Virus record (IMG/VR): IMGVR_UViG_2619619130_000001
Length of the DNA: 23,805 nt
DNA from: a virus
Lineage: Duplodnaviria > Heunggongvirae > Uroviricota > Caudoviricetes
Strand: one strand, 5' to 3'
In this document: in pieces, positions 1 through 23,805 of the stretch
Layout: the number at the start of each line of letters is the position of its first letter
Position numbering within the stretch: the first letter of the stretch is position 1
Notes under the pieces: model-generated
What the model saw: the letters and a program-made list of their open reading frames with translations, nothing else
Told to the model about the DNA's origin: nothing
Databases searched by the model: none
Translations under genes and position numbers: made by a program

Positions 1-49
1 CCGGAGCGGGACTTGAACCCGCACAGCGCGAACGCCGAGGGATTTTAAA
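1..49 (-). other. att core: 3' segment of a tRNA-Leu(UAA)-like gene (anticodon loop to acceptor stem, truncated by window edge); partial copy, not an intact tRNA
   Basis: Reverse complement of 1-49 reads TTTAAAATCCC / long variable arm / GCGGG-TTCAAGT-CCCGC T-arm / acceptor 3' strand, as I recall for enterobacterial tRNA-Leu(UAA). The sequence at 50+ does not continue into a D-arm/5' half. A tyrosine integrase gene lies immediately adjacent. Confidence 0.6.
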
Positions 50-70
50 AACTATCAACCACCATTTATA

Positions 71-88
71 AATCATAACCTTATGATT
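71..88. repeat. 8-bp-arm palindrome AATCATAA-CC-TTATGATT in the att arm region
   Basis: Perfect inverted repeat seen directly in AT-rich DNA between the att core and the int stop; possible accessory-factor site or weak stem-loop. Confidence 0.3.
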
Positions 89-128
89 TTATTAACTTTG
101 CAAATAGCTCTATACGATGCCATTTGAA

Positions 129-171
129 TCTATTGTCACTTTTTATCGCCACTTTTTACCCTCTATTGTCA
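129..171. repeat. Direct repeats TCTATTGTCA (129-138, 162-171) and CACTTTTTA(T/C) (137-146, 150-159); candidate integrase arm-type sites
   Basis: Short direct repeats read off the sequence next to the att core; they overlap the 3' end of int. Confidence 0.3.
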
Positions 172-1157
172 AAAGGGTTCAATTCAACTGCAGCCTCTAA
201 ATGACCTGGAGCAAAATGCGCATAACGCATAGTCATTTTTATATCGCTATGCCCCAGTATTTTTTGCAACACAAGAATATTTCCTCCCCGCATCATAAAA
301 TGACTGGCAAACGTGTGACGTAGCACATGAGTTAATTGCCCATCAGGAAGCTCGATCTTCGCTCTCTTAATTGCAGCGTCAAAAGCCTCATAACATGGTG
401 AAAATAACGCTCCTCGTTTTTTAGGAAGCATAGCCTGCAATTGAGGTGAAATCGGTACAGTGCGGTTCTTCTTTCCTTTAGTTTTAACAAATGTGATTCG
501 ACCGGGCAGCACTTGAGATTGCTTTAATCCTTCAGCTTCACTCCACCGAGCACCAGTCGCAAGCCCAATACGGACAACAACCCCCAAATCTTTATTCCGT
601 GACTCATCACACGCAATCAGAAGGCGTTCAATCTCATCTACATACAGAAACGCCAATTCCTTTTCTTCCTCACGAAACTTGCGAATGCCAGTCAGGGGGT
701 TTTCACCAGACCACTCCCCAAGGCGCTTCAGTTCGGCAAAAACAGCATGTAGATATGACTGCTCGCGATTAACGGTTGCTTCACTAAGTTTTTTCTTCCC
801 CTTGGGATTCCATTCTCCTGATAACCTCCTTTCCCGATAAGTAGCAAACATATTTTTGTCAAACTGAGAAGCAAATGGATCTCCCAGCCTGGAACAAATA
901 GACTCAAGTTTGACTTTGCGCTCTGCACCAGAGGACAAGGTTTTACCGTACATCTCAAACCAACGAGCAACCAACTCAGAAAGACGAGGACCAGAACCAT
1001 CTTGAAACTCGTCTCCAACTCTACTATTCATTAAACGGCGCTCATAAGAGAGCGCCTCACTTTTTGTCGCAAACTGTTTACGAATACGTTTTCCCGATGC
1101 CCCGTAAGGATAACATTCGCAAAGCCATTTACCTGATGGAATCTTACGAACCGACAT
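156..1157 (-). CDS. int: Tyrosine site-specific recombinase (phage integrase)
   Basis: 333-aa ORF with C-terminal catalytic signature HVLRHTFASHFMMRGG...LGHSDIKMTMRYAHF (R..H-x-x-R..Y); sits next to the tRNA-derived att core. Confidence 0.9.
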   Translation of the reverse strand: MSVRKIPSGKWLCECYPYGASGKRIRKQFATKSEALSYERRLMNSRVGDEFQDGSGPRLSELVARWFEMYGKTLSSGAERKVKLESICSRLGDPFASQFDKNMFATYRERRLSGEWNPKGKKKLSEATVNREQSYLHAVFAELKRLGEWSGENPLTGIRKFREEEKELAFLYVDEIERLLIACDESRNKDLGVVVRIGLATGARWSEAEGLKQSQVLPGRITFVKTKGKKNRTVPISPQLQAMLPKKRGALFSPCYEAFDAAIKRAKIELPDGQLTHVLRHTFASHFMMRGGNILVLQKILGHSDIKMTMRYAHFAPGHLEAAVELNPFDNRG

Positions 1158-1162
1158 TTTAG

Positions 1163-1510
1163 TTACTTATCACATAAATCAAATGCAGCCTTAGTGACAT
1201 CTCCCAGATTCTTTTTTAACCCTGGGGCGGCATCATTATCCAGCCAAAATGGATTATTGTTATCTAACGGTAACGCACCAAATGTTTTACCTTTTATTCG
1301 AGCCAAACCTGTAAGCGCATATAACTTATTATCGTCAAAATTCATCACATAAGGATTACCATCTAGACACTGTAACTGAACCTCATCAGTATTAAATGGC
1401 CATACCCCATTGAAACTCTCACGTTCAATATTTTTAAAAGGCATTGCGACGGCAGAAAAAGAAAACATAGATAAAAAAGTAACTAATAGTTGAACATTTT
1501 TTACTTTCAT
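1163..1510 (-). CDS. Small secreted protein (predicted signal peptide, two Cys), function unknown; cargo/moron
   Basis: 115 aa; N-terminus MKVKNVQLLVTFLSMFSFSAVA looks like a Sec signal peptide; AT-rich coding DNA unlike the phage core; same strand as int and repressor. Confidence 0.6.
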   Translation of the reverse strand: MKVKNVQLLVTFLSMFSFSAVAMPFKNIERESFNGVWPFNTDEVQLQCLDGNPYVMNFDDNKLYALTGLARIKGKTFGALPLDNNNPFWLDNDAAPGLKKNLGDVTKAAFDLCDK

Positions 1511-1539
1511 ACCATTACCTCAATTTAGCTCAAGTAAGA

Positions 1540-2190
1540 TTACAAATTAAAAAACATCCTAGAAATGGCACCACCTACCACCCCCCCTACGCAGATAAAG
1601 AATATTATTTCTTTTGGATAAAGTCGGATTAATTCTGAAGCACGAAGTCGGACTTCTGGTAAGGTCGAATTCTCTGTGTTGCTTGATACCGATTGTTGCT
1701 CTAACCACGACAATGCAGACTGCAACTGAGAACGAGTAAGATCGTTTAAACGTCCTGTACCGAAATTGATATGGCAATACCGCAGAAGTTTTTGTCGAAG
1801 TCCACAGTCTTCACTGTTACGTAGTAATAAACTTACAAGAGCCTTACAGGCATCATGATCTTTACATCGCTCAAGCATTGCATGCAGAAAACTCTCCGCT
1901 GTTTTATATTGATTTACTGTCATATCATCAATACCAGCTACACCAATCTCCGCATGTACTTTTTGCCAAATAATAAACGCTTCAGTATTGCTAGCTTCTG
2001 CAATAGCAGCAACCAAGCTATTTAGCTCCTTACGCTGAGCCTTAAGCAAAGGGCGATCGTCATCATCATTATTCGAAGGGATTGCGATATTGACGGTATG
2101 AGAACCATCATATCGCCCTATCTGAATATTCTTTTCGTGAAAATCACGCCCAGCAACGCGATTGTTTGAACCGTTTGAGTTGACGGCCAT
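1540..2190 (-). CDS. Tail-anchored membrane protein (single C-terminal TM helix), function unknown; cargo/moron
   Basis: 216 aa; acidic DDDD linker; hydrophobic C-terminus IIFFICVGGVVGGAISRMFF; AT-rich; its N-terminus repeats a motif from the repressor C-terminus. Confidence 0.6.
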   Translation of the reverse strand: MAVNSNGSNNRVAGRDFHEKNIQIGRYDGSHTVNIAIPSNNDDDDRPLLKAQRKELNSLVAAIAEASNTEAFIIWQKVHAEIGVAGIDDMTVNQYKTAESFLHAMLERCKDHDACKALVSLLLRNSEDCGLRQKLLRYCHINFGTGRLNDLTRSQLQSALSWLEQQSVSSNTENSTLPEVRLRASELIRLYPKEIIFFICVGGVVGGAISRMFFNL

Positions 2191-2205
2191 GTCACCTCCC
2201 TACTA

Positions 2206-2610
2206 TCACCTACCCTTAGTTTCGTTATAGTCACGCCCAGCGATACGGTTATTACCGCCAGAAATATTTAACTCACGTCCTGATGGCTGAGTTTCCTTTT
2301 CACTGGCCGCACCTTTTAAAGCCCCGATCACCGCGTTTTTCACATCTAACGAAGCTGCTCGAAAGCGAGTAATCAACTCCTGCTCATCATCGTTATAAGT
2401 TTCAGGTGAGTGAATTCCCAACACAACATACTGAACATCAAGGCCAAAACGAGACAGCGCTGCCAAATACGCAGCATCAGGAAAGCTATCTCCTTTCTCA
2501 TATCTAAGCTGAGTTAGCTTTTTGACTCCACCAATGTCGCTCATAGCAACTTGACTAAGTCCCAATCTTTCCCTTTCCTCACGCAACCTCTGACCAATAT
2601 CATTTTTCAT
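2206..2610 (-). CDS. HTH (XRE/CI-type) immunity repressor
   Basis: 134 aa; helix-turn-helix LGLSQVAMSDIGGVKKLTQLRYEKG; divergent from the rightward early operon; position equivalent to P2 C / 186 cI next to int. Confidence 0.7.
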   Translation of the reverse strand: MKNDIGQRLREERERLGLSQVAMSDIGGVKKLTQLRYEKGDSFPDAAYLAALSRFGLDVQYVVLGIHSPETYNDDEQELITRFRAASLDVKNAVIGALKGAASEKETQPSGRELNISGGNNRIAGRDYNETKGR

Positions 2611-2685
2611 ACAAAAACCTTGACAGGTATCTTTTTTGATACCAAAATGATTTCACGAGCTATTAGATGATCACAATATATCACT
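2611..2685. promoter_or_regulatory. Divergent early control region (lysogenic vs lytic promoters/operators)
   Basis: 75-bp gap between divergent genes; TTGACA at 2620-2625; palindrome GTATC-N6-GATAC at 2627-2642; TGATCA-containing A/T-rich element before the 2686 start. Confidence 0.45.
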
Positions 2686-2892
2686 ATGAAACAAGTTCTT
2701 CACGATACCAGATCACGCATTCCGCGTAACACCGCCACAGGTCCAAGACTGGCACTTCGGCTGTCCCTCGAGGAGCGAGCCGTCATTGATGAAATGGCAG
2801 CTAAAGAACAACGCTCATCCTCTAACATGGCGCGCATGATCTTCCTTCGCGGCCTAGAGCTAACCCAGAAAGAACAAAACAAATCTTCCTGA
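2686..2892 (+). CDS. Small early regulator (Cro/Cox-position protein)
   Basis: 68 aa, first gene of the rightward operon divergent from the repressor; basic, likely DNA-binding. Confidence 0.5.
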   Translation: MKQVLHDTRSRIPRNTATGPRLALRLSLEERAVIDEMAAKEQRSSSNMARMIFLRGLELTQKEQNKSS

Positions 2893-2908
2893 TCAGGAGG
2901 CTAATGGG

Positions 2909-3112
2909 ATGTCAGGTATAACCATCAATATCAATGTGAATGCCCCCTATGTATCCCTGCAGAAATATGCAGAGATAACAGGTATCCCTCTTAATACATG
3001 CAAAAAGATGTTGGCTGACGGTCGAATTATTATCCGACCCAAACGCGCCAAAATGGAAAAGCCTGAAGTAAACCTTGTGGCGATGTTAAAAGACGCTTTG
3101 GCTAACAGCTAA
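2909..3112 (+). CDS. Small HTH protein, possible excisionase/Cox-Apl-like regulator
   Basis: 67 aa; AGGAGG 8 nt upstream of ATG; HTH-like segment YVSLQKYAEITGIPLNTCKKMLADGRI. Confidence 0.5.
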   Translation: MSGITININVNAPYVSLQKYAEITGIPLNTCKKMLADGRIIIRPKRAKMEKPEVNLVAMLKDALANS

Positions 3113-3133
3113 AACAATGAACAGAGCATCATC

Positions 3134-3484
3134 ATGAAAAAAAACACTAATATTCCATACTCCAAATTTCGTAATGGCGTAGAACGCCACGCTAACCGTT
3201 TCGCTATCAGTACATCACGTAGCAACACTCGCTACAGCCTGAGCGAAACACACGCTACACCTGATGGCCATCCCGTAAAACAAATTGGTGAACACACCTG
3301 GCTGATTGAGAAAGCTGGAATCGTGGTTCACAGATGCCAACGCAACCCATTTACCGGAAACCGCATTTTTGCTCTGAGCAACGGCGACAATCAGTTTGGA
3401 CAGGATTTCACGTTGTACGAAGCTCTGCGCACGGTTGATCGTCTGCTGCGTGGACAGAATTTCATTAAACAGGCTGATTTATAA
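3134..3484 (+). CDS. Hypothetical early protein
   Basis: 116-aa ORF in the early operon, tightly packed. Confidence 0.5.
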   Translation: MKKNTNIPYSKFRNGVERHANRFAISTSRSNTRYSLSETHATPDGHPVKQIGEHTWLIEKAGIVVHRCQRNPFTGNRIFALSNGDNQFGQDFTLYEALRTVDRLLRGQNFIKQADL

Positions 3485-3494
3485 CAGGTGCTTT

Positions 3495-3773
3495 ATGACC
3501 AAAGACCATGCTCAGGGTGTATTTATCCGCTTTATTGATTTTCGCGGTGAGCTGTTGTTGCGCGCATCAGCTATTGATGGAGTGGTTCCGGTAGATAAAA
3601 GCACGGCCACTTACATTTATCTGAACGGCACACGCCTGACCGTAGAGATTCCATATCAACCCGTATGCGAAATTATTAGCGAAGCTGAAAAAGCACGTCA
3701 GGTTAATGGCGATAAACCCTATCTCGAAATTATCTGCATGGATTCAGAAGCTGAAATTCAGAAGGCAGATTAA
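3495..3773 (+). CDS. Hypothetical early protein
   Basis: Internal ATG at 3495 of the 3396..3773 frame, chosen because the upstream part overlaps the previous gene; ACAGGTG precedes it. Confidence 0.5.
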   Translation: MTKDHAQGVFIRFIDFRGELLLRASAIDGVVPVDKSTATYIYLNGTRLTVEIPYQPVCEIISEAEKARQVNGDKPYLEIICMDSEAEIQKAD

Positions 3774-3784
3774 AGGGCGTTGCG

Positions 3785-4027
3785 ATGGATAAAGAATATA
3801 AAACTCTCGTCAATAAAGCACTTGAGCGCTTTCATTTTCGCTTAAACGCATCAGGCGCTCATGCTGAACGCGCAGCCCGAGAGTCATTGACCAGAGCTAT
3901 CAAGAGTATATACGACACGGCTTTTTACGTTGACGACCCGGACGCGCTCGACGAGCTTTCCGTACTCGTCTGCGCCGCAGAAAACGGGGACCATATTGAG
4001 CCATATAAACTGGGAAATATTGCATGA
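3785..4027 (+). CDS. Hypothetical early protein
   Basis: 80-aa ORF, same strand, short spacing. Confidence 0.5.
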   Translation: MDKEYKTLVNKALERFHFRLNASGAHAERAARESLTRAIKSIYDTAFYVDDPDALDELSVLVCAAENGDHIEPYKLGNIA

Positions 4028-4137
4028 GTATATTTATCTCATGGCTTGTTCTGATTATTTCGGTGGCCTGCGCTATTGGGATTATGCGAATTATTAATTC
4101 AGTAAAAAAGATTGAACGCTTTTTCACTGAAGAATAA
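4024..4137 (+). CDS. Possible small hydrophobic peptide (37 aa, single TM)
   Basis: ATG at 4024 overlapping the previous stop (ATGA); translation MSIFISWLVLIISVACAIGIMRIINSVKKIERFFTEE, stop at 4135-4137; below the ORF-track size cutoff. Confidence 0.25.
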   Translation: MSIFISWLVLIISVACAIGIMRIINSVKKIERFFTEE

Positions 4138-4223
4138 CCGCGCAAATAAGACTCCAGGTTAAATAAGAAAATGTGAAAACAATCCGCATTCGCGGAGGTA
4201 TTCGCACACGCCAAGGAGGCGTA

Positions 4224-4427
4224 ATGGCAATTAAGCATTTTCCTGTCGTTCGTTTCACCTCCAGAGGACGTGAATACGAAGTTGACGAACGCCTGATTAC
4301 CACAATCGACAAACACCGTTCAGAAAAGGATGCACATCACATCTATCTCACTGACGGTACTTACTTCTGCGCCACCAACGTGGTGCAGGTGAATCTTATC
4401 AGACAGGTACAGGAGTCACGCAGATGA
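4224..4427 (+). CDS. Hypothetical early protein
   Basis: Strong RBS AAGGAGG then ATG at 4224 (internal start of the 4173..4427 frame). Confidence 0.45.
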   Translation: MAIKHFPVVRFTSRGREYEVDERLITTIDKHRSEKDAHHIYLTDGTYFCATNVVQVNLIRQVQESRR

Positions 4428-4669
4428 CCATTCTGGACTACATCGCTGCCAATCCGGGTTGTAGCGGTGGAGAAATCGCCGCAGCACTGAATACACCAAC
4501 CACAACCATTAATGCGGAGCTACGCCGTCTCTGGCGCAGCGGTTCAGTCATAAGAAAAGAGCGCAAAACAGGCGGTCGCTTTTCTTATCAGGTAAACCCG
4601 ATGCCGTTTGGGTGTAGCAACCCTCTAACCCAGATGTTCAACCAGCTACTGAGAGAAATCAGAGCATGA
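4424..4669 (+). CDS. Small winged-helix DNA-binding protein
   Basis: 81 aa; MTILDYIAANPGCSGGEIAAALNTPTTTINAELRRLWRSGSV resembles wHTH regulators; AGGAG RBS; start overlaps previous stop. Confidence 0.55.
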   Translation: MTILDYIAANPGCSGGEIAAALNTPTTTINAELRRLWRSGSVIRKERKTGGRFSYQVNPMPFGCSNPLTQMFNQLLREIRA

Positions 4670-4810
4670 GCACCTCCAACTGCCGGAAACCACGTCGGGC
4701 TTCAGCAGCTCATCCGGCAGCAAAACAAACTCCGTTAATTCCTGTTCCGGGCCTTTCCTGCACCTTGCGGCAAGAGGCCTTCGCACATCTGCAACAAGAG
4801 GATTGCCGCA

Positions 4811-5176
4811 ATGATTCTCGCCGAAGACTTTTTTGATTACCTGCTGAAAACCGAGCGCGATTTTGGTATTCGCGTTCTCGACCGCTATGCAATGTATCTG
4901 AAATCACTGCCGGAACAGCAGCTCCCGGACGGCCAGATTGTTATTGACGGGCGCTACATGGTTGGTAGCTGCCAGGAGGATTACACACTTTCCCGCATCG
5001 AAAGCGGCACGCCTTCCGTACTGGGTATTTACCTGCGAACTTCATCTCTGATTGCTGATGTAATTGCTGACAGCATTCGCATAACACACCGTTATGCCAG
5101 CACAGAGAGCACCATGCAGGAAATCCAGCGGCTGGCTACCGTCTGCCACAATGCACTGAGCGGAAAGGCGGAGTAG
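4811..5176 (+). CDS. Hypothetical protein upstream of replication gene
   Basis: 121-aa ORF with plausible RBS; ends 6 nt before gene A. An alternative 56-aa ORF (4666-4836) overlaps its start. Confidence 0.45.
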   Translation: MILAEDFFDYLLKTERDFGIRVLDRYAMYLKSLPEQQLPDGQIVIDGRYMVGSCQEDYTLSRIESGTPSVLGIYLRTSSLIADVIADSIRITHRYASTESTMQEIQRLATVCHNALSGKAE

Positions 5177-5181
5177 TCGGC

Positions 5182-8004
5182 GTGGCAACGGAGTACATCA
5201 GAGACTGGCAACAACCACGCCATGCAGTCGGTGGCGAGGGAACGGGGGAGCCTGTCCGCCCCTCCCTTCTTTCTTCCTGGCTGGATGCCTACCGGGCAGA
5301 GAACGAGCGCCGCCAGGAAATGGCTGATGCGGCGTTCTCCGCTGCACCACTGGGCAATCTGATTAATAAAAGCCTGGACGCACAGGAAAAACAGGACAAA
5401 GCCATCACACTGGCAAGAGAAGCCAGAAAGCAGGCACGCGGTGCGGTGGATGAAGCCATGGCCTCGCTGCGTCTGCTGCCGTCCTATCTGCGTGATCCGC
5501 TTATCCGCCATCTCTCTTTCCTGCACAAAAAACAGGAATCTGGCCACCAGAAAGGCAAAAAGAACCAGCAGGCGGAACGCTATGCGAGCGGAACCCTGCG
5601 CAAAATATTCGAACGTCTGGCCCGCACCGACCGTCGCTGGCTGACTCCGGGTTATCGCTCCCTTGCCGGACGTGAACGTCTGGACGATTTGCTGTACCTG
5701 CCACAGCTCAACAAGCACCAGATACAGACGCTGGCCGTCATGACGGCGGCAATGTTCAGCAGCACCTTCGAAAAACTCTGCGATGGCTGTGGCGCGACCG
5801 ACGGCGAGCTGACCATGGATATAACGCTGAAGGCGTATCAGATGCTGGCCCGCATGGCGTTACATCTGCACACAGTGCCGCCGCATTATGACGCACTGAC
5901 AACAGACAAAGACCGGAAGAACGAACCGGACACGGAACTGCTGCCGGGTGCAATCCTCCGCCTGACCTGTGCGGACTGGTGGAAACGCAAACTGTGGCTT
6001 TTACGTTGCGAATGGAGAGAGGAACAACTCCGCGCTGCCTGTCTAGTTTCCAGAAAAACATCACCCTATCTGAGTCAGGACGCATTAAGTGAATTTCGCG
6101 CACAGCGCGAGAAAACACGCGATTTCCTGAAAAGTTTCATGCTGGAAAATGAAGACGGGTTCACGATTGATCTCGAGACAGTGTATTACGCGGGAGTAAG
6201 TAACCCGGTCCACCGTAAGGCAGAAATGATGGCCACCATGAAGGGACTGGAACTTCTGGCCGAAGCCCGTGGCGACAGAGCGGTGTTTCTGACTGTCACC
6301 TGCCCGTCAAAATACCACGCTACAACAGAGAACGGTCATCCGAATCCCAAATGGAACGGCGCCACCATGCGCGATTCCAGTGATTACCTGGTTAACACTT
6401 TTTTTAAGGCGGTCCGCAAAAAACTGAATCGCGACGGCCTGCGCTGGTATGGCATCCGCACGGTGGAGCCACACCATGACGGCACCGTGCACTGGCACAT
6501 GATGGTCTTTGCACATCCTGAAGAAATCGACAGCATCGTGGACATCACCCGTGATATTGCCATTCGCGAAGACCGCCACGAGCTGGGCAATGACATAACT
6601 CCGCGCTTTAAGGCAGAGTACGTCGACGGTTCGAAAGGTACGCCGACCAGCTACATCGCCACCTACATCGGAAAGAACCTGGACAGCCGCGCCGTGGATG
6701 GCATTGACCCGAAAACAGGCAAGCCACGCGTTGATCACGAAACCGGAAAATCAATGGCCGAGAGCGTGGAACGCGCCATCGGCTGGGCGCGCCTTCACCG
6801 CGTCCGCCAGTTCCAGTTCTTTGGTATCCCCTCCCGTCAGGTATGGCGTGAACTCCGCCGCCTTGCCAGTCAGATGGCCCGCAACCCGGAAGGTCCACAA
6901 CGTCTGGAAAATGACGCAATGGATGCGGTACTCGCTGCCGCTGATGCCGGGTGTTTTGCCACCTACATTGAGAAACAGGGTGGCGTACTTGTTCCACGCA
7001 AGGATTACCTGATTCGCACCGCCTACGACCTCGCAGAAGAGCTGAACGATTACGGCGAGCAAAGCGTACAGATTTACGGGATCTGGTCGCCACAAATCGG
7101 GGAATCTTCCCGCGTGTGCACGCACCCGGATAACTGGAAGCTGGTAAGACGTAAACCGGAAGCGGAAGACAGCGCCCGCGAAAATGGTTTTGACCTTCAG
7201 GGCGGCCCTGCCGCCCCTTGGACTCGTGGCAATAACTGTCCCCGTGTACAGGAAACGGACAACAACGGGACAGAACAGCCGGAAGAACGGCCATCACCGT
7301 GGCCGCAGCTTCCTGACGGCGTTGACGTGAATGAATGGATGCGCTCACTGAAACTGCACGAACGCCGGGCGCTGATGCGTTCGCTGCGTGACAAACAGGC
7401 AAAAAACAGCAGTGATGAAATGCAGAACTGGACACAGAGCCGCAAACAGCCACGGCCTTTGCCTGATAACCACGAGTTACTCGCTAAAGAATGGCGGGAG
7501 TCTGCTGAATCTCTCGGCCTGCATATCGGTGAACAGCAGATGCAGCACCTGTTACGGGGCGGCAGTCTGTACGTTGACGGCAGCATCATTGCACCGCAGG
7601 GATTTGAAATTGTACGCAAACCGGATACCCGCCCGGACAGCCGAATCACGCAGCTCTGGCAGCGCCTGAGCCGCAATCACGGCGTAAGCAGCACGGAGAT
7701 CCGCCATAACCCGGTCGCCAGCTATCTGGAACAGCTGGGGGCATCAGACCCCGAAGCCGCCGCACGCCTGGCATCCACACTTCAGCAGGACCAGAACACC
7801 ATGAAAACCCCCGTTACCGTGCTTTCTGACATGCTGCGCGCCATCCGTGACGCAGAGCACGCACAGAGAATCAGTGAAACCACTGAACGCGCCCACCGCA
7901 AAGCAGACCTGCTGCGGGGTAGCCTGACCAGTGGAAACAAAAAACAGACAGAAACGGGATTCACAAATCCCGTAAATGAGCAAAAAACGTGCCGCGATAT
8001 ATGA
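5182..8004 (+). CDS. A: Rolling-circle replication initiator / endonuclease (P2 gpA family)
   Basis: 940 aa; HxH metal motif (VHWHMMVFAH) and paired active-site tyrosines YIATYIGKN; position after early operon as in P2. Apparent GTG start at 5182. Confidence 0.88.
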   Translation: MATEYIRDWQQPRHAVGGEGTGEPVRPSLLSSWLDAYRAENERRQEMADAAFSAAPLGNLINKSLDAQEKQDKAITLAREARKQARGAVDEAMASLRLLPSYLRDPLIRHLSFLHKKQESGHQKGKKNQQAERYASGTLRKIFERLARTDRRWLTPGYRSLAGRERLDDLLYLPQLNKHQIQTLAVMTAAMFSSTFEKLCDGCGATDGELTMDITLKAYQMLARMALHLHTVPPHYDALTTDKDRKNEPDTELLPGAILRLTCADWWKRKLWLLRCEWREEQLRAACLVSRKTSPYLSQDALSEFRAQREKTRDFLKSFMLENEDGFTIDLETVYYAGVSNPVHRKAEMMATMKGLELLAEARGDRAVFLTVTCPSKYHATTENGHPNPKWNGATMRDSSDYLVNTFFKAVRKKLNRDGLRWYGIRTVEPHHDGTVHWHMMVFAHPEEIDSIVDITRDIAIREDRHELGNDITPRFKAEYVDGSKGTPTSYIATYIGKNLDSRAVDGIDPKTGKPRVDHETGKSMAESVERAIGWARLHRVRQFQFFGIPSRQVWRELRRLASQMARNPEGPQRLENDAMDAVLAAADAGCFATYIEKQGGVLVPRKDYLIRTAYDLAEELNDYGEQSVQIYGIWSPQIGESSRVCTHPDNWKLVRRKPEAEDSARENGFDLQGGPAAPWTRGNNCPRVQETDNNGTEQPEERPSPWPQLPDGVDVNEWMRSLKLHERRALMRSLRDKQAKNSSDEMQNWTQSRKQPRPLPDNHELLAKEWRESAESLGLHIGEQQMQHLLRGGSLYVDGSIIAPQGFEIVRKPDTRPDSRITQLWQRLSRNHGVSSTEIRHNPVASYLEQLGASDPEAAARLASTLQQDQNTMKTPVTVLSDMLRAIRDAEHAQRISETTERAHRKADLLRGSLTSGNKKQTETGFTNPVNEQKTCRDI

Positions 8005-8046
8005 AGCGCGCACAAAACAGGCAAAAGCGGGATTTAAAAATCCTGT
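7955..8046. promoter_or_regulatory. Two related palindromic boxes upstream of parM (CGGGATTCACAAATCCCG at 7955-7972; CGGGATTTAAAAATCCTG at 8028-8046); candidate ParR-binding/centromere-like or operator sites
   Basis: Imperfect ~30-bp direct repeat, each copy with an inverted repeat GGGATT-N-AATCC; the first lies in the last codons of A, the second in the A-parM gap. Confidence 0.4.
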
Positions 8047-8080
8047 AACCGATTAATTAATCAACATAAGGAAAAGCGAC

Positions 8081-9040
8081 ATGAAAATTTGTATCGACGA
8101 CGGCTCCACCAATATCAAGCTGGCATGGACTGAGAACGGCGAACGCCGCAACGCTATCAGCCCGAACAGCTTCAAGTCGGAATGGTCTGCGCCGTTCGGT
8201 GGCACGCAGCCCGCGAACTACATGCTTGATGGCGTGCGCTATGGTTTTGATCCGGTCAGCGATCGCTTTGTCCAGACGACCGACACGCAATACCAGTACA
8301 GCGATGTGAATGTCATTGCCATTCATCACGCGCTGGTCAAATCAGGCATCACACCACAGGAGGTGGATGTGGTTGTCACCCTGCCACTGAGCGAGTATTT
8401 CGACACAAACGCACAGCCGGACATGGCCAACATCAACCGCAAAAAAGCGAACGTTATGCGCCCGGTGGAGTACCAGAACGGCAAAGCATTCACTATCCGT
8501 AACGTACGGGTTATGCCTGAATCTATTCCGGCTGGCTTTAAAGCACTGGCTGACATGAGTCCGTTTGAATCCCTGCTGATTGTGGATTTAGGCGGAACCA
8601 CGCTGGATGTAGCAAAGGTTCAGGGACAACTGGCAGGTATCAGCCAGGTGTTTTGCGATCCACACGTAGGCGTTTCCCTGATGGCCGATGCAGTACTGTC
8701 GGTGATGGCCACTAACGGTATGCGTACCAGTCACCACATCGCCAATACCATTATCGAACATCGCCATGATGAAGCCTGGCTGCGCCAGCACATCCATAAT
8801 GACGCGCATTACGCCAGCCTGATGGCGGTTATTCGTGAAAAGGAAGAAACACTGAAACAACGCGTGATCCGCGCGCTGGCGGGTTTTTCGGGTTACGGGC
8901 GGGTGATGGTTGTCGGTGGCGGGGCGGAGATTGTGGCACCCGCTATCCGCGAAGCCTGCGGAGTTAATGCGACTTTCATCGCGGACGGGGGGCCACAGTT
9001 TGCTCTGGTTAATGGGCTGTACGCAATGGACAAGGAGTAA
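8081..9040 (+). CDS. parM: ParM/StbA-family actin-like segregation ATPase
   Basis: 319 aa; N-terminal CIDDGSTNIKLAW, SDVNVIAIHHAL, VMPESIPAG, LIVDLGGTTLDV and VMVVGGGAE motifs align along the length with plasmid R1 ParM as I remember it. Confidence 0.85.
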   Translation: MKICIDDGSTNIKLAWTENGERRNAISPNSFKSEWSAPFGGTQPANYMLDGVRYGFDPVSDRFVQTTDTQYQYSDVNVIAIHHALVKSGITPQEVDVVVTLPLSEYFDTNAQPDMANINRKKANVMRPVEYQNGKAFTIRNVRVMPESIPAGFKALADMSPFESLLIVDLGGTTLDVAKVQGQLAGISQVFCDPHVGVSLMADAVLSVMATNGMRTSHHIANTIIEHRHDEAWLRQHIHNDAHYASLMAVIREKEETLKQRVIRALAGFSGYGRVMVVGGGAEIVAPAIREACGVNATFIADGGPQFALVNGLYAMDKE

Positions 9041-9044
9041 ACCA

Positions 9045-9356
9045 ATGACGACTCCAACCAGACGGATAAGTTTCTATCTGAAGCCCGCCGCCGTCAAGAA
9101 CGAAGGAGAAGCATGCGCCTGGCTGGACAGCCTTACACCAGAAGCCCGCAAAAGCGGCCAACGCGTGGCTTTTCTGGCCGGGCTGGCACTTCTGAAAATG
9201 AATCCGGCAGAGGCTTACCGACTAGCTGCATGGGCTGATGATGAAGCGTTATCAGTGACACAAACCAGGACAGAACGCCCCGCATCACAGCCAGTATCAA
9301 CCGCACAGATAACCAGTCAGATGGCCGGAAATATCCGGGCGTTATTTCCTGAATAA
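9045..9356 (+). CDS. parR: ParR/StbB-like centromere-binding adaptor
   Basis: 104 aa from ATG 9045 (RBS AAGGAG); RRISFYLKP, WLDSLTPEARKSGQRVAFLAGLAL and C-terminal RALFPE resemble R1 ParR; directly follows parM. Confidence 0.72.
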   Translation: MTTPTRRISFYLKPAAVKNEGEACAWLDSLTPEARKSGQRVAFLAGLALLKMNPAEAYRLAAWADDEALSVTQTRTERPASQPVSTAQITSQMAGNIRALFPE

Positions 9357-9364
9357 CACAACAT

Positions 9365-9382
9365 CAGGGCGAGTTCGCCCTG
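9365..9382 (+). terminator. GC-rich stem-loop after parR (possible attenuator/terminator)
   Basis: CAGGGCG-AGTT-CGCCCTG hairpin seen directly; no clear U-tract, so weak as an intrinsic terminator. Confidence 0.3.
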
Positions 9383-9419
9383 CTCTCCACCTCAGAACAT
9401 AAACAAGGAGAACGACTTA

Positions 9420-9803
9420 ATGAGCGAAATCAACTATCAGGCATTACGTGAACGTTATTCACCTGTGCCAGTACCGAAATGCCCTATTTGCGGCGAGGAA
9501 ATGTCAATTCAGCGAATATCTGGAGCACAGGTTGTTTATGCCTGCTCCGGTTATGGTGATGATGGAGATTTCAAAATTGGTCGAACTCTTGCCGACGAAC
9601 ATTATGAAAAATCACGCGTAACAGTGTTGGATGTCGGGGATCCTGAAGTATTGGCGCTACTTGATTGGCTGGAAACCAAAGACAACCGAATCGCTGAACT
9701 GGAAAAAATCGCCACTGACTATGCACTTAAATTCCAGAAAGCACAGGACGCATTAAAGTACGCCGCTTTGCTGCATAGCAGGACAGCGCAGCTACAAGAC
9801 TAA
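9420..9803 (+). CDS. Hypothetical protein with CxxC zinc-ribbon-like motif and C-terminal coiled coil
   Basis: 127 aa; KCPICGEE...YACSG then heptad-like LDWLETKDNRIAELEKIATDYALKFQKAQDALKYAA; AAGGAG RBS; within the variable locus. Confidence 0.6.
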   Translation: MSEINYQALRERYSPVPVPKCPICGEEMSIQRISGAQVVYACSGYGDDGDFKIGRTLADEHYEKSRVTVLDVGDPEVLALLDWLETKDNRIAELEKIATDYALKFQKAQDALKYAALLHSRTAQLQD

Positions 9804-9893
9804 CTTAAAGCGGAAGATTAATACATGGTGAGTCAGGGTAATTTGTTTTTATCCCGACAAATAAACAAAAAAGTGGACTATCTCTGTAGTATC

Positions 9894-10424
9894 TTATTCA
9901 GCATCGTCTCGTGCAGTCTGTGCATACGTCACAACAACGCCCAATGCATTAGTTTTCTTTTCAACATAGATAATATTGTCATATTCATAGTTACCATACG
10001 GATAGCAAATAAGAATATTTTTATGCAGATCGGGATCATCAACAAACGCTCCGGAACAGCTTCTTGAACTACCGGATGTATACTCATACGGTGCAACATA
10101 TGATGATGTTACTCCTGGTAAAAAATAAGTCACCATCATAAGAGGGATAATCAGGAATATCCCTGTAAGAATGCAAGAGCCAGCATAAACCTTCAGGTAT
10201 TCCGACAGTCCTTTCCAGCCACTTTGCTTCACTACCCCCCTCTTCACCAGAAACAAGGAGAAGAAAAAGGACATACCCATACTACACAAGATGTAATAAT
10301 TGGATATACGCGAATTAAGATATGTAATCCTGTAGATATCTGCCCTCCACCAGTAAAAGAGGAAAATAATCCCTAGCACTGAAACAGTCATGCAAATCAA
10401 ATAAGGATATGAATCTTTCTTCAT
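9894..10424 (-). CDS. Integral membrane protein (about 3 TM helices + ~70-aa soluble C-terminal domain), function unknown; candidate exclusion/abortive-infection cargo
   Basis: 176 aa; hydrophobic segments LICMTVSVLGIIFLFYWW, YYILCSMGMSFFFSLFLV, AGSCILTGIFLIIPLMMVTYFL; strongly AT-rich unlike flanking phage DNA; convergent with the preceding gene. Confidence 0.65.
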   Translation of the reverse strand: MKKDSYPYLICMTVSVLGIIFLFYWWRADIYRITYLNSRISNYYILCSMGMSFFFSLFLVKRGVVKQSGWKGLSEYLKVYAGSCILTGIFLIIPLMMVTYFLPGVTSSYVAPYEYTSGSSRSCSGAFVDDPDLHKNILICYPYGNYEYDNIIYVEKKTNALGVVVTYAQTARDDAE

Positions 10425-10772
10425 GTCTTGCGCTCATTAAAATTTCCCTGCTACGAACAAATTTACCATCCGTTTTTTGCGCAGAAAACAGCACGATGCA
10501 CACTGCACGATAGTGCACAAATTTGCACAATTTTTTTGAACGACTTTTTACCCTTCCGGCCCGCATGGCGGCTGGATCCGTCAAGGATCCGTGCGTGCAC
10601 AAAAAAACGCGTTTTTTCTGCGCGCAGGTGACGGGGGAACAGCCCGCGTTTCAGGGGGTAAATAGCATTCCCTGAACGATGTCGCAGAGACACAACAGAA
10701 TGGCTGTATTTCTCACGCTGAGCGTGAAAAATACGTGAGGGATTCTGATTTGATGGGGTGAAAGGTAAGGCC

Positions 10773-10794
10773 GTCAAAATCGCACTGAGGCGGC
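10773..10794. other. Candidate cos (cohesive end) site
   Basis: GAGGCGGCAAAGAAC resembles the P2 cos sequence as I recall it (GGCGAGGCGGGGAAAGCAC) and lies ~165 bp beyond the Q stop, where P2 places cos. From memory, unverified. Confidence 0.3.
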
Positions 10795-10902
10795 AAAGAA
10801 CATGCAGTCAACGCGGTGGGATTGCGTAAGAGTCTGACCGCCGATGATGGCAATAAGCAGAAAAGCGTCGTGAAATTATCTGATTGATACAGGAGCTGGA
10901 GA

Positions 10903-10931
10903 GCCGGGGCATAAATTTTTTATGCCCCGGC
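10903..10931 (-). terminator. Strong hairpin just downstream of Q (likely terminator of the leftward P-Q transcript)
   Basis: GCCGGGGCATAAA-TTT-TTTATGCCCCGGC, 13-bp perfect stem, located 25 bp past the Q stop. Confidence 0.45.
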
Positions 10932-10955
10932 GAAGCAGCAGACAAGCGAAGCGCG

Positions 10956-12002
10956 TCAGGATGTGGGCTGGGTATCTAACAGTGCGTAAGGGTTAAAGCG
11001 GATCACCTCTTCGCCAAGCCAGTCATTGATGTGCTTCATGGCCTCCATGACGGGCATCAGCTCGTTAATTGCGTAAACCCGCGCGGCCTTCTCCACATCA
11101 CCAAACGCACTTTTTTCACCCGGCATCGCCCCCATCAGTTGCGGCGGAACGCGGTGCGCAGCCAGCACATCATCACGGGATGCCGCCTTAACATTCATGA
11201 ACTCATCCTTTGCGGTGATCTGCTGGAACGGCAAAATTTGCACCCCCTCTTTGCCCCCGTTGGGCGCATGAATGAGCACGTTTTTAAACGCACCGCCACC
11301 ACGTGCACCCTGTAGCGTTTCTTTCAGGGAGTCCATGCTTTCGCGGTTTACCTGCGCTGCACCGATGTAGATGATGCACCCGGCGTGGGATCCGTTGTCG
11401 TAATACAGTTTTCTGAACATGTCCGCCGAATGAGACAGGCTGGCCGAGAGTAATGCGCCGAGATATTCCGGCATGCCGTAGATTTCCTGGTTAATGTCAG
11501 GATTCATCAGGTGGCACACTTTGCCAGGGCGAAACTGGAACGCATCCTTGCCATCCTGCACATACCACCATGATTCAAGATCGCTACCGCGTCGCATGTA
11601 TTTCGCCAGGGCGTGCCGTAATTTAAGCGGTTCGCCGAGCATATTGCTTCGAAGCTCAAGGAATGCGTTACCGAACACAAACCAGTCCAGCGCCAGCGCC
11701 GAGAAATCCTGCCGGGAAAGCAGCGGGTGCGGGATGTAGCAACCGAGTAATACATTGCGCTTAAAGTAAAGCGCAGACTGATGCCAGGACGTTTGCCGGG
11801 CAGCTCTTGCCAGACCGTACCAGTCCACCGGGGTTTCATACCACCGCCCGTTATCAGCACAGTACATATTGTCCAGCAGGTCATGCCCGGTCAGGCGATA
11901 AGGACCATCAAATGTGAATGCACTGAGCGACGATTCTTTCCTGAGCGCATCAGCGAGATCAATGCGTGAACTCATGCGCACTTTTTTATTTTTTCTGCTC
12001 AT
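10956..12002 (-). CDS. Q: Portal protein (P2 gpQ family)
   Basis: 348 aa (P2 Q about 344 aa); second gene of leftward P-Q pair; overlaps P stop by 1 nt. Confidence 0.85.
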   Translation of the reverse strand: MSRKNKKVRMSSRIDLADALRKESSLSAFTFDGPYRLTGHDLLDNMYCADNGRWYETPVDWYGLARAARQTSWHQSALYFKRNVLLGCYIPHPLLSRQDFSALALDWFVFGNAFLELRSNMLGEPLKLRHALAKYMRRGSDLESWWYVQDGKDAFQFRPGKVCHLMNPDINQEIYGMPEYLGALLSASLSHSADMFRKLYYDNGSHAGCIIYIGAAQVNRESMDSLKETLQGARGGGAFKNVLIHAPNGGKEGVQILPFQQITAKDEFMNVKAASRDDVLAAHRVPPQLMGAMPGEKSAFGDVEKAARVYAINELMPVMEAMKHINDWLGEEVIRFNPYALLDTQPTS

Positions 12003-13753
12003 CAGAACTCCATAACCGTGAAACGCTCGTTTTCTCCTTCGCCGCCAATCGGTTCGTTAATGACAGCAAGCATGGTTGCCCACGCAAGGTCGCCGTGGCT
12101 GATCCCCCTCGCGCGGTCCGTTTCGTAAGTGATGAAGCCGCCCGGTGTTTTCACCTTACGCACGGCGTTAAAGGCCGCGACCAGCTCGCGTTCGGCGCGA
12201 TCGTATTCCCACCGCCCGGCACGCATTATTTGCAGCATTTTCAGTACCAGCGACCGTTTTGATGACAGCGTGAAGGTGTACGGAATAGCAGCAGGGAAAA
12301 ACCGTTTCACTATCTGATAAACAGCCTCCCCGTTCCCGCCCGTCACATCAATGCCGATGTGTTCCACGTTGTAGCGACACGTGAACTCTTCAATGACTCT
12401 GGCCTGTTCTTCAAACTCCAGCCCCTGAACGCGTCGCGTCTCCACCGTTCGAAAACGGCCACCAGGAACAGCCGGAGGAACCACCACGGACACAGCGCCG
12501 CTGTCGCCGTTGCCACTGCTGCCGTTTGCGTCATACCCAATCCATACCGGACGATTCCCCATCGGGCGGGGAGCAAAAGGTTTCCAGTCTTTCCAGTCGT
12601 CGTATCCGTCAACGCCACAGCCAATCAGGATATTCAGGTTAAATGCCGATTCCCCTTCGCGGACAAACTCACACATATAGAGATTGAGGAACTCGTCTTC
12701 GGTGTTTTCATCACGAATTTCGTTGATATCGGTGTGTTTCCAGCCGTGATTAACCACATCTTCCAGCGTGACAATTTGCCGCCACGTCCTGTCAGAGCAG
12801 ATAAGCCCGTTATGCAGCGTTTTCCAGTCCACAGAAAAACGCTGGCGTTTATGCGAGGCCTTTTTCTCGTTCCAGCGGTCGCCGTTCCAGTAGGCGTATG
12901 CCTCGTGCGTTTCGGTGGATGGCGTGGAGAAGTAGGTGCGCCGCAGTCCGCTGAGGGTTGCCATAGCGCCAGCCACCTTGCGCAGTTCAGCAAAGCGACT
13001 GACCCAGAAAAATTCATCAAAATAAAAATTGCCCGTATAGGACTGTGCCGACGCAGCAGAAGTGCCGAGAAAATGCAGCTCTGCGCCGTTGGAGAGGATG
13101 ATTTTATCGCCCCCTTTCAGCTCGACATCAACTTCAGCCGCGGCCTTCTGAATAATGCTTTTAAACTGGAACGCCTGACGACGCGACGCAGACAAAAAAA
13201 TCTGGTTACGCTGGTAAGGCTGCGCCACATCGTCACGCAGCGCCATCAGCAGTGCTTCCTGCGCAAAATACCATGTCGCCCCAATCTGTCGGGATTTCAG
13301 GATCATCCTGTTACGTATCCCGGCTTCCCTGCAAAGGGTCAGGGAGTCAAACCAGCCCCGCTGATGCCACTCCAGCCTGCTGATGATTTTTTCCCGCAGT
13401 GCGGCAATCTGTTCCGGCGTGAAATGATTCTTGAGCTTTTTCGCCCGGCCTTTCTTTCCTGTGGCCGTTGCATCCGGCTGGCCATCATGCAGTTTTTTAA
13501 GCTGCCGGGTCAGCAGGTCTATTTCCTTGAAGTCACCACCTGTTTTATTCTGTTTTTCAGTAAGCTGGATGAGGCGCGCATCGATGGACTGCGTGACACG
13601 CTGCACGGGTGGCGTTTCATCCCACTGGTCGCGTTTTTTCCACGCATAAATCGTGTTCGGGTTTATTCCCATCAGACGTGATATTTCTGCGGGCGGATAA
13701 CCCTGCCAGTAAAGTTGCCGCGCACGCTGGCGCACAAAAGCGTCCTGAATCAT
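12002..13753 (-). CDS. P: Terminase large (ATPase) subunit (P2 gpP family)
   Basis: 583 aa; N-terminal HTH YWQGYPPAEISRLMGINPNTIYAWKKRD and ATPase region KSRQIGATWYFAQEA; size and position as P2 P. Confidence 0.9.
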   Translation of the reverse strand: MIQDAFVRQRARQLYWQGYPPAEISRLMGINPNTIYAWKKRDQWDETPPVQRVTQSIDARLIQLTEKQNKTGGDFKEIDLLTRQLKKLHDGQPDATATGKKGRAKKLKNHFTPEQIAALREKIISRLEWHQRGWFDSLTLCREAGIRNRMILKSRQIGATWYFAQEALLMALRDDVAQPYQRNQIFLSASRRQAFQFKSIIQKAAAEVDVELKGGDKIILSNGAELHFLGTSAASAQSYTGNFYFDEFFWVSRFAELRKVAGAMATLSGLRRTYFSTPSTETHEAYAYWNGDRWNEKKASHKRQRFSVDWKTLHNGLICSDRTWRQIVTLEDVVNHGWKHTDINEIRDENTEDEFLNLYMCEFVREGESAFNLNILIGCGVDGYDDWKDWKPFAPRPMGNRPVWIGYDANGSSGNGDSGAVSVVVPPAVPGGRFRTVETRRVQGLEFEEQARVIEEFTCRYNVEHIGIDVTGGNGEAVYQIVKRFFPAAIPYTFTLSSKRSLVLKMLQIMRAGRWEYDRAERELVAAFNAVRKVKTPGGFITYETDRARGISHGDLAWATMLAVINEPIGGEGENERFTVMEF

Positions 13754-13907
13754 TGCTCCCCCTGAGTAATTACAGGAAGATTACCCGCGCGCGAAACCGT
13801 TCTCCTTAACCCCCTGTTCTGGCCGTTTTCTTACAACAAAAGCCCTTTGTATCAGCCTGTTACGCTTTGCCATCATGACTGAAGAACCAGTCAGAGGGGC
13901 AAAAACT
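13754..13907. promoter_or_regulatory. Divergent late promoter region between P and O
   Basis: Intergenic gap between divergently transcribed late operons, as in P2 (Ogr-activated promoters); contains TGT...ACA-like elements but no exact consensus identified. Confidence 0.35.
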
Positions 13908-14744
13908 ATGGCTAATGAAAAAAAGACATCCCGCAAAAAGTTTCGCGTGGCTGTCTCCGGATCAACTGTTGATGGCCGTGAAATCAGTCCGGTGCATCTG
14001 CGTGAAGCCGCCGAGAACTTCAACCCGGATGTTTACGCTGCCCGCGTGAACGTTGAGCACTATCTCTCGCCATGCCCGTCAAGCGAATTTTCCGCAATGG
14101 GCGATGTCACCGCACTGAGTACGGAAGACATTACGGAAGGTCCGCTGGCCGGACGTACTGCGCTGTATGCAGAAATCGAACCGACCGAGCGCATGAAGCA
14201 GCTTGTCGCTGACGGCAAAAAAATCTATTCCAGTATCGAACTGCACCCGCAGTTCTCCGTTAACGGGCGCGCCTATCTGGTCGGGCTGGCGATGACCGAC
14301 ACCCCGGCAAGCCTGGGCACTGAGCGCCTGAAATTCACGGCACAGCAACGTCAGGCAGTAATGACGTTCAACAGTGTCCAGGGTGAAGCACCGCTTATCT
14401 CCGAAGCCATCGAGTCTGAAATCATCGAAATGGCAGAACAACGCCAGGAAGAAGGCACCCAGTGGTTTAACCGCGTAATGGGGATTATTGGTCGTGGCCG
14501 CAAAGCGGATGACGCCAGTTTCTCCCGTATTCAGGAAGCGCTGGAAGGCGTCGCAACGTCACAGGCCGACATTATCGACCGTTTTAATGTGCTGGAAACC
14601 CGCCATCAGCAGGACCGCCAGAAAATCACGTCACTGACCACAGAGCTGACAGCACTGAAGGAAAAACTGCGCACGCAGGACGGCGATCCGCAGAACCGCT
14701 TCACCGCAACGGGCGCAGCCTCCGACCAGCTGGCTGACTTCTGA
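13908..14744 (+). CDS. O: Capsid scaffolding protein (P2 gpO family)
   Basis: Internal start MANEKKTSRKKFRVAVSG matches the remembered P2 O N-terminus (MAKKVSKFFRIGVEG); YLVGLAMTDTPASLGTERLKF conserved; RBS GAGGGG upstream. Confidence 0.85.
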   Translation: MANEKKTSRKKFRVAVSGSTVDGREISPVHLREAAENFNPDVYAARVNVEHYLSPCPSSEFSAMGDVTALSTEDITEGPLAGRTALYAEIEPTERMKQLVADGKKIYSSIELHPQFSVNGRAYLVGLAMTDTPASLGTERLKFTAQQRQAVMTFNSVQGEAPLISEAIESEIIEMAEQRQEEGTQWFNRVMGIIGRGRKADDASFSRIQEALEGVATSQADIIDRFNVLETRHQQDRQKITSLTTELTALKEKLRTQDGDPQNRFTATGAASDQLADF

Positions 14745-14767
14745 TAAGACAAAGGAGCAAATTTTTT

Positions 14768-15820
14768 ATGAATCTGGTGATGTCAGATATTACCCGCAAC
14801 AAGCTGGGTTGCTATATGGCGCAGCAGGCGTCGCTTAACAATATCCCGGTTTCTGCACTGGTATCGCGATTTACCGTGGAACCCGCGGTGCAGCAGCGTT
14901 TTGAAAACGCCTCAAAGGAAAGTACCGAATTTACGAAAAGAATTAACGTGATCGGCGTGACCGACCAGAAAGGCGAAAAAATCCTCCTGGATACCACAGG
15001 ACCGATTGCGCGCACGAATACCAGTTATGACGGAACAAAACGCCGTAACCCGAATAACGTGGTTGATCTGAAAAACCGCAAATACCAGTGCGAACAGGTG
15101 AACTACGACACGTTTATTTCGTATCCGCAGCTTGATGCCTGGTCGGCACACCCTGATTTTCAGTCCCGCATCAGCGCACAGATTGCCCGGCAGGTGGCAC
15201 TTGACCGCATCATGATCGGTTTCAACGGCACGTCTCACGCGGATGAGTCCAACTTCAGCACCAACAAGCTGCTTCAGGACGTTAACGTGGGGTGGCTGGA
15301 GCACATCAGAACCGACGCCAGCGAGCGCGTTATGAATGACGTGACGTTGACCTCACGCAACATGGACAACACCGTGGCGCACGCGGGTAAGTATGCGAAC
15401 GCTGATGCACTGGTACAGGACGCACGCTCATCCCTGCTGGATGAATGGCACAAGGAAGCTGACGACCTCGTGGTGATTATGGGGCGCAACCTGTTTAACT
15501 CGCTGCGTCTGCCCGTGCTGAACAGCATCAGCGGCCAGAATCCCAATGCGGAATTACTTGCCGGGCAGCTCATCCTGTCATCGCGCACCATTGGCGGGCT
15601 GGGCGTGTTCCTTGCGCCGTTCTTCCCGGATGCAACGATGCTGATCACCTCGTTCAACAACCTGTCGATTTACTGGCAGAAAGGTTCAATGCGTCGTCTG
15701 ATGAAAGACGAACCGGAATACAACCGCATCGCCACCTACCAGTCCATCAATGACGCTTATGTCGTTGAAGACTATGGCAAGTGCGCGATGGTCACTGGCC
15801 TGAAGTTCGCCGACAGCTAA
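14768..15820 (+). CDS. N: Major capsid protein (P2 gpN family)
   Basis: 350 aa; FTVEPAVQQ, YQCEQVNYD, GFNGTS, LSIYWQ, YVVEDYG motifs match remembered P2 N. Confidence 0.9.
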   Translation: MNLVMSDITRNKLGCYMAQQASLNNIPVSALVSRFTVEPAVQQRFENASKESTEFTKRINVIGVTDQKGEKILLDTTGPIARTNTSYDGTKRRNPNNVVDLKNRKYQCEQVNYDTFISYPQLDAWSAHPDFQSRISAQIARQVALDRIMIGFNGTSHADESNFSTNKLLQDVNVGWLEHIRTDASERVMNDVTLTSRNMDNTVAHAGKYANADALVQDARSSLLDEWHKEADDLVVIMGRNLFNSLRLPVLNSISGQNPNAELLAGQLILSSRTIGGLGVFLAPFFPDATMLITSFNNLSIYWQKGSMRRLMKDEPEYNRIATYQSINDAYVVEDYGKCAMVTGLKFADS

Positions 15821-15829
15821 TCAACTCAC

Positions 15830-15848
15830 GGCGGGCATCATGCCCGCC
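15830..15848 (+). terminator. GC-rich stem-loop between N and M
   Basis: GGCGGGCAT-C-ATGCCCGCC perfect hairpin directly after the capsid gene stop; weak U-tract. Confidence 0.35.
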
Positions 15849-15865
15849 TGTAACGGAGAGAAAAA

Positions 15866-16666
15866 ATGATTACTCCCGCACAGCAACACTGGCAGAACGT
15901 GATGGCACAGCGCGCAGGCCGGGCGAATGAAGGCGTGGACCACGCCGCGCGTACCGCGCATGAAGAGGTGCTGTATCGTCTGCGTCTGGCACAGGCACGG
16001 CTTAAGGGCGTACAGGCCAGAAGCGCGAAAGCCGCCATCAAAAAAGAGTTATTGCCGGACTTTTCCGGCTGGATTGAGGGAACGCTGGAGGCTGACGGCG
16101 GGCAGCAGGATGAAGTGATTGCCACGCTGATGGTGTGGGCGATTGACTGCGGCGATCTTCCGCTGGCGCTGCGTATTGGTGCATATGTGGTCCGTCACAA
16201 CCTCATCATGCCGGATAACTTTGGACGTACTGCTGCCACGGTACTGACCGAAGAAATCTGCAACCCGGTACTGACGCAGGCCGGGACGGATGCCGACGCG
16301 GATTTATCCGCCTTTATCGAACCACTGGACACACTTTGGGAAATTGTCGCCAACCAGGACATGCCGGACGAAGTGCGCGCCAAATTATGCAAGGCGTGTG
16401 CCTTTGCCCGTCGTGGCCTGACCGATGCAGACAGCATTGCCTCATCACTGAAGCTGCTGCGCGAAGCGATGCACCTGAACCCGAACGCAGGTGTGAAACG
16501 CGAGATTGCAACCCTTTCCCGCGCCCTGAAAAAAGCCGATTCCGCAGGCACATCAGAAGACGCCAGCGCACAGCAGGCGCAGGACGAAAGCAGCAAAAGT
16601 AAAAAGACAACGCGGAAGCCTGCAACACGAAAAACCACCGCGACGCAGAAGGCGAAGCGCGGTTAA
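15866..16666 (+). CDS. M: Terminase small/endonuclease subunit (P2 gpM family)
   Basis: 266 aa; KKELLP and MPDEVRAKL motifs match remembered P2 M; basic C-terminal tail. Confidence 0.85.
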   Translation: MITPAQQHWQNVMAQRAGRANEGVDHAARTAHEEVLYRLRLAQARLKGVQARSAKAAIKKELLPDFSGWIEGTLEADGGQQDEVIATLMVWAIDCGDLPLALRIGAYVVRHNLIMPDNFGRTAATVLTEEICNPVLTQAGTDADADLSAFIEPLDTLWEIVANQDMPDEVRAKLCKACAFARRGLTDADSIASSLKLLREAMHLNPNAGVKREIATLSRALKKADSAGTSEDASAQQAQDESSKSKKTTRKPATRKTTATQKAKRG

Positions 16667-16759
16667 CGACTGACCCCGTCAGCGGGCGGCGTGCGCGGTG
16701 TTCCGGTTTGACTCCGTGACCGTTTACACCGCGCACCCACCGCCCGATTTTTTTCAGGA

Positions 16760-17263
16760 GTGAACCCCATGAGTATGGTTGCCAGAACTGAACCAGGACC
16801 TGCAGAGGACGACATCACCGATACCGATGATGGCGACACTCGCATTTCAGCAGGTGCATTCTGGCCGGATATTGTGCTGCGCGAGCTGCGTCTGGCGGTA
16901 CGACTGCCGGGCCGCGTGACCACCTCCCGCCTGCTGCATACTGCCACCGGGGCTGTGGCACACGTTACCCGCGAGTTGGAAGCATGGCAGCAGGAACAGC
17001 AGGCGGCTGGCCATCAGACGCTGGCCGATGTTCCGGCACCCGTAATTAACGGAGAAAGCGTCAATCTCTGGCACTGGCGCAATGCGGTTTACACCGCCAC
17101 ACGCGCCCTGATTCTGGAGCGTTACCGCGATGCGGACACAACGGACAAGGGCGACCGCCGGGCGGACGCACTGGATATACAGACATCGGATTTGTGGCGC
17201 GATGTGAGCTGGGCCATCTCTGACATTCTGTGCCGCCCGCGAATCTTTGCGGAGTTGTGCTGA
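16760..17263 (+). CDS. L: Head completion/stabilisation protein (P2 gpL family)
   Basis: 167 aa; LADVPA...GES...ERYR...LWRD pattern as in P2 L. Confidence 0.85.
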   Translation: MNPMSMVARTEPGPAEDDITDTDDGDTRISAGAFWPDIVLRELRLAVRLPGRVTTSRLLHTATGAVAHVTRELEAWQQEQQAAGHQTLADVPAPVINGESVNLWHWRNAVYTATRALILERYRDADTTDKGDRRADALDIQTSDLWRDVSWAISDILCRPRIFAELC

Positions 17264-17463
17264 TGAAAGTGAAGGCACAGGAAGGCGACACCGTGGATTC
17301 GCTCTGTTTCCGGTTCTACGGCACGACGCAGGGCGTCACCGAAAAGGTGCTGGATGCCAACCCCGGACTCTGTCAGCAGGTATTTCTGGACGCCGGGCAG
17401 GAAGTGGAGATGCCGGAGCCGGAGAAGAAGAAACGAGAAATGATTCAGTTGTGGGGGGAGTAG
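17263..17463 (+). CDS. X: Tail protein X (LysM-like)
   Basis: ATG overlapping L stop (TGATG); MKVKAQEGDTVDSLCFRFYGTTQGVTEKVLDANPGL matches remembered P2 X. Confidence 0.75.
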   Translation: MKVKAQEGDTVDSLCFRFYGTTQGVTEKVLDANPGLCQQVFLDAGQEVEMPEPEKKKREMIQLWGE

Positions 17464-17465
17464 CA

Positions 17466-17789
17466 GTGAGCACCATTCAAACAGGGATCACAGAGCAGGT
17501 TATTGCATGGCTCTTTGACCACCTGCCAACGGTGTATGCAGTAGGCGCGGCAGTCAGCATTTCCGCGCTGATGAGTCTTTATGACGGACGAACACTGGTT
17601 CAGACCGTAACGGGATCGCTGGCGTGCGGCGTTCTTGCCATGGCCGTGGCCGGGTCGTTGCGCTTCTTCGGGTTTCCTGAAGATGCCGTGACGTTTATCG
17701 GCGCATCAATCGGTTTTATGGGTGCAGAGAAAGCACGCGACAAGGTTATTGCGGCCTTTAATCGCAGGGTGAAGGAGAAGGACGAATGA
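17466..17789 (+). CDS. Y: Holin (P2 gpY position)
   Basis: GTG start right after X; about 107 aa with hydrophobic segments; immediately precedes the endolysin. Confidence 0.6.
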   Translation: MSTIQTGITEQVIAWLFDHLPTVYAVGAAVSISALMSLYDGRTLVQTVTGSLACGVLAMAVAGSLRFFGFPEDAVTFIGASIGFMGAEKARDKVIAAFNRRVKEKDE

Positions 17790-18178
17790 GCAACACATTT
17801 AAATTCAGCAGCCGGAGCGAAAAGAATTTGCAGGGCGTAAATCCTGATCTGGTGAAAGTGACCCGACGGGCACTGGAAATTTCGGAAGTGGATTTTGGTA
17901 TCACCGAAGGGTTGCGCAGCCGTTACCGCCAGAAGCAACTTGTGGCCACAGGTAAGAGCCAGACCATGAACAGCCGCCACCTTACGGGACATGCCGTGGA
18001 TGTTGTGGCTTATATCGGCAGCCAGGTGTCATGGGAATGGCCGCTGTACGAAAAAATCGCAGCAGCATTCAGACAGGCCAGCCGGGAACTGAATATTCCG
18101 GTGGAATGGGGCGGCGACTGGAAGACCCTGAAAGACGGACCGCATTTTCAGTTACCACACGGAGCCTATCCGGCATGA
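17786..18178 (+). CDS. Endolysin, peptidase M15-type (zinc D-Ala-D-Ala carboxypeptidase / L-Ala-D-Glu peptidase fold)
   Basis: 130 aa; SRHLTGHAVDV ... DGPHFQL resembles the H-x6-D...H metal site of M15 peptidases; sits in the lysis cassette where P2 has lysozyme K. Confidence 0.75.
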   Translation: MSNTFKFSSRSEKNLQGVNPDLVKVTRRALEISEVDFGITEGLRSRYRQKQLVATGKSQTMNSRHLTGHAVDVVAYIGSQVSWEWPLYEKIAAAFRQASRELNIPVEWGGDWKTLKDGPHFQLPHGAYPA

Positions 18179-18582
18179 AGCTCTGGCCCACGCTGGGTGT
18201 CGCTTTCCTTCTGATTGCCGCATGGGGAACATCCATGCGTCTGTCATGGTCGCTTGGCCAGGAGAACGCCAGAAACGAAGCACAGGCCAGCACCCTGAAA
18301 AGTACCGTCGACACCCTGAATATCATCAGCGCCGGGGTACAGGATATGCAGCAGGTGCTGGCGCAACTTCGCGTGGAAAATCAACAGCGAAATCAGGACG
18401 GAGAGGCCAGACGTGAACAGCTACGCAACGATATTGCAAAAGATGAATGCGCCCACGCTTTGCCTGACGCTCGTTTTACTGACAGGTTGCGCAGGCACGC
18501 AGAACGCGCCACGGCCAGCGCCGTCAGTCCGGCTTATACCGCAGACGCTGACCATGCCGGTAATGCCTCCCCCCTTCCCTGA
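18175..18582 (+). CDS. i-spanin (Rz / LysB-like)
   Basis: ATG 18175 overlapping the endolysin stop; N-terminal TM LWPTLGVAFLLIAAWG then coiled-coil-like region. Confidence 0.7.
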   Translation: MKLWPTLGVAFLLIAAWGTSMRLSWSLGQENARNEAQASTLKSTVDTLNIISAGVQDMQQVLAQLRVENQQRNQDGEARREQLRNDIAKDECAHALPDARFTDRLRRHAERATASAVSPAYTADADHAGNASPLP

Positions 18583-18733
18583 TACTCCCACATGGGGAAA
18601 TCTCGGTATATGGGGCGACCGCCTTCTGGATGCACTGGAAACCTGTAACGCGGATAAACGGGCCATTGAATTACTGGAACAGCGCAGGCTGCAACGACTG
18701 AACAACGAGGACAACAACCATGCTGAAAACTGA
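18443..18733 (+). CDS. o-spanin (Rz1 / LysC-like lipoprotein), embedded in the +1 frame of the i-spanin
   Basis: MNAPTLCLTLVLLTGC has a lipobox (LTGC) and Pro-rich mature region; start could alternatively be 18413. Confidence 0.55.
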   Translation: MNAPTLCLTLVLLTGCAGTQNAPRPAPSVRLIPQTLTMPVMPPPFPDTPTWGNLGIWGDRLLDALETCNADKRAIELLEQRRLQRLNNEDNNHAEN

Positions 18734-19187
18734 TTCCCTGCGTGAAGCCATGACCCGTTCATGCCGATGGTGTCAGGCTAACCCGGAAAAATTCACCATT
18801 TTCGTGGAGAGCGGCAACATTGAAACGACCGGAGAAACGCCCTCGTTTGTTTACCGCTATCAGATGGTGATGTTTGTCATGGATTACGCCGGAGAGCTGG
18901 ACGACCTCACGCTGCCGCTGCTGGCGTGGTTATCCGAAAATCAGCCACAATTGTTGCTCAACCCTGAGCGTAATCAGGACATCAAATTCTCCGCCGTTAT
19001 CAATGACGATGACAGCGCCGATCTCCTGTTTACGCTCCCCCTGCGGGAACGCGTTCGCATCACGCGCAGCAGTCAGGGCACACCGCAGGCAGAACACCTG
19101 CCGGAGCCAAAACCCCGCCTGCCATCTTCCGAAGGCGACTGGTCGCATGTATTCCAGGATGTGACGTGGGGTGAAAGCGATGGATAA
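18720..19187 (+). CDS. R: Tail completion protein (P2 gpR family)
   Basis: 155 aa, same length as P2 R, position after lysis genes. Confidence 0.8.
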   Translation: MLKTDSLREAMTRSCRWCQANPEKFTIFVESGNIETTGETPSFVYRYQMVMFVMDYAGELDDLTLPLLAWLSENQPQLLLNPERNQDIKFSAVINDDDSADLLFTLPLRERVRITRSSQGTPQAEHLPEPKPRLPSSEGDWSHVFQDVTWGESDG

Positions 19188-19815
19188 GGCATTCACCCGC
19201 GTGGATGAAAGCTTTGAGGCCATCCGCGACAGCCTGAATCAGCAGGCCATCAATAACATCGCCAGAAAGCTGGCACAGGATTTACGCCGCGCCCAGCAGG
19301 CGCGTATCCGGTCACAGAAAGCGCCGGACGGGACCGCGTGGACACCACGCAGACGCCGCGTAACCCGGATACAGGAACGCATTCGCTTTATCTGGAATAA
19401 CGAAGCACGCGCGCTGAAAAACTGGCATCACGACACGGGGAAATACGGGCGAACCATTACCGGGTGGGATGAGGATAAAAACAATATCCGCACGTTTTAC
19501 CGGGATGACATCGACCGTTTTCTGGAAATACGCACCCGGCGCATCAACCAGGACAGCACAAAGCGCGTCCCCATGTTCGTAAAACTGCGCACCGCCCGCT
19601 ACCTGAAAGCCCGTGCAGATGCTTCCGGTGTGACGGTGGGTTACAGCGGCGTGGCCGCACGTATTGCCCGCGTTCATCAGTTCGGTGAGCGCGATCAGGT
19701 TGCGCCGGGCATTTTCACCGATTACCCGGTACGTGAGCTGTTGGGTATCAGCCAGGCAGATGAGCGCCTGATTTATAACACGGTGCTGGGCCGGATTGCG
19801 GAGGCTGTACGGTGA
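19171..19815 (+). CDS. S: Tail completion / virion morphogenesis protein (P2 gpS family)
   Basis: 214 aa following R with overlapping start; longer than P2 S. Confidence 0.75.
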   Translation: MKAMDKAFTRVDESFEAIRDSLNQQAINNIARKLAQDLRRAQQARIRSQKAPDGTAWTPRRRRVTRIQERIRFIWNNEARALKNWHHDTGKYGRTITGWDEDKNNIRTFYRDDIDRFLEIRTRRINQDSTKRVPMFVKLRTARYLKARADASGVTVGYSGVAARIARVHQFGERDQVAPGIFTDYPVRELLGISQADERLIYNTVLGRIAEAVR

Positions 19816-20393
19816 GCGCAGAACTCATGCGACTGCTGAGCAACATCATCCGTACCGGGATCATCTCTGAAGTTGATGAGGAATCCTGGTGCGTGCGCGT
19901 TCGCAGCGGCGAACTGGAAACAGGCTGGCTGCGCTGGAACACCACGCGCGCGGGAGCCTTCAATGTGTGGCTGCCGCCATCACCAGGCGAACAGGTGGTA
20001 ATTGCCTGCATTGGCGGCAACCCGGAAACCGCCATGATAATTGGCAGCCTGTGGAGTGATGCCAATCCGGCCCCCGGCAAAAGCCTGAAAGAAATCGTGA
20101 TCAGCGCGCCGGATGGCGCGGCGTTCCGCTACGACGCGGACGCAGGCGCACTGAGCGCCAGCGGCATGAAAACGGCCACTTTACAGGCATCCGTCAGCGT
20201 GACACTGGACACGCCCGTCGTGGAATGCACAAACCTTCTGAGAACAGCGACGCTTGACGTCACAAAAGGAGGAAAGATGAGCGGCAATATCACGCACAGC
20301 GGCGGCGATTTCACCTCAAACGGCATCACAGTGCATACGCATAAACACGGTGGCGTTAAAGGTGGCAGCGATTCGACAGGAGGCCCGCAGTGA
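19812..20393 (+). CDS. V: Baseplate spike/assembly protein (P2 gpV family)
   Basis: 193 aa; Gly-rich C-terminus and position before W-J-I. Confidence 0.85.
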   Translation: MSAELMRLLSNIIRTGIISEVDEESWCVRVRSGELETGWLRWNTTRAGAFNVWLPPSPGEQVVIACIGGNPETAMIIGSLWSDANPAPGKSLKEIVISAPDGAAFRYDADAGALSASGMKTATLQASVSVTLDTPVVECTNLLRTATLDVTKGGKMSGNITHSGGDFTSNGITVHTHKHGGVKGGSDSTGGPQ

Positions 20394-20740
20394 CAACCCG
20401 CTACACAGGAATGAACCCGGACGGAACGGGAAACCTGAACGATACGGAGCACCTGAAACAGTCAGTCAGGGACATCCTGACCACCCCGCTGGCAAGCCGG
20501 GTTATGCGACGGGAATATGGCAGCCTTGTGCCTGATTTGATTGACGAACCCATGAATAACACAACTCGTCTGCAATGCATGAGTGCTGCCGTGATTGCGC
20601 TGACACGATGGGAACCCCGCATTGCCCTGGACGCCATCGACGTTGTCTGGAAGGCAGGAGGCCGCGCCGGGGTGACGCTGTCGGGCACTGTCATGCAGAC
20701 CATGCAGAATGTTGAATTAACCATCACGCTGAGAGAGTAA
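20390..20740 (+). CDS. W: Baseplate wedge protein (P2 gpW / gp25-like)
   Basis: 116 aa; MTTRYTGMNPDG...RVMRREYGSL matches remembered P2 W. Confidence 0.85.
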   Translation: MTTRYTGMNPDGTGNLNDTEHLKQSVRDILTTPLASRVMRREYGSLVPDLIDEPMNNTTRLQCMSAAVIALTRWEPRIALDAIDVVWKAGGRAGVTLSGTVMQTMQNVELTITLRE

Positions 20741-20743
20741 ATC

Positions 20744-21640
20744 ATGCCTGCTGTTGACCTTTCCCAGTTACCGGAACCCGCCATCATCGCGGAGCCTGAT
20801 TTTGAGGCAATTCTGGCTGACACAAAGGCCATGATGATTGCGTCCTATCCTGCCGAACAGCGTGAAGCCGTCTCCGCCGCGCTGGAGCTGGAATCGGAAC
20901 CCCTGAACGTTATCGCTCAAACCATGTCTTTTCGTGAAATGCTGTTACGCCAGCGGGTCAATGAGGGTGCACGCGCCTGCATGCTAAGCCACAGCGCCGG
21001 GACAGACCTGGACAACCTCGCGGGCAATATGAACACAAAGCGCCTGGTTATCACTCCGGCAACGGATACCACCGACGCAGTGATGGAAAGTGACACCTCG
21101 CTGAGACTACGGGCGCAACGGGCATATGACGGTCTGAGTGTTGCTGGCCCGTCAGGTGCATACGAGTATTTTGCACGCAGCGCCAGCGGTCTGGTACGCG
21201 ATGCGCGGGCCATCAGCCCGTCTCCGGCCAACGTGACGGTTTCCATCCTGTCCACTGAGGGCGACGGCACAGCAACGGAGGTGTTGCTTAATACCGTTCG
21301 CGCCGTTCTGAATGCAGAGGATACCCGCCCGGTGGCCGACCGCCTGACCGTACAGAGTGCCAGAATCGTGACATGGCGGCTGAATGCAAAACTGTACTTT
21401 TACCCCGGCCCGGAATCCGAACCTATTCTGGCCGCGGCGGAATCGTCGTTCAGGAAGTGGCTGTCTGAGCAGGGGCTTATCGGTCAGGACGTGGCGTTGT
21501 CAGCCATTGCTGCCGCATTGCATGTGCACGGTGTGCAACGCGTGGAGATAATCGAACCCACACAAAATATGGCCATCAGCGACATACAGGCGGCGCGCTG
21601 TGAGTCATTCACCATCAGCGAAGGTGGGCGTAATGAGTAA
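20744..21640 (+). CDS. J: Baseplate protein J
   Basis: 298 aa; LESEPL, RQRVNE, GLSVAG, VSILS, RPVADRVTVQSA, LHVHGVQRVE motifs match remembered P2 J. Confidence 0.9.
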   Translation: MPAVDLSQLPEPAIIAEPDFEAILADTKAMMIASYPAEQREAVSAALELESEPLNVIAQTMSFREMLLRQRVNEGARACMLSHSAGTDLDNLAGNMNTKRLVITPATDTTDAVMESDTSLRLRAQRAYDGLSVAGPSGAYEYFARSASGLVRDARAISPSPANVTVSILSTEGDGTATEVLLNTVRAVLNAEDTRPVADRLTVQSARIVTWRLNAKLYFYPGPESEPILAAAESSFRKWLSEQGLIGQDVALSAIAAALHVHGVQRVEIIEPTQNMAISDIQAARCESFTISEGGRNE

Positions 21641-22163
21641 TTCACTGTTACCGCCATCAGCCAGCAATTTCATGCGTTGTGCCGAAGCTGTCGGAACGCG
21701 CATTACAGACATTCCGGTAGACCTCAACACGCTGTGGTCGCCGGACACCTGCCCGGTGCATCTGCTGCCTTATCTCGCCTGGGCATTTTCCGTTGACCGC
21801 TGGGATCGCAACTGGCAGGAAGAGACAAAGCGACAGGTGATTCGTGATGCATGGCTGATACACCGACACAAAGGGACCATCAGCGCACTGCGCCGGGCCA
21901 TTGAGCCGCTGGGATACCTCATTCGTGTGTCTGAGTGGTGGGAGTTCGGCGGAGAACCGGGAACATTTACCGTTGAAGTCGGCACGCTGGACAGTGGCGT
22001 GACGGAGGAAATGTATCTGGAAATGGAGCGGTTGATTGCTGATGCCCGCCCGGTCAGCCGCCACATGACAGGGCTGAATATCATTCAGGAGATCCCGGGG
22101 GATATTTTCGCGGCGGCAGCAACTTACGACGGTGAAGTCATTACCATTTATCCGGACGATTAA
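21633..22163 (+). CDS. I: Baseplate protein I
   Basis: 176 aa from ATG 21633 (overlaps J stop); [22 protein letters not shown] and EMERLIADA match P2 I. Confidence 0.9.
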
Positions 22164-22165
22164 GC

Positions 22166-23805
22166 ATGAGTACCACAACACGAAAATTTAAAACCATTAT
22201 CACTGATACTGGTGCCAAAAAATTAGCTCAGGCAGCCGCGCCAGATGGTAATCCTGTCCGCCTGACTCACATGGCCGTGGGCGACGGTGGCGGCACGTTG
22301 CCCACACCAGACAGTAAGCAGACCCGTCTGGTGCATGAGGTGTGGCGACATACTGTTAATCGCGTCATCCTGGACGCAACACATCAGAACCGCATTATTG
22401 CGGAGCTGGTTATTCCTCCTGAAACGGGCGGATTCTGGATCCGGGAAATTGGTGTATTTGATGAGCACGGCGATTTAATCGCGGTGGGCAATACTGCCGA
22501 AAGTTACAAACCAACCGTTGCCGAGGGGTCCGGACGTGCACAAACATTTCGCACCATTCTGACCGTATCCAGCACTGCCACCGTGGCGCTTACCGTGGAT
22601 AACACCATGGTGATGGCCACAGTGGATTACGTGAATGACAAACTGAAAGAACATGAACAGTCACGACGTCACCCGGACGCCTCGCTGACCGCAAAAGGCT
22701 TTGTTCAACTCAGTAGCGCCACTAACAGCACGTCTGAAGCACTGGCCGCAACGCCGAAAGCGGTCAAGACAGCCTATGACCTTGCTAACGGGAAATATAC
22801 CGCTCAGGACGCCACGACGGCACGAAAAGGAATAGTCCAACTCAGTAGCGCCACTAACAGCACGTCTGAAGCACTGGCCGCAACGCCGAAAGCGGTCAAG
22901 ACAGCCTATGACCTTGCTAACGGGAAATATACCGCTCAGGACGCCACGACGGCACGAAAAGGAATAGTCCAACTCAGTAGCGCCACTAACAGCACGTCTG
23001 AAGCACTGGCCGCAACGCCGAAAGCGGTCAAGACAGCCTATGACCTTGCTAACGGGAAATATACCGCTCAGGACGCCACGACGGCACGAAAAGGAATAGT
23101 CCAACTCAGTAGCGCCACTAACAGCACGTCTGAAGCACTGGCCGCAACGCCGAAAGCGGTCAAGACAGCCTATGACCTTGCTAACGGGAAATATACCGCA
23201 CAGGACGCCACGACGGCACGAAAAGGAATAGTCCAGCTCAGTAGCGTCACTAACAGTGATTCTGAAACGCTTGCCGCGACTCCGAAAGCGGTGAAAGCCG
23301 CTAATGACAATGCAAACGGGCGTGTGCCCTCTGGACGTAAGGTTAATGGCAAATCACTAGCCAATGATGTCAATGTTACATCGCAGGATATTTTTAACGA
23401 CCAGAGTATTGAGATTGGTGCAAATCAGAATCTGGATAATTACAAAACACCGGGGCTGTACCATCAGCCATTGAATGCCAATACAAGCGCAGCGCTGAAA
23501 TACCCGGAGAATTTTGCGGGTACACTGGTTGTGCTTAAAAATGCCGGGATAACACAGATTTACTATGTGTATGACACATCCAGAAGCTATACCCGCAGCC
23601 AGTACTCAACGGGTGACTGGACACCATGGACGCCACAAGATTCATTTCCGGTAGGTGCGGCGATACCGTGGCCTTCTGATTCAGTGCCTACAGGCTATAC
23701 CGTTATGCAGGGGCAGACTTTTGATAAAACAGTCTACCCCCTGCTTGCAGTCGCTTATCCGTCTGGTGTGATCCCTGATATGCGTGGCTGGACGATTAAG
23801 GGCAA
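22166..23805 (+). CDS. H: Tail fibre protein (P2 gpH family), 3'-truncated by window edge
   Basis: N-terminus [21 protein letters not shown]...MAVGDGGG...[17 protein letters not shown] matches P2 H; open reading frame continues to the last base of the window. Confidence 0.85.
22690..23290 (+). repeat. 132-bp (44-aa) in-frame tandem repeat within H: four near-identical units plus a diverged fifth
   Basis: Anchor CAGTAGCGCC recurs at 22711, 22843, 22975 and 23107 (period 132), with a diverged CAGTAGCGTC at 23239; encodes [44 protein letters not shown]. Confidence 0.9.

Follow-up and report, generated by a model that had tools for sequence, protein, structure and literature searches.

A Flk_N-domain membrane protein encoded beside the repressor of P2-like and Mu-like prophages carries a motif resembling the repressor tail, next to a variable slot for passenger genes

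The DNA described here, called the window (the whole stretch of 23,805 nucleotides in IMG/VR record IMGVR_UViG_2619619130_000001), comes from a P2-like E. coli prophage that is integrated at yecA, and the record is classed in the Peduoviridae, genus Xuanwuvirus. Genes for the repressor, a 216-aa protein, a 115-aa protein and the integrase form a tight operon on its minus strand, and the positions of these genes, and of the features within and around them, are as follows.

156 to 1157, minus strand: tyrosine integrase of P2 type, encoded by the last gene of the lysogeny operon (Pfam Int_N, 8.5e-32; Phage_integrase, 2.5e-22)
1163 to 1510, minus strand: secreted DUF2511/YebY-family protein of 115 aa, a swappable cargo gene (signal peptide at about residues 1-22; Cys48-Cys113)
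1540 to 2190, minus strand: tail-anchored protein of 216 aa with a Flk_N domain, the conserved gene for a putative repressor partner (phrog_5825, 6e-101)
1546 to 1617, minus strand: C-terminal transmembrane (TM) anchor of the Flk_N protein, residues 192-215 (from hydropathy and an AF2 helix)
1672 to 2058, minus strand: all-helical core of the Flk_N protein, residues 45-173
2134 to 2172, minus strand: N-terminal motif of the Flk_N protein, residues 7-19 (GSNNRVAGRDFHE), resembling the repressor tail
2206 to 2610, minus strand: immunity repressor (134 aa, XRE-type HTH), encoded by the first gene of the operon
2221 to 2268, minus strand: C-terminal tail motif of the repressor, residues 115-130 (NISGGNNRIAGRDYNE)
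2611 to 2685, no strand: switch region, flanked by the repressor operon and the divergent early operon; a rightward promoter-like site occupies 2620-2648

The promoter-like site is on the plus strand (TTGACA-17-CAAAAT, 10 of 12 matches), and beyond the switch region lie an Arc-like gene (2686-2892) and then a Cox-like gene (2909-3112). The repressor and integrase genes are co-directional with each other and divergent from cox, as in the C-int lysogenic operon of P2-type phages, but C of P2 lies directly beside int, whereas here the interval 1163-2190, with two genes, separates them. A previous sequence-only reading of this DNA had proposed both of these minus-strand genes, in the same direction as the repressor and integrase genes, and the positions and strands of the ORFs confirm this. 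The intergenic gaps, going from int toward the repressor, are 5, 29 and 15 nt, with the 5 nt separating the stop codon of the DUF2511 gene from the start of int, and a Shine-Dalgarno sequence (GGGAGG) is located upstream of the 216-aa gene. Because the spacing is so tight, we infer that the two genes are co-transcribed with the repressor, in agreement with the earlier proposal. No terminator was found between genes in the window's operon, and the sole terminator-like hairpin (1561-1585) was treated as coincidental, since it lies inside the segment coding for the TM anchor. The AT-richness previously ascribed to the two genes was upheld in part. GC content rises from 0.348 in the DUF2511 gene to 0.413 in the 216-aa gene, 0.445 in int and 0.447 in the repressor gene, with 0.525 for the window; the whole lysogeny operon is AT-rich, and among its neighbors only the DUF2511 gene stands out.

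Prophages of this type, Sp13/CP-933T, are present in ∼9% (about one in eleven) of complete E. coli genomes, and the pair of genes was found at 95% identity or more in 506 of 5426 such genomes, with carriers of the operon including O157:H7 (Sp13/CP-933T) and other STEC strains. Relatives of the operon are common in Klebsiella, Enterobacter, Salmonella, Serratia and Pectobacterium, and both the 216-aa and the 115-aa proteins have homologues in genera other than Escherichia. Matches in the phage collection came from two records of phage 520873, with frameshifts in both genes, and beyond this phage there were only distant matches to the 216-aa protein, in three Ralstonia phages.

The topologies that had been described for the two products, tail-anchored for the 216-aa protein, and secreted with two cysteines for the 115-aa protein, were both recovered. 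For the 216-aa protein, hydropathy averaged over 19 residues is highest from residue 195 onward (mean KD 2.0), and the AF2 model places a helix at residues 192-215, ending one residue short of the C-terminus. The TM helix is preceded by a conserved YP, and Y191 together with a G202/G206 pattern is conserved. AF2 pLDDT is 51-59 for residues 1-40, within a segment (residues 1-44) predicted to be disordered, and 96-98 for the helical core. The protein thus faces the cytoplasm, with a disordered N-terminus, a helical, protein-binding Flk_N core and a C-terminal TM helix, and in the model it would have essentially no periplasmic part.

Both the Flk_N domain and the C-terminal tail anchor of Flk (Fluke/RflH) are present in the 216-aa protein, which resembles Flk of Salmonella and E. 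coli in its helical domain, cytoplasmic face and single C-terminal TM anchor (PMC13344023). However, Flk has ∼333 aa with two Flk_N copies and a Q/P-rich linker, while the window protein has a single copy in 216 aa, carries an N-terminal NRxAGRD motif, and is encoded by a prophage beside the repressor. Accordingly, the NCBIfam Flk profile (NF007987) gives 4e-16 and 59.2 bits, compared with an equivalog cut-off of 353, and aligns only to residues 36-169 (profile positions 19-152 of 339), so that the 216-aa protein is not a full-length Flk equivalog (∼330 aa, two Flk_N-like regions). The Flk_N assignment itself, PF27202, was precomputed on cluster representatives 96-97% identical to the 216-aa protein. 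The protein falls in a family of short Flk_N proteins that have the conserved N-terminal motif, which is missing from true Flk; Klebsiella and Raoultella prophages carry this family very often (P0100, on 754 contigs). In fold, the core resembles ∼60-aa phage modules that bind proteins or peptides, such as the Red-beta C-terminal domain with the SSB tail and the Sak C-domain, although these matches span only ∼60 residues and represent generic helical modules. A structure search of BFVD produced no match at E ≤ 1e-3 for the Flk_N protein, and only suggestive ones to ORF6C, RecT and Bro-N proteins, and profile matches to Ant families were weak (residues 49-108, phrog_245, 0.004).

At its N-terminus the 115-aa protein has a hydrophobic segment that ends in AVA|M, and its only two cysteines are C48 and C113. 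It matches Pfam DUF2511 (PF10709) at 25.7 bits (gathering cut-off 21), with residues 29-113 aligned to profile positions 3-87 of 87, and in an alignment of DUF2511 proteins (A5), W37 and C48 are invariant and C113 is nearly so. The AF2 model (pLDDT 73.8) has YebY 7n0j (E 5.5e-4, TMt 0.72), MlbQ 2mvo and 6qfp as its top three PDB fold matches, followed by a match at E 0.65. It therefore shares a signal peptide, W37, Cys48-Cys113 and fold with YebY of the E. coli AZY operon and with the lantibiotic self-resistance lipoprotein MlbQ (PMC8689200), and the residues reported for YebY, Trp37 and the two cysteines of its Cys48-Cys113 disulfide, have counterparts at identical positions in the 115-aa protein (PMC8689200). 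In contrast, identity to YebY is only ∼27%, and the gene occupies a cargo slot of a prophage, with Flk_N on one side and a phage integrase gene on the other, rather than lying in the copper operon, AZY (yobA-yebZ-yebY), so the 115-aa protein is a member of the DUF2511 family and not a YebY orthologue. It has already been noted that Enterobacteriaceae have yebY homologues flanked by a recombinase on one side and a CI-type phage repressor on the other (PMC8689200). The protein was detected in the proteome of an uninduced O157:H7 lysogen, and expression is established for it and for the repressor. These features identify a Sec-exported protein of YebY/MlbQ fold, made in the lysogen and with a predicted disulfide bond, which, by likeness to MlbQ, probably binds a periplasmic ligand.

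Loci related to this operon were collected from genomes and IMG/VR in a scan that used alignment A3; a genome scan with a single protein gave no relatives. Across ∼90-100 such loci the gene order is repressor, Flk_N, variable slot and int, and the gap between repressor and Flk_N is 2-18 nt in nearly all of them. The pair is also present in Mu-like prophages, and at all loci with enough flanking sequence an HTH repressor gene lies immediately upstream of Flk_N or adjacent to it. Two arrangements were exceptional, one with an extra gene and a terminator between repressor and Flk_N (L105), and one, in a Ralstonia phage, with the two genes convergent (L101), indicating that operon linkage of the pair is not obligatory. 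The Flk_N gene is thus a fixed part of the immunity module across a wide range of temperate phages, both P2-like and Mu-like.

The interval from Flk_N to int is, by comparison, variable. It measures 322-1850 bp in all but two degraded symbiont loci, and holds at least eight unrelated gene families among the related loci, with DUF2511 being one of them and occurring in a minority of lineages only. Other contents are DUF8087, BRCT proteins, a 244-aa membrane protein, a pair of zinc-ribbon and coiled-coil proteins, or nothing, and the slots of relatives hold BRCT and TIR proteins. At two loci (L062 and L063) whose repressors are 93-94% identical to that of the window, DUF8087 nevertheless takes the place of DUF2511, and the cargo families are also present in prophages without Flk_N. 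P2-like phages have variable cargo slots as well, but the slot described here is inside the lysogeny operon, where a conserved extra gene precedes it, and is distinct from the old/tin position of P2, which in the window holds ParM/ParR. The gene at 1163-1510 is an independent passenger (moron) in this slot.

The C-terminal tail of the repressor and the disordered N-terminus of the Flk_N protein have a peptide in common, NR[IV]AGRD[YF]. Alignment of the two segments in the window gave a score of 62, compared with 21 ± 4.2 for shuffled sequences. Wherever an enteric P2-like Flk_N gene follows a repressor, that repressor has the tail motif, as do 48 of the 120 repressor homologues listed, while tail-less relatives of the repressor (P0334 and P0342) belong to P2-like prophages that have no Flk_N gene. 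When P2-like and Mu-like phages were considered together, the motifs fell into eight classes with a summed cognate score of 357, and only 3 of the 40,320 permutations reached this sum. Two loci (L111 and L113) have HTH domains close to that of the window, with differing tails that match their own Flk_N proteins. The co-variation holds at the level of class, since within the "GDVG" group the cognate pairs were indistinguishable from non-cognate pairs. The NRxAGRD class is common to many enteric phages with different HTH domains, and the motif is therefore not a determinant of immunity specificity. From comparison of these sequences, the peptide has diversified in step in the repressor and in the Flk_N protein.

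We considered whether the resemblance might arise at the DNA level, as a short direct repeat at the gene junction produced by duplication or gene conversion, or maintained as a DNA or RNA site. The two segments in the window are ∼80 bp apart and contain an identical 11-nt stretch (GCTGGGCGTGA), as such an explanation would predict. However, among 36 distinct locus pairs, the 8-residue core of tail and N-terminus has 77% amino acid identity, and the same codon is used at only 35% of the identical residues, with Arg and Gly codons varying freely. This codon divergence indicates selection on the protein rather than a DNA repeat, and the motifs also match in L105, where the genes are apart, and in L101, where they are convergent. 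The DNA-level explanation was rejected on the codon analysis and is largely refuted; we regard it as extremely improbable.

We favor the reading, with a probability of roughly 0.6, that the interval 1163-2190 holds two functionally separate things, a Flk_N gene coupled to the repressor and a passenger cargo gene. The sequence-only reading had instead treated the two products as one imported two-component envelope system acting in exclusion, defence or lysogenic conversion. In its favor, the two genes are neighbors in the same orientation, with one product located in the membrane and the other exported, the DUF2511 gene is the most AT-rich of the operon, and every phage-type DUF2511 gene that was located adjoins a Flk_N gene. 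However, co-occurrence fails in the other direction, because Flk_N is constant while its neighbor is exchanged among at least eight families, or is missing, so that the pair is often split and DUF2511 is absent beside most Flk_N lineages, an outcome that the sequence-only reading had itself named as refuting it. Closely similar repressors accompanied by DUF8087, and cargo families found without Flk_N, also count against a single system, as does an N-terminus on the Flk_N protein that co-varies with the repressor and not with the cargo. Since the Flk_N protein is predicted to have essentially no periplasmic segment, its contact with a periplasmic partner would be unlikely. The suggested defence role was not borne out either, since neither protein matches any PADLOC defence model (no family in PADLOC-DB 2.0 at E ≤ 1), and the alternative slot cargo gave only weak matches. 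We conclude that the DUF2511 gene is an ordinary, expressed passenger and not half of a system, and consider the two-component explanation very unlikely.

Two further explanations give the Flk_N protein a different role. It might act on the host or on an invading phage, as a stand-alone superinfection exclusion or host modulation protein, for example by mimicking Flk to keep the flagellar export gate in early mode, with the shared motif being incidental. The Flk_N domain and tail-anchor topology common to it and Flk would fit such a role, as would the annotation of phrog_6521 as a moron membrane protein, and genes co-transcribed with a repressor are often exclusion genes, such as lambda rexAB. 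Flk blocks the flagellar secretion switch, and has been tested against FlhA-C (PMC13344023). On the other hand, true Flk has no N-terminal motif and has two Flk_N-like copies in ∼330-400 aa, and this explanation accounts neither for the class-matched co-variation nor for the lack of Flk_N beside tail-less repressors. In addition, the genera Klebsiella and Raoultella, in which the short Flk_N family abounds, are typically non-flagellate, and we set the flagellar target aside because of this host range and the co-variation with the repressor; a host or phage target in general seems unlikely. Alternatively, the shared motif might be a handle for a third party, such as a protease or chaperone of the host (FtsH, Lon, ClpXP, DnaK) or a phage antirepressor, with the Flk_N N-terminus serving as a membrane decoy or competitor that buffers repressor turnover without direct contact. 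Like degrons, both motifs are in disordered segments at protein termini, and the Mu repressor is controlled by ClpXP through its C-terminal tail; induction of Sp13 by mitomycin, and the epsilon-like derepression gene of that prophage, point the same way. Yet this derepression gene is absent from the window and from strain H3, where the motif is intact, a decoy would not explain the need for a conserved helical core and a membrane anchor, and a conserved host reader should fix one motif per host, while Pectobacterium has both NRVAGRD and FNG..GQF classes. We judge a third-party handle to be quite unlikely.

Returning to the preferred reading, the Flk_N protein may be a membrane-tethered partner or regulator of the repressor, a role to which the observed link between the motifs points, with contact, and the direction of any regulation, being the conjectural steps. 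The two proteins would meet through the shared motif, either because the motifs of the repressor tail and the Flk_N N-terminus pair with each other, or because the two are rivals for a single phage-specific site, for which the helical core of Flk_N is the most plausible location; in the AF2 monomer the N-terminal motif is not docked onto this core (pLDDT 51-59). The Flk_N protein would then tether, titrate or gate the repressor at the inner membrane, and this gating would set the stability of lysogeny, or induction, in phages whose repressors cannot be cleaved through RecA. Sp13, the O157 copy of the prophage, is inducible by mitomycin although its repressor has no peptidase domain (PMC2669165). 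More tentatively, and with the odds in our estimate against it, this may be a lysis-lysogeny control of an undescribed type, in which a tail-anchored protein of the inner membrane captures or releases the repressor by means of a co-evolving copy of the repressor tail. The state of the membrane would then bear on how P2-like and Mu-like prophages, with their repressors lacking a peptidase domain, are maintained or induced, or else the repressor would be placed at the site of DNA entry. Our literature search found no prophage Flk-like, tail-anchored or membrane-anchored repressor partner, and no repressor-Flk_N module.

Known systems offer partial parallels. The rexA-rexB genes of lambda, co-transcribed with cI from PRM, are likewise accessory genes directly after a repressor, expressed in the lysogen, with one membrane product, and the Rex proteins have a reported effect on the lysogenic-lytic switch besides exclusion. 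However, there is no relation to them in sequence or fold, and the Rex proteins have no terminal motif in common with cI. The proposed model also has a likeness to antirepressors (P22 Ant, 186 Tum, P4 epsilon, VP882 Qtip) and to membrane sequestration (Mlc by PtsG, anti-sigma factors), in that a small phage protein would bind the repressor away from the DNA-binding domain and remove it from DNA, and the weak Ant-family profile matches and the ORF6C/Bro-type fold matches of the Flk_N protein add to this likeness. In contrast to antirepressors, the Flk_N gene is in the repressor's own operon and not under lytic or SOS control, and its product is membrane-anchored and would recognize the repressor by mimicry of its tail.

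These results correct the reading of the DUF2511 gene, which is a passenger rather than one half of a system with the Flk_N gene, and they define a cargo slot inside the lysogeny operon, reaching from the Flk_N gene to int, whose contents (DUF2511, DUF8087, BRCT and membrane proteins) are candidates for functions in lysogenic conversion or defence. For P2-like and Mu-like prophages whose repressors are not cleavable, silencing and induction are poorly understood, and a conserved membrane partner with a terminus resembling the repressor tail would provide a concrete and easily testable handle on both.

The window is a P2-like prophage whose integration site adjoins yecA; over the first 3.2 kb it shares 99% identity with Escherichia phage 520873 (Peduoviridae, genus Xuanwuvirus). 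All four genes of its lysogeny operon are on the minus strand and are arranged as follows.

2206-2610, XRE-type HTH repressor, 134 aa
1540-2190, minus strand, Flk_N ORF, 216 aa
1163-1510, minus strand, DUF2511 ORF, 115 aa
156-1157, tyrosine integrase (int)

From repressor to int, the intergenic gaps are 15, 29 and 5 nt, a ribosome-binding site (GGGAGG) lies 5' of the 216-aa gene, and no terminator was found between the four genes; Arc-like and Cox-like genes diverge from the operon. The sequence-only reading had described two extra co-directional genes between repressor and int, encoding a tail-anchored protein and a secreted, two-cysteine protein, and this description holds: the only hydrophobic helix of the 216-aa product lies at its very C-terminus, and the 115-aa product has a signal-peptide-like N-terminus and two cysteines. 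The AT-richness ascribed to this pair is real, but it pertains to the whole operon (GC 0.41-0.45 in the repressor, 216-aa gene and int, versus 0.525 for the window), with the 115-aa gene (0.348) as the sole outlier.

Within the TM-coding part of the Flk_N gene, a terminator-like G/T-rich hairpin with a T run is present on the coding strand (1561-1585); it probably arises simply from the Gly/Val-rich TM sequence, but could dampen read-through towards the cargo gene and int. The repressor and Flk_N gene share a reading frame, with three consecutive stops (TGA TAG TAG) followed by GGA GGT GAC and the ATG of the Flk_N gene (2191-2208). This relation is probably incidental, because it is not kept in other loci, which show gaps of 2, 8, 9, 11, 13, 15 or 18 nt.

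Outside the operon, positions 1-49 match termini or attP regions of unrelated phages at 96-100% identity (the annotated attP of mEp390, Pectobacterium ZF40, and several vB_EcoM phages). They probably form the shared att core of the junction on the yecA side, where ARAGORN detected no tRNA gene. A plasmid-type partition cassette, at the P2 position of old/tin, occupies 8081-10777 and separates replication gene A from the portal gene.

8081-9040, ParM (StbA_N, 4e-82, plus ParM C-terminal domain)
8910-9356, Plasmid_stab_B/ParR-like ORF
9420-9803, Ead/Ea22-like gene, after the partition genes
9894-10424 and 10463-10777, minus strand, two unknown ORFs

PADLOC returned no matches in this interval, and the cassette points to an episomal phase or to a role in stabilisation. 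In the O157:H7 prophage copy (L119), the early operon includes a gene for a P4-epsilon-like derepression protein (13216-13446). This gene is missing from the window and from strain H3, which have an ash-family remnant in its place (window 4669-4811).

The 115-aa protein matches Pfam DUF2511 above the gathering score and also matches the crystal-structure sequence of E. coli YebY, sharing with it the published positions of Trp37 and of the Cys48/Cys113 pair. Its AF2 model (pLDDT 73.8) found convincing PDB matches only in YebY and MlbQ, a lantibiotic-immunity protein. Because the gene is located outside the yobA-yebZ copper operon, its product belongs to the family without being the YebY orthologue. 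The YebY paper (PMC8689200) briefly mentions homologues in Enterobacteriaceae that have a recombinase on one side and a phage CI-type repressor on the other. The gene belongs to a known family, of which it is an ordinary member located in a prophage cargo slot, and this context is already in print.

To compare operons, loci were gathered by looking up proteins and by scanning genomes and IMG/VR, and were annotated by script. Gene order was repressor, Flk_N, slot, int in every locus collected, with a repressor-Flk_N gap of 2-18 nt in nearly all, and a slot of 322-1850 bp except in two degraded symbiont loci. Slot content varied by lineage: DUF2511 (the window's lineage and three others), a DUF8087 family (85-108 aa), two families of BRCT-containing proteins (288-298 aa), a 244-aa membrane protein, a zinc-ribbon and coiled-coil/TM pair, singletons, or nothing on that strand. 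Two loci (L062, L063) carry DUF8087 although their repressors are 93-94% identical to the window's, and P2-like prophages without any Flk_N gene carry the same cargo families. DUF2511 is therefore one interchangeable passenger, and the Flk_N gene is the constant companion of the repressor. The proposal that the 216-aa and 115-aa proteins form a two-component envelope system is contradicted both by this lack of co-occurrence and by their topology; neither protein matches a PADLOC defence model.

Among other cargo, the BRCT proteins are frequent after Flk_N (L003 5647-6513; L070 4661-5539; L103 3990-4862), one family having weak WYL-like matches and the other a weak PDC-S48 match. In a Mu-like phage with such a protein, a TIR_2 protein is encoded two genes downstream, and these proteins are possible defence cargo. 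A conserved unit found with and without Flk_N (L108 3357-4132; also L069, L077, L090 and L091) encodes a 117-aa CxxC...CxxC zinc-ribbon-like protein and a 140-aa coiled-coil protein whose C-terminus forms a TM helix, and looks more like a genuine two-gene system than the 216-aa/115-aa pair does.

The 216-aa protein is assigned to phrog_5825, and its homologues carry the recent Pfam family PF27202 (Flk_N). An exhaustive search recovered only 93 representatives at 50% clustering, most of ∼190-215 aa, the remainder including true Flk (∼330-400 aa). The AF2 model (mean pLDDT 86) comprises a disordered N-terminus (residues 1-44), a very confident helical core (45-173) and the terminal TM helix (192-215). 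About 60 core residues resemble small phage protein- or peptide-binding modules: NinB, the C-domain of Sak annealase (from a structure with the Stl repressor bound), the C-terminal domain of Red-beta (also when bound to the SSB tail peptide) and DnaD; matches to viral ORF6C, Bro-N and RecT structures were weak.

The window's repressor ends in NISGGNNRIAGRDYNETKGR and its Flk_N protein begins with MAVNSNGSNNRVAGRDFHEKNIQ, giving a local alignment score of 62, versus 21 ± 4.2 for shuffled tails. This match was present in every enteric P2-like locus, where HTH domains are merely 35-55% identical. More distant phages have other versions of the motif, but the two proteins change together.

Repressor tails and Flk_N N-termini in divergent loci
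L102, Mu-like: VGQYIEGSVN; VGQVAEGDIN
L103, Mu-like: QQFNGPVGTVTTGDVVN; QQFHGAVEQVAAGDIKN
L105, P2-like: VVHGDVGQTVKGNV; IIHGDVGIVAEGDV
L106, short metagenome contig: GNVIKGNVTV; GNVVSGSVNI
L111, Pectobacterium, Mu-like: QIFNGDISGQFAGNQIIN; QEFNGTAQGQFSSRDIIN
L113, Gilliamella, Mu-like: GQIAGGNIY; EQIAGRDIY
L101, Ralstonia, P2-like: GGSNNVQIGSV; DGNGNVQIGKV

Across eight motif classes, cognate scores summed to 357 (non-cognate mean, 24.8 per pair), a sum reached by only 3 of 40,320 permutations, with cognates inside the GDVG-like group not resolved from one another. The HTH domains of L111 and L113 are near the window's, but their tails fit their own Flk_N proteins, and two tail-less relatives of the window repressor (P0334, P0342) come from prophages without Flk_N. 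The motif is absent from true Flk. In 36 distinct locus pairs, the eight-residue core was 77% identical between the two proteins, with the same codon at only 35% of identical residues; conservation acts at the protein level, and a DNA-level repeat is refuted. A Salmonella enterica contig (L115, 767-2801) has three tandem HTH repressor paralogues (141, 124 and 121 aa) ahead of one Flk_N gene, two keeping an NRVAGRDYNE tail and the third having a degenerate one.

The Flk_N protein is cytoplasm-facing, membrane-anchored, encoded with the repressor, and evolves in step with the repressor tail. Flk shares its domain and topology, but the 216-aa protein matches no more of the NCBIfam Flk model than its N-terminal 150 residues, fails the equivalog test by a wide margin, and has a different genomic context. 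Reading it as a Flk mimic acting on flagellar export, or as a stand-alone exclusion protein, leaves the tail co-variation unaccounted for, and the short Flk_N family is abundant in prophages of Klebsiella and Raoultella, which are typically non-flagellate. That the motif is a degron, or a decoy, for a host protease or antirepressor is possible but disfavoured, given its diversity within one host and the absence of an epsilon-like derepression gene from the window. Since one host genus has different motif classes, the motif is more likely read by a phage-encoded factor than by a conserved one of the host.

We infer that repressor and Flk_N protein communicate through the common motif. The two copies may pair with each other, or may compete for one site, most plausibly the Flk_N helical core, a fold that appears to serve elsewhere in gripping terminal peptides and repressors; the AF2 monomer model left the motif undocked. 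At the membrane, the repressor would be tethered, titrated, or released in a gated manner, with a stabilising or an inducing outcome. The two genes do not always form one operon (L105, L101). The closest functional likeness is to accessory genes of immunity operons (lambda rexAB), antirepressors and membrane sequestration systems, but the 216-aa gene lies inside the repressor's own operon and its product copies the repressor tail. We class it as a repressor-partner gene of temperate phages. No description of the module was found in the full-text literature searched, and we give it roughly a one-in-four chance of being a genuinely new mechanism of control. Mitomycin induces Sp13, the O157:H7 copy of this prophage type, in an unexplained way, even though the Sp13 repressor has no peptidase domain (PMC2669165); the proposed coupling of Flk_N protein and repressor would bear on this induction.

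What the first reader, a model, noticed from the sequence alone, without database searches (positions are those of the whole stretch)
2140..2262. Motif duplicated between the repressor C-terminus and the N-terminus of the adjacent membrane protein
The repressor ends ...SGGNNRIAGRDYNETKGR and the next gene begins MAVNSNGSNNRVAGRDFHEK. The underlying DNA shares an 11-nt identical core TCACGCCCAGC (2143-2153 and 2231-2241) plus similar flanks. This looks like a scar of the insertion or recombination that brought the cargo in, or a shared functional motif such as an interaction or processing site.
Basis: seen in the sequence. Interest (0 to 1): 0.45.

Follow-up and report, generated by a model that had tools for sequence, protein, structure and literature searches.

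The report
Repressor tail matches membrane partner's head
The last ~20 residues of this prophage's repressor and the first ~20 residues of the membrane protein encoded next to it carry the same short motif, and the pairing is conserved and co-evolving across P2-like and Mu-like prophages, so it probably links the lysogeny switch physically to the cell membrane.

Summary
The HTH repressor (2206-2610, minus strand) ends ..GGNNRIAGRDYNETKGR. The next gene (1540-2190, minus strand) begins MAVNSNGSNNRVAGRDFHEK.

It is not an insertion scar. Synonymous codons differ, and the pair recurs in every related locus examined, in P2-like and Mu-like prophages including BcepMu gp17/gp18.

Where the repressor tail changes to another motif class, the partner's N-terminus changes with it. 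Cognate pairs score 51 against 34 for non-cognate pairs (permutation p<5e-5).

The partner is a tail-anchored Flk_N-domain membrane protein. In other phages the same N-terminal motif sits on other membrane proteins, and sometimes on two downstream genes.

AlphaFold models both motif regions as disordered. Both are proline-free and rich in G and N.

Best reading: a homotypic beta-type interaction motif that couples the immunity repressor to a co-transcribed membrane protein. The gene architecture matches amyloid-signalling motif pairs (BASS; Bab/Agp) but sits on new domains. Binding and functional outcome are inferred, not shown. I found no publication describing it.

The parts
2206..2610 (-). 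Prophage immunity-type repressor, 134 aa: XRE helix-turn-helix (res 5-64), two helices (74-106), disordered tail (108-134)
   Evidence: ORF. A family profile matches the P22 C2 repressor DNA-binding domain at E=7e-7. PHROG transcriptional regulator/repressor families match. The gene faces the Arc-like and Cox-like early genes. AF2 model m1ffb7c35bf83 has pLDDT 78.7 overall and below 50 for residues 108-134.
2209..2268 (-). Repressor C-terminal motif, last 20 residues NISGGNNRIAGRDYNETKGR
   Evidence: Homologous tails ..[IV]N[VI][ST]G.GNR[VI]AGRD[FY]NENKK occur in most repressor homologues and in all 13 genome loci.
2191..2205 (-). 15-nt spacer. After the TGA stop come two further in-frame stops (TAG TAG) and a GGGAGG ribosome-binding site just upstream of the ATG. 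No terminator, so co-transcription is likely.
   Evidence: Sequence read. No terminator-like site lies between the genes.
1540..2190 (-). Tail-anchored membrane protein, 216 aa (Flk_N family, PHROG 5825)
   Evidence: phrog_5825 at E=6e-101. Homologues carry precomputed PF27202, named Flk_N. NCBIfam Flk partial match at 59 bits over residues 36-169. AF2 model m28203fa4fc50.
2077..2190 (-). N-terminal motif region, res 1-38 (MAVNSNGSNNRVAGRDFHEKNIQIGRYDGSHTVNIAIP). The part shared with the repressor is res 3-20 (2131-2184).
   Evidence: Invariant S5 G7 N10 R11 D16 E19 I24 in 18 diverse homologues. In the 119 motif-carrying homologues, residues 1-36 lack proline in 118, and all 119 have a proline in residues 37-50. 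AF2 pLDDT is below 50 for residues 1-42.
1672..2058 (-). Cytoplasmic all-helical Flk_N-like domain, res 45-173
   Evidence: AF2 helices 50-173 with pLDDT about 85-90. No significant structural neighbour in the PDB; best E=0.62.
1546..1641 (-). C-terminal transmembrane anchor, res 184-215
   Evidence: AF2 helices 184-190 and 192-215, with the hydrophobic sequence EIIFFICVGGVVGGAISRMFF. A conserved hydrophobic C-terminus is seen in homologues.
2133..2166 (+). DNA repeat copy 1, which encodes the membrane-protein motif on the minus strand
2220..2253 (+). DNA repeat copy 2, which encodes the repressor tail motif on the minus strand; 76% identical to copy 1
1163..1510 (-). Variable downstream cargo gene of the same leftward operon: DUF2511 secreted protein. 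Not part of the motif pair.
   Evidence: Pfam DUF2511. This position holds different genes in related loci.
156..1157 (-). P2-type tyrosine integrase, at the end of the leftward lysogenic operon
   Evidence: Pfam Int_N and Phage_integrase.
2686..3112 (+). Divergent early genes (Arc-like 2686-2892, Cox-like 2909-3112) that define the switch region
   Evidence: phrog_3431 and phrog_575. A promoter-like site lies at 2620-2648 on the plus strand.

Best explanation
The duplicated motif is a conserved pair of matching terminal peptides. One is the C-terminal tail of the prophage immunity repressor. The other is the N-terminal region of the membrane protein encoded immediately downstream in the same leftward (lysogenic) operon.

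Both peptides look disordered on their own. They are rich in G and N, free of proline, and exposed at a chain end. They most likely bind each other directly through homotypic beta-strand (rung-on-rung, cross-beta-like) pairing.

That pairing would tether or co-assemble part of the repressor pool with a protein held at the cytoplasmic face of the inner membrane. It would couple the lysis-lysogeny switch to a membrane-located partner, acting as sequestration, buffering, or an anti-repressor-type input.

Shown here: the motif, its conservation, its terminal placement, its co-variation, and the operon arrangement. Inferred: direct binding, the beta-type geometry, and the regulatory outcome.
For: 1. 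Conservation. The N-terminal motif NS.G..NR..GRD[FY].E is found in 119 of 120 homologues. It includes invariant residues in 18 sequences that are only 57-72% identical overall.

2. Constant pairing. All 13 genome loci (Rosenbergiella, Mixta, Izhakiella, Enterobacter, Erwinia, Kosakonia, Hafnia, Arsenophonus, Serratia and others) have an upstream HTH gene ending in the motif and the membrane gene starting with it. By my count, about 41 of 52 distinct IMG/VR repressor loci with a motif tail have a downstream gene with the matching N-terminus. The gaps are mostly -3 to +35 nt.

3. Co-variation.
- Pectobacterium Mu-like: PQIFNGDISGQFAGNQIINN / RQEFNGTAQGQFSSRDIINI.
- Gilliamella: EGQIAGGNIYTT / AEQIAGRDIYNI.
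- P. aeruginosa: GQQFNGPVGTVTSGDVVNH / NQQFHDRVHQVAAGDIKNF.
- Further classes appear.
- Over 32 non-redundant pairs, cognate pairs score 51.1 and non-cognate pairs 33.8 (p<5e-5).
- Over the 13 pairs outside the AGRD class, the scores are 44.2 and 25.8 (p<5e-5).

4. Protein-level selection. Synonymous codons are not shared.

5. Modularity.
- P2-like repressors whose HTH domains are only 30-40% identical keep C-terminal regions that are 70-86% identical.
- The partner's middle domain can be Flk_N, a Zn-ribbon plus TM, a coiled-coil plus TM plus periplasmic tail, or a 2-TM protein, while the N-terminal motif stays.

6. Terminal placement. Of 38 exact DNA matches to V-A-G-R-D-I-[IV]-N in IMG/VR, 10 lie at repressor C-termini and 20 near ORF N-termini.

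7. Disorder in the monomer. AF2 gives pLDDT below 50 for both motif regions, which flank confident folded domains.

8. Several motif classes occur within one host genus: Pectobacterium P0157/P0172 versus P0169/P0171, and three classes in Gilliamella. No third gene is conserved across the P2-like and Mu-like contexts. Both points argue against a common host or phage third party.
Against: - No interaction was measured or modelled. Only monomer AF2 runs were possible, and they give no structure for either motif.
- Within the dominant AGRD class, co-variation is weak: 55.9 versus 53.5, p=0.02.
- The pairs are phylogenetically related, so the permutation p-values overstate independence.
- Eleven of about 52 motif-tailed repressors have no matching partner within 2.5-3.5 kb. 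The tail must therefore also work alone, for example in repressor self-association.
- The motif is fairly charged (R, D, E, K), which is less typical of cross-beta cores.
- The functional outcome (sequestration, buffering or induction) has no direct evidence.
Confidence: 0.6

Rival explanations
1. Scar of the insertion or recombination event that brought the membrane-protein and DUF2511 cargo in between the repressor and the integrase. On this reading the repeat is a recent DNA duplication at a junction and has no function.
For: A 34-nt direct repeat at 76% identity flanks the gene boundary. The gene after the membrane protein does vary between loci.
Against: Identical residues share a codon in only 4 of 9 cases in the window and 43 of 107 cases summed over the window and nine other loci. 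Both copies are conserved in 13 of 13 genome loci, and the N-terminal copy in 119 of 120 homologues. The pairing also occurs in Mu-like phages with a different genome layout and different motif classes.
Confidence: 0.02
2. Both termini are recognition sites for one third factor, such as a protease or adaptor (by my recollection, ClpXP acts on the C-terminal tail of the Mu repressor), a chaperone, or a phage antirepressor. On this reading the membrane protein is a co-substrate or decoy, and the two peptides never touch each other.
For: Both motifs are exposed, disordered chain ends, as degrons and short linear motifs are. Repressor tails end in a basic cluster such as KK, KGRK or RRRKTK. Orphan tails without a partner exist.
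Against: Several motif classes occur in the same host genus, so a host factor would have to read them all. No third gene is conserved across the P2-like and Mu-like modules. Co-variation of the two peptides is explained more simply by direct pairing.
Confidence: 0.17
3. Toxin-antitoxin-like or abortive-infection logic. The HTH protein's tail neutralises a harmful membrane protein. Loss of repressor (induction, or plasmid-like loss) or a phage trigger frees the membrane protein to damage the membrane. This also needs direct binding, but gives the opposite direction of control.
For: The layout of an XRE-HTH gene followed by a small membrane-protein gene resembles type II TA and Abi operons. The repressor gives weak hits to MqsA, HipB and RmrA HTH regions. 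Some loci add a 2-TM protein with the same motif. In known amyloid-signalling pairs the effector attacks membranes (bioRxiv 10.1101/2024.11.07.622273).
Against: The partner has no match to any known toxin or defence family. The HTH gene sits at the immunity-repressor position of P2-like and Mu-like phages. The partner is a single-pass tail-anchored protein with a large soluble helical domain, not an obvious pore former.
Confidence: 0.12
4. Chance similarity or low-complexity coincidence.
For: The region is rich in G, N and S.
Against: The 11-mer count is 2 against an expected 0.02. The pairing recurs in dozens of loci and co-varies.
Confidence: 0.01

Closest known systems
Amyloid signalling motif pairs: fungal HET-S/NWD2, bacterial BASS1-10 Bell/NLR pairs (bioRxiv 10.1101/2020.01.06.895854), and E. 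coli Bab/Agp BASS11 (bioRxiv 10.1101/2024.11.07.622273)
   Same: A motif of about 20 aa is shared by the C-terminus of one protein and the N-terminus of the product of the adjacent collinear gene. Intergenic gaps are tiny or overlapping. Many motif classes each match within their own pair. The motifs sit on varied domains, are rich in G, N and Q, and are sometimes repeated on one side. Bab/Agp also lies in a prophage sequence (a defence island) in E. coli.
   Different: The carriers here are a DNA-binding phage repressor and tail-anchored or other membrane proteins, not a Bell/HeLo effector and an NLR-type or TPR sensor. The motif is more charged. Fibril formation, prion-like behaviour and templating are untested. 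The biological setting is the lysogeny switch, not a dedicated defence island.
Flk (flagella biosynthesis regulator; NCBIfam NF007987; Pfam PF27202 Flk_N)
   Same: It shares the Flk_N helical domain and a single C-terminal membrane anchor facing the cytoplasm.
   Different: True Flk proteins are 330-490 aa, start MQP.SGPG.., and lack the motif. The window protein scores 59 bits against a cut-off of 353. It is phage-borne and paired with a repressor.
BcepMu gp17 (repressor) and gp18 (membrane protein), NC_005882
   Same: It is the same module in a sequenced, published Mu-like phage. The tail is ..RQEQVFHGSVGQAVKVEG..GKGKKRK and the partner begins MTNDANGKQEFNKPVGQAIQAGE..SVAGRDIVN.
   Different: The motif class differs. 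The partner has a coiled-coil, a TM segment and a periplasmic Cys-containing tail instead of a plain Flk_N tail-anchor. The record annotates the two genes only as regulator and membrane protein.
Repressor inactivation by sequestration (antirepressors such as Qtip of Vibrio phage VP882, Tum of 186, Ant of P22) and membrane sequestration of regulators (Mlc-PtsG, PspA-PspBC). These are from general knowledge and were not tested here.
   Same: The principle is the same: a small phage-encoded or membrane protein controls a repressor by binding or aggregating it rather than cleaving it.
   Different: Those systems do not use a motif copied between the two partners. The partner here is co-transcribed with the repressor in the lysogenic operon, not made from a lytic or induced promoter.

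Membership tests
Amyloid signalling motif (ASM/BASS) gene pair | A motif of at least 15 aa common to the C-terminus of one protein and the N-terminus of the product of an adjacent collinear gene | tested here: met
   Seen in the window and in dozens of loci.
Amyloid signalling motif (ASM/BASS) gene pair | [quoted passage not shown] | tested here: met
   32 non-redundant pairs; cognate 51.1 versus non-cognate 33.8, p<5e-5.
Amyloid signalling motif (ASM/BASS) gene pair | Very short intergenic distance or overlap, consistent with an operon | tested here: met
   15 nt in the window. Mostly -3 to +35 nt elsewhere. No terminator between the genes.
Amyloid signalling motif (ASM/BASS) gene pair | Carried by an NLR-type (NACHT/NB-ARC) or comparable sensor and a Bell/HeLo-type membrane-targeting effector | tested here: not met
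   The carriers are an XRE-HTH repressor and a Flk_N tail-anchored protein, with no NLR or Bell hits.
Amyloid signalling motif (ASM/BASS) gene pair | The motif is predicted to adopt a beta or amyloid fold | tested here: inconclusive
   Monomer AF2 gives pLDDT below 50 and no secondary structure for both motifs.
Amyloid signalling motif (ASM/BASS) gene pair | The motif forms fibrils or prion-like foci, and one side templates the other | not testable with these tools
   This needs peptide ThT, Congo-red and EM assays, and GFP-foci assays.
Flk / Flk_N domain proteins | Flk_N domain (PF27202) | tested here: met
   Precomputed PF27202 on the homologues and on partners in other loci. The NCBIfam Flk profile aligns to residues 36-169. 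The model is absent from the local Pfam copy.
Flk / Flk_N domain proteins | Full-length Flk equivalog (at least 353 bits, about 330 aa, no N-terminal G/N motif) | tested here: not met
   59.2 bits against a cut-off of 353. Flk-type cluster representatives start MQP.SGPG and lack the motif.
Phage immunity repressor of the XRE/CI type | XRE helix-turn-helix DNA-binding domain | tested here: met
   The family profile hits P22 C2 at E=7e-7. Pfam HTH_31 scores 23.3 bits, just under its cut-off of 27.
Phage immunity repressor of the XRE/CI type | Located at the switch, divergent from the early lytic genes and at the head of the lysogenic operon | tested here: met
   It faces the Arc-like and Cox-like genes and is followed by int. 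In Mu-like loci it faces Ner-like and transposase genes.
Phage immunity repressor of the XRE/CI type | LexA-like S24 self-cleavage domain (the SOS-inducible subclass) | tested here: not met
   The protein is 134 aa with no Peptidase_S24 hit. After the HTH the model shows only two helices and a disordered tail.
Recent DNA duplication or insertion scar | Nucleotide identity beyond what the shared amino acids require, and absence from relatives | tested here: not met
   The same codon is used for 4 of 9 identical residues in the window and 43 of 107 summed over the window and nine other loci. Both copies are present in all relatives.
Type II toxin-antitoxin or known defence system | The partner belongs to a known toxin or defence family | tested here: not met
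   The membrane protein has no PADLOC hit. Its only Pfam matches are two below-cut-off hits, to ELYS and zf-P11.

The most novel reading that the evidence does not exclude
The motif pair is a true amyloid or prion-like signalling device wired into a phage lysis-lysogeny switch. The membrane-anchored partner has a longer, multi-unit N-terminal region and acts as a sensor or nucleator at the inner membrane. On an envelope or infection cue it templates the single-unit repressor tail into a cross-beta assembly. That would inactivate, or conversely stabilise, the repressor and so control induction or immunity in phages that lack a LexA-type cleavable repressor. This would extend amyloid signalling from NLR/Bell cell-death pairs to transcriptional control in P2-like and Mu-like phages.
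Probability: 0.22. Interest if true: 0.9.

Novelty: new variant of a known kind. Interest (0 to 1): 0.68.

Why it matters
By my recollection, P2 itself is not inducible by DNA damage, and how repressors of this kind sense the cell's state is poorly understood. The repressor here has no LexA-type self-cleavage domain.

A conserved, co-evolving peptide match between the immunity repressor and a co-transcribed membrane protein points to a physical link between the lysogeny switch and the inner membrane. The module is present in about 10% of complete E. coli genomes (521 of 5426) and in published phages such as BcepMu.

It also offers a simple, testable case of the "matching termini in adjacent genes" architecture outside NLR/Bell cell-death systems. 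Tests could use peptides of about 20 residues, motif swaps between natural classes, and an easy read-out (immunity or induction).

If the motif proves amyloid-like, it would be, as far as I could find, the first case of such signalling acting on a transcription factor.

Tried and rejected
- **Motif-only database search.** A doubled-motif profile found only 4 short ORFs with the motif at their N-terminus. This gave no information on other architectures.
- **Structural neighbours of the membrane protein model in the PDB.** Nothing significant. The best hit was the SaPI2 Stl regulator at E=0.62 over 71 columns.
- **Sequence profile against the PDB for the membrane protein.** Nothing below E=0.15.
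- **Pfam and PADLOC on the partner proteins.** Only sub-threshold hits: ORF6C at E=0.004 on a 211-aa partner, and Zn_ribbon on the L067 partner. A weak PHROG "Ant anti-repressor" hit (E=0.004) is only a hint.
- **Literature.** No paper was found that links Flk_N proteins, P2-like or Mu-like repressor tails, or the peptide strings to each other. The library covers open-access papers only.
- **Read-through or fusion of the two genes.** They are in the same frame, but TGA TAG TAG separates them. Frame relations differ in other loci (coordinates). Rejected.
- **RNA structure from the repeat.** These are direct repeats, and only weak inverted repeats lie nearby. Not pursued.
- **Phage collection search with the membrane protein.** Only Escherichia phage 520873 matched, so no characterised P2-like model phage carries it.
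Full report
**Setting**

The window is the left end and most of a P2-like prophage.
- Bases 1-45 look like the 3' part of a tRNA gene on the minus strand. ARAGORN calls nothing because the gene is cut off.
- A leftward operon follows: HTH repressor 2206-2610, membrane protein 1540-2190, DUF2511 secreted protein 1163-1510, integrase 156-1157.
- Facing it are Arc-like and Cox-like early genes, then a 940-aa gene annotated as replication endonuclease in RefSeq, and portal, terminase and tail genes.
- The 1.6-kb region around the finding is present in 521 of 5426 complete E. coli genomes. It is annotated only as "helix-turn-helix domain-containing protein" and "membrane/hypothetical protein".

**Observation**

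- The 11-mer TCACGCCCAGC occurs twice, at 2144-2154 and 2231-2241. Shuffles expect 0.02 matches.
- It extends to a 34-nt direct repeat at 76% identity.
- On the coding (minus) strand the shared core is GCT GGG CGT GA, which encodes A-G-R-D.

**Not a scar**

- Residues that are identical in the two copies use the same codon in only 4 of 9 cases in the window. Summed over the window and nine other loci the figure is 43 of 107. The likeness is held at protein level.
- Of 120 homologues of the membrane protein (56-99% identity; Escherichia, Klebsiella, Serratia, Erwinia, Enterobacter and others), 119 start with NS.G..NR..GRD[FY].E.
- The invariant residues in 18 diverse sequences include S5, G7, N10, R11, D16, E19 and I24.
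- All 13 loci recovered from one-genome-per-species contigs have an HTH gene ending ..SG.GNR[VI]AGRD[FY]NENKK directly upstream of a membrane-protein gene that starts with the motif.

**The module is wider than P2-like phages, and the two ends co-vary**

Homologues of the repressor share an HTH domain, a helix YR.APLAVKAAALAALTAG, and then a tail of 25-35 aa ending in a basic cluster. The tail falls into different sequence classes. Looking up the genes that encode variant tails showed Mu-like prophages, with an rve transposase, DUF3102 and a Ner-like gene. In each, the next gene starts with the same variant as the tail.

| Locus | Repressor tail | Partner N-terminus |
|---|---|---|
| Pectobacterium | PQIFNGDISGQFAGNQIINN | RQEFNGTAQGQFSSRDIINI |
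| Gilliamella | EGQIAGGNIYTT | AEQIAGRDIYNI |
| P. aeruginosa | GQQFNGPVGTVTSGDVVNH | NQQFHDRVHQVAAGDIKNF |
| Metagenomic L022 | NQTFHGSVGQSVAGSITN | SQDFHGEVGQAAGGDINN |
| L023 | KQVFHGAVSGGVAARDIINN | MQEFQGNVDGGVAGRDIVNQ |
| L024 | INVSAPHGNAAGRDMV | VNVEAPEGQAAGRDVR |

A scan of IMG/VR with a repressor alignment gave 80 loci.
- By my count, about 41 of 52 distinct motif-tailed repressors have a matching N-terminus on a co-directional gene within 2.5 kb downstream. This is usually the very next gene, with a gap of -3 to +35 nt.
- Eleven have none.
- The two repressors without a motif tail have no partner.

Permutation test on 32 non-redundant pairs:

| Set | Cognate score | Non-cognate score | p |
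|---|---|---|---|
| All 32 pairs | 51.1 | 33.8 | <5e-5 |
| 13 pairs outside the AGRD class | 44.2 | 25.8 | <5e-5 |
| Within the nearly invariant AGRD class | 55.9 | 53.5 | 0.02 |

These p-values ignore shared ancestry. Even so, two different proteins resembling each other class by class needs either selection for matching or repeated copying. The codon data argue against recent copying.

**Modularity**

- Among P2-like loci the HTH domains are only 30-40% identical. They presumably define different immunity specificities. The C-terminal 50 residues are 70-86% identical. The tail therefore travels with the partner gene, not with the DNA-binding domain.
- The partner's body varies. It can be an Flk_N domain plus a TM anchor (most cases), a Zn-ribbon plus TM (L067), a coiled-coil plus TM plus a short periplasmic Cys-containing tail (L023, L026, L088, BcepMu gp18), or a 151-aa protein (L059).
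- In three loci, three consecutive genes carry the motif: the repressor tail, a 211-285-aa protein, and a small 2-TM membrane protein.
- An exact DNA pattern for V-A-G-R-D-I-[IV]-N in IMG/VR hit 38 places. Ten are at repressor C-termini, 20 are near ORF N-termini, and 8 are elsewhere.
- A full HMMER scan of 1.84 billion cluster representatives with the membrane-protein profile found 130 clusters. Of the 115 that are at least 150 aa long, 24 are Flk-type (330-490 aa, MQP.SGPG.., no motif). At least 64 of the other 91 start with a G/N/Q-rich motif of this kind by a regex count, and more by eye.
- The published phage BcepMu carries the pair as gp17 and gp18.

**Structure**

- AF2 models the repressor as an HTH domain (res 5-64) plus helices (74-106), followed by a tail (108-134) with pLDDT below 50.
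- AF2 models the membrane protein as a disordered N-terminus (1-42, pLDDT below 50), a confident helical domain (50-173), a linker, and a C-terminal helix 184-215 that is hydrophobic.
- The helical domain has no significant PDB neighbour.
- In the 119 motif-carrying homologues, residues 1-36 lack proline in 118, and all 119 have a proline in residues 37-50.
- Partner N-terminal regions often contain a second or third degenerate unit. Examples are IGRDFVNI in Yersinia-type proteins, VQAGRDV in Hafnia, and several units in BcepMu gp18. The repressor tail has one unit.

**Mechanism**

The facts are these. The two peptides are exposed and disordered. They are strongly conserved and sit at opposite chain ends of proteins made from one operon. 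They match each other class by class and ride on interchangeable domains. Direct homotypic pairing explains this best (confidence about 0.6).

Because the partner is anchored in the inner membrane with its bulk in the cytoplasm, pairing would place repressor at the membrane or in a mixed assembly. I infer, but have not shown, that this modulates the free repressor pool through titration, sequestration or an anti-repressor-type input. The existence of partners with periplasmic extensions suggests signal input from the envelope.

Rivals:
- A shared third-party recognition site, for example a protease, by analogy with my recollection that ClpXP acts on the Mu repressor's tail. This is disfavoured because several motif classes occur in one host genus and no third gene is conserved.
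- A TA- or Abi-like arrangement in which the tail restrains a harmful membrane protein.
- The scar reading, which is refuted.
- Chance, which is refuted.

**Comparison with known systems**

The gene architecture meets the operational criteria used to find amyloid signalling motifs (10.1101/2020.01.06.895854, section 7). The motif is shared between a C-terminus and the N-terminus of an adjacent collinear gene product, it recurs in many pairs, and the gaps are tiny. An E. coli example with proven amyloid behaviour exists in a prophage sequence (Bab/Agp, 10.1101/2024.11.07.622273).

The carrier domains differ completely, and amyloid formation is untested. I therefore describe it as working like an ASM pair and do not file it as a BASS family member.

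The partner belongs to the Flk_N domain family but is not Flk. The repressor is an XRE-type immunity repressor without an S24 cleavage domain.

**Novelty and limits**

I found no description of this pairing in the searchable literature, which covers open-access papers only. I rate it a new variant of a known kind, namely matching-termini motif pairs. If amyloid-type templating onto a transcription factor were shown, it would be a larger step.

No binding, localisation or phenotype was or could be tested here.

Noticed in passing
window 8081-9040 (+), 9420-9803 (+): The prophage carries a full ParM/StbA actin-like segregation protein (StbA_N at E=4e-82, ParM C-terminal domain at E=3e-68) and an Ead/Ea22-like protein. 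They lie in the variable region between the replication gene and the portal gene. This is unusual cargo for an integrated P2-like prophage. There are no PADLOC hits there.
   Followed up: partly
L111 1357-2885 (-), L134 3093-4771 (-), L137 369-2421 (+): Three consecutive genes carry the same motif: the repressor tail, the N-terminus of a 211-285-aa protein, and the N-terminus of a small 2-TM membrane protein (..GGVAGRDIINEASQMLWDCET..). The motif therefore links a small network of proteins, not just a pair.
   Followed up: partly
L107 2501-3696 (BcepMu NC_005882, gp17/gp18): The published Burkholderia phage BcepMu has the same repressor-tail and membrane-protein-N-terminus match, in a different motif class. 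It is annotated only as regulator and membrane protein.
   Followed up: yes
L063, L083, L087, L096, L098-L102, L104, L106: These are orphan repressors. They have a clear G/N/Q-type tail but no gene with a matching N-terminus within about 2.5-3.5 kb, so the tail must also have a partner-independent role such as self-association.
   Followed up: partly
L010 3605-4631 (Candidatus Symbiopectobacterium): In this decaying endosymbiont genome the partner gene is split by a frameshift, and the repressor tail has lost the RD of the core (NRVAGNNFHENKK). The integrase gene is also broken. This is an anecdote of the two ends decaying together.
   Followed up: no
repressor tails; window 2209-2220: Almost every repressor tail ends in a short basic cluster right after the motif (KK, KGRK, NKKNK, RRRKTK, GKKKK; the window has TKGR). 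Its role is unexplained. Possibilities are lipid or DNA contact, or a degron.
   Followed up: no
window 2133-2253: The two repeat copies are 87 nt apart, a multiple of 3, and the two genes are in the same frame. They are separated by three consecutive stops (TGA TAG TAG). Recombination between the repeats would make an in-frame repressor-membrane protein fusion. The frame relation is not kept in other loci, so it is probably incidental.
   Followed up: partly
L002, L003, L004, L010, L013 repressors: The repressors are mosaic. The HTH domains are 30-40% identical but the C-terminal 50 residues are 70-86% identical. This implies recombination between the DNA-binding domain and the tail, with the tail staying linked to the partner gene.
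   Followed up: yes
window 1-47: The window starts inside what looks like the 3' end of a tRNA gene on the minus strand (the reverse complement of ccggagcgggacttgaacccgc...). This is the likely attachment site next to the integrase. ARAGORN reports nothing because the gene is truncated.
   Followed up: no
window 1540-2190; L111 gene 1858-2493: There are weak, sub-threshold similarities of the partner bodies to antirepressor-associated families: phrog_245 Ant at E=0.004, and Pfam ORF6C at E=0.004. This hints that Flk_N-type domains may be related to antirepressor C-terminal domains.
   Followed up: no

Follow-up and report, generated by a model that had tools for sequence, protein, structure and literature searches.

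What two related palindromic elements are doing at the junction between the replication gene A and the segregation gene parM is the question raised by this locus. The window, that is, the whole stretch of DNA that was analyzed (23,805 nucleotides), is a P88-like (P2-family) prophage. The textbook example of an actin-like machine for segregating plasmids is ParMRC, the centromeres of which are described as many iterons around the par promoter; Dam and Gerdes are said to have worked on the parC site of plasmid R1, a type II ParMRC system. Literature searches brought up no description of a parC in P88-like phages. Comparison of the sequences leads us to favor, with some reserve, the interpretation of the two boxes as a reduced, promoter-less parC-like site to which the ribbon-helix-helix protein ParR would bind.

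Table 1. Features at the junction between gene A and parMR, in coordinates of the window.
Feature	Position	Strand	Basis or remark
Counterpart of the P2 ori nick-site sequence	7202-7239	+	inside A; alignment GCGGCCCTGCCGCCCCTTGGACTCGTGGCAATAACTGT
Gene A, rolling-circle replication initiator	5182-8004	+	Pfam Phage_GPA; TGA 8002-8004
Direct repeat copy 1, 38 nt: A-rich flank and box 1	7938-7975		repeat search, reference copy
Box 1, 20-bp palindrome ACGGGATT-CACA-AATCCCGT	7954-7973		last codons of gene A; ends 107 nt before the parM ATG
Inter-box spacer, 53 bp	7974-8026		first 16 nt (AAATGAGCAAAAAACG) semi-conserved, middle variable
26-codon ORF between the boxes (MSKKRAAIYEARTKQAKAGFKNPVTD)	7976-8056	+	judged not a conserved gene
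Direct repeat copy 2, 38 nt: A-rich flank and box 2	8011-8048		82% identical to copy 1
Box 2, GCGGGATT-TAAA-AATCCTGT	8027-8046		ends 34 nt before the parM ATG
parM leader with conserved ATTAATCAACATAAGGAAA (ribosome-binding region)	8047-8080	+	alignments
parM, actin-like segregation ATPase	8081-9040	+	Pfam StbA_N and ParM C-terminal domain
parR, ribbon-helix-helix adaptor, 103 aa, candidate box binder	9045-9356	+	Pfam Plasmid_stab_B

The first-pass annotation had described two related units of about 30 bp, 73 bp apart, with half-sites separated by 5 or 6 nt. The pair and the distance are borne out by a repeat search (direct repeats 7938-7975 and 8011-8048, with a start-to-start distance of 73 bp), but the repeated unit spans about 38 nt and the gap between the arms is 4 nt in both boxes. 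The arms of box 1 are complementary at 8/8 positions, and those of box 2 form 6 Watson-Crick and 2 G:T pairs; in most P88-like phages, box 2 is a perfect palindrome, ACGGGATT-TCAG-AATCCCGT. Because gene A stops at 8002-8004, box 1 falls in A codons -17 to -11, that is, in the final codons of the replication gene, as had been noted from the outset, and box 2 lies past the stop. The site as a whole extends over 93 bp and comprises two 20-bp palindromes, or four inverted half-sites.

A search of the 23.8 kb for further copies, as had been proposed, returned none besides the two boxes. The motif GGGATT-N4-AATCC, with at most one mismatch, yields 4 strand-hits, all in the boxes, compared to 0.39 expected, and 4 hits were reached in 0 of 100 shuffles. 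In a dyad scan with a position weight matrix of the half-site, the positions 7954 and 8027 score 25.5 and 18.5, respectively, and all others 10.2 or less. Extra iterons or a 10-11-bp tandem periodicity were not found beyond the two palindromes with a tool that detects the iterons in the control locus L386, a classical plasmid parC; multiple tandem direct iterons, which define R1-type parC, are thus absent from the two-box site. Phasing of A-tracts, and with it intrinsic curvature, is marginal (R ~0.6, equaled or bettered in 5-7% of shuffles).

The genes downstream of the boxes have the makeup of a type II (ParMRC) locus: an actin-like ParM, a ribbon-helix-helix ParR encoded downstream of it, and a repeated cis site upstream of parM. 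ParM matches Pfam StbA_N (E=3.8e-82) and the ParM C-terminal domain (E=2.5e-68) and, as a clear homolog of the R1 protein, the R1 ParM structure 1MWK (E=9e-93). ParR belongs to the same Pfam family as its R1 counterpart and is likewise a ribbon-helix-helix protein (Plasmid_stab_B, E=1.6e-24, 85.9 bits against a 25-bit cut-off). The single ParR sequence gave no match when searched against the PDB; a profile of 17 ParRs matches the pB171 ParR/StbB structure 2JD3 (E=1.2e-16). The boxes were also compared with the P2 origin, for which the P2 record places the nick at 29892. They show no similarity to the P2 ori nick-site sequence, the homolog of which is found at 7202-7239, about 730 bp upstream, so that a role as a P2-type ori or A nick site was rejected; the Hafnia relative has the GCGGCCCTGCCGCCCCTTGGACTCGTGGCAATAACTGT sequence unchanged, as has the Klebsiella phage for the part that starts with CCCCTTGG.

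The boxes are conserved in related phages, the lack of such conservation having been named beforehand as a mark against a functional site. Distances were compared across P88-type prophages of E. coli and Salmonella, L079, Hafnia, Plesiomonas, and L468/L469. A pair with like spacing and a like distance to parM recurs in four lineages, with ParM identity down to 61%: in Plesiomonas and L468/L469, ParM is only 61-63% identical, yet two GGG-N10-CCC dyads are kept 72-73 bp apart. The end of box 2 lies 34-41 nt, and the end of box 1 107-113 nt, ahead of the parM ATG, and the inter-box spacer has a constant length of 52-53 bp across all lineages. Hafnia, Plesiomonas, and L468/L469/L466 all have the box-1 core CGGGA-N9-TCCCG, within which lies GGG-N10-CCC; in the box cores, 14-17 of 20 positions agree, whereas the flanks are 29-43% identical. 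The loops and the central part of the spacer have drifted freely apart between lineages, a sign that there was time enough for mutations to accumulate. In parM, 41% of the four-fold sites differ between E. coli and Hafnia, as against 4% of the ParM residues.

The sequences upstream tell a different story. The coding sequences that run into the boxes are mutually unrelated (the A tail of P88, the A tail of Plesiomonas, and a 167-aa ORF in L468), with no homology found among these tails, and the C-terminal tail of A that runs over box 1 is not conserved. Across lineages, all three reading frames are used over the boxes, and the 72-73 bp spacing is kept in coding and non-coding contexts alike. 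The stop codon of the upstream ORF precedes box 1 in L079, falls in the box-1 loop in Hafnia, and follows box 1 in E. coli; in L468, the stop of the unrelated 167-aa ORF falls in the box-2 loop. The overlap with the end of A, which had been singled out as unusual, therefore reflects no special property of A. In L466, an inserted 93-aa ORF is placed after the boxes, so that the boxes still head the operon. Taken together, the freedom of the boxes from any reading frame, the unrelated upstream genes, and hairpins that decay between lineages (see below) indicate that conservation acts at the level of DNA and is tied to parMR rather than to gene A. A DNA site overprinted by variable tails of unrelated upstream genes also calls for caution in annotating the A C-terminus in these phages.

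The candidate partner of the boxes is ParR. In every lineage with boxes, the ParR beta-strand reads TRR(I/V)SFYL, and no other DNA-binding protein accompanies the boxes in each of the lineages, the upstream genes and other regulators being different. Two ParR alleles, 52% identical overall, share residues 1-18, and the same boxes precede both; the box sequence and the beta-strand vary too little for a covariation test. P2-like phages without parMR, such as Klebsiella 4LV2017, lack the box pair; one degraded prophage, which counts against a centromere, retains parMR without boxes.

In a neighboring ParR subfamily (133 aa, strand NRKISFYLKP), represented by the P2-like subgroup L250/L268/L269, the corresponding position is taken up by dyad repeats in another arrangement. 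As in P88, parMR of this subgroup lies downstream of A, dyads flanked by A-runs occupy the ~150 bp upstream of parM, and the two A-run motifs are ~71-73 bp apart; L269 has AACAGGCAAAAACGGGA in common with the left flank of P88 box 2. Unlike P88, these phages lack GGG-N10-CCC boxes and instead carry a GC hairpin enclosed by a 14-32-nt inverted repeat (GAAATAGAAAAATG / CATTTTTCTATTTC), as well as a CCGTTTAAACGG palindrome.

Because spacing and position recur whatever the upstream gene, the earlier suggestion of a cis site of parMR is supported; control of a parMR promoter, proposed along with it, is not, no sigma-70-like promoter having been detected in or between the boxes in any lineage. The consensus scan, which may miss weak or activator-dependent promoters, gave none between 7600 and 9500 of the window, in L465, or in L468; in the control L386, the same scan calls TTGTTA-16-TATAAT. 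By eye, weak -35-like hexamers can be picked out in the box-2 loop together with a -10-like ATTAAT, but these are inconsistent between lineages and uncalled by the scan, and were rejected.

In known type II loci, parC is kept upstream of parM (PMC2241845), and the position of the pair just upstream of parM supports its identification as a parC. The R1 site consists of two sets of five direct 11-bp iterons that extend over 159 bp around a 39-bp spacer with the par promoter (PMC2241845), which is autoregulated by ParR (Hoischen et al. 2008, PMC2241845). The phage locus resembles it in that the cis site lies directly upstream of parM, followed by parR, and in its two-part layout, R1 having two ParR-binding blocks around an unbound spacer. 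It differs in consisting of two 20-bp palindromes over 93 bp, with the coding end of the upstream gene overlapping the site, and in its replicon, an integrating P2-like phage. Two features of the layout speak against a centromere: there are only four half-sites, compared to ten iterons in R1, and a par promoter is undetected, although canonical parC sites hold one and act as its operator.

Plasmid-type parMRC loci (such as L386, L097, L095) share the gene order of the phage locus, and their ParM is 47-59% identical to that of the phage; the N-terminal strand of their ParR follows an R-K/R-x-S/A-F pattern, as in the phage protein. Their ParR is ~140 aa long, and their sites are of the classical kind, with 11-bp direct iterons (spacings 11, 11, 51, 11) around a near-consensus TTGTTA-16-TATAAT and without GGGATT boxes; in the phage site, neither such iterons nor such a promoter were detected.

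A parallel in terms of role comes from the AlpA/AlpC/alpS system of the Corynebacterium glutamicum prophage CGP3, which comprises an actin-like filament protein and a DNA-binding adaptor, the sites of the latter being upstream of the operon (PMC5539076). For this Alp system, a part in transporting circular phage DNA and in aiding replication upon induction has been proposed (PMC5539076); alpS consists of a short repeated TTAAnnG in the promoter region, with seven repeats used in assays (PMC5539076). The kind of role that we infer for P88 parMR is similar, but the proteins are unrelated in sequence, and CGP3 is a non-P2-like prophage of a Gram-positive host.

If the boxes are indeed a parC-like site, the following sequence of events can be envisaged. 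ParM and ParR would be transcribed with gene A from a P2-type early promoter, so that parMR would be silent in the lysogen. After infection or induction, ParR dimers would attach to the inverted half-sites ACGGGATT within each box; the half-site centers are ~12 bp apart, near one iteron period of R1. The distance of 73 bp corresponds to ~7 helical turns, which places both boxes on the same face of the DNA, where they could build one small nucleoprotein complex. Such a complex might capture the ends of ParM filaments and thereby allow circular or replicating phage DNA to be moved or positioned. In its most specific form, the proposal, which we advance only tentatively, is that of a minimal ParMRC centromere: two palindromic ParR sites seven turns apart, promoter-less, overprinted by the end of any gene that precedes it, and inactive until induction or infection, after which it would position or segregate replicating phage DNA. 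If true, this would be the Gram-negative counterpart of CGP3 AlpACS and the smallest type II centromere known. A conserved version with four half-sites and no promoter would define the minimal DNA for ParR loading and ParM filament capping, and mutants of the boxes would offer a handle on the reason for which a P2-like phage that integrates into the chromosome retains a partition system of plasmid type; among the candidate answers are positioning of the replicating genome, a transient plasmid state, and effects on lysogenization or burst.

Other explanations of the boxes were considered. It is unlikely that they bind another protein, a host factor or a phage regulator, that gates read-through or translation from A into parMR. 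A helix-turn-helix dimer, too, would fit palindromic 20-mers whose half-sites are spaced by one helical turn, autoregulation would lack a promoter to act on, and the site lies at the boundary between a replication gene and a par gene. Nevertheless, ParR alone among DNA-binding proteins accompanies the boxes in all lineages, and the pair is missing from P2-like phages without parMR. As for the phage regulators of the C/Cox type, the dyad search of the 23.8 kb took in the immunity/switch region, and the sole dyads were the two boxes; with no further copy in that region or in the rest of the window, the boxes are not an operator of such regulators.

We consider it rather improbable that the palindromes act as structures, whether as hairpins in the A-parM RNA involved in processing or stability, as intrinsic terminators on the minus strand, or as single-stranded DNA hairpins on the strand displaced in rolling-circle replication. 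The E. coli boxes do fold as 8-bp hairpins (-10.7 and -8.8 kcal/mol), but the Plesiomonas hairpins (3-4 outer pairs, 10-nt loop) reach only -4.9/-4.2 kcal/mol and those of L468 only -4.6/-2.7 kcal/mol, although both lineages keep the GGG-N10-CCC dyad and the spacing. In favor of termination, the minus strand of box 1, and it alone in the window, has a terminator-like score, and an A-run precedes each palindrome in P88-type phages. Such signs of minus-strand terminators are confined to the P88 and L269 types, and terminators were rejected; no U-tract or terminator-like match was found in L465 or L468, a stable GC-rich hairpin with a U-tract is not a conserved feature of the site, and no minus-strand gene is in need of termination here. 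In the plus-strand RNA, long-range pairing of box 1 with box 2 is favored (z=-3.9), with one compensatory event in L079; this pairing is unsupported elsewhere, is opposed by common one-sided mismatches, and was likewise rejected. Box 1 of the L468 type shows one C-G to T-A double change, but a palindrome that binds a dimer equally predicts symmetric double changes, and most changes are one-sided and pair-breaking, with a C.A mismatch at box-1 position 7/14 in 27% of the distinct box combinations. A covariance-model search of both strands of 7700-8300 against Rfam 15 (E<=1) gave no match.

Passive conservation of the boxes as the left edge of a mobile parMR cassette (a recombination linker or a duplication relic), with no present function, appears quite improbable. 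The E. coli junction is mosaic and unusually polymorphic (56 haplotypes, with patchy multi-nucleotide variants and 1-nt indels in the A-runs), similarity between lineages begins at box 1, and different genes abut the pair, all of which would fit a cassette edge. However, neutral DNA would not hold GGG-N10-CCC twice, 72-73 bp apart, at a fixed distance from parM, and the synonymous sites of parM are heavily diverged across the same lineages.

Finally, it is highly improbable that the repeats are protein-coding, either as a duplicated KQxxxGFxNPV at the A end reached by a frameshift on the A6 run 7982-7987 or as an independent 26-aa micro-protein (7976-8056). In favor of coding, the peptides encoded by the two copies are alike and in the same register, the substitutions at 7990 and 7993 are silent in the frame of the small ORF, E. 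coli, Salmonella, and Hafnia types all have the 26-codon ORF open, and a 1-nt deletion in contig L010 joins A to this frame. Against it, the ORF codons of E. coli and Hafnia differ by 2 synonymous versus 12 non-synonymous changes (an alignment count; ParM residues differ by 4%), Plesiomonas (which reads ATG ACG TAA and has an in-register TAA in box 2) and L468 lack the ORF, the frame from A to the ORF varies (+1 in E. coli, in frame after the TGA in Hafnia), box 1 lies in three different frames across lineages, no Shine-Dalgarno sequence precedes the ORF ATG, and the ORF is disrupted in 2 of the 56 haplotypes. With frame relations this inconsistent, neither a conserved small protein nor a recoding signal is recognizable, and the peptide-repeat, micro-ORF, and frameshift readings were all rejected after the Hafnia, Plesiomonas, and L468 comparisons.

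The element is very common: roughly one in four E. coli genomes has the same junction (1304 of 5426 complete genomes), O157:H7 strains included. Its copies occupy 1441 chromosomal places, compared to 2 on plasmids, and nearly all are in integrated prophages; this near-exclusive prophage location fits a par site without its own promoter. Searches of a phage collection at the DNA level found relatives that are all 96-99% identical, and a metagenome scan yielded plasmid-type parMRC loci only. In IMG/VR, the paired form of the boxes is confined to P88-like contigs; a palindrome scan there, with 80 loci examined, turned up 23 unrelated singletons, a yield that we judge to be consistent with chance. 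Within E. coli, polymorphism of the boxes is not visibly below that of the surroundings, a comparison that is uninformative at 96-99% identity, and a common variant, GGGACT, weakens one half-site, which also counts against a centromere.

The window is a P2-family prophage resembling P88 (Xuanwuvirus, Peduoviridae), and its junction between gene A, the P2-type rolling-circle replication initiator, and the actin-like partition genes parM and parR is 96-99% identical to those of phage P88 and its relatives. The ParM of the window matches R1 ParM structures (E=9e-93), and a profile built from 17 ParRs, that of the window included, matches ParR/StbB of pB171 (2JD3; E=1.2e-16). The box-carrying junction was detected in 1304 of the 5426 complete E. 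coli genomes, with 1441 chromosomal placements versus 2 plasmid-borne ones. A 34,461-bp E. coli 'plasmid' (NZ_CP148288.1), non-mobilisable according to the deposit, has the size of a phage genome and encodes a window-type ParR; this record could represent a P88-like phage in circular form, either episomal or induced. A P88-like junction was also found in L092, a locus titled Vagococcus sp. WN89Y and hence labelled Gram-positive; its ParM shares 98% identity with the E. coli type, and this assembly is probably contaminated or mislabelled.

Features of the A-parMR junction (window positions)
Feature	Position	Sequence or domain	Placement
gene A	5182-8004	ORF, Pfam Phage_GPA	TGA at 8002-8004
box 1	7954-7973	ACGGGATT-CACA-AATCCCGT	codons -17 to -11 of A
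box 2	8027-8046	GCGGGATT-TAAA-AATCCTGT	3' of the A TGA; end 34 nt before parM ATG
parM	8081-9040	Pfam StbA_N and ParM C-terminal domain	
parR (103 aa)	9045-9356	Pfam Plasmid_stab_B	

A repeat search recovered two direct repeats of 38 nt (7938-7975 and 8011-8048; 82% identical, 73 bp apart), each enclosing a 20-bp palindrome. These are the two related elements noticed in the first-pass annotation, and the first is indeed embedded in the final codons of A; the gap between the arms is 4 nt in both boxes, not the 5 or 6 nt read originally. The suggested search for further copies found the motif only at the boxes, with none elsewhere in the 23.8 kb (0.39 expected), and the same two positions stood out in a dyad scan of the window with a half-site PWM.

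Conservation in related phages, proposed at the outset as a test, was found across distant lineages. In a Hafnia locus (L088), where ParM and ParR are 95% and 74% identical to those of the window and parM differs at 41% of the four-fold sites, both boxes are kept 73 bp apart, and the A stop codon lies in the box-1 loop, so that box 1 is in a different reading frame. In Plesiomonas shigelloides (L465; ParM 63% and ParR 44% identical, with the same ParR strand as the window, TRRISFYL), an independent repeat search found 26-nt direct repeats, GCGGGACAACAAAAACCCGAAATAGC and GCGGGACAACACTAACCCACAATGGC, 72 bp apart, the first overlapping the final codons of an A tail unrelated to that of P88 and the second ending 41 nt upstream of parM. 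The boxes of L468 and L469 (ParM 61-62% identical; ParR strand TRRVSFYLKP), ATGGGATT-GAGG-AAACCCAG and TCGGGCTT-ATTA-AATCCCAT, are 73 bp apart, end 37 nt before parM, and lie within an unrelated 167-aa ORF at its 3' end, its TAA falling in the box-2 loop. The pair is found at the end of the same ORF in L466 and L467, where the insertion of a 93-aa ORF has separated box 2 from parM, so that the boxes remain at the operon head; in L466 (a Hafnia MAG; 3143-3542), the inserted ORF reuses a leader closely resembling the usual parM leader. Between lineages, 14-17 of 20 positions agree in the box cores (positions 2-6 and 15-19), against 29-43% identity in the flanks, and the frames differ (G/GGA in E. 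coli and Plesiomonas, CGG/GAT in Hafnia, GGG/ATT in L468). This combination indicates that the boxes are conserved at the DNA level, as a property of the parMR module and not of gene A, and a role as a cis element of that module is well supported by these comparisons.

Close relatives cannot settle the function because, at 96-99% identity, the boxes show no measurable extra constraint over their flanks. The junctions of about 80 IMG/VR loci and of several GenBank phages fell into 56 haplotypes. In the consensus, each box is a perfect palindrome, ACGGGATT-N4-AATCCCGT, with freely varying loops (CACA, CACG, TAAA and TCAG among them); changes confined to one arm are frequent (box-1 GGGACT in 27% of the distinct box combinations), and polymorphism is higher across the junction than at the start of parM. 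In L079, the TAG of A precedes box 1. The A-runs of the junction contain 1-nt indels (A6 runs at 7982-7987 and 7939-7944; L010, L047, L052), one of which fuses A to the downstream frame, yielding a tail with two GFxNPV motifs, and others cut A short ahead of box 1; either sequencing errors or genuine slippage-prone sites could account for them.

The N-terminal ParR strand TRR(I/V)SFYL is present in every box-bearing lineage, and in P88-like phages the same boxes precede two ParR alleles that are 52% identical overall, with residues 1-18 and the C-terminal LFPE kept. In a neighbouring P2-like subgroup (L250, L268, L269; ParR strand NRKISFYLKP), a different dyad-repeat arrangement occupies the same place, separated from A by other genes in two of these loci, and plasmid-type ParM homologues (47-59% identity) are accompanied by classical iterons and lack the boxes. 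An IMG/VR palindrome scan detected the paired form only in P88-like contigs; singletons occur in unrelated contexts and were judged consistent with chance. The co-occurrence of the boxes with the TRR(I/V)SFYL type makes ParR a plausible candidate binder. Another protein might bind them instead, which we consider unlikely. The ParR strand and the half-site show too little variation for covariation testing.

We lean, at slightly better than even chances, towards a candidate ParR centromere. The 93-bp segment 7954-8046 would be a reduced parC, in which four inverted half-sites (consensus ACGGGATT) form two palindromes with centres 73 bp, or about seven helical turns, apart. Within a pair, the half-site centres are about 12 bp apart, near the 11-bp iteron period of R1, where one ParR dimer binds one iteron (PMC2241845). 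ParR would bind this segment and act in DNA segregation, with parMR presumably expressed as part of the early operon and only after induction or infection; for a par site, lacking a promoter of its own would then be biologically sensible because an active centromere in the lysogen is avoided. The two-block layout echoes the two iteron clusters of R1 parC, but no promoter was detected: a consensus scan of window positions 7600-9500 and of L465 and L468 called no sigma-70-like site, and a classical promoter-containing parC was rejected. The same methods recovered 11-bp iterons (spacings 11, 11, 51, 11) around TTGTTA-16-TATAAT in the plasmid-type control locus L386. Of the initial proposal of a centromere or operator for ParR or a promoter control site, the centromere or operator idea is partly supported, with the cis element well supported and the promoter role not supported. 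The boxes would be a variant of type II parC; AlpACS of prophage CGP3 provides a precedent for an actin-like filament, an adaptor and upstream sites moving phage DNA (PMC5539076).

An action of the boxes as nucleic-acid structure is also unlikely. One compensatory change in L079 favours long-range pairing of box 1 with box 2, and box 1 of L468 has one symmetric C-G to T-A change, but a palindrome bound by a dimer would be equally expected to show such changes, and most mismatches are one-sided. A hairpin or terminator is unconvincing, as the predicted stability decays across lineages (E. coli -10.7/-8.8, Hafnia -7.1, Plesiomonas -4.9/-4.2, L468 -4.6/-2.7 kcal/mol) while the dyad and spacing persist. 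Terminator-like scores were obtained on the minus strand only, in P88-type and L269-type loci and in neither L465 nor L468, and the box region has no Rfam match.

The upstream ORFs are mutually unrelated, with poorly conserved tails and end points that vary relative to the boxes, so the overlap of box 1 with A is read as incidental, not functional; most simply, the tails of the upstream genes run into and overprint a DNA element whose conservation is independent of them. That the boxes merely mark a passive module boundary, as the changing upstream genes might suggest, is very unlikely given the core conservation. A protein-coding repeat or micro-ORF is highly improbable: the 26-codon ORF at 7976-8056 is absent from Plesiomonas and L468, was rejected as a small protein because its codons differ between E. 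coli and Hafnia by 2 synonymous and 12 non-synonymous changes, and was rejected as a recoding device given its inconsistent frame relation to A between lineages.

The boxes were also rejected as the origin used by A, as the sequence at the P2 nick (29892 in the P2 record, inside A) aligns to window 7202-7239. This counterpart of the P2 ori nick site, inside A (GCGGCCCTGCCGCCCCTTGGACTCGTGGCAATAACTGT), matches the Hafnia relative at every nucleotide; a Klebsiella phage with an A protein only 42% identical matches it fully from CCCCTTGG onward. It is likely the origin of the window phage. The next-nearest A proteins, those of Klebsiella and Salmonella phages, match residues 9-796 only and lack an equivalent of A residues about 800-940 of 940 (window 7580-8001).

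Phages that are otherwise 96-99% identical carry at least two or three ParR alleles (window, L002 2501-2815, L091), only 52% identical to that of the window over the whole protein; the replacement covers residues about 60-95 and so is a mosaic swap limited to the linker region. L250 (1872-2023), L268 and L269 (1874-2029) represent a second parM-upstream type, in which an inverted repeat of 14-32 nt (GAAATAGAAAAATG / CATTTTTCTATTTC) encloses a GC hairpin; a CCGTTTAAACGG palindrome is also present, and the arm sequence TTTTTCTATAT resembles the plasmid-type parC iterons of L094, L097 and L098. The A-tracts in 7930-8060 are roughly helically phased (resultant about 0.6 at 10.3-10.5 bp, equalled by 5-7% of shuffles), which hints marginally at intrinsic curvature of the kind reported for R1 parC. 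In a deleted prophage remnant on the E. coli EC7518 chromosome (L470, 1380-1545), parM-parR lies right behind a DUF4761 gene; A and both boxes are gone, with the breakpoint directly following box 2.

Follow-up and report, generated by a model that had tools for sequence, protein, structure and literature searches.

Organization of the parMR locus

The window, that is, the whole stretch of 23,805 nucleotides that was analysed, represents the left two-thirds of a P2-family prophage of the P88-like (Xuanwuvirus) type. Two neighbouring genes on its plus strand, parM (8081-9040) and parR (9045-9356), are the subject of this work. The gene order starts with a tyrosine integrase gene (156-1157, minus strand), which is intact, and a gene for an HTH repressor, followed by an array of early genes on one strand that ends in gpA and then by parM and parR. 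The gpA gene (5182-8004, plus strand) specifies a rolling-circle replication endonuclease of 940 amino acids with a long C-terminal extension (Pfam Phage_GPA, E = 4e-129). This nickase gene directly precedes the pair, and the spacer between gpA and parM comprises 76 nt. Located 3' of parR are an Ead/Ea22-like gene, cargo of low GC content, and the portal, terminase, scaffold, and capsid genes; those for capsid, portal, and terminase are of the P2 family. With a GC content of 0.51-0.57, parMR resembles the phage backbone, while values of 0.37-0.45 are found in the cargo at 9400-10600.

When positions 7900-9500 (1601 bases) were used as a query, 100% identity to the chromosome of E. coli H3 was detected, where the prophage adjoins yecA. 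The same DNA is 95-98% identical to that of Escherichia phage P88, Xuanwuvirus P884B11, Citrobacter phage phiSM, and relatives, and the records of these phages already carry the labels parM or 'partition protein' on the two genes.

Directly 3' of the parR stop codon, a GC-rich hairpin is present (9365-9382), which is not followed by a T-run on the plus strand.

Properties of ParM and ParR

The parM gene, preceded by the Shine-Dalgarno sequence AAGGAA (8068-8073), encodes an actin-fold ATPase of 319 amino acids, whose membership in the R1/StbA type of ParM is indicated by profile and pairwise comparisons. Its N-terminal part matched Pfam StbA_N with E = 3.8e-82 (274 bits, cut-off 24.6) and its C-terminal domain the corresponding Pfam entry with E = 2.5e-68 (230 bits, cut-off 27.4). 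In a phmmer search, residues 2-316 were aligned to R1 ParM (PDB 1mwk) with E = 8.7e-93, and identity to an R1-type plasmid ParM amounted to 47% across 318 residues. Inspection of the ATPase residues in pairwise alignments revealed that all motifs are intact and identical to those of R1, namely phosphate 1 (IDDGSTN), the catalytic motif (MPESIPAG), phosphate 2 (DLGGTTLD), and the adenosine motif (GGGAE); in R1 ParM numbering, catalytic E148 is part of PES and D170 part of DLGGTT (numbering partly from PMC3794156). The partition-protein PHROG families matched were 691 and 2515, the former, which is named 'partition protein', being that of ParM.

For parR, the Shine-Dalgarno sequence AAGGAG (9032-9037) lies inside the 3' end of parM, and the two genes look translationally coupled. 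ParR matched Pfam PF10784 (Plasmid_stab_B) with E = 1.6e-24 (85.9 bits, cut-off 25). Compared to an R1-type ParR, 34% identity was obtained (E = 2e-8), confined to residues 6-61. A search of the PDB with the single ParR sequence gave no match; with a family profile for the phage ParR proteins, the best PDB match was the ParR protein of pB171 (2jd3), marginal with E = 0.0089 and aligning residues 8-73 to residues 10-74. Alignment of 16 phage ParR proteins with the R1-type ParR revealed a three-part architecture consisting of an N-terminal domain (residues 1-65), a linker (66-92), and a C-terminal motif, NIRALFPE. The N-terminal domain is nearly invariant, including the predicted DNA-reading strand RRISFYLKP, and the linker is hypervariable. 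In the C-terminal motif, the pattern N-I-x-x-x-F-P (N96, I97, F101, and P102) is invariant among the phage proteins. The AF2 model of the ParR monomer, which is of low confidence (mean pLDDT 60), contains helices at residues 20-29, 32-52, 54-61, and 86-100 and a disordered stretch at 66-85; no strand was predicted, as the strand is expected to form in the dimer only. Foldseek comparison of this model, a poor one of an obligately dimeric protein, with the PDB yielded nothing at E below 4. In R1 ParR, the last 17 residues constitute the ParM-binding peptide (PMC3794156), and the conserved terminal helix of the phage protein is an obvious candidate for the same function; coupling of ParR to ParM is assumed to rest on it.

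From these data, the prophage carries an intact plasmid-style segregation pair of a ParM actin and a ParR adaptor. A preliminary description, made from the DNA letters alone, had proposed such an R1-type pair inside an integrating P2-like phage, and the Pfam assignments, the match to 1mwk, the intact integrase, and the insertion beside yecA all bear this out. The profile searches neither placed ParM in another actin-fold family nor left ParR devoid of ParR similarity, outcomes that had been named as arguing against the pair. Both reading frames are located where they had been placed and the size of ParM was given correctly; for ParR, 103 residues are counted from the ATG instead of 104. The statement that both proteins align with their R1 counterparts across their length holds for ParM but not for ParR, in which the alignment is restricted to residues 6-61.

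Transcription signals and upstream repeats

Within 2500-11000, the only consensus sigma-70 promoter on the plus strand is situated upstream of parMR at 2620-2648 (TTGACA-17-CAAAAT). It obtained the top score in the whole window and is probably the equivalent of the early promoter Pe. No terminator-like hairpin was found on the plus strand between this promoter and parM, nor was a sigma-70 consensus promoter detected that would belong to parMR itself. In the 230 nt that precede parM (7850-8078), the top promoter-like site reached only the 98th percentile of the window background in a search with a position weight matrix, although a weak or non-consensus promoter may be present in the gpA-parM spacer. 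Since the promoter at 2620 is the sole consensus site and no terminator intervenes, the simplest reading places parMR last in the early replication operon, where it would be co-transcribed with gpA.

An R1-type iteron array was not found anywhere in the window by Tandem Repeats Finder at a minimum score of 30, in agreement with the preliminary description, which had noted none upstream of the genes. In an R1-type plasmid serving as a control, A-rich 11-bp iterons ending in CCC were seen around a TTGACA promoter. Instead, two direct repeats of 38 nt straddle the gpA stop codon. Repeat 1 (7938-7975) falls within the last codons of gpA and includes the palindrome CGGGATTcacaAATCCCG (7955-7972); repeat 2 (8011-8048), 82% identical to repeat 1, is part of the gpA-parM spacer, 33 nt ahead of the parM start, and includes the palindrome CGGGATTtaaaAATCCTG (8028-8045). 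The common pattern, CGGGATT-N4-AATCC(C/T)G, occurs only at these two sites in the whole window compared to 0.06 expected, and three of the four occurrences of the heptamer AATCCCG in the window are within 7930-8080. A small open reading frame for 26 amino acids (7976-8056), in which the C-terminal peptide of gpA, GF(T/K)NPV, is repeated, has no Shine-Dalgarno sequence and no annotation and was considered to arise from the DNA repeat and not to be a gene.

The two palindromes are hypothesized to be a candidate ParR binding site, which would make a centromere of two palindromes compared to ten iterons in R1. Among six loci, the palindrome arms are less variable than the loops. About 12% of the columns of the gpA-parM spacer vary in these loci, which is near the synonymous or neutral rate; therefore, no selection is claimed, and conservation adds little in favour of the repeats. 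A profile search of genome contigs with the ParR alignment yielded only three loci, too small a number and too similar to each other for covariation between ParR and the repeats to be assessed.

Two parR alleles

Two old alleles of parR, A and B, were distinguished, with a dS of 0.7-0.9 and 52% identity at the protein level. The parM genes beside them are nearly identical (dS about 0.08), indicating that a recombination boundary lies between parM and parR. The N-terminal strand and the C-terminal motif are the same in both alleles, as would be expected if the constraint lies on the binding of DNA and of ParM. Variants of the upstream palindrome loops showed no correlation with allele A or B. 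The sequences 3' of parR are unrelated between the alleles, and a downstream parC is thus without support. In allele A loci, the conserved block extends as far as the hairpin at 9365-9382; in one locus (L001) the stem is kept and the loop changed, and in allele B loci the hairpin is absent.

Distribution, linkage to gpA, and selection

In a phage collection of 50,697 records, the P88-type gpA 3' tail and parM were detected in exactly the same 14 records. Searches of 5426 complete E. coli genomes revealed parM in 1302 of them (24%) at 1442 places, 1440 on chromosomes and two on plasmids, compared to 1529 places for the gpA tail. Strains of O157:H7, O104:H4, O103, O26, and ST131 are among the carriers. 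Outside Escherichia and its close relatives, the ParR lineage is essentially absent, and on plasmids it was found by tblastn solely inside P2-like prophages.

The gpA-parM-parR spacing is invariant in nine more loci, whose integrases differ and which represent four integration sites. The cargo 3' of parR varies in these loci, being Fic/Phd, PAPS reductase, or Ead/Ea22, or ogr follows directly. Formally, parMR is located inside the gpA-gpQ hotspot of P2-like phages, yet it is fixed beside gpA. Because of the linkage to gpA, the fixed spacing, and the backbone-like GC content, parMR is regarded as belonging to a core replication block gpA-parM-parR of the P88-like P2-family phages and not as hotspot cargo.

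In the six compared loci, the parMR reading frames are intact and dN/dS values for parM, calculated according to Nei-Gojobori, range from 0.02 to 0.14. Hence parM is under strong purifying selection. Full-length parM is present in 1280 of the 1303 E. coli records with a match.

Discussion

Comparison with known systems

The closest sequence relatives are ParMRC of plasmid R1 and stbAB of NR1/R100, in which the parM-parR order and the tight coupling of the genes are the same. ParM shares full-length similarity and all nucleotide-binding motifs with its R1 counterpart, and ParR the same Pfam family with 34% identity in the N-terminal part, where the predicted DNA-reading strand is RRISFYL compared to RTIAFKL in R1. 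The R1 system resides on a low-copy plasmid, whereas the phage pair resides on a chromosomally integrated phage, and the phage ParR lineage, unlike R1 ParR, occurs only in P2-like prophages. In R1, the par promoter lies within parC between ten iterons of 11 bp and is autoregulated by ParR; the phage pair lacks both the iterons and the consensus promoter. In addition, R1 ParR has 116 residues with a C-terminal tail of 34 residues, a tail not present in the alignment of the phage protein. In pB171, also a plasmid, the system has two clusters of iterons. ParR of its par2 locus (StbB) is, at the marginal E value given above, the best match of known structure over the putative ribbon-helix-helix domain, but the C-terminal halves of the two proteins are unrelated.

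In functional terms, the closest analogue of the role proposed below is found in the CGP3 prophage of Corynebacterium glutamicum, in which the actin-like AlpC and the co-transcribed DNA-binding adaptor AlpA (AlpAC/alpS) are induced early (PMC4446434, PMC5539076). AlpA binds upstream of its own operon, and AlpAC is needed for efficient replication of the circular phage DNA (PMC4446434). Host phylum and phage type differ from the present case, in which the pair is close to R1-type ParM and ParR.

The pair itself is not novel; it is already annotated, occurs in roughly one E. coli genome in four, and has been discussed in print, so that the novelty implied by the preliminary description does not apply. 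PGAP/RefSeq routinely names the products 'plasmid segregation protein ParM' and 'plasmid partitioning/stability family protein'. Rousset et al. 2022 described a 'putative plasmid partitioning system' of P2-like phages, StbA and Plasmid_stab_B between gpA and gpQ, with a frequency of 'around a fourth' that agrees with the 24% found here, and printed the same speculation on an episomal state; their supplement lists WP_000686485 and WP_000211282, which are ParM and ParR of one of our loci (L003), and the module is mentioned there as a remark without further analysis (PMC9122126). Magaziner et al. 2019 gave the pair as a 'fitness' gene of phiSM (PMC6456863). Our literature searches for a functional study of P88-like ParMR found none. 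As a sequence finding, the pair adds nothing to existing annotation. New are the purifying selection on parM, the tight association with the tail of P88-type gpA, in contrast to hotspot cargo, which shuffles, the absence of an R1-type iteron array, the two palindrome-bearing 38-nt repeats just ahead of the pair, and the lack of a recognisable sigma-70 promoter of its own.

A possible role in segregation of free phage circles

The parMR pair is a genuine, selectively maintained type II module consisting of a ParM filament and a ParR adaptor. With a probability of roughly 0.5, its role is the segregation or positioning of free phage circles during expression of the early operon, and not the upkeep of a plasmid prophage. 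P2 replicates by a gpA-initiated rolling circle to monomeric circles, which are the packaging substrate. We infer the binding site of ParR, the time of expression, and the cargo as follows. Transcribed with gpA from the Pe-like promoter at 2620, parM and parR would be promoter-distal genes of the early lytic operon. ParR dimers would bind DNA by their putative N-terminal ribbon-helix-helix domain, the probable site being the two palindromes astride the gpA stop codon, and the conserved C-terminal helix (...NIRALFPE) would capture growing ParM-ATP filaments. These filaments would push apart or position free phage circles, both those that follow infection or excision and those present during replication driven by gpA. 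As a benefit, replication or packaging might be efficient, and phage circles might reach both daughter cells before integration or lysis. The need for segregation in a phage that lyses its host within one generation is not obvious.

The preliminary description had offered three options without preferring one, namely an episomal life, a role in lytic replication, and a co-opted cytoskeletal function; judged by gene layout, the lytic or early-operon option fits better than the episomal one. According to the episomal option, ParMR would let P88-like phages also persist as low-copy episomes, that is, as facultative plasmid prophages. A complete plasmid-type partition pair is certainly present, the suggestion is already in print (PMC9122126), and the only other phage of the collection with an R1-type ParM is Escherichia phage D6, a true phage-plasmid, whose StbA is 47.8% identical. 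D6, however, is a P1-like plasmid prophage of 91 kb that needs partition for its inheritance, whereas P88-like phages integrate. Among complete genomes in PLSDB, one P88-like circle of 34.4 kb is deposited as a plasmid (NZ_CP148288.1), and the genome carrying it is left out of the collection of 5426 E. coli genomes. Against its being a plasmid, the integrase is kept, MOB-suite assigned no replicon type, and its int/immunity region was found to be chromosomal in 319 genomes, the best matches being 99.7-99.9% identical. Moreover, pENTAS02, a P2-like phage without par genes, is likewise recorded as a circular plasmid, so that excised or replicating phage can account for such records. Phage-sized P2-like 'plasmid' records, considered with regard to enrichment of parMR, number only two to four, one of them without par genes, and these circular records do not show a plasmid lifestyle. 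Phage-plasmids have a plasmid-type, copy-controlled replicon and usually no integrase. Such a replicon was not found in the window, where gpA is the only replication protein detected, and rolling-circle replication by gpA is not known to be under copy control. The P88-like prophage was not accepted as a phage-plasmid, given 1440 of 1442 parM places on chromosomes, an intact integrase, a window that is itself chromosomal, and a single phage-sized circular record; a facultative episomal state thus finds little support and is considered unlikely. Quite unlikely is an extended version drawn by analogy, in which gpA-parM-parR would constitute a 'replicate-and-move' machine that segregates the monomeric circles arising from rolling-circle replication, is functionally coupled to the HUH nickase gpA in the way of R1 ParM/ParR and TraI, and provides a facultative episomal carrier phase that precedes integration or follows excision.

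The near-perfect linkage to P88-type gpA with its C-terminal extension, and the position of repeat 1 within the gpA tail, might also suggest that ParMR is an accessory factor stimulating or localizing the HUH nickase gpA, or a co-opted cytoskeleton unrelated to segregation. There are precedents for both, since the HUH relaxase TraI is bound and stimulated by R1 ParM/ParR (PMC4949242) and a chromosomal ParMR, CorMR of Anabaena, has been repurposed for cell shape (bioRxiv 10.1101/2025.06.27.661541). The support is purely by analogy, however, and co-transcription in one replication block explains the linkage equally well. ParR has also retained the predicted DNA-binding strand and the domain typical of centromere binders, and this alternative appears very unlikely.

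The site between gpA and gpQ is a hotspot, occupied by old/tin in P2 and home to numerous defence systems (PMC9122126), and variable cargo such as Fic/Phd or PAPS reductase is found downstream of parR. A function expressed in the lysogen, exclusion of, or incompatibility with, related phages or plasmids that enter the cell and have the same centromere, was therefore considered. It is highly improbable, as no match to anti-phage defence models was obtained with PADLOC, parMR has backbone GC content and does not shuffle like cargo, a promoter of its own was not detected, and no plasmid target is evident because plasmid-borne ParR was found only inside P2-like prophages; Rousset et al. class parMR under 'other functions' (PMC9122126). 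That the module has no function and merely hitch-hikes, left over from an old recombination between plasmid and phage, for which the absence of an R1-type parC could be quoted, is hardly credible in view of the low dN/dS of parM, the intact reading frames in the six loci, the full length of parM in 1280 of 1303 E. coli records, the presence of every ATPase motif, and the conservation of the ParR termini although the linker is hypervariable.

If segregation of free circles is indeed the role, and parMR organizes or partitions them, the P88-like phages would provide a second case of the principle known from AlpAC of CGP3, and one that is genetically tractable in E. coli. It would then also have a bearing on how temperate phages avoid abortive lysogeny. 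As roughly one E. coli genome in four has the module, the role of an actin-like segregation motor in an integrating phage is a question that matters.

Divergent parR alleles and the parM/parR junction

Comparison of the parR genes revealed two alleles with only 52-54% protein identity, one in the window (9045-9356) and the other in two comparison loci (L003:6001-6315 and L008:5001-5315). Both alleles retain the N-terminal strand and a C-terminal NI(R/Q)xxFPE motif. For codons 1 to 65, dS between the alleles was 0.7-0.9, and the split of parR is ancient. The parM genes beside both alleles are nearly identical, with a dS of about 0.08. Divergent parR genes next to such similar parM genes imply a recombination breakpoint located exactly at the parM/parR junction.

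Cargo and repeated elements in the prophage

Downstream of parR, the interval up to the portal gene (9400-10900) is occupied by a cargo island with a GC content of 0.37-0.45. It contains an Ead/Ea22-like gene, truncated according to PGAP, and a minus-strand ORF of 176 aa, which is annotated by PGAP as frameshifted and for which no family match was obtained. In other P88-like loci, genes for Fic/Phd, a PAPS reductase or a zf-C4_ClpX protein are found in the same interval, which is the truly variable portion of the hotspot between gpA and gpQ.

Overlapping the gpA stop codon, a small plus-strand ORF of 26 aa (7976-8056; MSKKRAAIYEARTKQAKAGFKNPVTD) lies in the +1 frame and ends in a repetition of the C-terminal peptide of gpA, KKQTETGFTNPVNE; the 38-nt DNA repeat has the same reading phase in this ORF and in gpA, which accounts for the shared peptide. 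Because the ORF has neither a Shine-Dalgarno sequence nor an annotation, it probably does not represent a gene.

Two further repeats were detected. The region separating the repressor from the early genes has 2.1 copies of a 30-bp direct repeat (2585-2648). They overlap TTGACA-17-CAAAAT at 2620-2648, which of all sigma-70-like sites in the window is the strongest; this region probably comprises the Pe promoter and repressor operators. At 22706-23292, a 132-bp unit is tandemly repeated in 4.4 copies that are 97% identical. Its translation was read as a 44-aa repeat of the tail-fibre type, presumably within a tail-fibre gene continuing past the window end.

P2-family relatives

A 226-kb contig of 'Vagococcus sp. 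WN89Y' (NZ_JBQPOM010000071.1) carries a P88-like prophage and a ParR of 93% identity. The genome is labelled as that of a Firmicute; most likely, this is an enterobacterial contig resulting from contamination or mislabelling. The pENTAS02 record of Enterobacter soli (NC_015969.1, 1-32574), deposited as a circular plasmid, is a complete P2-like phage genome, to which MOB-suite assigned a replicon cluster. It encodes an integrase, gpA, a Dam methylase, a PAPS reductase, ImmA/IrrE and a BRCT-domain protein; partition genes are absent from this complete genome. In a Logan contig of 33.6 kb (SRR10097271), ogr and the portal gene come immediately after gpA-parM-parR. This contig has a mosaic set of structural genes, in which head genes of the P2 type are joined by DUF2586 and HP1_Orf24-type tail genes. 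The replication-segregation block is thus transferred among different P2-family backbones.

Follow-up and report, generated by a model that had tools for sequence, protein, structure and literature searches.

A truncated Ead/Ea22-like gene beside parMR in the cargo hotspot of a P88-like prophage, probably a decaying remnant of a cassette swap

What is the short gene that follows parR in the variable locus of this P2-related prophage, and is its product likely to act on its own, with a neighbour, or not at all? The window, meaning the whole stretch of 23,805 nucleotides that was analysed, is 100% identical to part of the chromosome of E. coli strain H3 (NZ_CP010167.1), and the element in it is a P88-like (Xuanwuvirus, Peduoviridae; P2-related) E. 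coli prophage integrated beside yecA. Its gene order runs from the replication endonuclease A through parM, parR, the ORF in question, a convergent membrane-protein gene and a conserved non-coding stretch to portal Q and the terminase. A first-pass annotation made from the letters alone had assigned the ORF to a variable locus, and this holds: it sits in the cargo interval between replication gene A and portal gene Q. In P2-like phages the gpA-gpQ interval is the principal hotspot for cargo and defence genes, and it often contains pseudogene remnants left by cargo swaps (PMC9122126, PMC13586616). The following features frame the locus.

8081-9040, plus strand: parM, upstream of the ORF and on the same strand
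9045-9356, plus strand: parR, upstream of the ORF and on the same strand; the ORF starts 63 bp downstream
9365-9382, plus strand: GC-rich hairpin CAGGGCGAGTTCGCCCTG of 18 nt between the parR stop codon and the cargo; end point of one class of cargo junction
9405-9410, plus strand: Shine-Dalgarno sequence AAGGAG, 9 nt 5' of the ATG of the ORF
9420-9803, plus strand: 127-aa ORF, almost certainly a 3'-truncated Ead/Ea22-like gene, beginning at the first ATG after a stop
10503-10955, no strand: conserved non-coding stretch upstream of portal gene Q, common to P88, P88_4B11 and the O26 prophage; it anchors the variable locus on the right

The product of the ORF is readily placed in a known family. 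It matches the Pfam profile PF13935 (Ead/Ea22-like) with 102.9 bits against a gathering cut-off of 27 (E=2.7e-29), residues 2-117 being aligned to profile positions 1-111 of 139, and it also matches phrog_368 (E=4e-26). The identical protein is named 'ead/Ea22-like family protein' by NCBI, where the exact 127-aa sequence is found on 175 contigs. A database search returned 289 relatives, all of which contain PF13935 and nearly all of which bear the same NCBI name. The earlier description of an unrecognisable protein of unknown function had overlooked this placement, along with the fact that the gene is a truncated allele and a RefSeq pseudogene. A search of NCBIfam with the ORF protein returned nothing informative, and a sequence search of solved structures gave no match below E=0.88.

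Besides passing the Pfam threshold, the protein carries the N-terminal signature MSEINxQALRE, the columns of which are invariant in an alignment with lambda and 933W, and it has the central long helix of the family, although this is cut short of the end of the Pfam domain. What the protein does not have is the variable C-terminal domain that follows the coiled coil and often ends in +GE (many Ead/Ea22-like relatives end in IRIKGE); it stops at residue 127, with LQD. On this evidence the ORF is almost certainly a truncated Ead/Ea22-like gene. The coding sequence is divided as follows.

9420-9452, plus strand: residues 1-11, MSEINYQALRE, the N-terminal signature common to lambda Ea22 (10 of 11 residues identical) and 933W Ea22
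9453-9641, plus strand: residues 12-74, conserved N-terminal module with a putative C3H metal site
9642-9797, plus strand: residues 75-126, single long predicted helix that corresponds to the first part of the family coiled coil

AlphaFold2, supplied with a 68-sequence alignment, predicts a helix at residues 6-13, a beta-hairpin formed by strands 29-34 and 37-41, a helix at 57-65, a strand at 67-70 and a single unbroken helix at 75-126. The mean pLDDT of the model of the 127-aa protein is 76.6 overall; block means in the long helix range from 74 to 91 and lie at 85-91 for residues 81-120. The heptad-like helix proposed at first pass is therefore upheld as a long helix, and its heptad pattern is only weakly backed by the sequence itself: a single-register test of a/d hydrophobicity over residues 75-127 gave values no better than those of shuffles (P ~0.15-0.23). 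As a result, the coiled-coil label rests mainly on family membership (PMC7093339, PMC10834534). The N-terminal part and the coiled coil may together form a shared oligomerising scaffold on which a variable C-terminal effector is displayed.

The truncation can be followed to the base. In strain H3, RefSeq/PGAP annotates window positions 9420-9791 as a pseudogene ('incomplete; missing C-terminus') because the C-terminal domain is absent, and the 'missing C-terminus' flag is also attached to the gene in one O121 strain and one ETEC strain. A full-length allele of 196 aa, 98% identical over residues 1-124, occupies the equivalent position in phage P88_4B11 (gp56, YP_009877445.1) and in an O26:H11 prophage. 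Like the window gene, this P88-like form (in E. coli, WP_001289969.1) lies directly after parR behind the same ribosome-binding site and hairpin, and the two are 98-99% identical over residues 1-124 at the level of both DNA and protein. Unlike the window gene, it encodes 72 extra residues (QTNNFAVSLPDISEYF...) and is not followed by a membrane-protein cassette. DNA homology to P88_4B11 and the O26:H11 prophage is unbroken to 9790 and picks up again at 10503, and the stretch between these points therefore replaces 258 bp of the other arrangement.

9790-9791, no strand: recombination breakpoint, where homology to the 196-aa allele (P88_4B11, O26:H11 prophage) stops at 9790
9791-10502, no strand: AT-rich cassette of 712 bp (GC 0.36-0.41) that stands in for 258 bp of ancestral sequence, among them the codons for the last 72 residues of the Ea22-like protein
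9894-10424, minus strand: 176-aa membrane-protein gene, convergent with the ORF and the sole gene of the cassette; its C-terminal half matches phrog_1416

GC content, 0.53-0.57 in parMR, drops to ~0.45 across the ORF and lies at 0.36-0.41 within the cassette. The incoming cassette DNA supplies codons 125-127 (LQD) as well as the stop, which is 13 nt inside it. The lost C-terminal domain was sought across the whole window and is absent from it, and the 72 lost residues have no match in PHROGs. The ends of the cassette are not flanked by repeats of the kind that signal a transposon or site-specific insertion, just by short chance-like matches. Homology, breakpoints and C-terminal loss are established by the comparison, which makes the locus a clean, base-resolved case of cargo swapping in the P2-like hotspot: the resident gene is cut by the cassette 13 nt upstream of the new stop.

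The course of events can be proposed as follows. The ancestral order would have been A - parM - parR - ea22-like (196 aa) - cos region - Q. Recombination would then have put the 712-bp cassette, with its opposite-strand membrane-protein gene, in place of the ancestral last 258 bp. This swap would have taken away the C-terminal 72 residues of the ea22-like gene, leaving a reading frame that closes at a fortuitous stop, 13 nt into the cassette. The product, if made, would consist of just the N-terminal module, with its probable Cys3-His site, and ~50 residues of oligomerising helix, and the window copy, its effector end gone, would drift towards loss.

Because its tail has been replaced by the cassette, the gene appears to be an ordinary one that is probably decaying. 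The ORF is accordingly read here as a decaying remnant of an Ead/Ea22-like accessory gene in the gpA-gpQ hotspot, cut by the cassette swap and most likely inactive or residually active, a reading to which we assign a probability of roughly 0.7. Loss of function of the 127-aa copy, taken by itself, is likewise probable.

Whether a truncated copy could still work depends in part on what is known of the family. In lambda and phi24B, ea22 is an early gene that biases the phage towards lysogeny, and its deletion shifts the phage towards lytic growth; tetrameric assembly and a pro-lysogenic effect are described for the lambda, P27 and phi24B proteins, and the C-terminal domain of the lambda protein is inactive alone (PMC7093339, PMC10834534). 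The inability of that domain to give the phenotype means that the N-terminal and coiled-coil parts matter (PMC10834534), which lends some weight to a truncated protein that is still active, either as a self-sufficient lysis-lysogeny regulator made of module and helix or as a protein that joins and disturbs the Ea22 paralog oligomers of co-resident lambdoid prophages. Also in its favour, the N-terminal and coiled-coil segments are highly identical among paralogs of different prophages, and the ORF is open, has a good ribosome-binding site, is widespread (175 and 128 contigs for the two 127-aa variants) and keeps all near-invariant residues. The ea22 gene of 933W, described as cut by an insertion, is still treated as a gene (PMC8614690), a precedent that tells against a remnant as well. 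These points are opposed by a helix that ends before the end of the Pfam domain and by the tolerance, in 22 genomes, of a frameshift right after the N-terminal module. Expression signals beyond read-through from the early operon were not found either, a scan of 7900-11000 having detected no sigma-70-like promoter; an Rfam scan of the same interval gave no match. On balance, continued activity of the truncated protein is unlikely, and the decaying remnant remains the preferred reading.

The distribution of alleles bears on the same question. At a coverage of 80% or more of its length, the ORF is present in 210 of 5,426 complete E. coli genomes. By estimate, ~150 of the 210 carry the full-length type, in which the match ends at ORF position 371, and ~80 complete genomes carry the truncated type, a number that fits the 77 genomes with a cassette match of at least 99% identity. 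Most carriers, like the window, have an open frame, and the frame is also kept, together with every conserved residue, in a 127-aa recombinant with a different N-terminal allele. Relative to the window, the truncated alleles inspected differ by non-synonymous changes, namely F105L in the O121 allele and, in the O103 allele, R66H together with two changes in the tail. Two full-length alleles differ from the window by 3 synonymous and 0 non-synonymous codon changes and by 3 and 1, respectively, counts that are too few for a real dN/dS estimate.

In 22 complete genomes, mainly of O103:H2, O45:H2 and related STEC, the truncated allele lacks one G in a GGGG run at codon 73 (window-equivalent 9636); this count combines 21 genomes at 100% identity with one that has a 383-nt, 99%-identical copy, counted by match alone. 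The frameshifted allele (in O103:H2 strain 129, 1201-1583 of the excerpt) also has R66H, at a conserved position. The frameshift takes away the entire helix, and the gene carries the RefSeq flag "frameshifted", with the adjacent membrane gene annotated as intact. The carriers belong nearly all to one clonal group, so the frameshift represents one or two mutational events rather than many.

The neighbours of the ORF were considered next to these data, since the first-pass annotation had raised a partnership with either of them. Were the ORF and the convergent membrane protein a two-gene module, for example an exclusion or toxin-antitoxin-like pair, their adjacency, their convergent arrangement and the ~77 genomes that have both would be accounted for. 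Each gene is nevertheless found without the other. The membrane protein does not accompany the full-length 196-aa allele, and in 83 genomes a membrane gene of 79% identity lies outside P2-like prophages with no Ea22-like gene. O103:H2 combines a frameshifted Ea22-like remnant with an intact membrane gene, and the adjacency itself was made by the truncating event. PADLOC-DB defence models, compared with the ORF, parM, parR and the membrane protein, gave no match at E<=1. A two-gene module is therefore very improbable; the membrane gene is independent cargo and no partner of the ORF. The 79%-identical copy outside P2-like prophages adjoins IS4 and torI/dsdC. PGAP flags the membrane gene itself as 'frameshifted' in H3 and in one O121 strain and annotates it as intact in O103:H2; the 176-aa protein aligns without gaps to an intact 176-aa homologue at 80% identity, and the pseudogene call on this gene looks like an annotation artefact.

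The other neighbour, parMR, is on the same strand and ends 63 bp upstream, and the three genes probably share one transcript, all of which would suit an accessory factor for ParMR partition. Of 5426 complete E. coli genomes, 1337 matched the parMR-containing query; most of these have no Ea22-like gene, and such a gene adjoins parR in only 227 of them. In phage P88, parMR is accompanied by a different gene. The family, in turn, is found mostly in lambdoid, P22-like and P1-like elements that lack parMR, and GC content drops from 0.53-0.57 in parMR to 0.45 at the gene. A role in partition is thus scarcely credible, and the proposed partnership falls away. Taken together, a full-length allele without the membrane gene, a membrane gene without an Ea22-like gene and parMR loci mostly without the ORF mark the ORF as an independent cargo gene. 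In keeping with this, a published locus table lists at least 81 Ead_Ea22 entries against at least 489 StbA entries.

The same counts speak to the claim that the ORF is not a recognisable P2 protein. As a finding that would weigh against its own reading, the first-pass annotation had named homology to a housekeeping protein conserved across P2 relatives whatever the cargo, such as orf91. The gene adjoins parR in 227 of the 1337 parMR-bearing genomes, P88 has another gene in its place, and a P2 core gene such as orf91 is ruled out on both co-occurrence and homology; the ORF is not a core or housekeeping protein of P2. Existing records already cover the protein family, the exact sequence, the RefSeq pseudogene status and the parM-parR-Ead_Ea22 gene order within the P2 gpA-gpQ hotspot. 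The sole small new point is the Cys3-His pattern in the N-terminal module, in which the metal site itself is a candidate drawn from residue conservation.

The ORF does have a CxxC...C cluster near its N-terminus, as first noted, consisting of C21-P-I-C24 (9480-9491) and C42 (9543-9545); its ribosome-binding site is good and the cysteines are near-invariant among the family representatives compared. The codon of H61 is at 9600-9602. A search of 1.84 billion cluster representatives returned 458 relatives at E<=0.001, which are ~100 to 360 aa long and similar mainly in residues 1-95. Conservation among 144 representatives of 50%-identity clusters is 99% for each of C21, C24 and C42 and 98% for H61, and the four residues are invariant in the 68-sequence alignment. 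R10, R12, Y13, P19, G25, G44, D48, G54, R55, D59, Y62 and S65 are also at least 94% conserved in the 144 relatives. Conservation of C21, C24, C42 and H61 suggests a candidate Cys3-His metal site. The pattern, C-x2-C-x17-C-x18-H, comprises one CxxC, a lone C42 where the hairpin ends and H61 in the helix that follows. A zinc ribbon, defined by two CxxC/CxxH knuckles flanking a beta-hairpin, calls for a second knuckle that the module lacks. Of the original zinc-ribbon label, the zinc-finger-like character of the N-terminal part can be retained and the two-knuckle pattern cannot.

The closest known relatives compare with the window protein as follows. Lambda Ea22 (NP_040612.1) resembles the window protein in its match to PF13935 (E=1e-28), in the first 11 residues and in the start of the coiled coil (P..VLxLLDE). 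It differs in having no ~63-residue Cys module, in its dimeric C-terminal domain ending in KGE and in its location, in the exo-xis region of a lambdoid phage and not in a P2-like cargo hotspot. The 933W protein (NP_049469.1) belongs to the same family and has a similar mosaic build, but its N-terminal insert of ~63 aa is Cys-poor and lacks CxxC...C...H, and its C-terminal part is kept, ending in RIKRGE. ES18 gp41, ST64B Sb32 and the phage D6 protein share the Cys module and the start of the helix, with 51-57% identity over residues 1-113 to 1-126; unlike the window protein, they are full-length, have C-terminal parts of their own and are encoded in P22-like, lambdoid and P1-like genomes. By tblastn, a module of the window type was found in only 15 of 50,697 phage records. 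The family is thus seen to be mosaic at its N-terminus too: after MSEINxQALRE, lambda (1051-1596 of the excerpt) has no insert, 933W (4106-4876) has a Cys-poor one and the window has the Cys/His module.

The two Ea22 papers that were searched mention neither zinc nor cysteine in Ea22, nor the Cys3-His pattern. The module is missing from lambda and is unlike the 933W insert, and published structural comments on the N-terminal regions of Stx-phage proteins therefore do not cover it. One could go further and regard the ~63-residue module as an undescribed Cys3-His metal-binding, target-recognition end of one branch of Ead/Ea22 proteins, and the 127-aa form, which many E. coli lineages retain, as a working scaffold-only protein. 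This proposal is improbable; were it true, the 127-aa form could, for example, mix into the Ea22 paralog oligomers of co-resident lambdoid prophages, including Stx prophages, and so alter lysis-lysogeny. Independently of that proposal, the conserved pattern could guide biochemistry on the mechanistically obscure Ead/Ea22 family.

The first-pass annotation had also suggested that the ORF could encode an anti-defence factor. The similarity of the protein to Lar restriction-alleviation zinc fingers is weak and below threshold (Pfam E=0.13, BFVD Foldseek E=0.2), and according to a 2026 preprint some phages encode the anti-OLD inhibitor Oad2 (EaE-like) as a fusion with an EaD/Ea22 protein, so the scaffold can carry anti-immunity domains. 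The Lar similarities are not significant, however, and the variable C-terminal domain, where such an activity would be expected to lie, is absent from this protein; in its lost form the domain matches no known family. More generally, Lar, Ogr/Delta, the N-terminus of NrdR and ribosomal L43 give no significant match; in the window protein the second knuckle is a single Cys, with the presumed fourth ligand a His 18 residues further on, in a helix. An anti-defence role is thus highly unlikely.

Several further observations concern the hotspot itself. The stretch 10503-10955 is described as the cos-proximal region (PMC9122126). On the left-hand side, homology with phage P88, which bears another cargo gene, stops at 9408, and cargo junctions in other genomes fall at window positions 9356, 9382 and 9403-9408. 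These positions lie around the hairpin, which may therefore mark a recombination boundary or a transcript-end signal. In P88 the slot after parR is filled by an unrelated gene for the 110-aa gp19 (4921-5250 of the P88 excerpt), with a ClpX-type C4 zinc finger (PF06689, E=8e-18), and two different small zinc-finger proteins therefore alternate at this position. An overlapping ORF of 112 aa, which matches no family, comes next after gp19 in P88. The R1-type actin-like ParM/ParR pair (8081-9356), lying within an integrated P2-like prophage, is not what an integrating phage usually carries. In a porcine ETEC lineage (ETEC4071, equivalent to window ~8800-10075), an integrase fragment stands in place of parM and only the first 283 bp of the membrane cassette are left; the 127-aa ORF is still open in this further rearranged locus. 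A second small pseudogene remnant, an 'ash family protein' fragment with its N-terminus missing, is marked by RefSeq in the early region of the prophage at window ~4695-4814.

Follow-up and report, generated by a model that had tools for sequence, protein, structure and literature searches.

A three-helix membrane protein with a predicted periplasmic domain, encoded beside cos in a P2-like Escherichia coli prophage, is a candidate phage-exclusion factor

We analysed a 23,805-nucleotide stretch of viral DNA (IMG/VR record IMGVR_UViG_2619619130_000001; hereafter, the window) around a gene for a small membrane protein. The window is 100% identical to a region of the E. coli H3 chromosome (NZ_CP010167), a P2-like (P88-type) prophage whose insertion site adjoins yecA and tyrP. 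The local order is gpA, ParM/StbB, an Ead/Ea22-like gene, the membrane gene, ~530 bp containing cos, gpQ and terminase. One boundary of the variable interval is the P2-type replication endonuclease gpA (5182..8004, plus strand), assigned from the RefSeq annotation of the identical H3 region; the other is the portal gpQ (10956..12002, minus strand), assigned from the ORF list and the RefSeq annotation. A putative cos core, GGTGACGGGGGAACAGCCC (10627..10645), resembles P2 cosL, GGCGAGGCGGGGAAAGCAC, and lies ~200 bp upstream of the membrane-gene ATG. The cos-like segment is also conserved in a Salmonella P2-like locus (L006). The truncated Ead/Ea22-like gene (9420–9803, plus strand; Pfam E=2.7e-29), which PGAP labels 'missing C-terminus', and the membrane gene run towards each other. 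Genes of the Ea22 type belong to the lambdoid early-left region; this one lies in a P2-like phage, and the same fragment, with 98.7% identity, occurs in Xuanwuvirus P884B11, which has no membrane gene.

The membrane gene occupies 9894..10424 on the minus strand, with its ATG at 10424 and its stop codon at 9894–9896. It encodes an intact accessory ('moron') protein of 176 aa that belongs to PHROG 1416. The initial annotation had placed the gene at 9825–10424 and given no strand. The gene and its right end stand, whereas the true left end is 9894: an unrelated plus-strand ORF of 80 aa, antisense to the membrane gene, begins at position 9825, and 9825–9893 is the 3′ flank. The description of the gene as far more AT-rich than its surroundings is borne out by a GC content of 38.8% (GC3 40.1%), compared with 52.5% in the window and 54–57% in the neighbours A, parM, portal and terminase. 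The recent acquisition that had been read from this composition is unsupported as stated: dS between the window allele and the allele of lambdoid phage 434 is ~1.2 and saturated, so that any exchange between P2-like and lambdoid lineages would be old. Between the same two alleles, dN/dS is 0.10 for the whole gene, 0.11 for the transmembrane (TM) part and 0.08 for the C-terminal domain. The start, the three helices and the C-terminal motifs are shared by full-length relatives with as little as 27% identity. The gene is thus real and coding, above chance expectation.

This conclusion conflicts with RefSeq, where PGAP records 9894..10469 as 'hypothetical protein, frameshifted' in E. coli H3, RM8352 and 14EC020. 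Taken at face value, the label describes a decaying frameshifted pseudogene, a reading that we find scarcely credible and have dropped in view of the intact ORF, the common start and purifying selection. All 27 aligned relatives (27–78% identity) begin with MKKxSY and measure 166–189 aa, and they include members from Salmonella, Enterobacter, Proteus, Providencia and Pseudomonas. The 'missing' N-terminus is present only in annotations of the E. coli/Shigella lambdoid allele, whose 191-, 200-, 207- and 223-aa versions differ solely by read-through of the leader; this N-terminal extension overlaps a conserved promoter-like motif. Inside the upstream 'extension' of the window allele, in-frame TAA TGA stops occur at 10434–10439. 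The uninterrupted 176-aa ORF, the shared MKKxSY start, the restriction of the extension to lambdoid annotations and the dN/dS of 0.10 together indicate, at the level of sequence, that the 'frameshifted' label is an annotation artefact. RefSeq assigns the lambdoid allele 200 aa, over-extended by 24 codons, and both this call and the frameshifted one appear to stem from an over-long reference start running through the leader and candidate promoter. Other gene calls shorten the same ORF to 81, 112 or 128 aa. The RefSeq miscalls of the P2-like and lambdoid alleles hide the family from comparative screens.

The initial annotation had predicted about three TM helices, in agreement with the hydrophobic segments at aa 8–26, 42–60 and 79–102, which reach Kyte–Doolittle 19-residue means of 1.5–2.35. 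TM helix 1 (10347..10403, minus strand) is predicted to pass from cytoplasm to periplasm on the basis of hydropathy, the positive-inside rule and an AF2 helix spanning aa 5–33. TM helix 2 (10245..10301, minus strand) is delimited by hydropathy, AF2 and the family alignment, and TM helix 3 (10119..10190, minus strand) by hydropathy and K+R counts. The predicted periplasmic loop before TM helix 2 carries the motif IYRxTFL (aa 30–36), of which T34 and L36 are invariant among close relatives, and a basic loop assigned to the cytoplasm, KRGVVKQSGWKGLSEYLK (5 K/R), precedes TM helix 3. Averaged over 27 members, K+R counts are 4.2 for loop 2, 1.85 for loop 1 and 5.8 for the N-terminus and loop 2 together. 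Applied across these members, the positive-inside rule predicts a topology with the N-terminus in and the C-terminus out.

Behind the third helix lies a hydrophilic tail of 73 aa with 9 Tyr and 5 Gly, matching the ~70-aa Tyr/Gly-rich C-terminal domain noted initially. The domain (aa 103–176; 9897..10118, minus strand) is predicted to be periplasmic and to fold into a five-stranded OB-like β-barrel. AF2 modelling of the whole protein (pLDDT 74.9) produced three long helices, the β-domain and a short strand at aa 34–36 within RxTFL. Modelled alone from 28 diverse sequences, the C-terminal domain reached a pLDDT of 93.4 and a pTM of 0.79, with five strands. Residues C123, G125, C140 and G162 are invariant in both the 27- and the 28-sequence alignments, and C123 and C140 flank the β2–β3 hairpin in the domain model. 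An out-facing topology and a conserved Cys pair, the two features expected of a periplasmic disulfide-bonded domain, are both found in the sequence; given the placement of the cysteines around the hairpin in this orientation, the domain is probably periplasmic and disulfide bonded. All invariant residues fall in this predicted periplasmic domain, where dN/dS is 0.08, which argues that the periplasmic face is the functional one. Neither a Foldseek search of BFVD nor a PDB sequence-profile search returned a significant fold relative. The closest candidate folds are OB-fold or cold-shock-like small β-barrels, including the membrane-anchored DUF1093 (3npp) and YhhM/DUF2500 (3q6c).

PHROG 1416, annotated as of unknown function, is the sole family match (E=1.6e-45, 153.9 bits), aligning aa 90–175 with profile positions 2–87 of 90. 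The match is direct, yet the 90-position profile covers only the last TM helix and the C-terminal domain, whereas the real protein has two further conserved TM helices; the short profile reflects truncated gene calls such as the 81-, 112- and 128-aa annotations. Pfam and NCBIfam gave no match (best Pfam E=0.009, below threshold), and none of the 5,027 defence-protein models in PADLOC-DB v2 matched at E<=1. Homology to a transporter subunit or a lysis protein, named initially as grounds for abandoning the proposed role in defence, did not appear in Pfam, NCBIfam, PHROG, PADLOC or the PDB profile search. An exhaustive profile search of 1.84 billion cluster representatives recovered 58 proteins at E<=0.001, and the source names of relatives are only 'hypothetical', 'transmembrane' or 'membrane protein'. 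No paper was recovered by a full-text search with the RefSeq accession, the announcement of the phage 434 genome leaves the gene undiscussed, and literature searches on phage 434 exclusion and on lambdoid membrane accessory genes turned up nothing on it. One further similarity was set aside as probably spurious likeness around a Cys-containing β-repeat: in a 3,074-aa repeat protein (P0102), 11 stretches match family-profile positions 125–165 (E=1.6e-10). Its repeats contain 'EPACDGVVCTLPITNWD', and Pfam gives them only sub-threshold Ig- or adhesin-like matches.

Among complete E. coli genomes the gene is common: 999 of 5,426 (~18%) carry it, 77 with the P2-like allele (>=99% identity) and ~918 with a 78–79% allele. 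E. coli O157:H7 carries it in the prophage at ybhC, and Shigella sonnei and Salmonella are among the carriers. By comparison, only 5 of 50,697 phage records have it. A scan of GTDB representative genomes found two loci only, one of them on a probable contaminant contig from a 'Candidatus Nanosynbacter' MAG (JARKOR010000073.1, locus L013). This 3.5-kb contig carries an E. coli lambdoid cassette consisting of a 56-aa ORF, the membrane gene (79% identity), a TraR-like gene and exo (97–98% identity), and is almost certainly coliphage or E. coli contamination in a Saccharibacteria MAG bin.

Marker mapping on 93 loci revealed only two arrangements in enterobacteria. In P2-like prophages of E. coli, Salmonella and Citrobacter, the gene always lies between portal and gpA and always points from cos towards gpA. 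Relatives with 51–80% identity occupy this same hotspot in Salmonella, Citrobacter and other P2-like prophages, where the neighbours differ: ParM/StbB and the Ea22 fragment in E. coli; small ORFs of 81, 119–123 and 100–139 aa, or a YafO toxin, in Salmonella. Because these neighbours vary among P2-like loci, the membrane gene is the sole constant, has no conserved partner and would act alone. Five Salmonella P2-like loci (L005, L008, L009, L010 and L012) have extra ORFs at ~7100–7890, of 81 or 123 aa together with one of 119 aa; they lie on the same strand between portal/cos and the membrane gene, lack Pfam matches and are present in some prophages only.

The second arrangement is lambdoid. Phages 434, 2B8 and mEp332 carry a 79.5%-identical allele and, together with many prophages, have it between xis and exo, antisense to the pL operon, a classic accessory-gene arrangement. 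A 56-aa ORF annotated as a 'putative membrane protein' almost always precedes the gene on the same strand in lambdoid phages (~65 loci; 4755–4925 in phage 434, L001); no P2-like context has this ORF. It could represent a partner peculiar to lambdoid phages, or no more than a piece of the leader. Distant members occur elsewhere: between antiterminator Q and holin in Providencia lambdoid prophages, beside a type I R-M operon (hsdRMS) in Pseudomonas poae, and beside an MliC lysozyme-inhibitor gene, near an Imm33-like gene, in Proteus mirabilis. Counting the P2-like hotspot, copies occupy three distinct accessory positions across two lineages of temperate phage. The initial annotation had proposed looking for relatives in defence islands; what the mapping yielded were two further, lambdoid accessory sites and the type I R-M neighbour. 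The gene therefore behaves as a self-contained cassette, moving between accessory sites in temperate phages that are not related to one another and the chromosomal surroundings of an R-M system.

Part of this evidence bears on whether the product acts in phage defence at all. A membrane anchor joined to a small disulfide-bonded periplasmic domain resembles the colicin M immunity protein Cmi and lysozyme inhibitors. The window protein, with its membrane anchor and small predicted disulfide-bonded domain, could accordingly be a lysogenic-conversion envelope protein unrelated to defence: an orphan immunity protein against a periplasm-acting bacteriocin or T6SS effector, an inhibitor of peptidoglycan hydrolases, or a stress or colonisation factor. 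The Proteus homologue next to MliC and near Imm33 is in keeping with such a role, as are the strong purifying selection, which fits a conserved target, and the virulence-type accessory genes (NleC and NleH fragments) near the gene in phage 434. However, a toxin gene is linked to it in no phage context, known immunity and inhibitor families show no sequence or fold match to it, and its presence at three phage accessory sites and beside an R-M system points more to phage–phage conflict. On balance, we consider this envelope role somewhat unlikely.

In P2-like prophages, the gene has the orientation of the late P–Q operon, and a consensus scan detected no terminator-like site on its strand in the stretch separating it from Q, so that late read-through is possible. 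Together with the Providencia copy directly between antiterminator Q and the holin–endolysin cassette, this could suggest a role in the phage's own lytic cycle, as a lysis regulator, an antiholin or a helper of DNA exit or entry. Such a role is very unlikely in our estimation: most P2-like and lambdoid phages lack the gene, P2, P88 and lambda among them, as do nearly all of the phage records surveyed above; it is antisense to the early-left operon in lambdoid phages; it matches no holin or antiholin family; and the prophage has a complete lysis cassette elsewhere, with holin, endolysin and LysB/C annotated downstream of the head genes. The holin reading in particular was rejected after Pfam, NCBIfam and PHROG returned no lysis match (holin, antiholin or spanin).

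A separate promoter is suggested by the region upstream of the gene. Alignment of the window, phage 434, mEp332 and Salmonella sequences showed that ~100 bp of upstream DNA moves with the gene between P2-like and lambdoid phages. This block (10425..10530, minus strand) comprises the leader, a candidate promoter and TGTGCA repeats. The candidate extended −10 element, TGGTAAATT (10460..10468, minus strand), lies 44 nt upstream of the ATG, and the pattern TG[GA]TAA[AT]TT recurs in 88 of the 94 copies of the gene, 43–47 nt upstream of the ATG, divergent Salmonella alleles included. We infer a promoter element from this conservation; a consensus promoter scan found no full sigma-70 site around the gene, and a consensus terminator scan found no minus-strand terminator flanking it. 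The interval from Q through cos to the gene is too divergent from the P2 Q–cos–old interval to be aligned for promoter homology. Just upstream of the candidate −10 element (10495–10535, minus strand) lie TGTGCA-like motifs, TTGTGCAAATTTGTGCACTATCGTGCAGTGTGCATCGTGC, spaced by ~10 bp and partly conserved in phage 434 and Salmonella P2-like loci. A plus-strand 'terminator-like' match at 10513–10528 is the palindrome of this run, which could be a regulator-binding array.

The position of the gene was the initial argument for a superinfection-exclusion or abortive-infection effector, and published work upholds that argument. The cos-proximal interval between gpA and gpQ is a defence hotspot of P2-like phages and houses P2 old and tin; across 18,150 hotspot occurrences, Rousset et al. 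counted 1,650 gene arrangements, rich in defence systems (PMC9122126). Small multi-TM effectors, which are common in defence systems, have been noted among those of the hotspot (PMC9122126). At the P2-like locus, 19% of elements contain only unknown genes, and in P4 satellites six of eight randomly chosen loci of unknown function protected against phage when tested (PMC13586616). The membrane gene lies between gpA and gpQ beside the putative cos, where the cargo of P2-like hotspots is found. Its presence also varies as expected of such cargo: P88-type phages are 93–99% identical to the window over 10501–10960 and 9400–9790, yet have no membrane gene, and only 62 of 1,293 matching E. coli genomes cover >=80% of 9400–10960. 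Gene content here therefore differs among otherwise related phages.

Position and orientation match those of P2 old/tin, whose mRNA starts ~150–170 bp from cosR and reads towards A according to the P2 record. Both are non-essential cargo in the interval from gpA to cos/gpQ with a cos-proximal start directed towards A (PMC9122126), but there is no sequence relationship between them. The window encodes a three-TM membrane protein with a predicted periplasmic domain and no PADLOC match, whereas Old is a cytoplasmic ATPase–nuclease and Tin a soluble protein.

An architectural parallel is P22 SieA, an inner-membrane protein of 162–164 aa (~160–175 aa) with three predicted TM helices that blocks DNA injection and is encoded by a single prophage gene with its own promoter (PMC10883804). 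The likeness is one of shared architecture only, namely size (~160 aa), three TM helices and inner-membrane location. SieA is found only between genes 16 and 9 of P22-like phages and has a conserved motif, FxRYPxEAxxFNK, near its C-terminus in a region predicted to be cytoplasmic (PMC10883804). In the window protein, by contrast, the conserved module is the C-terminal, predicted periplasmic β-barrel, and the SieA motif occurs neither in the 176-aa sequence nor in the family consensus. Aligning the family profile with P22 SieA in hhalign gave a probability of 0.4% (E=0.17). Homology to SieA was rejected on these grounds. The gene thus parallels P2 old/tin in position and P22 SieA in architecture, and belongs to neither family. 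With no PADLOC defence model and no homology to P22 SieA to draw on, the reserve with which the initial annotation offered its functional assignment remains appropriate.

The analyses above support an intact gene, the topology and fold of its product, its mobility between accessory sites and its purifying selection, and establish it as a genuine, widespread prophage accessory gene in a known defence hotspot; its link to defence is one of association. From this context, superinfection exclusion at the envelope or at DNA entry is the likeliest role, an assignment that we make tentatively, and the gene is a reasonable candidate for blocking other phages. We infer expression in lysogeny, anti-phage activity and the point of action as follows. 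The stand-alone accessory gene of a P2-like prophage would probably be transcribed in the lysogen from its own cos-proximal promoter. Its product would sit in the inner membrane with a cytoplasmic N-terminus and three TM helices, and its small disulfide-stabilised OB-like β-barrel would pack with the conserved first periplasmic loop. This periplasmic module may bind a conserved host entry component or the ejection or tail-tip apparatus of an incoming phage, thereby stopping other phages at the envelope, or as their DNA enters, and so shielding the lysogen. The strong purifying selection suggests that the module binds something conserved, whether a host component or a part of the phage entry machinery.

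Abortive infection would share the same hotspot position. Here, the periplasmic domain would sense a cue, and the TM helices would oligomerise to breach the inner membrane or collapse its potential, so that the infected cell dies; the occurrence of small multi-TM effectors in hotspot systems lends this model some plausibility. Yet no sensor or partner gene is conserved beside the membrane gene in P2-like contexts, and conservation is dominated by the folded periplasmic domain rather than the TM helices; for these two reasons we favour exclusion. No PADLOC effector model matches, and carriage is constitutive: 18% of complete E. coli genomes have the gene, and no neighbour of it looks like an antitoxin. 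We therefore judge abortive infection unlikely; although sequence alone does not distinguish it from exclusion, the features above lean toward an envelope-level block.

If exclusion is indeed the function, the family could represent a new class in which a membrane-anchored, Tyr-rich periplasmic OB-like domain engages the genome-delivery conduit or a universal inner-membrane entry factor. The conduit would then be tape-measure or ejection proteins, or the DNA itself, and the new class would span P2-like and lambdoid prophages in ~18% of E. coli genomes, with O157:H7 and phage 434 among its carriers. This more specific version is speculative and, in our view, improbable as it stands. Should the protein prove to be a defence or exclusion factor, it would be among the commonest uncharacterised ones in E. 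coli, and it would account for some of the P2-like hotspots, roughly one-fifth, in which no defence gene can be recognised. Testing it is easy, since it is one small gene whose compact periplasmic domain is modelled with confidence.

Two other features of the prophage deserve mention. A second AT-rich accessory block (1163–2190, minus strand; GC 36–40%) lies between the integrase and a repressor-like HTH gene and encodes a 216-aa protein with no Pfam or PADLOC match and a DUF2511 protein of 115 aa. Within the hotspot itself, the genes at 8081–9356 (plus strand) encode ParM (StbA_N, E=3.8e-82; ParM C-terminal domain, E=2.5e-68) and an StbB-like protein (Plasmid_stab_B, E=1.6e-24). Together they make up a complete partition module of plasmid type, here in the hotspot of an integrated P2-like prophage, and are conserved with the membrane gene in the E. 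coli allele. The module might reflect a phage lineage able to persist as a plasmid, or it might have another role.

Follow-up and report, generated by a model that had tools for sequence, protein, structure and literature searches.

Between the cargo genes and the portal gene of the prophage studied here lies a stretch of non-coding DNA in which several short repeats are crowded together, and the question raised by this locus is what such DNA does. The original prediction placed the stretch between the cargo and cos and read it as terminase-recognition (cosB-like) DNA of a P2-type phage, as the promoter/operator of the adjoining membrane-protein gene, or as both. The window, that is the whole 23.8-kb stretch of DNA that was analysed, is a P88-like prophage (Xuanwuvirus, P2 family). 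Its nearest phages are P88 and other Xuanwuvirus members, which show 93–95% identity across 10501–11000.

The open reading frame map and Pfam matches show the P2 gene order in the window, namely integrase (156–1157, minus strand), replication gene (5182–8004, plus strand), cargo (8081–10424, mixed strands), the stretch in question, portal, large terminase, and a block of scaffold, capsid and small terminase genes. The cargo consists of ParM-like, Plasmid_stab_B and Ead/Ea22-like genes and of a gene for a 176-aa membrane protein without a Pfam match, a moron gene on the minus strand (9894–10424). A non-coding gap (10425–10955) separates it from the portal gene Q (10956–12002, minus strand) and the large terminase gene (12002–13753, minus strand). 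The latter encodes a homologue of gpP with 44% identity to the P2 protein and an N-terminal helix-turn-helix domain (Terminase_5). The scaffold, capsid and small terminase block runs on the plus strand from 13875 onwards and includes the small terminase, a gpM homologue with 36% identity to P2 gpM (15866–16666). The gap is bordered by the replication-gene/cargo hotspot on one side and, on the other, by the genes for portal (Q) and large terminase (P), which are oriented divergently; this is the slot of a P2-family cos. In P2 itself, cos occupies the equivalent slot, with old/tin on one side and gene Q on the other, and the cargo hotspot of the P2 family directly adjoins cos (Rousset et al., PMC9122126).

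The ParM/StbA-like and Plasmid_stab_B (ParR-like) genes after the replication gene (8081–9356) are also present in P88 and P88_4B11, and represent a plasmid-type partition module within an integrating P2-family phage. The far end of the gap, directly beyond the 3' end of the portal gene, contains a hairpin (10903–10931) whose stem, GCCGGGGCATAAA/TTTATGCCCCGGC, is perfect over 13 bp; it has a 3-nt loop and A/T runs on both sides. This stem is probably a bidirectional terminator and the counterpart of P2 tQ.

The short elements that had originally been listed for the stretch are indeed there. TGCAC starts at 10497, 10504, 10514, 10524 and, for the fifth time, at 10596, and GCACGA occurs at 10491 and 10505. 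The tandem GGATCCGT-CAA-GGATCCGT is located at 10574–10592, and the perfect palindrome AAAAAACGCGTTTTTT at 10602–10617 is the sole perfect 16-nt palindrome in the window. A cos-like element had been placed at 10626–10644; it is present as GGTGACGGGGGAACAGC at 10627–10643, the claimed interval being one base too wide at each end. By statistics alone, the TGCAC cluster is the only element that stands out. Five copies in 110 bp were reached in none of 500 first-order Markov simulations, the simulated maximum being four, and the two-unit TGCAC pattern is unique to the stretch within the window. About 0.45 perfect 16-nt palindromes are expected per window, so the palindrome is not significant. Exact 8-mers repeated within 8–20 nt number 13 in the window against about 5.6 expected, and with so many close repeats elsewhere the GGATCCGT tandem is unremarkable by itself.

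The pattern GG[CT]G[AT][CG]G.?GGGG, which describes the head of P2-family cohesive ends, has a single match in the window, at 10627. The 19 nt that begin there, GGTGACGGGGGAACAGCCC (10627–10645, plus strand), are predicted from their similarity to P2-family ends to be the cohesive-end sequence (cosN). Compared with the P2 cohesive end GGCGAGGCGGGGAAAGCAC, 13 of the 19 positions agree without gaps, which bears out the partial resemblance to P2 cos noticed earlier. The P2 19-mer itself finds no match anywhere in the window at up to three mismatches, and the sequence in the window is thus a diverged variant. A bridging variant, GGTGACGGGGGGAAAGCCC, was found in a related E. coli prophage (L135) and matches P2 at 15 of 19 positions. 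The predicted cohesive end lies inside the stretch and no other cos-like sequence was found in the window. The stretch is therefore very probably the cos region itself, and not DNA between the cargo and cos.

The cos sites of P2, 186 and P4 are described as a conserved core of 55 bp that includes 19-nt 5' cohesive ends (Ziermann and Calendar 1990, as cited in PMC9122126, PMC5694545 and PMC3931495), the extent of the core being our own reading of P2/P4 identity. For comparison, the record ends of P2, 186 and P4 were joined, and TGCAY positions were counted with the first base of each annotated cohesive end as the reference. For the Ralstonia phage RSA1, whose experimentally determined end begins with GGTGAGGCGGGG (PMC5694545), offsets were measured from the record end, and for the window from 10627. 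In P2, TGCAY is found at −123, −111, −101 and −29 and the cohesive end starts with GGCGAGGCGGGG. Both 186 and P4 carry it at −124, −111, −101 and −29, with ends starting with GGCGTGGCGGGG and GGCGAGGCGGGG, respectively. RSA1 has copies at −129, −110, −100 and −29, plus one more at −35. The window, P88, P88_4B11, the Enterobacter Novemvirus phiT5282H and a satellite of E. coli E9 share the offsets −123, −113, −103 and −31, with a further copy at −130 in the window, and a predicted end starting with GGTGACGGGGG. Between the P2 group and the P88 group, the sequence separating the motifs is unrelated, and conservation is confined to the motif and to its spacing relative to the cut. According to a rough calculation, if four offsets are given in a region of 165 nt, four motifs would all fall no more than 2 nt away from them with a chance of the order of 1e-5.

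The stretch therefore shares with P2, 186 and P4 not only the genomic slot but also a related GC-rich 19-mer starting with GG(C/T)GA, TGCAY with an A-rich run about 30 bp before the cut (−29 to −31), and three phased TGCAY at about −100 to −125. The last of these marks of a P2-family cos was derived in this analysis from P2, 186, P4 and RSA1. At −29, TGCATTAAAACC of P2, 186, P4 and RSA1 appears to form the left edge of the published 55-bp core, and TGCACAAAAAAA at −31 would be its counterpart in the window. The differences from P2, 186 and P4 are that the repeat reads TGCAC instead of TGCAT, that the 19-mer deviates at 6 of 19 positions, and that the offsets are shifted by 2 bp. In addition, the 20 bp before the cut contain no counterpart of the CCGCCCCG...CGGGCGG hairpin of P2. 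Given the agreement of only 13 of 19 positions, the nicks could be displaced by a few bases; a 2-nt shift makes three of the four repeat offsets equal to those of P2.

More distant systems show the same principle to varying degrees. RSA1 resembles the stretch in its TGCAT copies at −110, −100 and −29 and in the start of its end, GGTGAGGCGGGG. The Pseudomonas phage phiCTX has TGCAGAAAAA at −29, and its record annotates repeats R3–R6 around cos; it differs in its GCAG-type repeats, its 21-nt ends as annotated and an annotated IHF site near cos. The cos of lambda (cosQ-cosN-cosB, with R1–R3 for gpNu1 and the IHF site I1) is likewise composed of a nicking site, one-sided repeats thought to position the small terminase, and bending between them. 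There is no sequence relationship with lambda, however, the ends are 12 nt long in lambda and 19 nt here, and the array is some 100 bp distant, on the side facing away from the packaging genes. Furthermore, the IHF consensus WATCAANNNNTTR has no match with at most one mismatch within 10484–10650. Lambda cos is an analogue and not a family member.

The conservation of the individual elements was examined on several levels. Of 5426 complete E. coli genomes, 1140 carry the stretch, and the match begins at 10501–10504 in almost every one, whatever the cargo or its orientation. E. coli H3 (NZ_CP010167.1) matches 10495–10700 with 100% identity. The records of P88-like phages show the same start of homology. 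As this boundary is constant across cargos, the TGCAC array belongs to the phage backbone and not to the membrane-protein cassette. The phage phiT5282H matches the window only at 10504–10648, which gave the first sign that exactly this stretch may be a functional unit. A gapped pattern limited to the −31 element and the first bases of the 19-mer retrieved 28 loci from the genome collection, distributed over Escherichia, Salmonella, Citrobacter, Klebsiella, Enterobacter, Kluyvera, Kosakonia, Serratia, Erwinia, Pantoea, Mixta, Izhakiella, Symbiopectobacterium and Apirhabdus. Another two records from the pattern search, labelled Vagococcus (L144) and Bacillota, are probably mislabelled or due to binning errors or contamination.

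Since the offsets of the distal array were absent from the search pattern, the test of its conservation is unbiased. Among 33 distinct sequences from about 15 enterobacterial genera, YGCRC is found at −123 in 30, at −113 in 32 and at −103 in 31, compared with a background of 2% per position. In the window, these positions are occupied by three direct repeats on the plus strand with a 10-bp period, TGCACGA at 10504 and TGCACAA at 10514 and 10524, followed by a T7 tract (10504–10540). By analogy with cosB, we propose that they form a distal terminase-recognition array. The additional TGCAC of the window (10497–10501, offset −130) is situated on the cargo side of the backbone boundary and is not conserved.

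Further elements, all given for the plus strand, follow towards the cut. The block ACCCTTCCGGCCCG (10550–10563, offset about −77 to −64) is moderately conserved; CCCTT is found near −76 in 23 of the 33 distinct sequences, and the conserved form of the block is CCCTT(Y)CCGSCC. An imperfect GC-rich dyad, recognised by eye, starts within this block (10557–10576). In the GGATCCGT tandem, wide conservation is limited to GGATC in the second copy (10585–10589, offset −42), which is kept in 22 of the 33 sequences; the first GGATCC copy occurs in four. The proximal repeat TGCACAAAAAAA (10596–10607, offset −31) consists of TGCAC and an A7 tract. It overlaps the perfect palindrome, which is specific to the window (1 of 33) and reads ACGCGCTTTTT in most relatives, its T-half not being conserved. 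The left flank of the predicted cut, GCGCGCA (10620–10626), is conserved, although it was in part included in the search patterns. In 103 distinct IMG/VR variants, near-invariant blocks cover 10504–10538, 10596–10606 and 10620–10647, the last of which is partly invariant by ascertainment, and the neighbouring segments vary. The conserved parts are consequently the phased repeats with the T-tract, CCCTT(Y)CCGSCC, GGATC at −42, TGCAC with the A-run at −31, GCGCGCA and the 19-mer. The tandem and the palindrome, two of the elements originally listed, turn out to be lineage-specific and consistent with chance.

Two further observations concern sequences near the cut. The GGATC at 10585–10589 contains a Dam methylation site (GATC) that keeps its distance from the cut while the neighbouring sequence changes, and its methylation state might influence recognition of the site. 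Moreover, CGTTTTTT and GCGCAGAAAA upstream of the membrane-protein gene (10471–10488) are exact reverse complements of AAAAAACG and TTTTCTGCGC, the two halves of 10602–10623. The sequence, which is also present in the phage 434 copy described below, is of low complexity, and the match may be due to chance.

It could be argued that the intergenic DNA is AT/GC-patchy, and that the short elements came together in it by chance without any function. In agreement with this, neither the palindrome nor the 8-mer tandem exceeds chance expectation, and neither is conserved. The TGCAC cluster, however, exceeds all 500 simulations, and its position is kept across genera and satellites, as is that of the 19-mer. 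For the array and the 19-mer, chance is refuted; the palindrome and the first GGATCC copy alone are still accounted for in this way. As an explanation of the locus as a whole, chance is hardly credible.

The most telling evidence for a packaging site comes from satellites. P2 and its satellite P4 have only cos in common (PMC9122126, PMC9594776), and the P88-type site seems to be shared in the same manner. An island in E. coli E9 (NZ_CP104500.1; L134, 1–9004) carries an Icd-like gene, a large primase gene, an integrase gene, cos, an ogr/delta-like zinc-finger gene, small ORFs, a 236-aa ORF and a P2-family major capsid gene, whose product has an N-terminal extension of about 118 aa. The DNA of this island matches the 23.8-kb window only at 10503–10669 (80% identity) and over 125 bp inside the integrase gene. 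Islands of the E9 type are present in 53 of the 5426 E. coli genomes, and the part that they have in common with P88-like prophages is the cos segment only. A second, diverged family, with a primase 59% identical to that of the first, was found in Kluyvera, Erwinia, Izhakiella, Apirhabdus and Enterobacter as well as in a metagenome contig. It matches the window only at 10501–10648 plus a short stretch of the integrase gene. The metagenome contig of 12,723 bp represents a unit of 12,207 bp with a terminal overlap of 507 nt. Counting all loci of the satellite families (besides L134 also L162, L139, L140, L145, L150, L151+L156 and L159), satellites extend to at least six genera besides that of E. 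coli.

In the satellite DNA examined by annotation and tblastn, which includes the metagenome contig as a full unit, neither family has a homologue of terminase or portal. No sid or psu was found among the annotated genes of the satellite DNA examined, and the literature searched contains no description of capsid-encoding satellites of this kind. Two satellite families without a terminase homologue in that DNA share with the window essentially only the stretch from 10501/10503 to 10648/10669, much as P4 shares cos with P2. Helper-packaged satellites have kept exactly this stretch, so a functional cos would comprise about 150–170 bp and nearly coincide with 10484–10644. The right flank of the predicted cut, GCGTTTCAGGGGGTAAATAGCATT (10646–10669, plus strand), is delimited by the end of the blastn match to the E9-type satellite at 10669, in which its first 18 nt, GCGTTTCAGGGGGTAAAT (10646–10663), are identical. 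This flank is not common to the second family, whose homology ends at 10648. A further feature of the E9 satellite is a dense set of GGTTACAA/GTAACCG repeats in both orientations between its integrase gene and cos (L134, 5440–5790), which is possibly a replication origin.

Layout, conservation and satellites together support the terminase-recognition part of the original prediction, and 10501–10669 is very probably the cos (cohesive-end) packaging site of this P88-like, P2-family prophage.

A different assignment of the TGCAC repeats would make them the promoter/operator of the membrane-protein moron gene, where a regulator binds and leftward transcription is controlled. The gene starts 80 bp from the array, and in P2 the annotated old-tin transcripts start at 33424 and 33426 (minus strand), with the homologous TGCAT array at about −26 to −52. 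Phage 434 has the same membrane-protein gene with a degenerate copy of the array upstream. Yet the array persists in P88, where the cargo lies on the opposite strand and is closed by a terminator of its own. It persists equally in Novemvirus-like phages, the cargo of which is unrelated, and in satellites, where the upstream neighbour is an integrase gene. A consensus scan found no sigma-70-like sites in 10350–11000, and no −35/−10 hexamers with 16–18 bp spacing are present inside the stretch. The best candidate read by hand lies to the left of the array (10453–10488, minus strand), with an extended −10 TGGTAAATT (reverse complement of 10460–10468) and a weak −35-like TTTTCT (reverse complement of 10483–10488), in a block that is conserved in the phage 434 copy. 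The membrane-protein gene is thus most likely served by a putative promoter to the left of 10490, and a promoter function of the array itself is unlikely. The operator reading does not fit the conserved part well, as the array belongs to the backbone, the scan yields no promoter there and the best candidate, apart from its weak −35, is located outside the stretch. For a dual use as terminase site and promoter, one point can be made, namely that the −35 region of P2 old-tin lies inside the homologous array; given this overlap, conservation of the array could partly reflect transcription.

The membrane-protein cassette has a history of its own. In two segments (9806–10561 and 10640–10702), it is common to phages 434, mEp332 and 2B8 with about 76% identity. 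The phage 434 copy is located at L004 2003–2817, and the lambdoid copies are antisense in the exo-xis region. They include both flanks of the P88-type cos without the 78-bp core (10562–10639), and the junction lies at short GCCCGC direct repeats. This arrangement suggests that lambdoid phages acquired the cassette from a P2-family hotspot and that the foreign cut site was lost in the process.

Transcription could also be affected in another way, if the array acted as a terminator or insulator that halts read-through from early or cargo genes before cos, by means of a hairpin GTGCACAAATTTGCAC followed by T7. A terminator scan flags 10513–10528 with the T-run as one weak hairpin, and P4 has, immediately after psu, a good hairpin that is formed by its first two TGCAT copies and has T's behind it. 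The stem of the hairpin in the window has only five pairs, however, and its fold energy is ordinary (z = −1.56). P2 and 186 have no comparable hairpin with a T-run at the array, P88 already possesses a strong terminator just upstream of it, and the conserved feature is the phasing of the repeats and their distance to the cut rather than pairing. A terminator is therefore very unlikely. In the stretch in general, folding compared with shuffled sequence gave z-scores of −0.1 to −1.7, none of them significant, and Rfam returned no matches at E ≤ 1.

Three other candidates were considered and set aside. Small ORFs are annotated across the site in P88 and in the E9 satellite, and their relatives contain frame-breaking indels, namely a 5-nt deletion just after the 19-mer in P88_4B11 and a 1-nt change of spacing in L145. 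A centromere for the ParM/ParR-like genes was rejected, as the array is also found in P2, Novemvirus-like phages and satellites that have no ParM-like gene in the parts examined, and as the cargo separates it from these genes in the window. An inspection by eye for an Ogr-type activator site (TGT-N12-ACA) in the array resulted only in near-misses.

Public data were also searched for DNA ends at the predicted cos. None of the phage records searched starts or ends at the site, the ends of IMG/VR loci do not cluster there, and the collections searched hold no virion-end data for any P88-type phage. The record of P88_4B11 starts 78 bp to the left of the site; its source paper reports no terminus mapping, and this start was consequently treated as arbitrary and not as a physical end. 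A metagenome scan revealed a food-metagenome contig (L182, coverage 168) that ends 13 nt into the 19-mer. The satellite MAG contig QAKE01000006.1 (L151+L156, labelled Bacillota), which at 12.7 kb exceeds the length of one unit, stops after 16 nt of the 19-mer, followed by AGATGTGTA, the adapter-like start of the Nextera mosaic end. These two contig ends are weak hints at physical termini; a repeat that phages and satellites have in common could equally have broken the assemblies there. No paper on the cos of P88 or of Xuanwuvirus was found in the literature searched. The cos of the P88 type is an expected element in diverged form.

From the homology with P2, the following course of packaging can be proposed. 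After excision and replication, the phage genome would be circular, and P2-type terminase reportedly takes circular monomers as substrate. The terminase, composed of the small subunit gpM and the large subunit gpP with its N-terminal helix-turn-helix domain, would recognise cos and place staggered nicks at or very near 10627–10645, the exact positions being taken over from P2, to generate 19-nt 5' cohesive ends GGTGACGGGGGAACAGCCC. It would then feed the DNA through the portal into the procapsid, in a presumed direction. Recognition may involve the three 10-bp-phased YGCAC repeats about 100–125 bp on the cargo side of the cut, the fourth TGCAC with its A-tract at −31, the GGATC at −42 and the GCGCGCA flank. 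Owing to the 10-bp phasing, all three distal repeats would face the same side of the helix, where they may align the terminase in the manner of the R sites in lambda cosB. The T7, T5 and A7 tracts may bend the DNA and thereby bring the distal array and the cut into one complex. The small terminase gpM is a candidate for binding the repeats, which could be read by gpM or gpP.

The use of TGCAC instead of TGCAT and the differing 19-mer probably entail a distinct packaging specificity, in line with the low identity of gpM (36%) and gpP (44%) to their P2 counterparts. A broader proposal, which we regard as tentative, is that the phased YGCAN triplet, about 100–125 bp from the cut and outside the 55-bp core, is a specificity-determining terminase-recognition module of the whole P2 family. 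Packaging guilds might then be defined jointly by the 19-mer and by the fifth base, which is T in P2, 186, P4 and RSA1, C in the P88 type and G in phiCTX. One of them, the P88-type guild, would include widespread satellites of its own, about 12 kb long and seemingly undescribed, with a P2-family capsid gene in place of sid and psu.

Since a cos is expected in any P2-like prophage, an annotation question has been resolved here rather than an open problem. The gain in annotation covers a prophage type that is present in about one fifth of complete E. coli genomes. A cos at 10627–10645 sets the ends of the virion genome and the right-hand boundary of the cargo hotspot. If the packaging specificity is indeed separate, it decides which satellites and cosmids each helper mobilises. 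Such helper specificity would bear on the spread of the defence and cargo genes located beside cos, and on the design of P2-family transducing particles.

Follow-up and report, generated by a model that had tools for sequence, protein, structure and literature searches.

We propose, with a probability of about 0.7, that the tail-fibre gene at the end of the window – the 23,805-nucleotide stretch of DNA analysed here, shown as one strand – carries a real, in-frame array of PF03406 modules, that these modules belong to the proximal shaft of the fibre of a P88-like prophage, and that the array has gained units very recently by slippage or unequal recombination. The earlier note had taken the near-identity of the units as a sign of recent expansion or of an assembly artefact, and the first of these views is supported by a series of alleles on the same flanks and by comparison with the prophage of the closed Escherichia coli H3 genome.

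Tandem Repeats Finder reported one array at positions 22706-23292 (period 132, 4.4 copies, 97% matches, 0 indels, score 1090). The units, each of 132 nt or 44 codons, lie head-to-tail and in frame with the fibre ORF. Because the period of 132 is a multiple of three and there are no indels, the array is an in-frame coding tandem repeat. Its units are as follows.

22706..22837, + strand: repeat unit 1 (DNA allele 'a'), identical to units 2 and 3 (132/132)
22838..22969, + strand: repeat unit 2 (allele 'a'), identical to units 1 and 3 (132/132)
22970..23101, + strand: repeat unit 3 (allele 'a'), identical to units 1 and 2 (132/132)
23102..23233, + strand: repeat unit 4 (allele 'b'), 131/132 against 'a'
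23234..23299, + strand: terminal diverged unit 'c', 76/132 against unit 'a', homologous over the first ~66 nt only

Base-by-base comparison identified a sole change in unit 4: the T at 23200 is replaced by A, converting GCT to GCA, a synonymous change that leaves alanine in place. Three perfect copies of 132 nt cannot have originated by chance. The protein encoded by the fifth unit keeps 22 amino acids of the module and then departs from the repeat. These comparisons bear out the earlier description of four near-identical 44-amino-acid units followed by a diverged fifth, which is, however, a description at the DNA level. In the Pfam register (DA..KG.VQLSS...ANGKY) the protein contains five complete modules, spanning amino acids 173 to ~392. 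PF03406 (Phage_fiber_2) matches over five stretches with 329.1 bits and E=1.4e-100 against a gathering cut-off of 22 bits; the best stretch, amino acids 173-213, covers profile positions 1-41 of 42. A 147-amino-acid ORF on the - strand (22661-23104) was rejected as a by-product of the repeat; it is itself periodic, has no other support and is not a gene.

The array lies within a tail-fibre gene that the window contains in part. The gene, its domains and its upstream neighbours are the following.

20744..21640, + strand: baseplate J, an ORF with a Baseplate_J Pfam match, in agreement with the annotation of relatives
ending at 22163, + strand: tail protein I, the ORF directly upstream of the fibre, with a Tail_P2_I Pfam match, again in agreement with relatives
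22166..23805, + strand: 5' part of the tail-fibre gene, starting with ATG at 22166; 1640 nt and 546 codons are visible before the contig end cuts it
22181..22624, + strand: N-terminal baseplate-attachment domain of the P2 gpH type (PF12571, Phage_tail_fib; amino acids 6-153, E=4.2e-54, 183 bits, cut-off 23)
23654..23797, + strand: collar domain (PF07484; amino acids 497-544, 35.4 bits, cut-off 24), the start of a distal tip like that of T4 gp37

The partial protein is KDY27931.1, encoded on contig JNQX01000031.1 of E. coli 2-427-07_S3_C1. A 3901-bp contig from a sibling assembly (JNQY01000043.1, hereafter L007) is 100% identical over window positions 21197-23805 and completes the gene, which in full is 2091 nt long and encodes 696 amino acids (WP_032198610.1, hereafter P0112); the Pfam result for PF03406 is unchanged in the completed protein. 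Amino acids 491-546 align with the T4 gp37 tip (PDB 2xgf, E=6e-23), and the completed protein has His-rich HxH needle motifs and a C-terminus that reads ...NIAFNYIVRLA. Gene order follows the J-I-H order of P2, and relatives have a tail-fibre assembly gene downstream of the fibre.

With its PF12571 N-terminus and its position after J and I, the fibre shares the proximal features of the P2 gpH type. Homology to P2 gpH does not extend to the distal half, where PF07484 and a T4 gp37-like tip were found instead of PF21446. DNA similarity of the fibre to P2-group phages is confined to query positions ~229-1141, part of the 5' half, and window positions 1-23032 are 97.5% identical to Escherichia phage 520873 (Xuanwuvirus, P88-like). 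The gene is not P2 H; it encodes a mosaic fibre, part of a P88-like prophage (Xuanwuvirus, Peduoviridae), in which a P2-type N-terminus is joined to a T4 gp37-like tip.

The prophage is integrated at tRNA-Leu, next to yecA. Window positions 1-49 duplicate the 3' part of tRNA-Leu and represent the attL of the prophage. The same stretch, 61 nt long, bounds both prophage ends in closed E. coli H3 (3168-3228 and 40304-40364 of its locus, L015), between yecA and a tRNA-Leu/Cys/Gly cluster. Elsewhere in the prophage, at window positions ~8070-9340, correspondence with Escherichia phage 520873 (offset 884) places a plasmid-type parM and partition genes, which are unusual for P2 and annotated in P88-like phages.

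We also looked for programmed switching of the fibre, by inversion as in Mu G or P1 C or by a diversity-generating retroelement, and found only a trivial 20-nt palindrome in 22100-23805. The genes that neighbour the fibre, in the complete H3 prophage as in other relatives, include neither an invertase nor a reverse transcriptase.

Comparison with known systems clarifies which parts of the fibre are shared. The earlier note correctly stated that P2 gpH (NP_046775.1) has two copies of the module – we found two motifs and two PF03406 stretches – and, like the window fibre, P2 gpH has PF12571 followed by PF03406 repeats of nearly the same sequence and is encoded in the order J-I-H. The two proteins differ in repeat number (two in P2 gpH, five in the window fibre) and in their distal parts: P2 gpH has a Gp34_trimer-type region (PF21446) and its own tip, unrelated to the collar and T4 gp37-like tip of the window fibre. 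The phages differ as well, the window prophage being P88-like (Xuanwuvirus) and P2 a Peduovirus. Phage Mu gpS has one PF03406 copy (QLTSATDSPSETLAATAKAVK; PDB sequences 5yvq, 8ju3 and 9ki1) and differs in copy number and in the surrounding domains, and the middle of the fibre was left unmodelled in the Mu virion (PMC11915804). The likeness to T4 gp37 (2xgf) is confined to the collar and His-rich needle, and the matched part has no PF03406 array.

Length variation by whole repeat units has been described in the collagen-like fibres of EHEC prophages, in which PF03406 ('Pf2') lies between collagen stretches; that study remarked in 2012 that 'little is known' about Pf2 (PMC3368898). A more distant parallel is provided by the BACON repeats of crAss-like phage tails, which arise by tandem duplication of whole domains and are described in the abstract of that study as hot spots of evolution (PMC6949934); their domain family and phages are unrelated to those of the window. 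A search for literature on copy-number variation of the PF03406 repeat in P2-like fibres found nothing directly relevant. E. coli K-12 StfR, considered as a comparator with many PF03406 repeats, was dropped when a Pfam scan found no PF03406 in it.

The most informative comparison is with E. coli H3. The exact window allele is absent from all 5426 complete E. coli genomes, and the best match among them is H3, with two units fewer. The H3 prophage (closed, NZ_CP010167.1) occupies the same insertion site as the window prophage. Upstream of the array the two differ by 7 mismatches in 22,705 nt; downstream they differ at 0 of 572 nt, and over the next 1,292 nt H3 differs from the sibling contig at 0 positions. 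The H3 fibre (WP_053890545.1) nonetheless has two full units and 608 amino acids, whereas the window allele has four and 696; unit 'b' is the last full unit in both. Because the flanks are near-identical and H3 has two fewer units, unit number evidently changes while the rest of the prophage barely changes. The array is thus an in-frame variable-number tandem repeat whose copy number differs between near-identical alleles and, because 132 is a multiple of three, whole modules are gained or lost with the frame kept. We found nothing directly relevant in the literature on the sequencing method behind the H3 record.

The wider comparison with related prophages that the earlier note had called for revealed that copy number varies, from two to four full units plus the terminal one. 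Representative arrays are given below, with the terminal unit after the semicolon.

Window: a a a b; c
E. coli H3 (closed): d b; c
P0001: b e b; c
31B19CPO012 (closed): a f g; c
P0113: a h i g; c
P0114 (L010): j g k g; c, with a two-unit (264-nt) duplication
P0116: l m m m; c, on a short-read metagenome contig
Strain 67-1 (closed): n o p q; r, with diverged units

Single-base differences separate units a, b, d, e and h. In a second comparison, two closed genomes differ by one unit, with u3 u4 followed by c in E110019 and u0 u3 u4 followed by c in F8704-2. Whatever the copy number, unit 'c' is identical in H3, P0001, 31B19CPO012, P0113, P0114, P0116, E110019 and F8704-2. Fibre alleles of 608, 652 and 696 amino acids were observed, and two unit sequence types (…STSEAL…KT… and …SDSETL…KA…) are shuffled among them. 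Across nine closed-genome alleles, neighbouring units differ from each other by 2-30 nt, never 0.

By record span, and with both tip types pooled, the 60 best closed E. coli matches comprise 4 genomes with 2+1 units, 41 with 3+1 and 15 with 4+1. Among the 120 top protein homologues, 106 have four motifs and nine have five; the remaining five have three exact motif matches, and four of these five have an 88-amino-acid gap that holds a variant motif. Four motifs are the commonest state, and five modules, present in at least 15 closed genomes, are not unusual. P2 H, against which the earlier note had judged the array to be expanded, was therefore the wrong comparator for a P88-like mosaic fibre, a group in which four motifs are commonest. 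When one 44-amino-acid module was compared with 1.84 billion representative proteins, 2349 clusters matched; among the matches listed, single proteins have 2-17 PF03406-module stretches, and in close relatives 11-12 near-identical modules form a two-unit super-repeat. Proteins with other N-termini (P0121-P0124) have 6-12 modules, organised as a ~100-amino-acid two-module super-repeat in near-identical copies.

Two side observations concern the same family of fibres. A second, small in-frame repeat polymorphism occurs beyond the window in the His-rich needle, where P0002 (643 amino acids) lacks one 9-amino-acid unit (HTHTVGIGA) that is present in P0001 (652 amino acids) and P0112. In closed E. 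coli F8704-2 (L016 601-2559) the fibre is annotated as two pseudogene pieces around the repeat, one without the C-terminus and one without the N-terminus, which a frameshift close to the array, or an error of sequencing there, may explain.

The alternative that survives best, though we consider it unlikely, is that the copy number arose as an artefact of assembly: the assembler would have passed through the repeat loop a wrong number of times, and the true units would be fewer (two, as in H3, or three) or more. Small differences between units may also have been smoothed in the process. The source genome was sequenced on a HiSeq 2000 with 100-bp reads and assembled with MaSuRCA 2.3.2 (Richter et al. 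2018, PMC6222053). A distance of 495 nt separates the nearest copy-distinguishing positions, 22705 and 23200; no 100-nt read can bridge it, which leaves mate-pair or insert-size information as the sole basis for the count of 'a' units.

Several observations are consistent with such an error. Both contig ends lie inside repeated sequence, as is typical of short-read assembly; identical neighbouring units occur in 0 of the 9 sampled closed-genome alleles, and l m m m, the one further allele in which three units are identical, also comes from short reads; and in H3, whose closed prophage is near-identical, there are just two full units. Against it, the read sets of colonies C1 and C3 from one stool sample gave the same array with contig breaks at different places, though this sibling – clonal, from the same stool sample and processed by the same pipeline – is the sole other assembly found with the exact array. 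Four full units plus a terminal one are certainly present in closed genomes of this fibre family, and 696-amino-acid alleles with distinguishable units occur in other drafts (P0113, P0114 and P0115). Short-read assemblers, moreover, collapse tandem repeats more often than they expand them, which counts against an artefact. The earlier note had set expansion and artefact side by side; on balance the evidence favours expansion, with the 100-bp reads leaving the artefact some weight.

The contig end itself (23780-23805) encodes the conserved fibre motif ...DMRGWTIKG, and P0120, a partial protein of an unrelated strain, also stops at residue 546. Within a single E. coli genome the fibre query matches at a median of 2 sites, with a maximum of 17. 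The contig break is probably due to sequence that is common to several prophage fibres in one genome.

A far less probable explanation is that an old 4+1 array was homogenised by gene conversion (concerted evolution) and that the two-unit allele of H3 is a recent deletion; arrays of 4+1 diverged units from closed genomes, strain 67-1 (n o p q; r) among them, indicate that the five-module state can be old, and the shuffling of two unit types between alleles shows that units are exchanged, but gene conversion must wipe all differences over three whole units, while the nearest alleles form a stepwise series of two, three and four 'a/b/d/e' units on identical flanks. Mechanistically, gene conversion also differs little from unequal exchange and leaves the same present structure, and two alleles cannot separate it from duplication.

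We therefore return to recent unit gain as the preferred reading. An ancestor resembling the two-unit H3 allele would have gained units, giving three identical units and one with a single SNP. The likely cause is slippage during replication, or unequal recombination of one unit with the next, and the fibre would become longer or shorter with both of its ends unchanged. We infer both the mechanism and the direction, the two alleles being compatible with gain here and with loss in H3.

The modules would form the proximal shaft of a trimeric fibre, between the baseplate-binding N-terminus and the T4 gp37-like receptor-binding tip. In P2, the gpH repeats were modelled as two discrete 'repeat domains' in the proximal part of a 54-nm trimeric fibre, and this fibre, when retracted, docks onto particular layers of the sheath (bioRxiv 10.64898/2026.09.14.750843). 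We found no solved structure of the module; the PDB sequences that bear the motif are Mu gpS chains only, with one copy each. An AlphaFold2 monomer of the 696-amino-acid protein, with 20 close homologues as alignment, reached a mean pLDDT of 35.8, and none of its residues exceeded 70. A strand-strand-helix pattern recurs from unit to unit in this model but is untrustworthy; the fibre is a trimer, for which a monomer model is ill suited.

On the assumption that length is proportional to residue number as in P2 (54 nm for 669 amino acids), each 44-amino-acid module would add ~3-4 nm and the four-unit allele would be ~7 nm longer than the H3 allele. Because the distal tip is identical in the two- and four-unit alleles, receptor specificity should not change. 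The earlier suggestion that copy number would alter fibre shaft length and possibly host range finds no support here as regards host range; any such effect would need to act through reach or docking geometry. We are strongly doubtful of a bolder version of this idea, namely that the PF03406 array tunes fibre length in frame and at high frequency, and so serves as a contingency locus that governs the reach of the fibre and not its receptor specificity. Were it true, slippage in the lysogen or during replication would yield two, three, four or more modules on an unchanged tip, and selection would pick the length that suits O-antigen or capsule thickness or the sheath-docking register.

We also observed cargo genes near the fibre in this lineage. 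A 300-amino-acid macro-domain protein (PF01661, amino acids 44-169) is encoded between the fibre and fibre-assembly genes (L007 3057-3901; L002 4324-5226; L008 4956-5858). The start of its gene overlaps the fibre stop codon, and relatives with the other tip type (strain 67-1) lack the gene; a macro domain in a fibre operon was unexpected. In H3, a 190-amino-acid gene annotated as a serine acetyltransferase follows right after the fibre assembly gene (L015 28701-29273, - strand), with hexapeptide-repeat matches below the Pfam cut-off. This putative acetyltransferase could act in lysogenic conversion by modifying a surface sugar, and it and the macro-domain protein may be a candidate modify/unmodify pair. 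Outside the window, the complete H3 prophage has a TIR-domain gene beside a SIR2-family gene near ogr (L015 36378-38293, - strand), a pair that resembles a Thoeris-type anti-phage system in the usual cargo position of P2-like phages.

Several elements of this account are already known: PF03406 is a curated Pfam family, the protein is public and named as a tail-fibre repeat protein, and variable module number is common. For arrays of this kind, copy numbers from short reads are unsafe at face value, and strain differences in the fibre gene may be technical. The natural series of two-, three- and four-module fibres, with the same N-terminus and tip and a handful of bases apart, provides material for relating fibre length to adsorption and host range – a question that is also relevant to engineered P2- and pyocin-type fibres.
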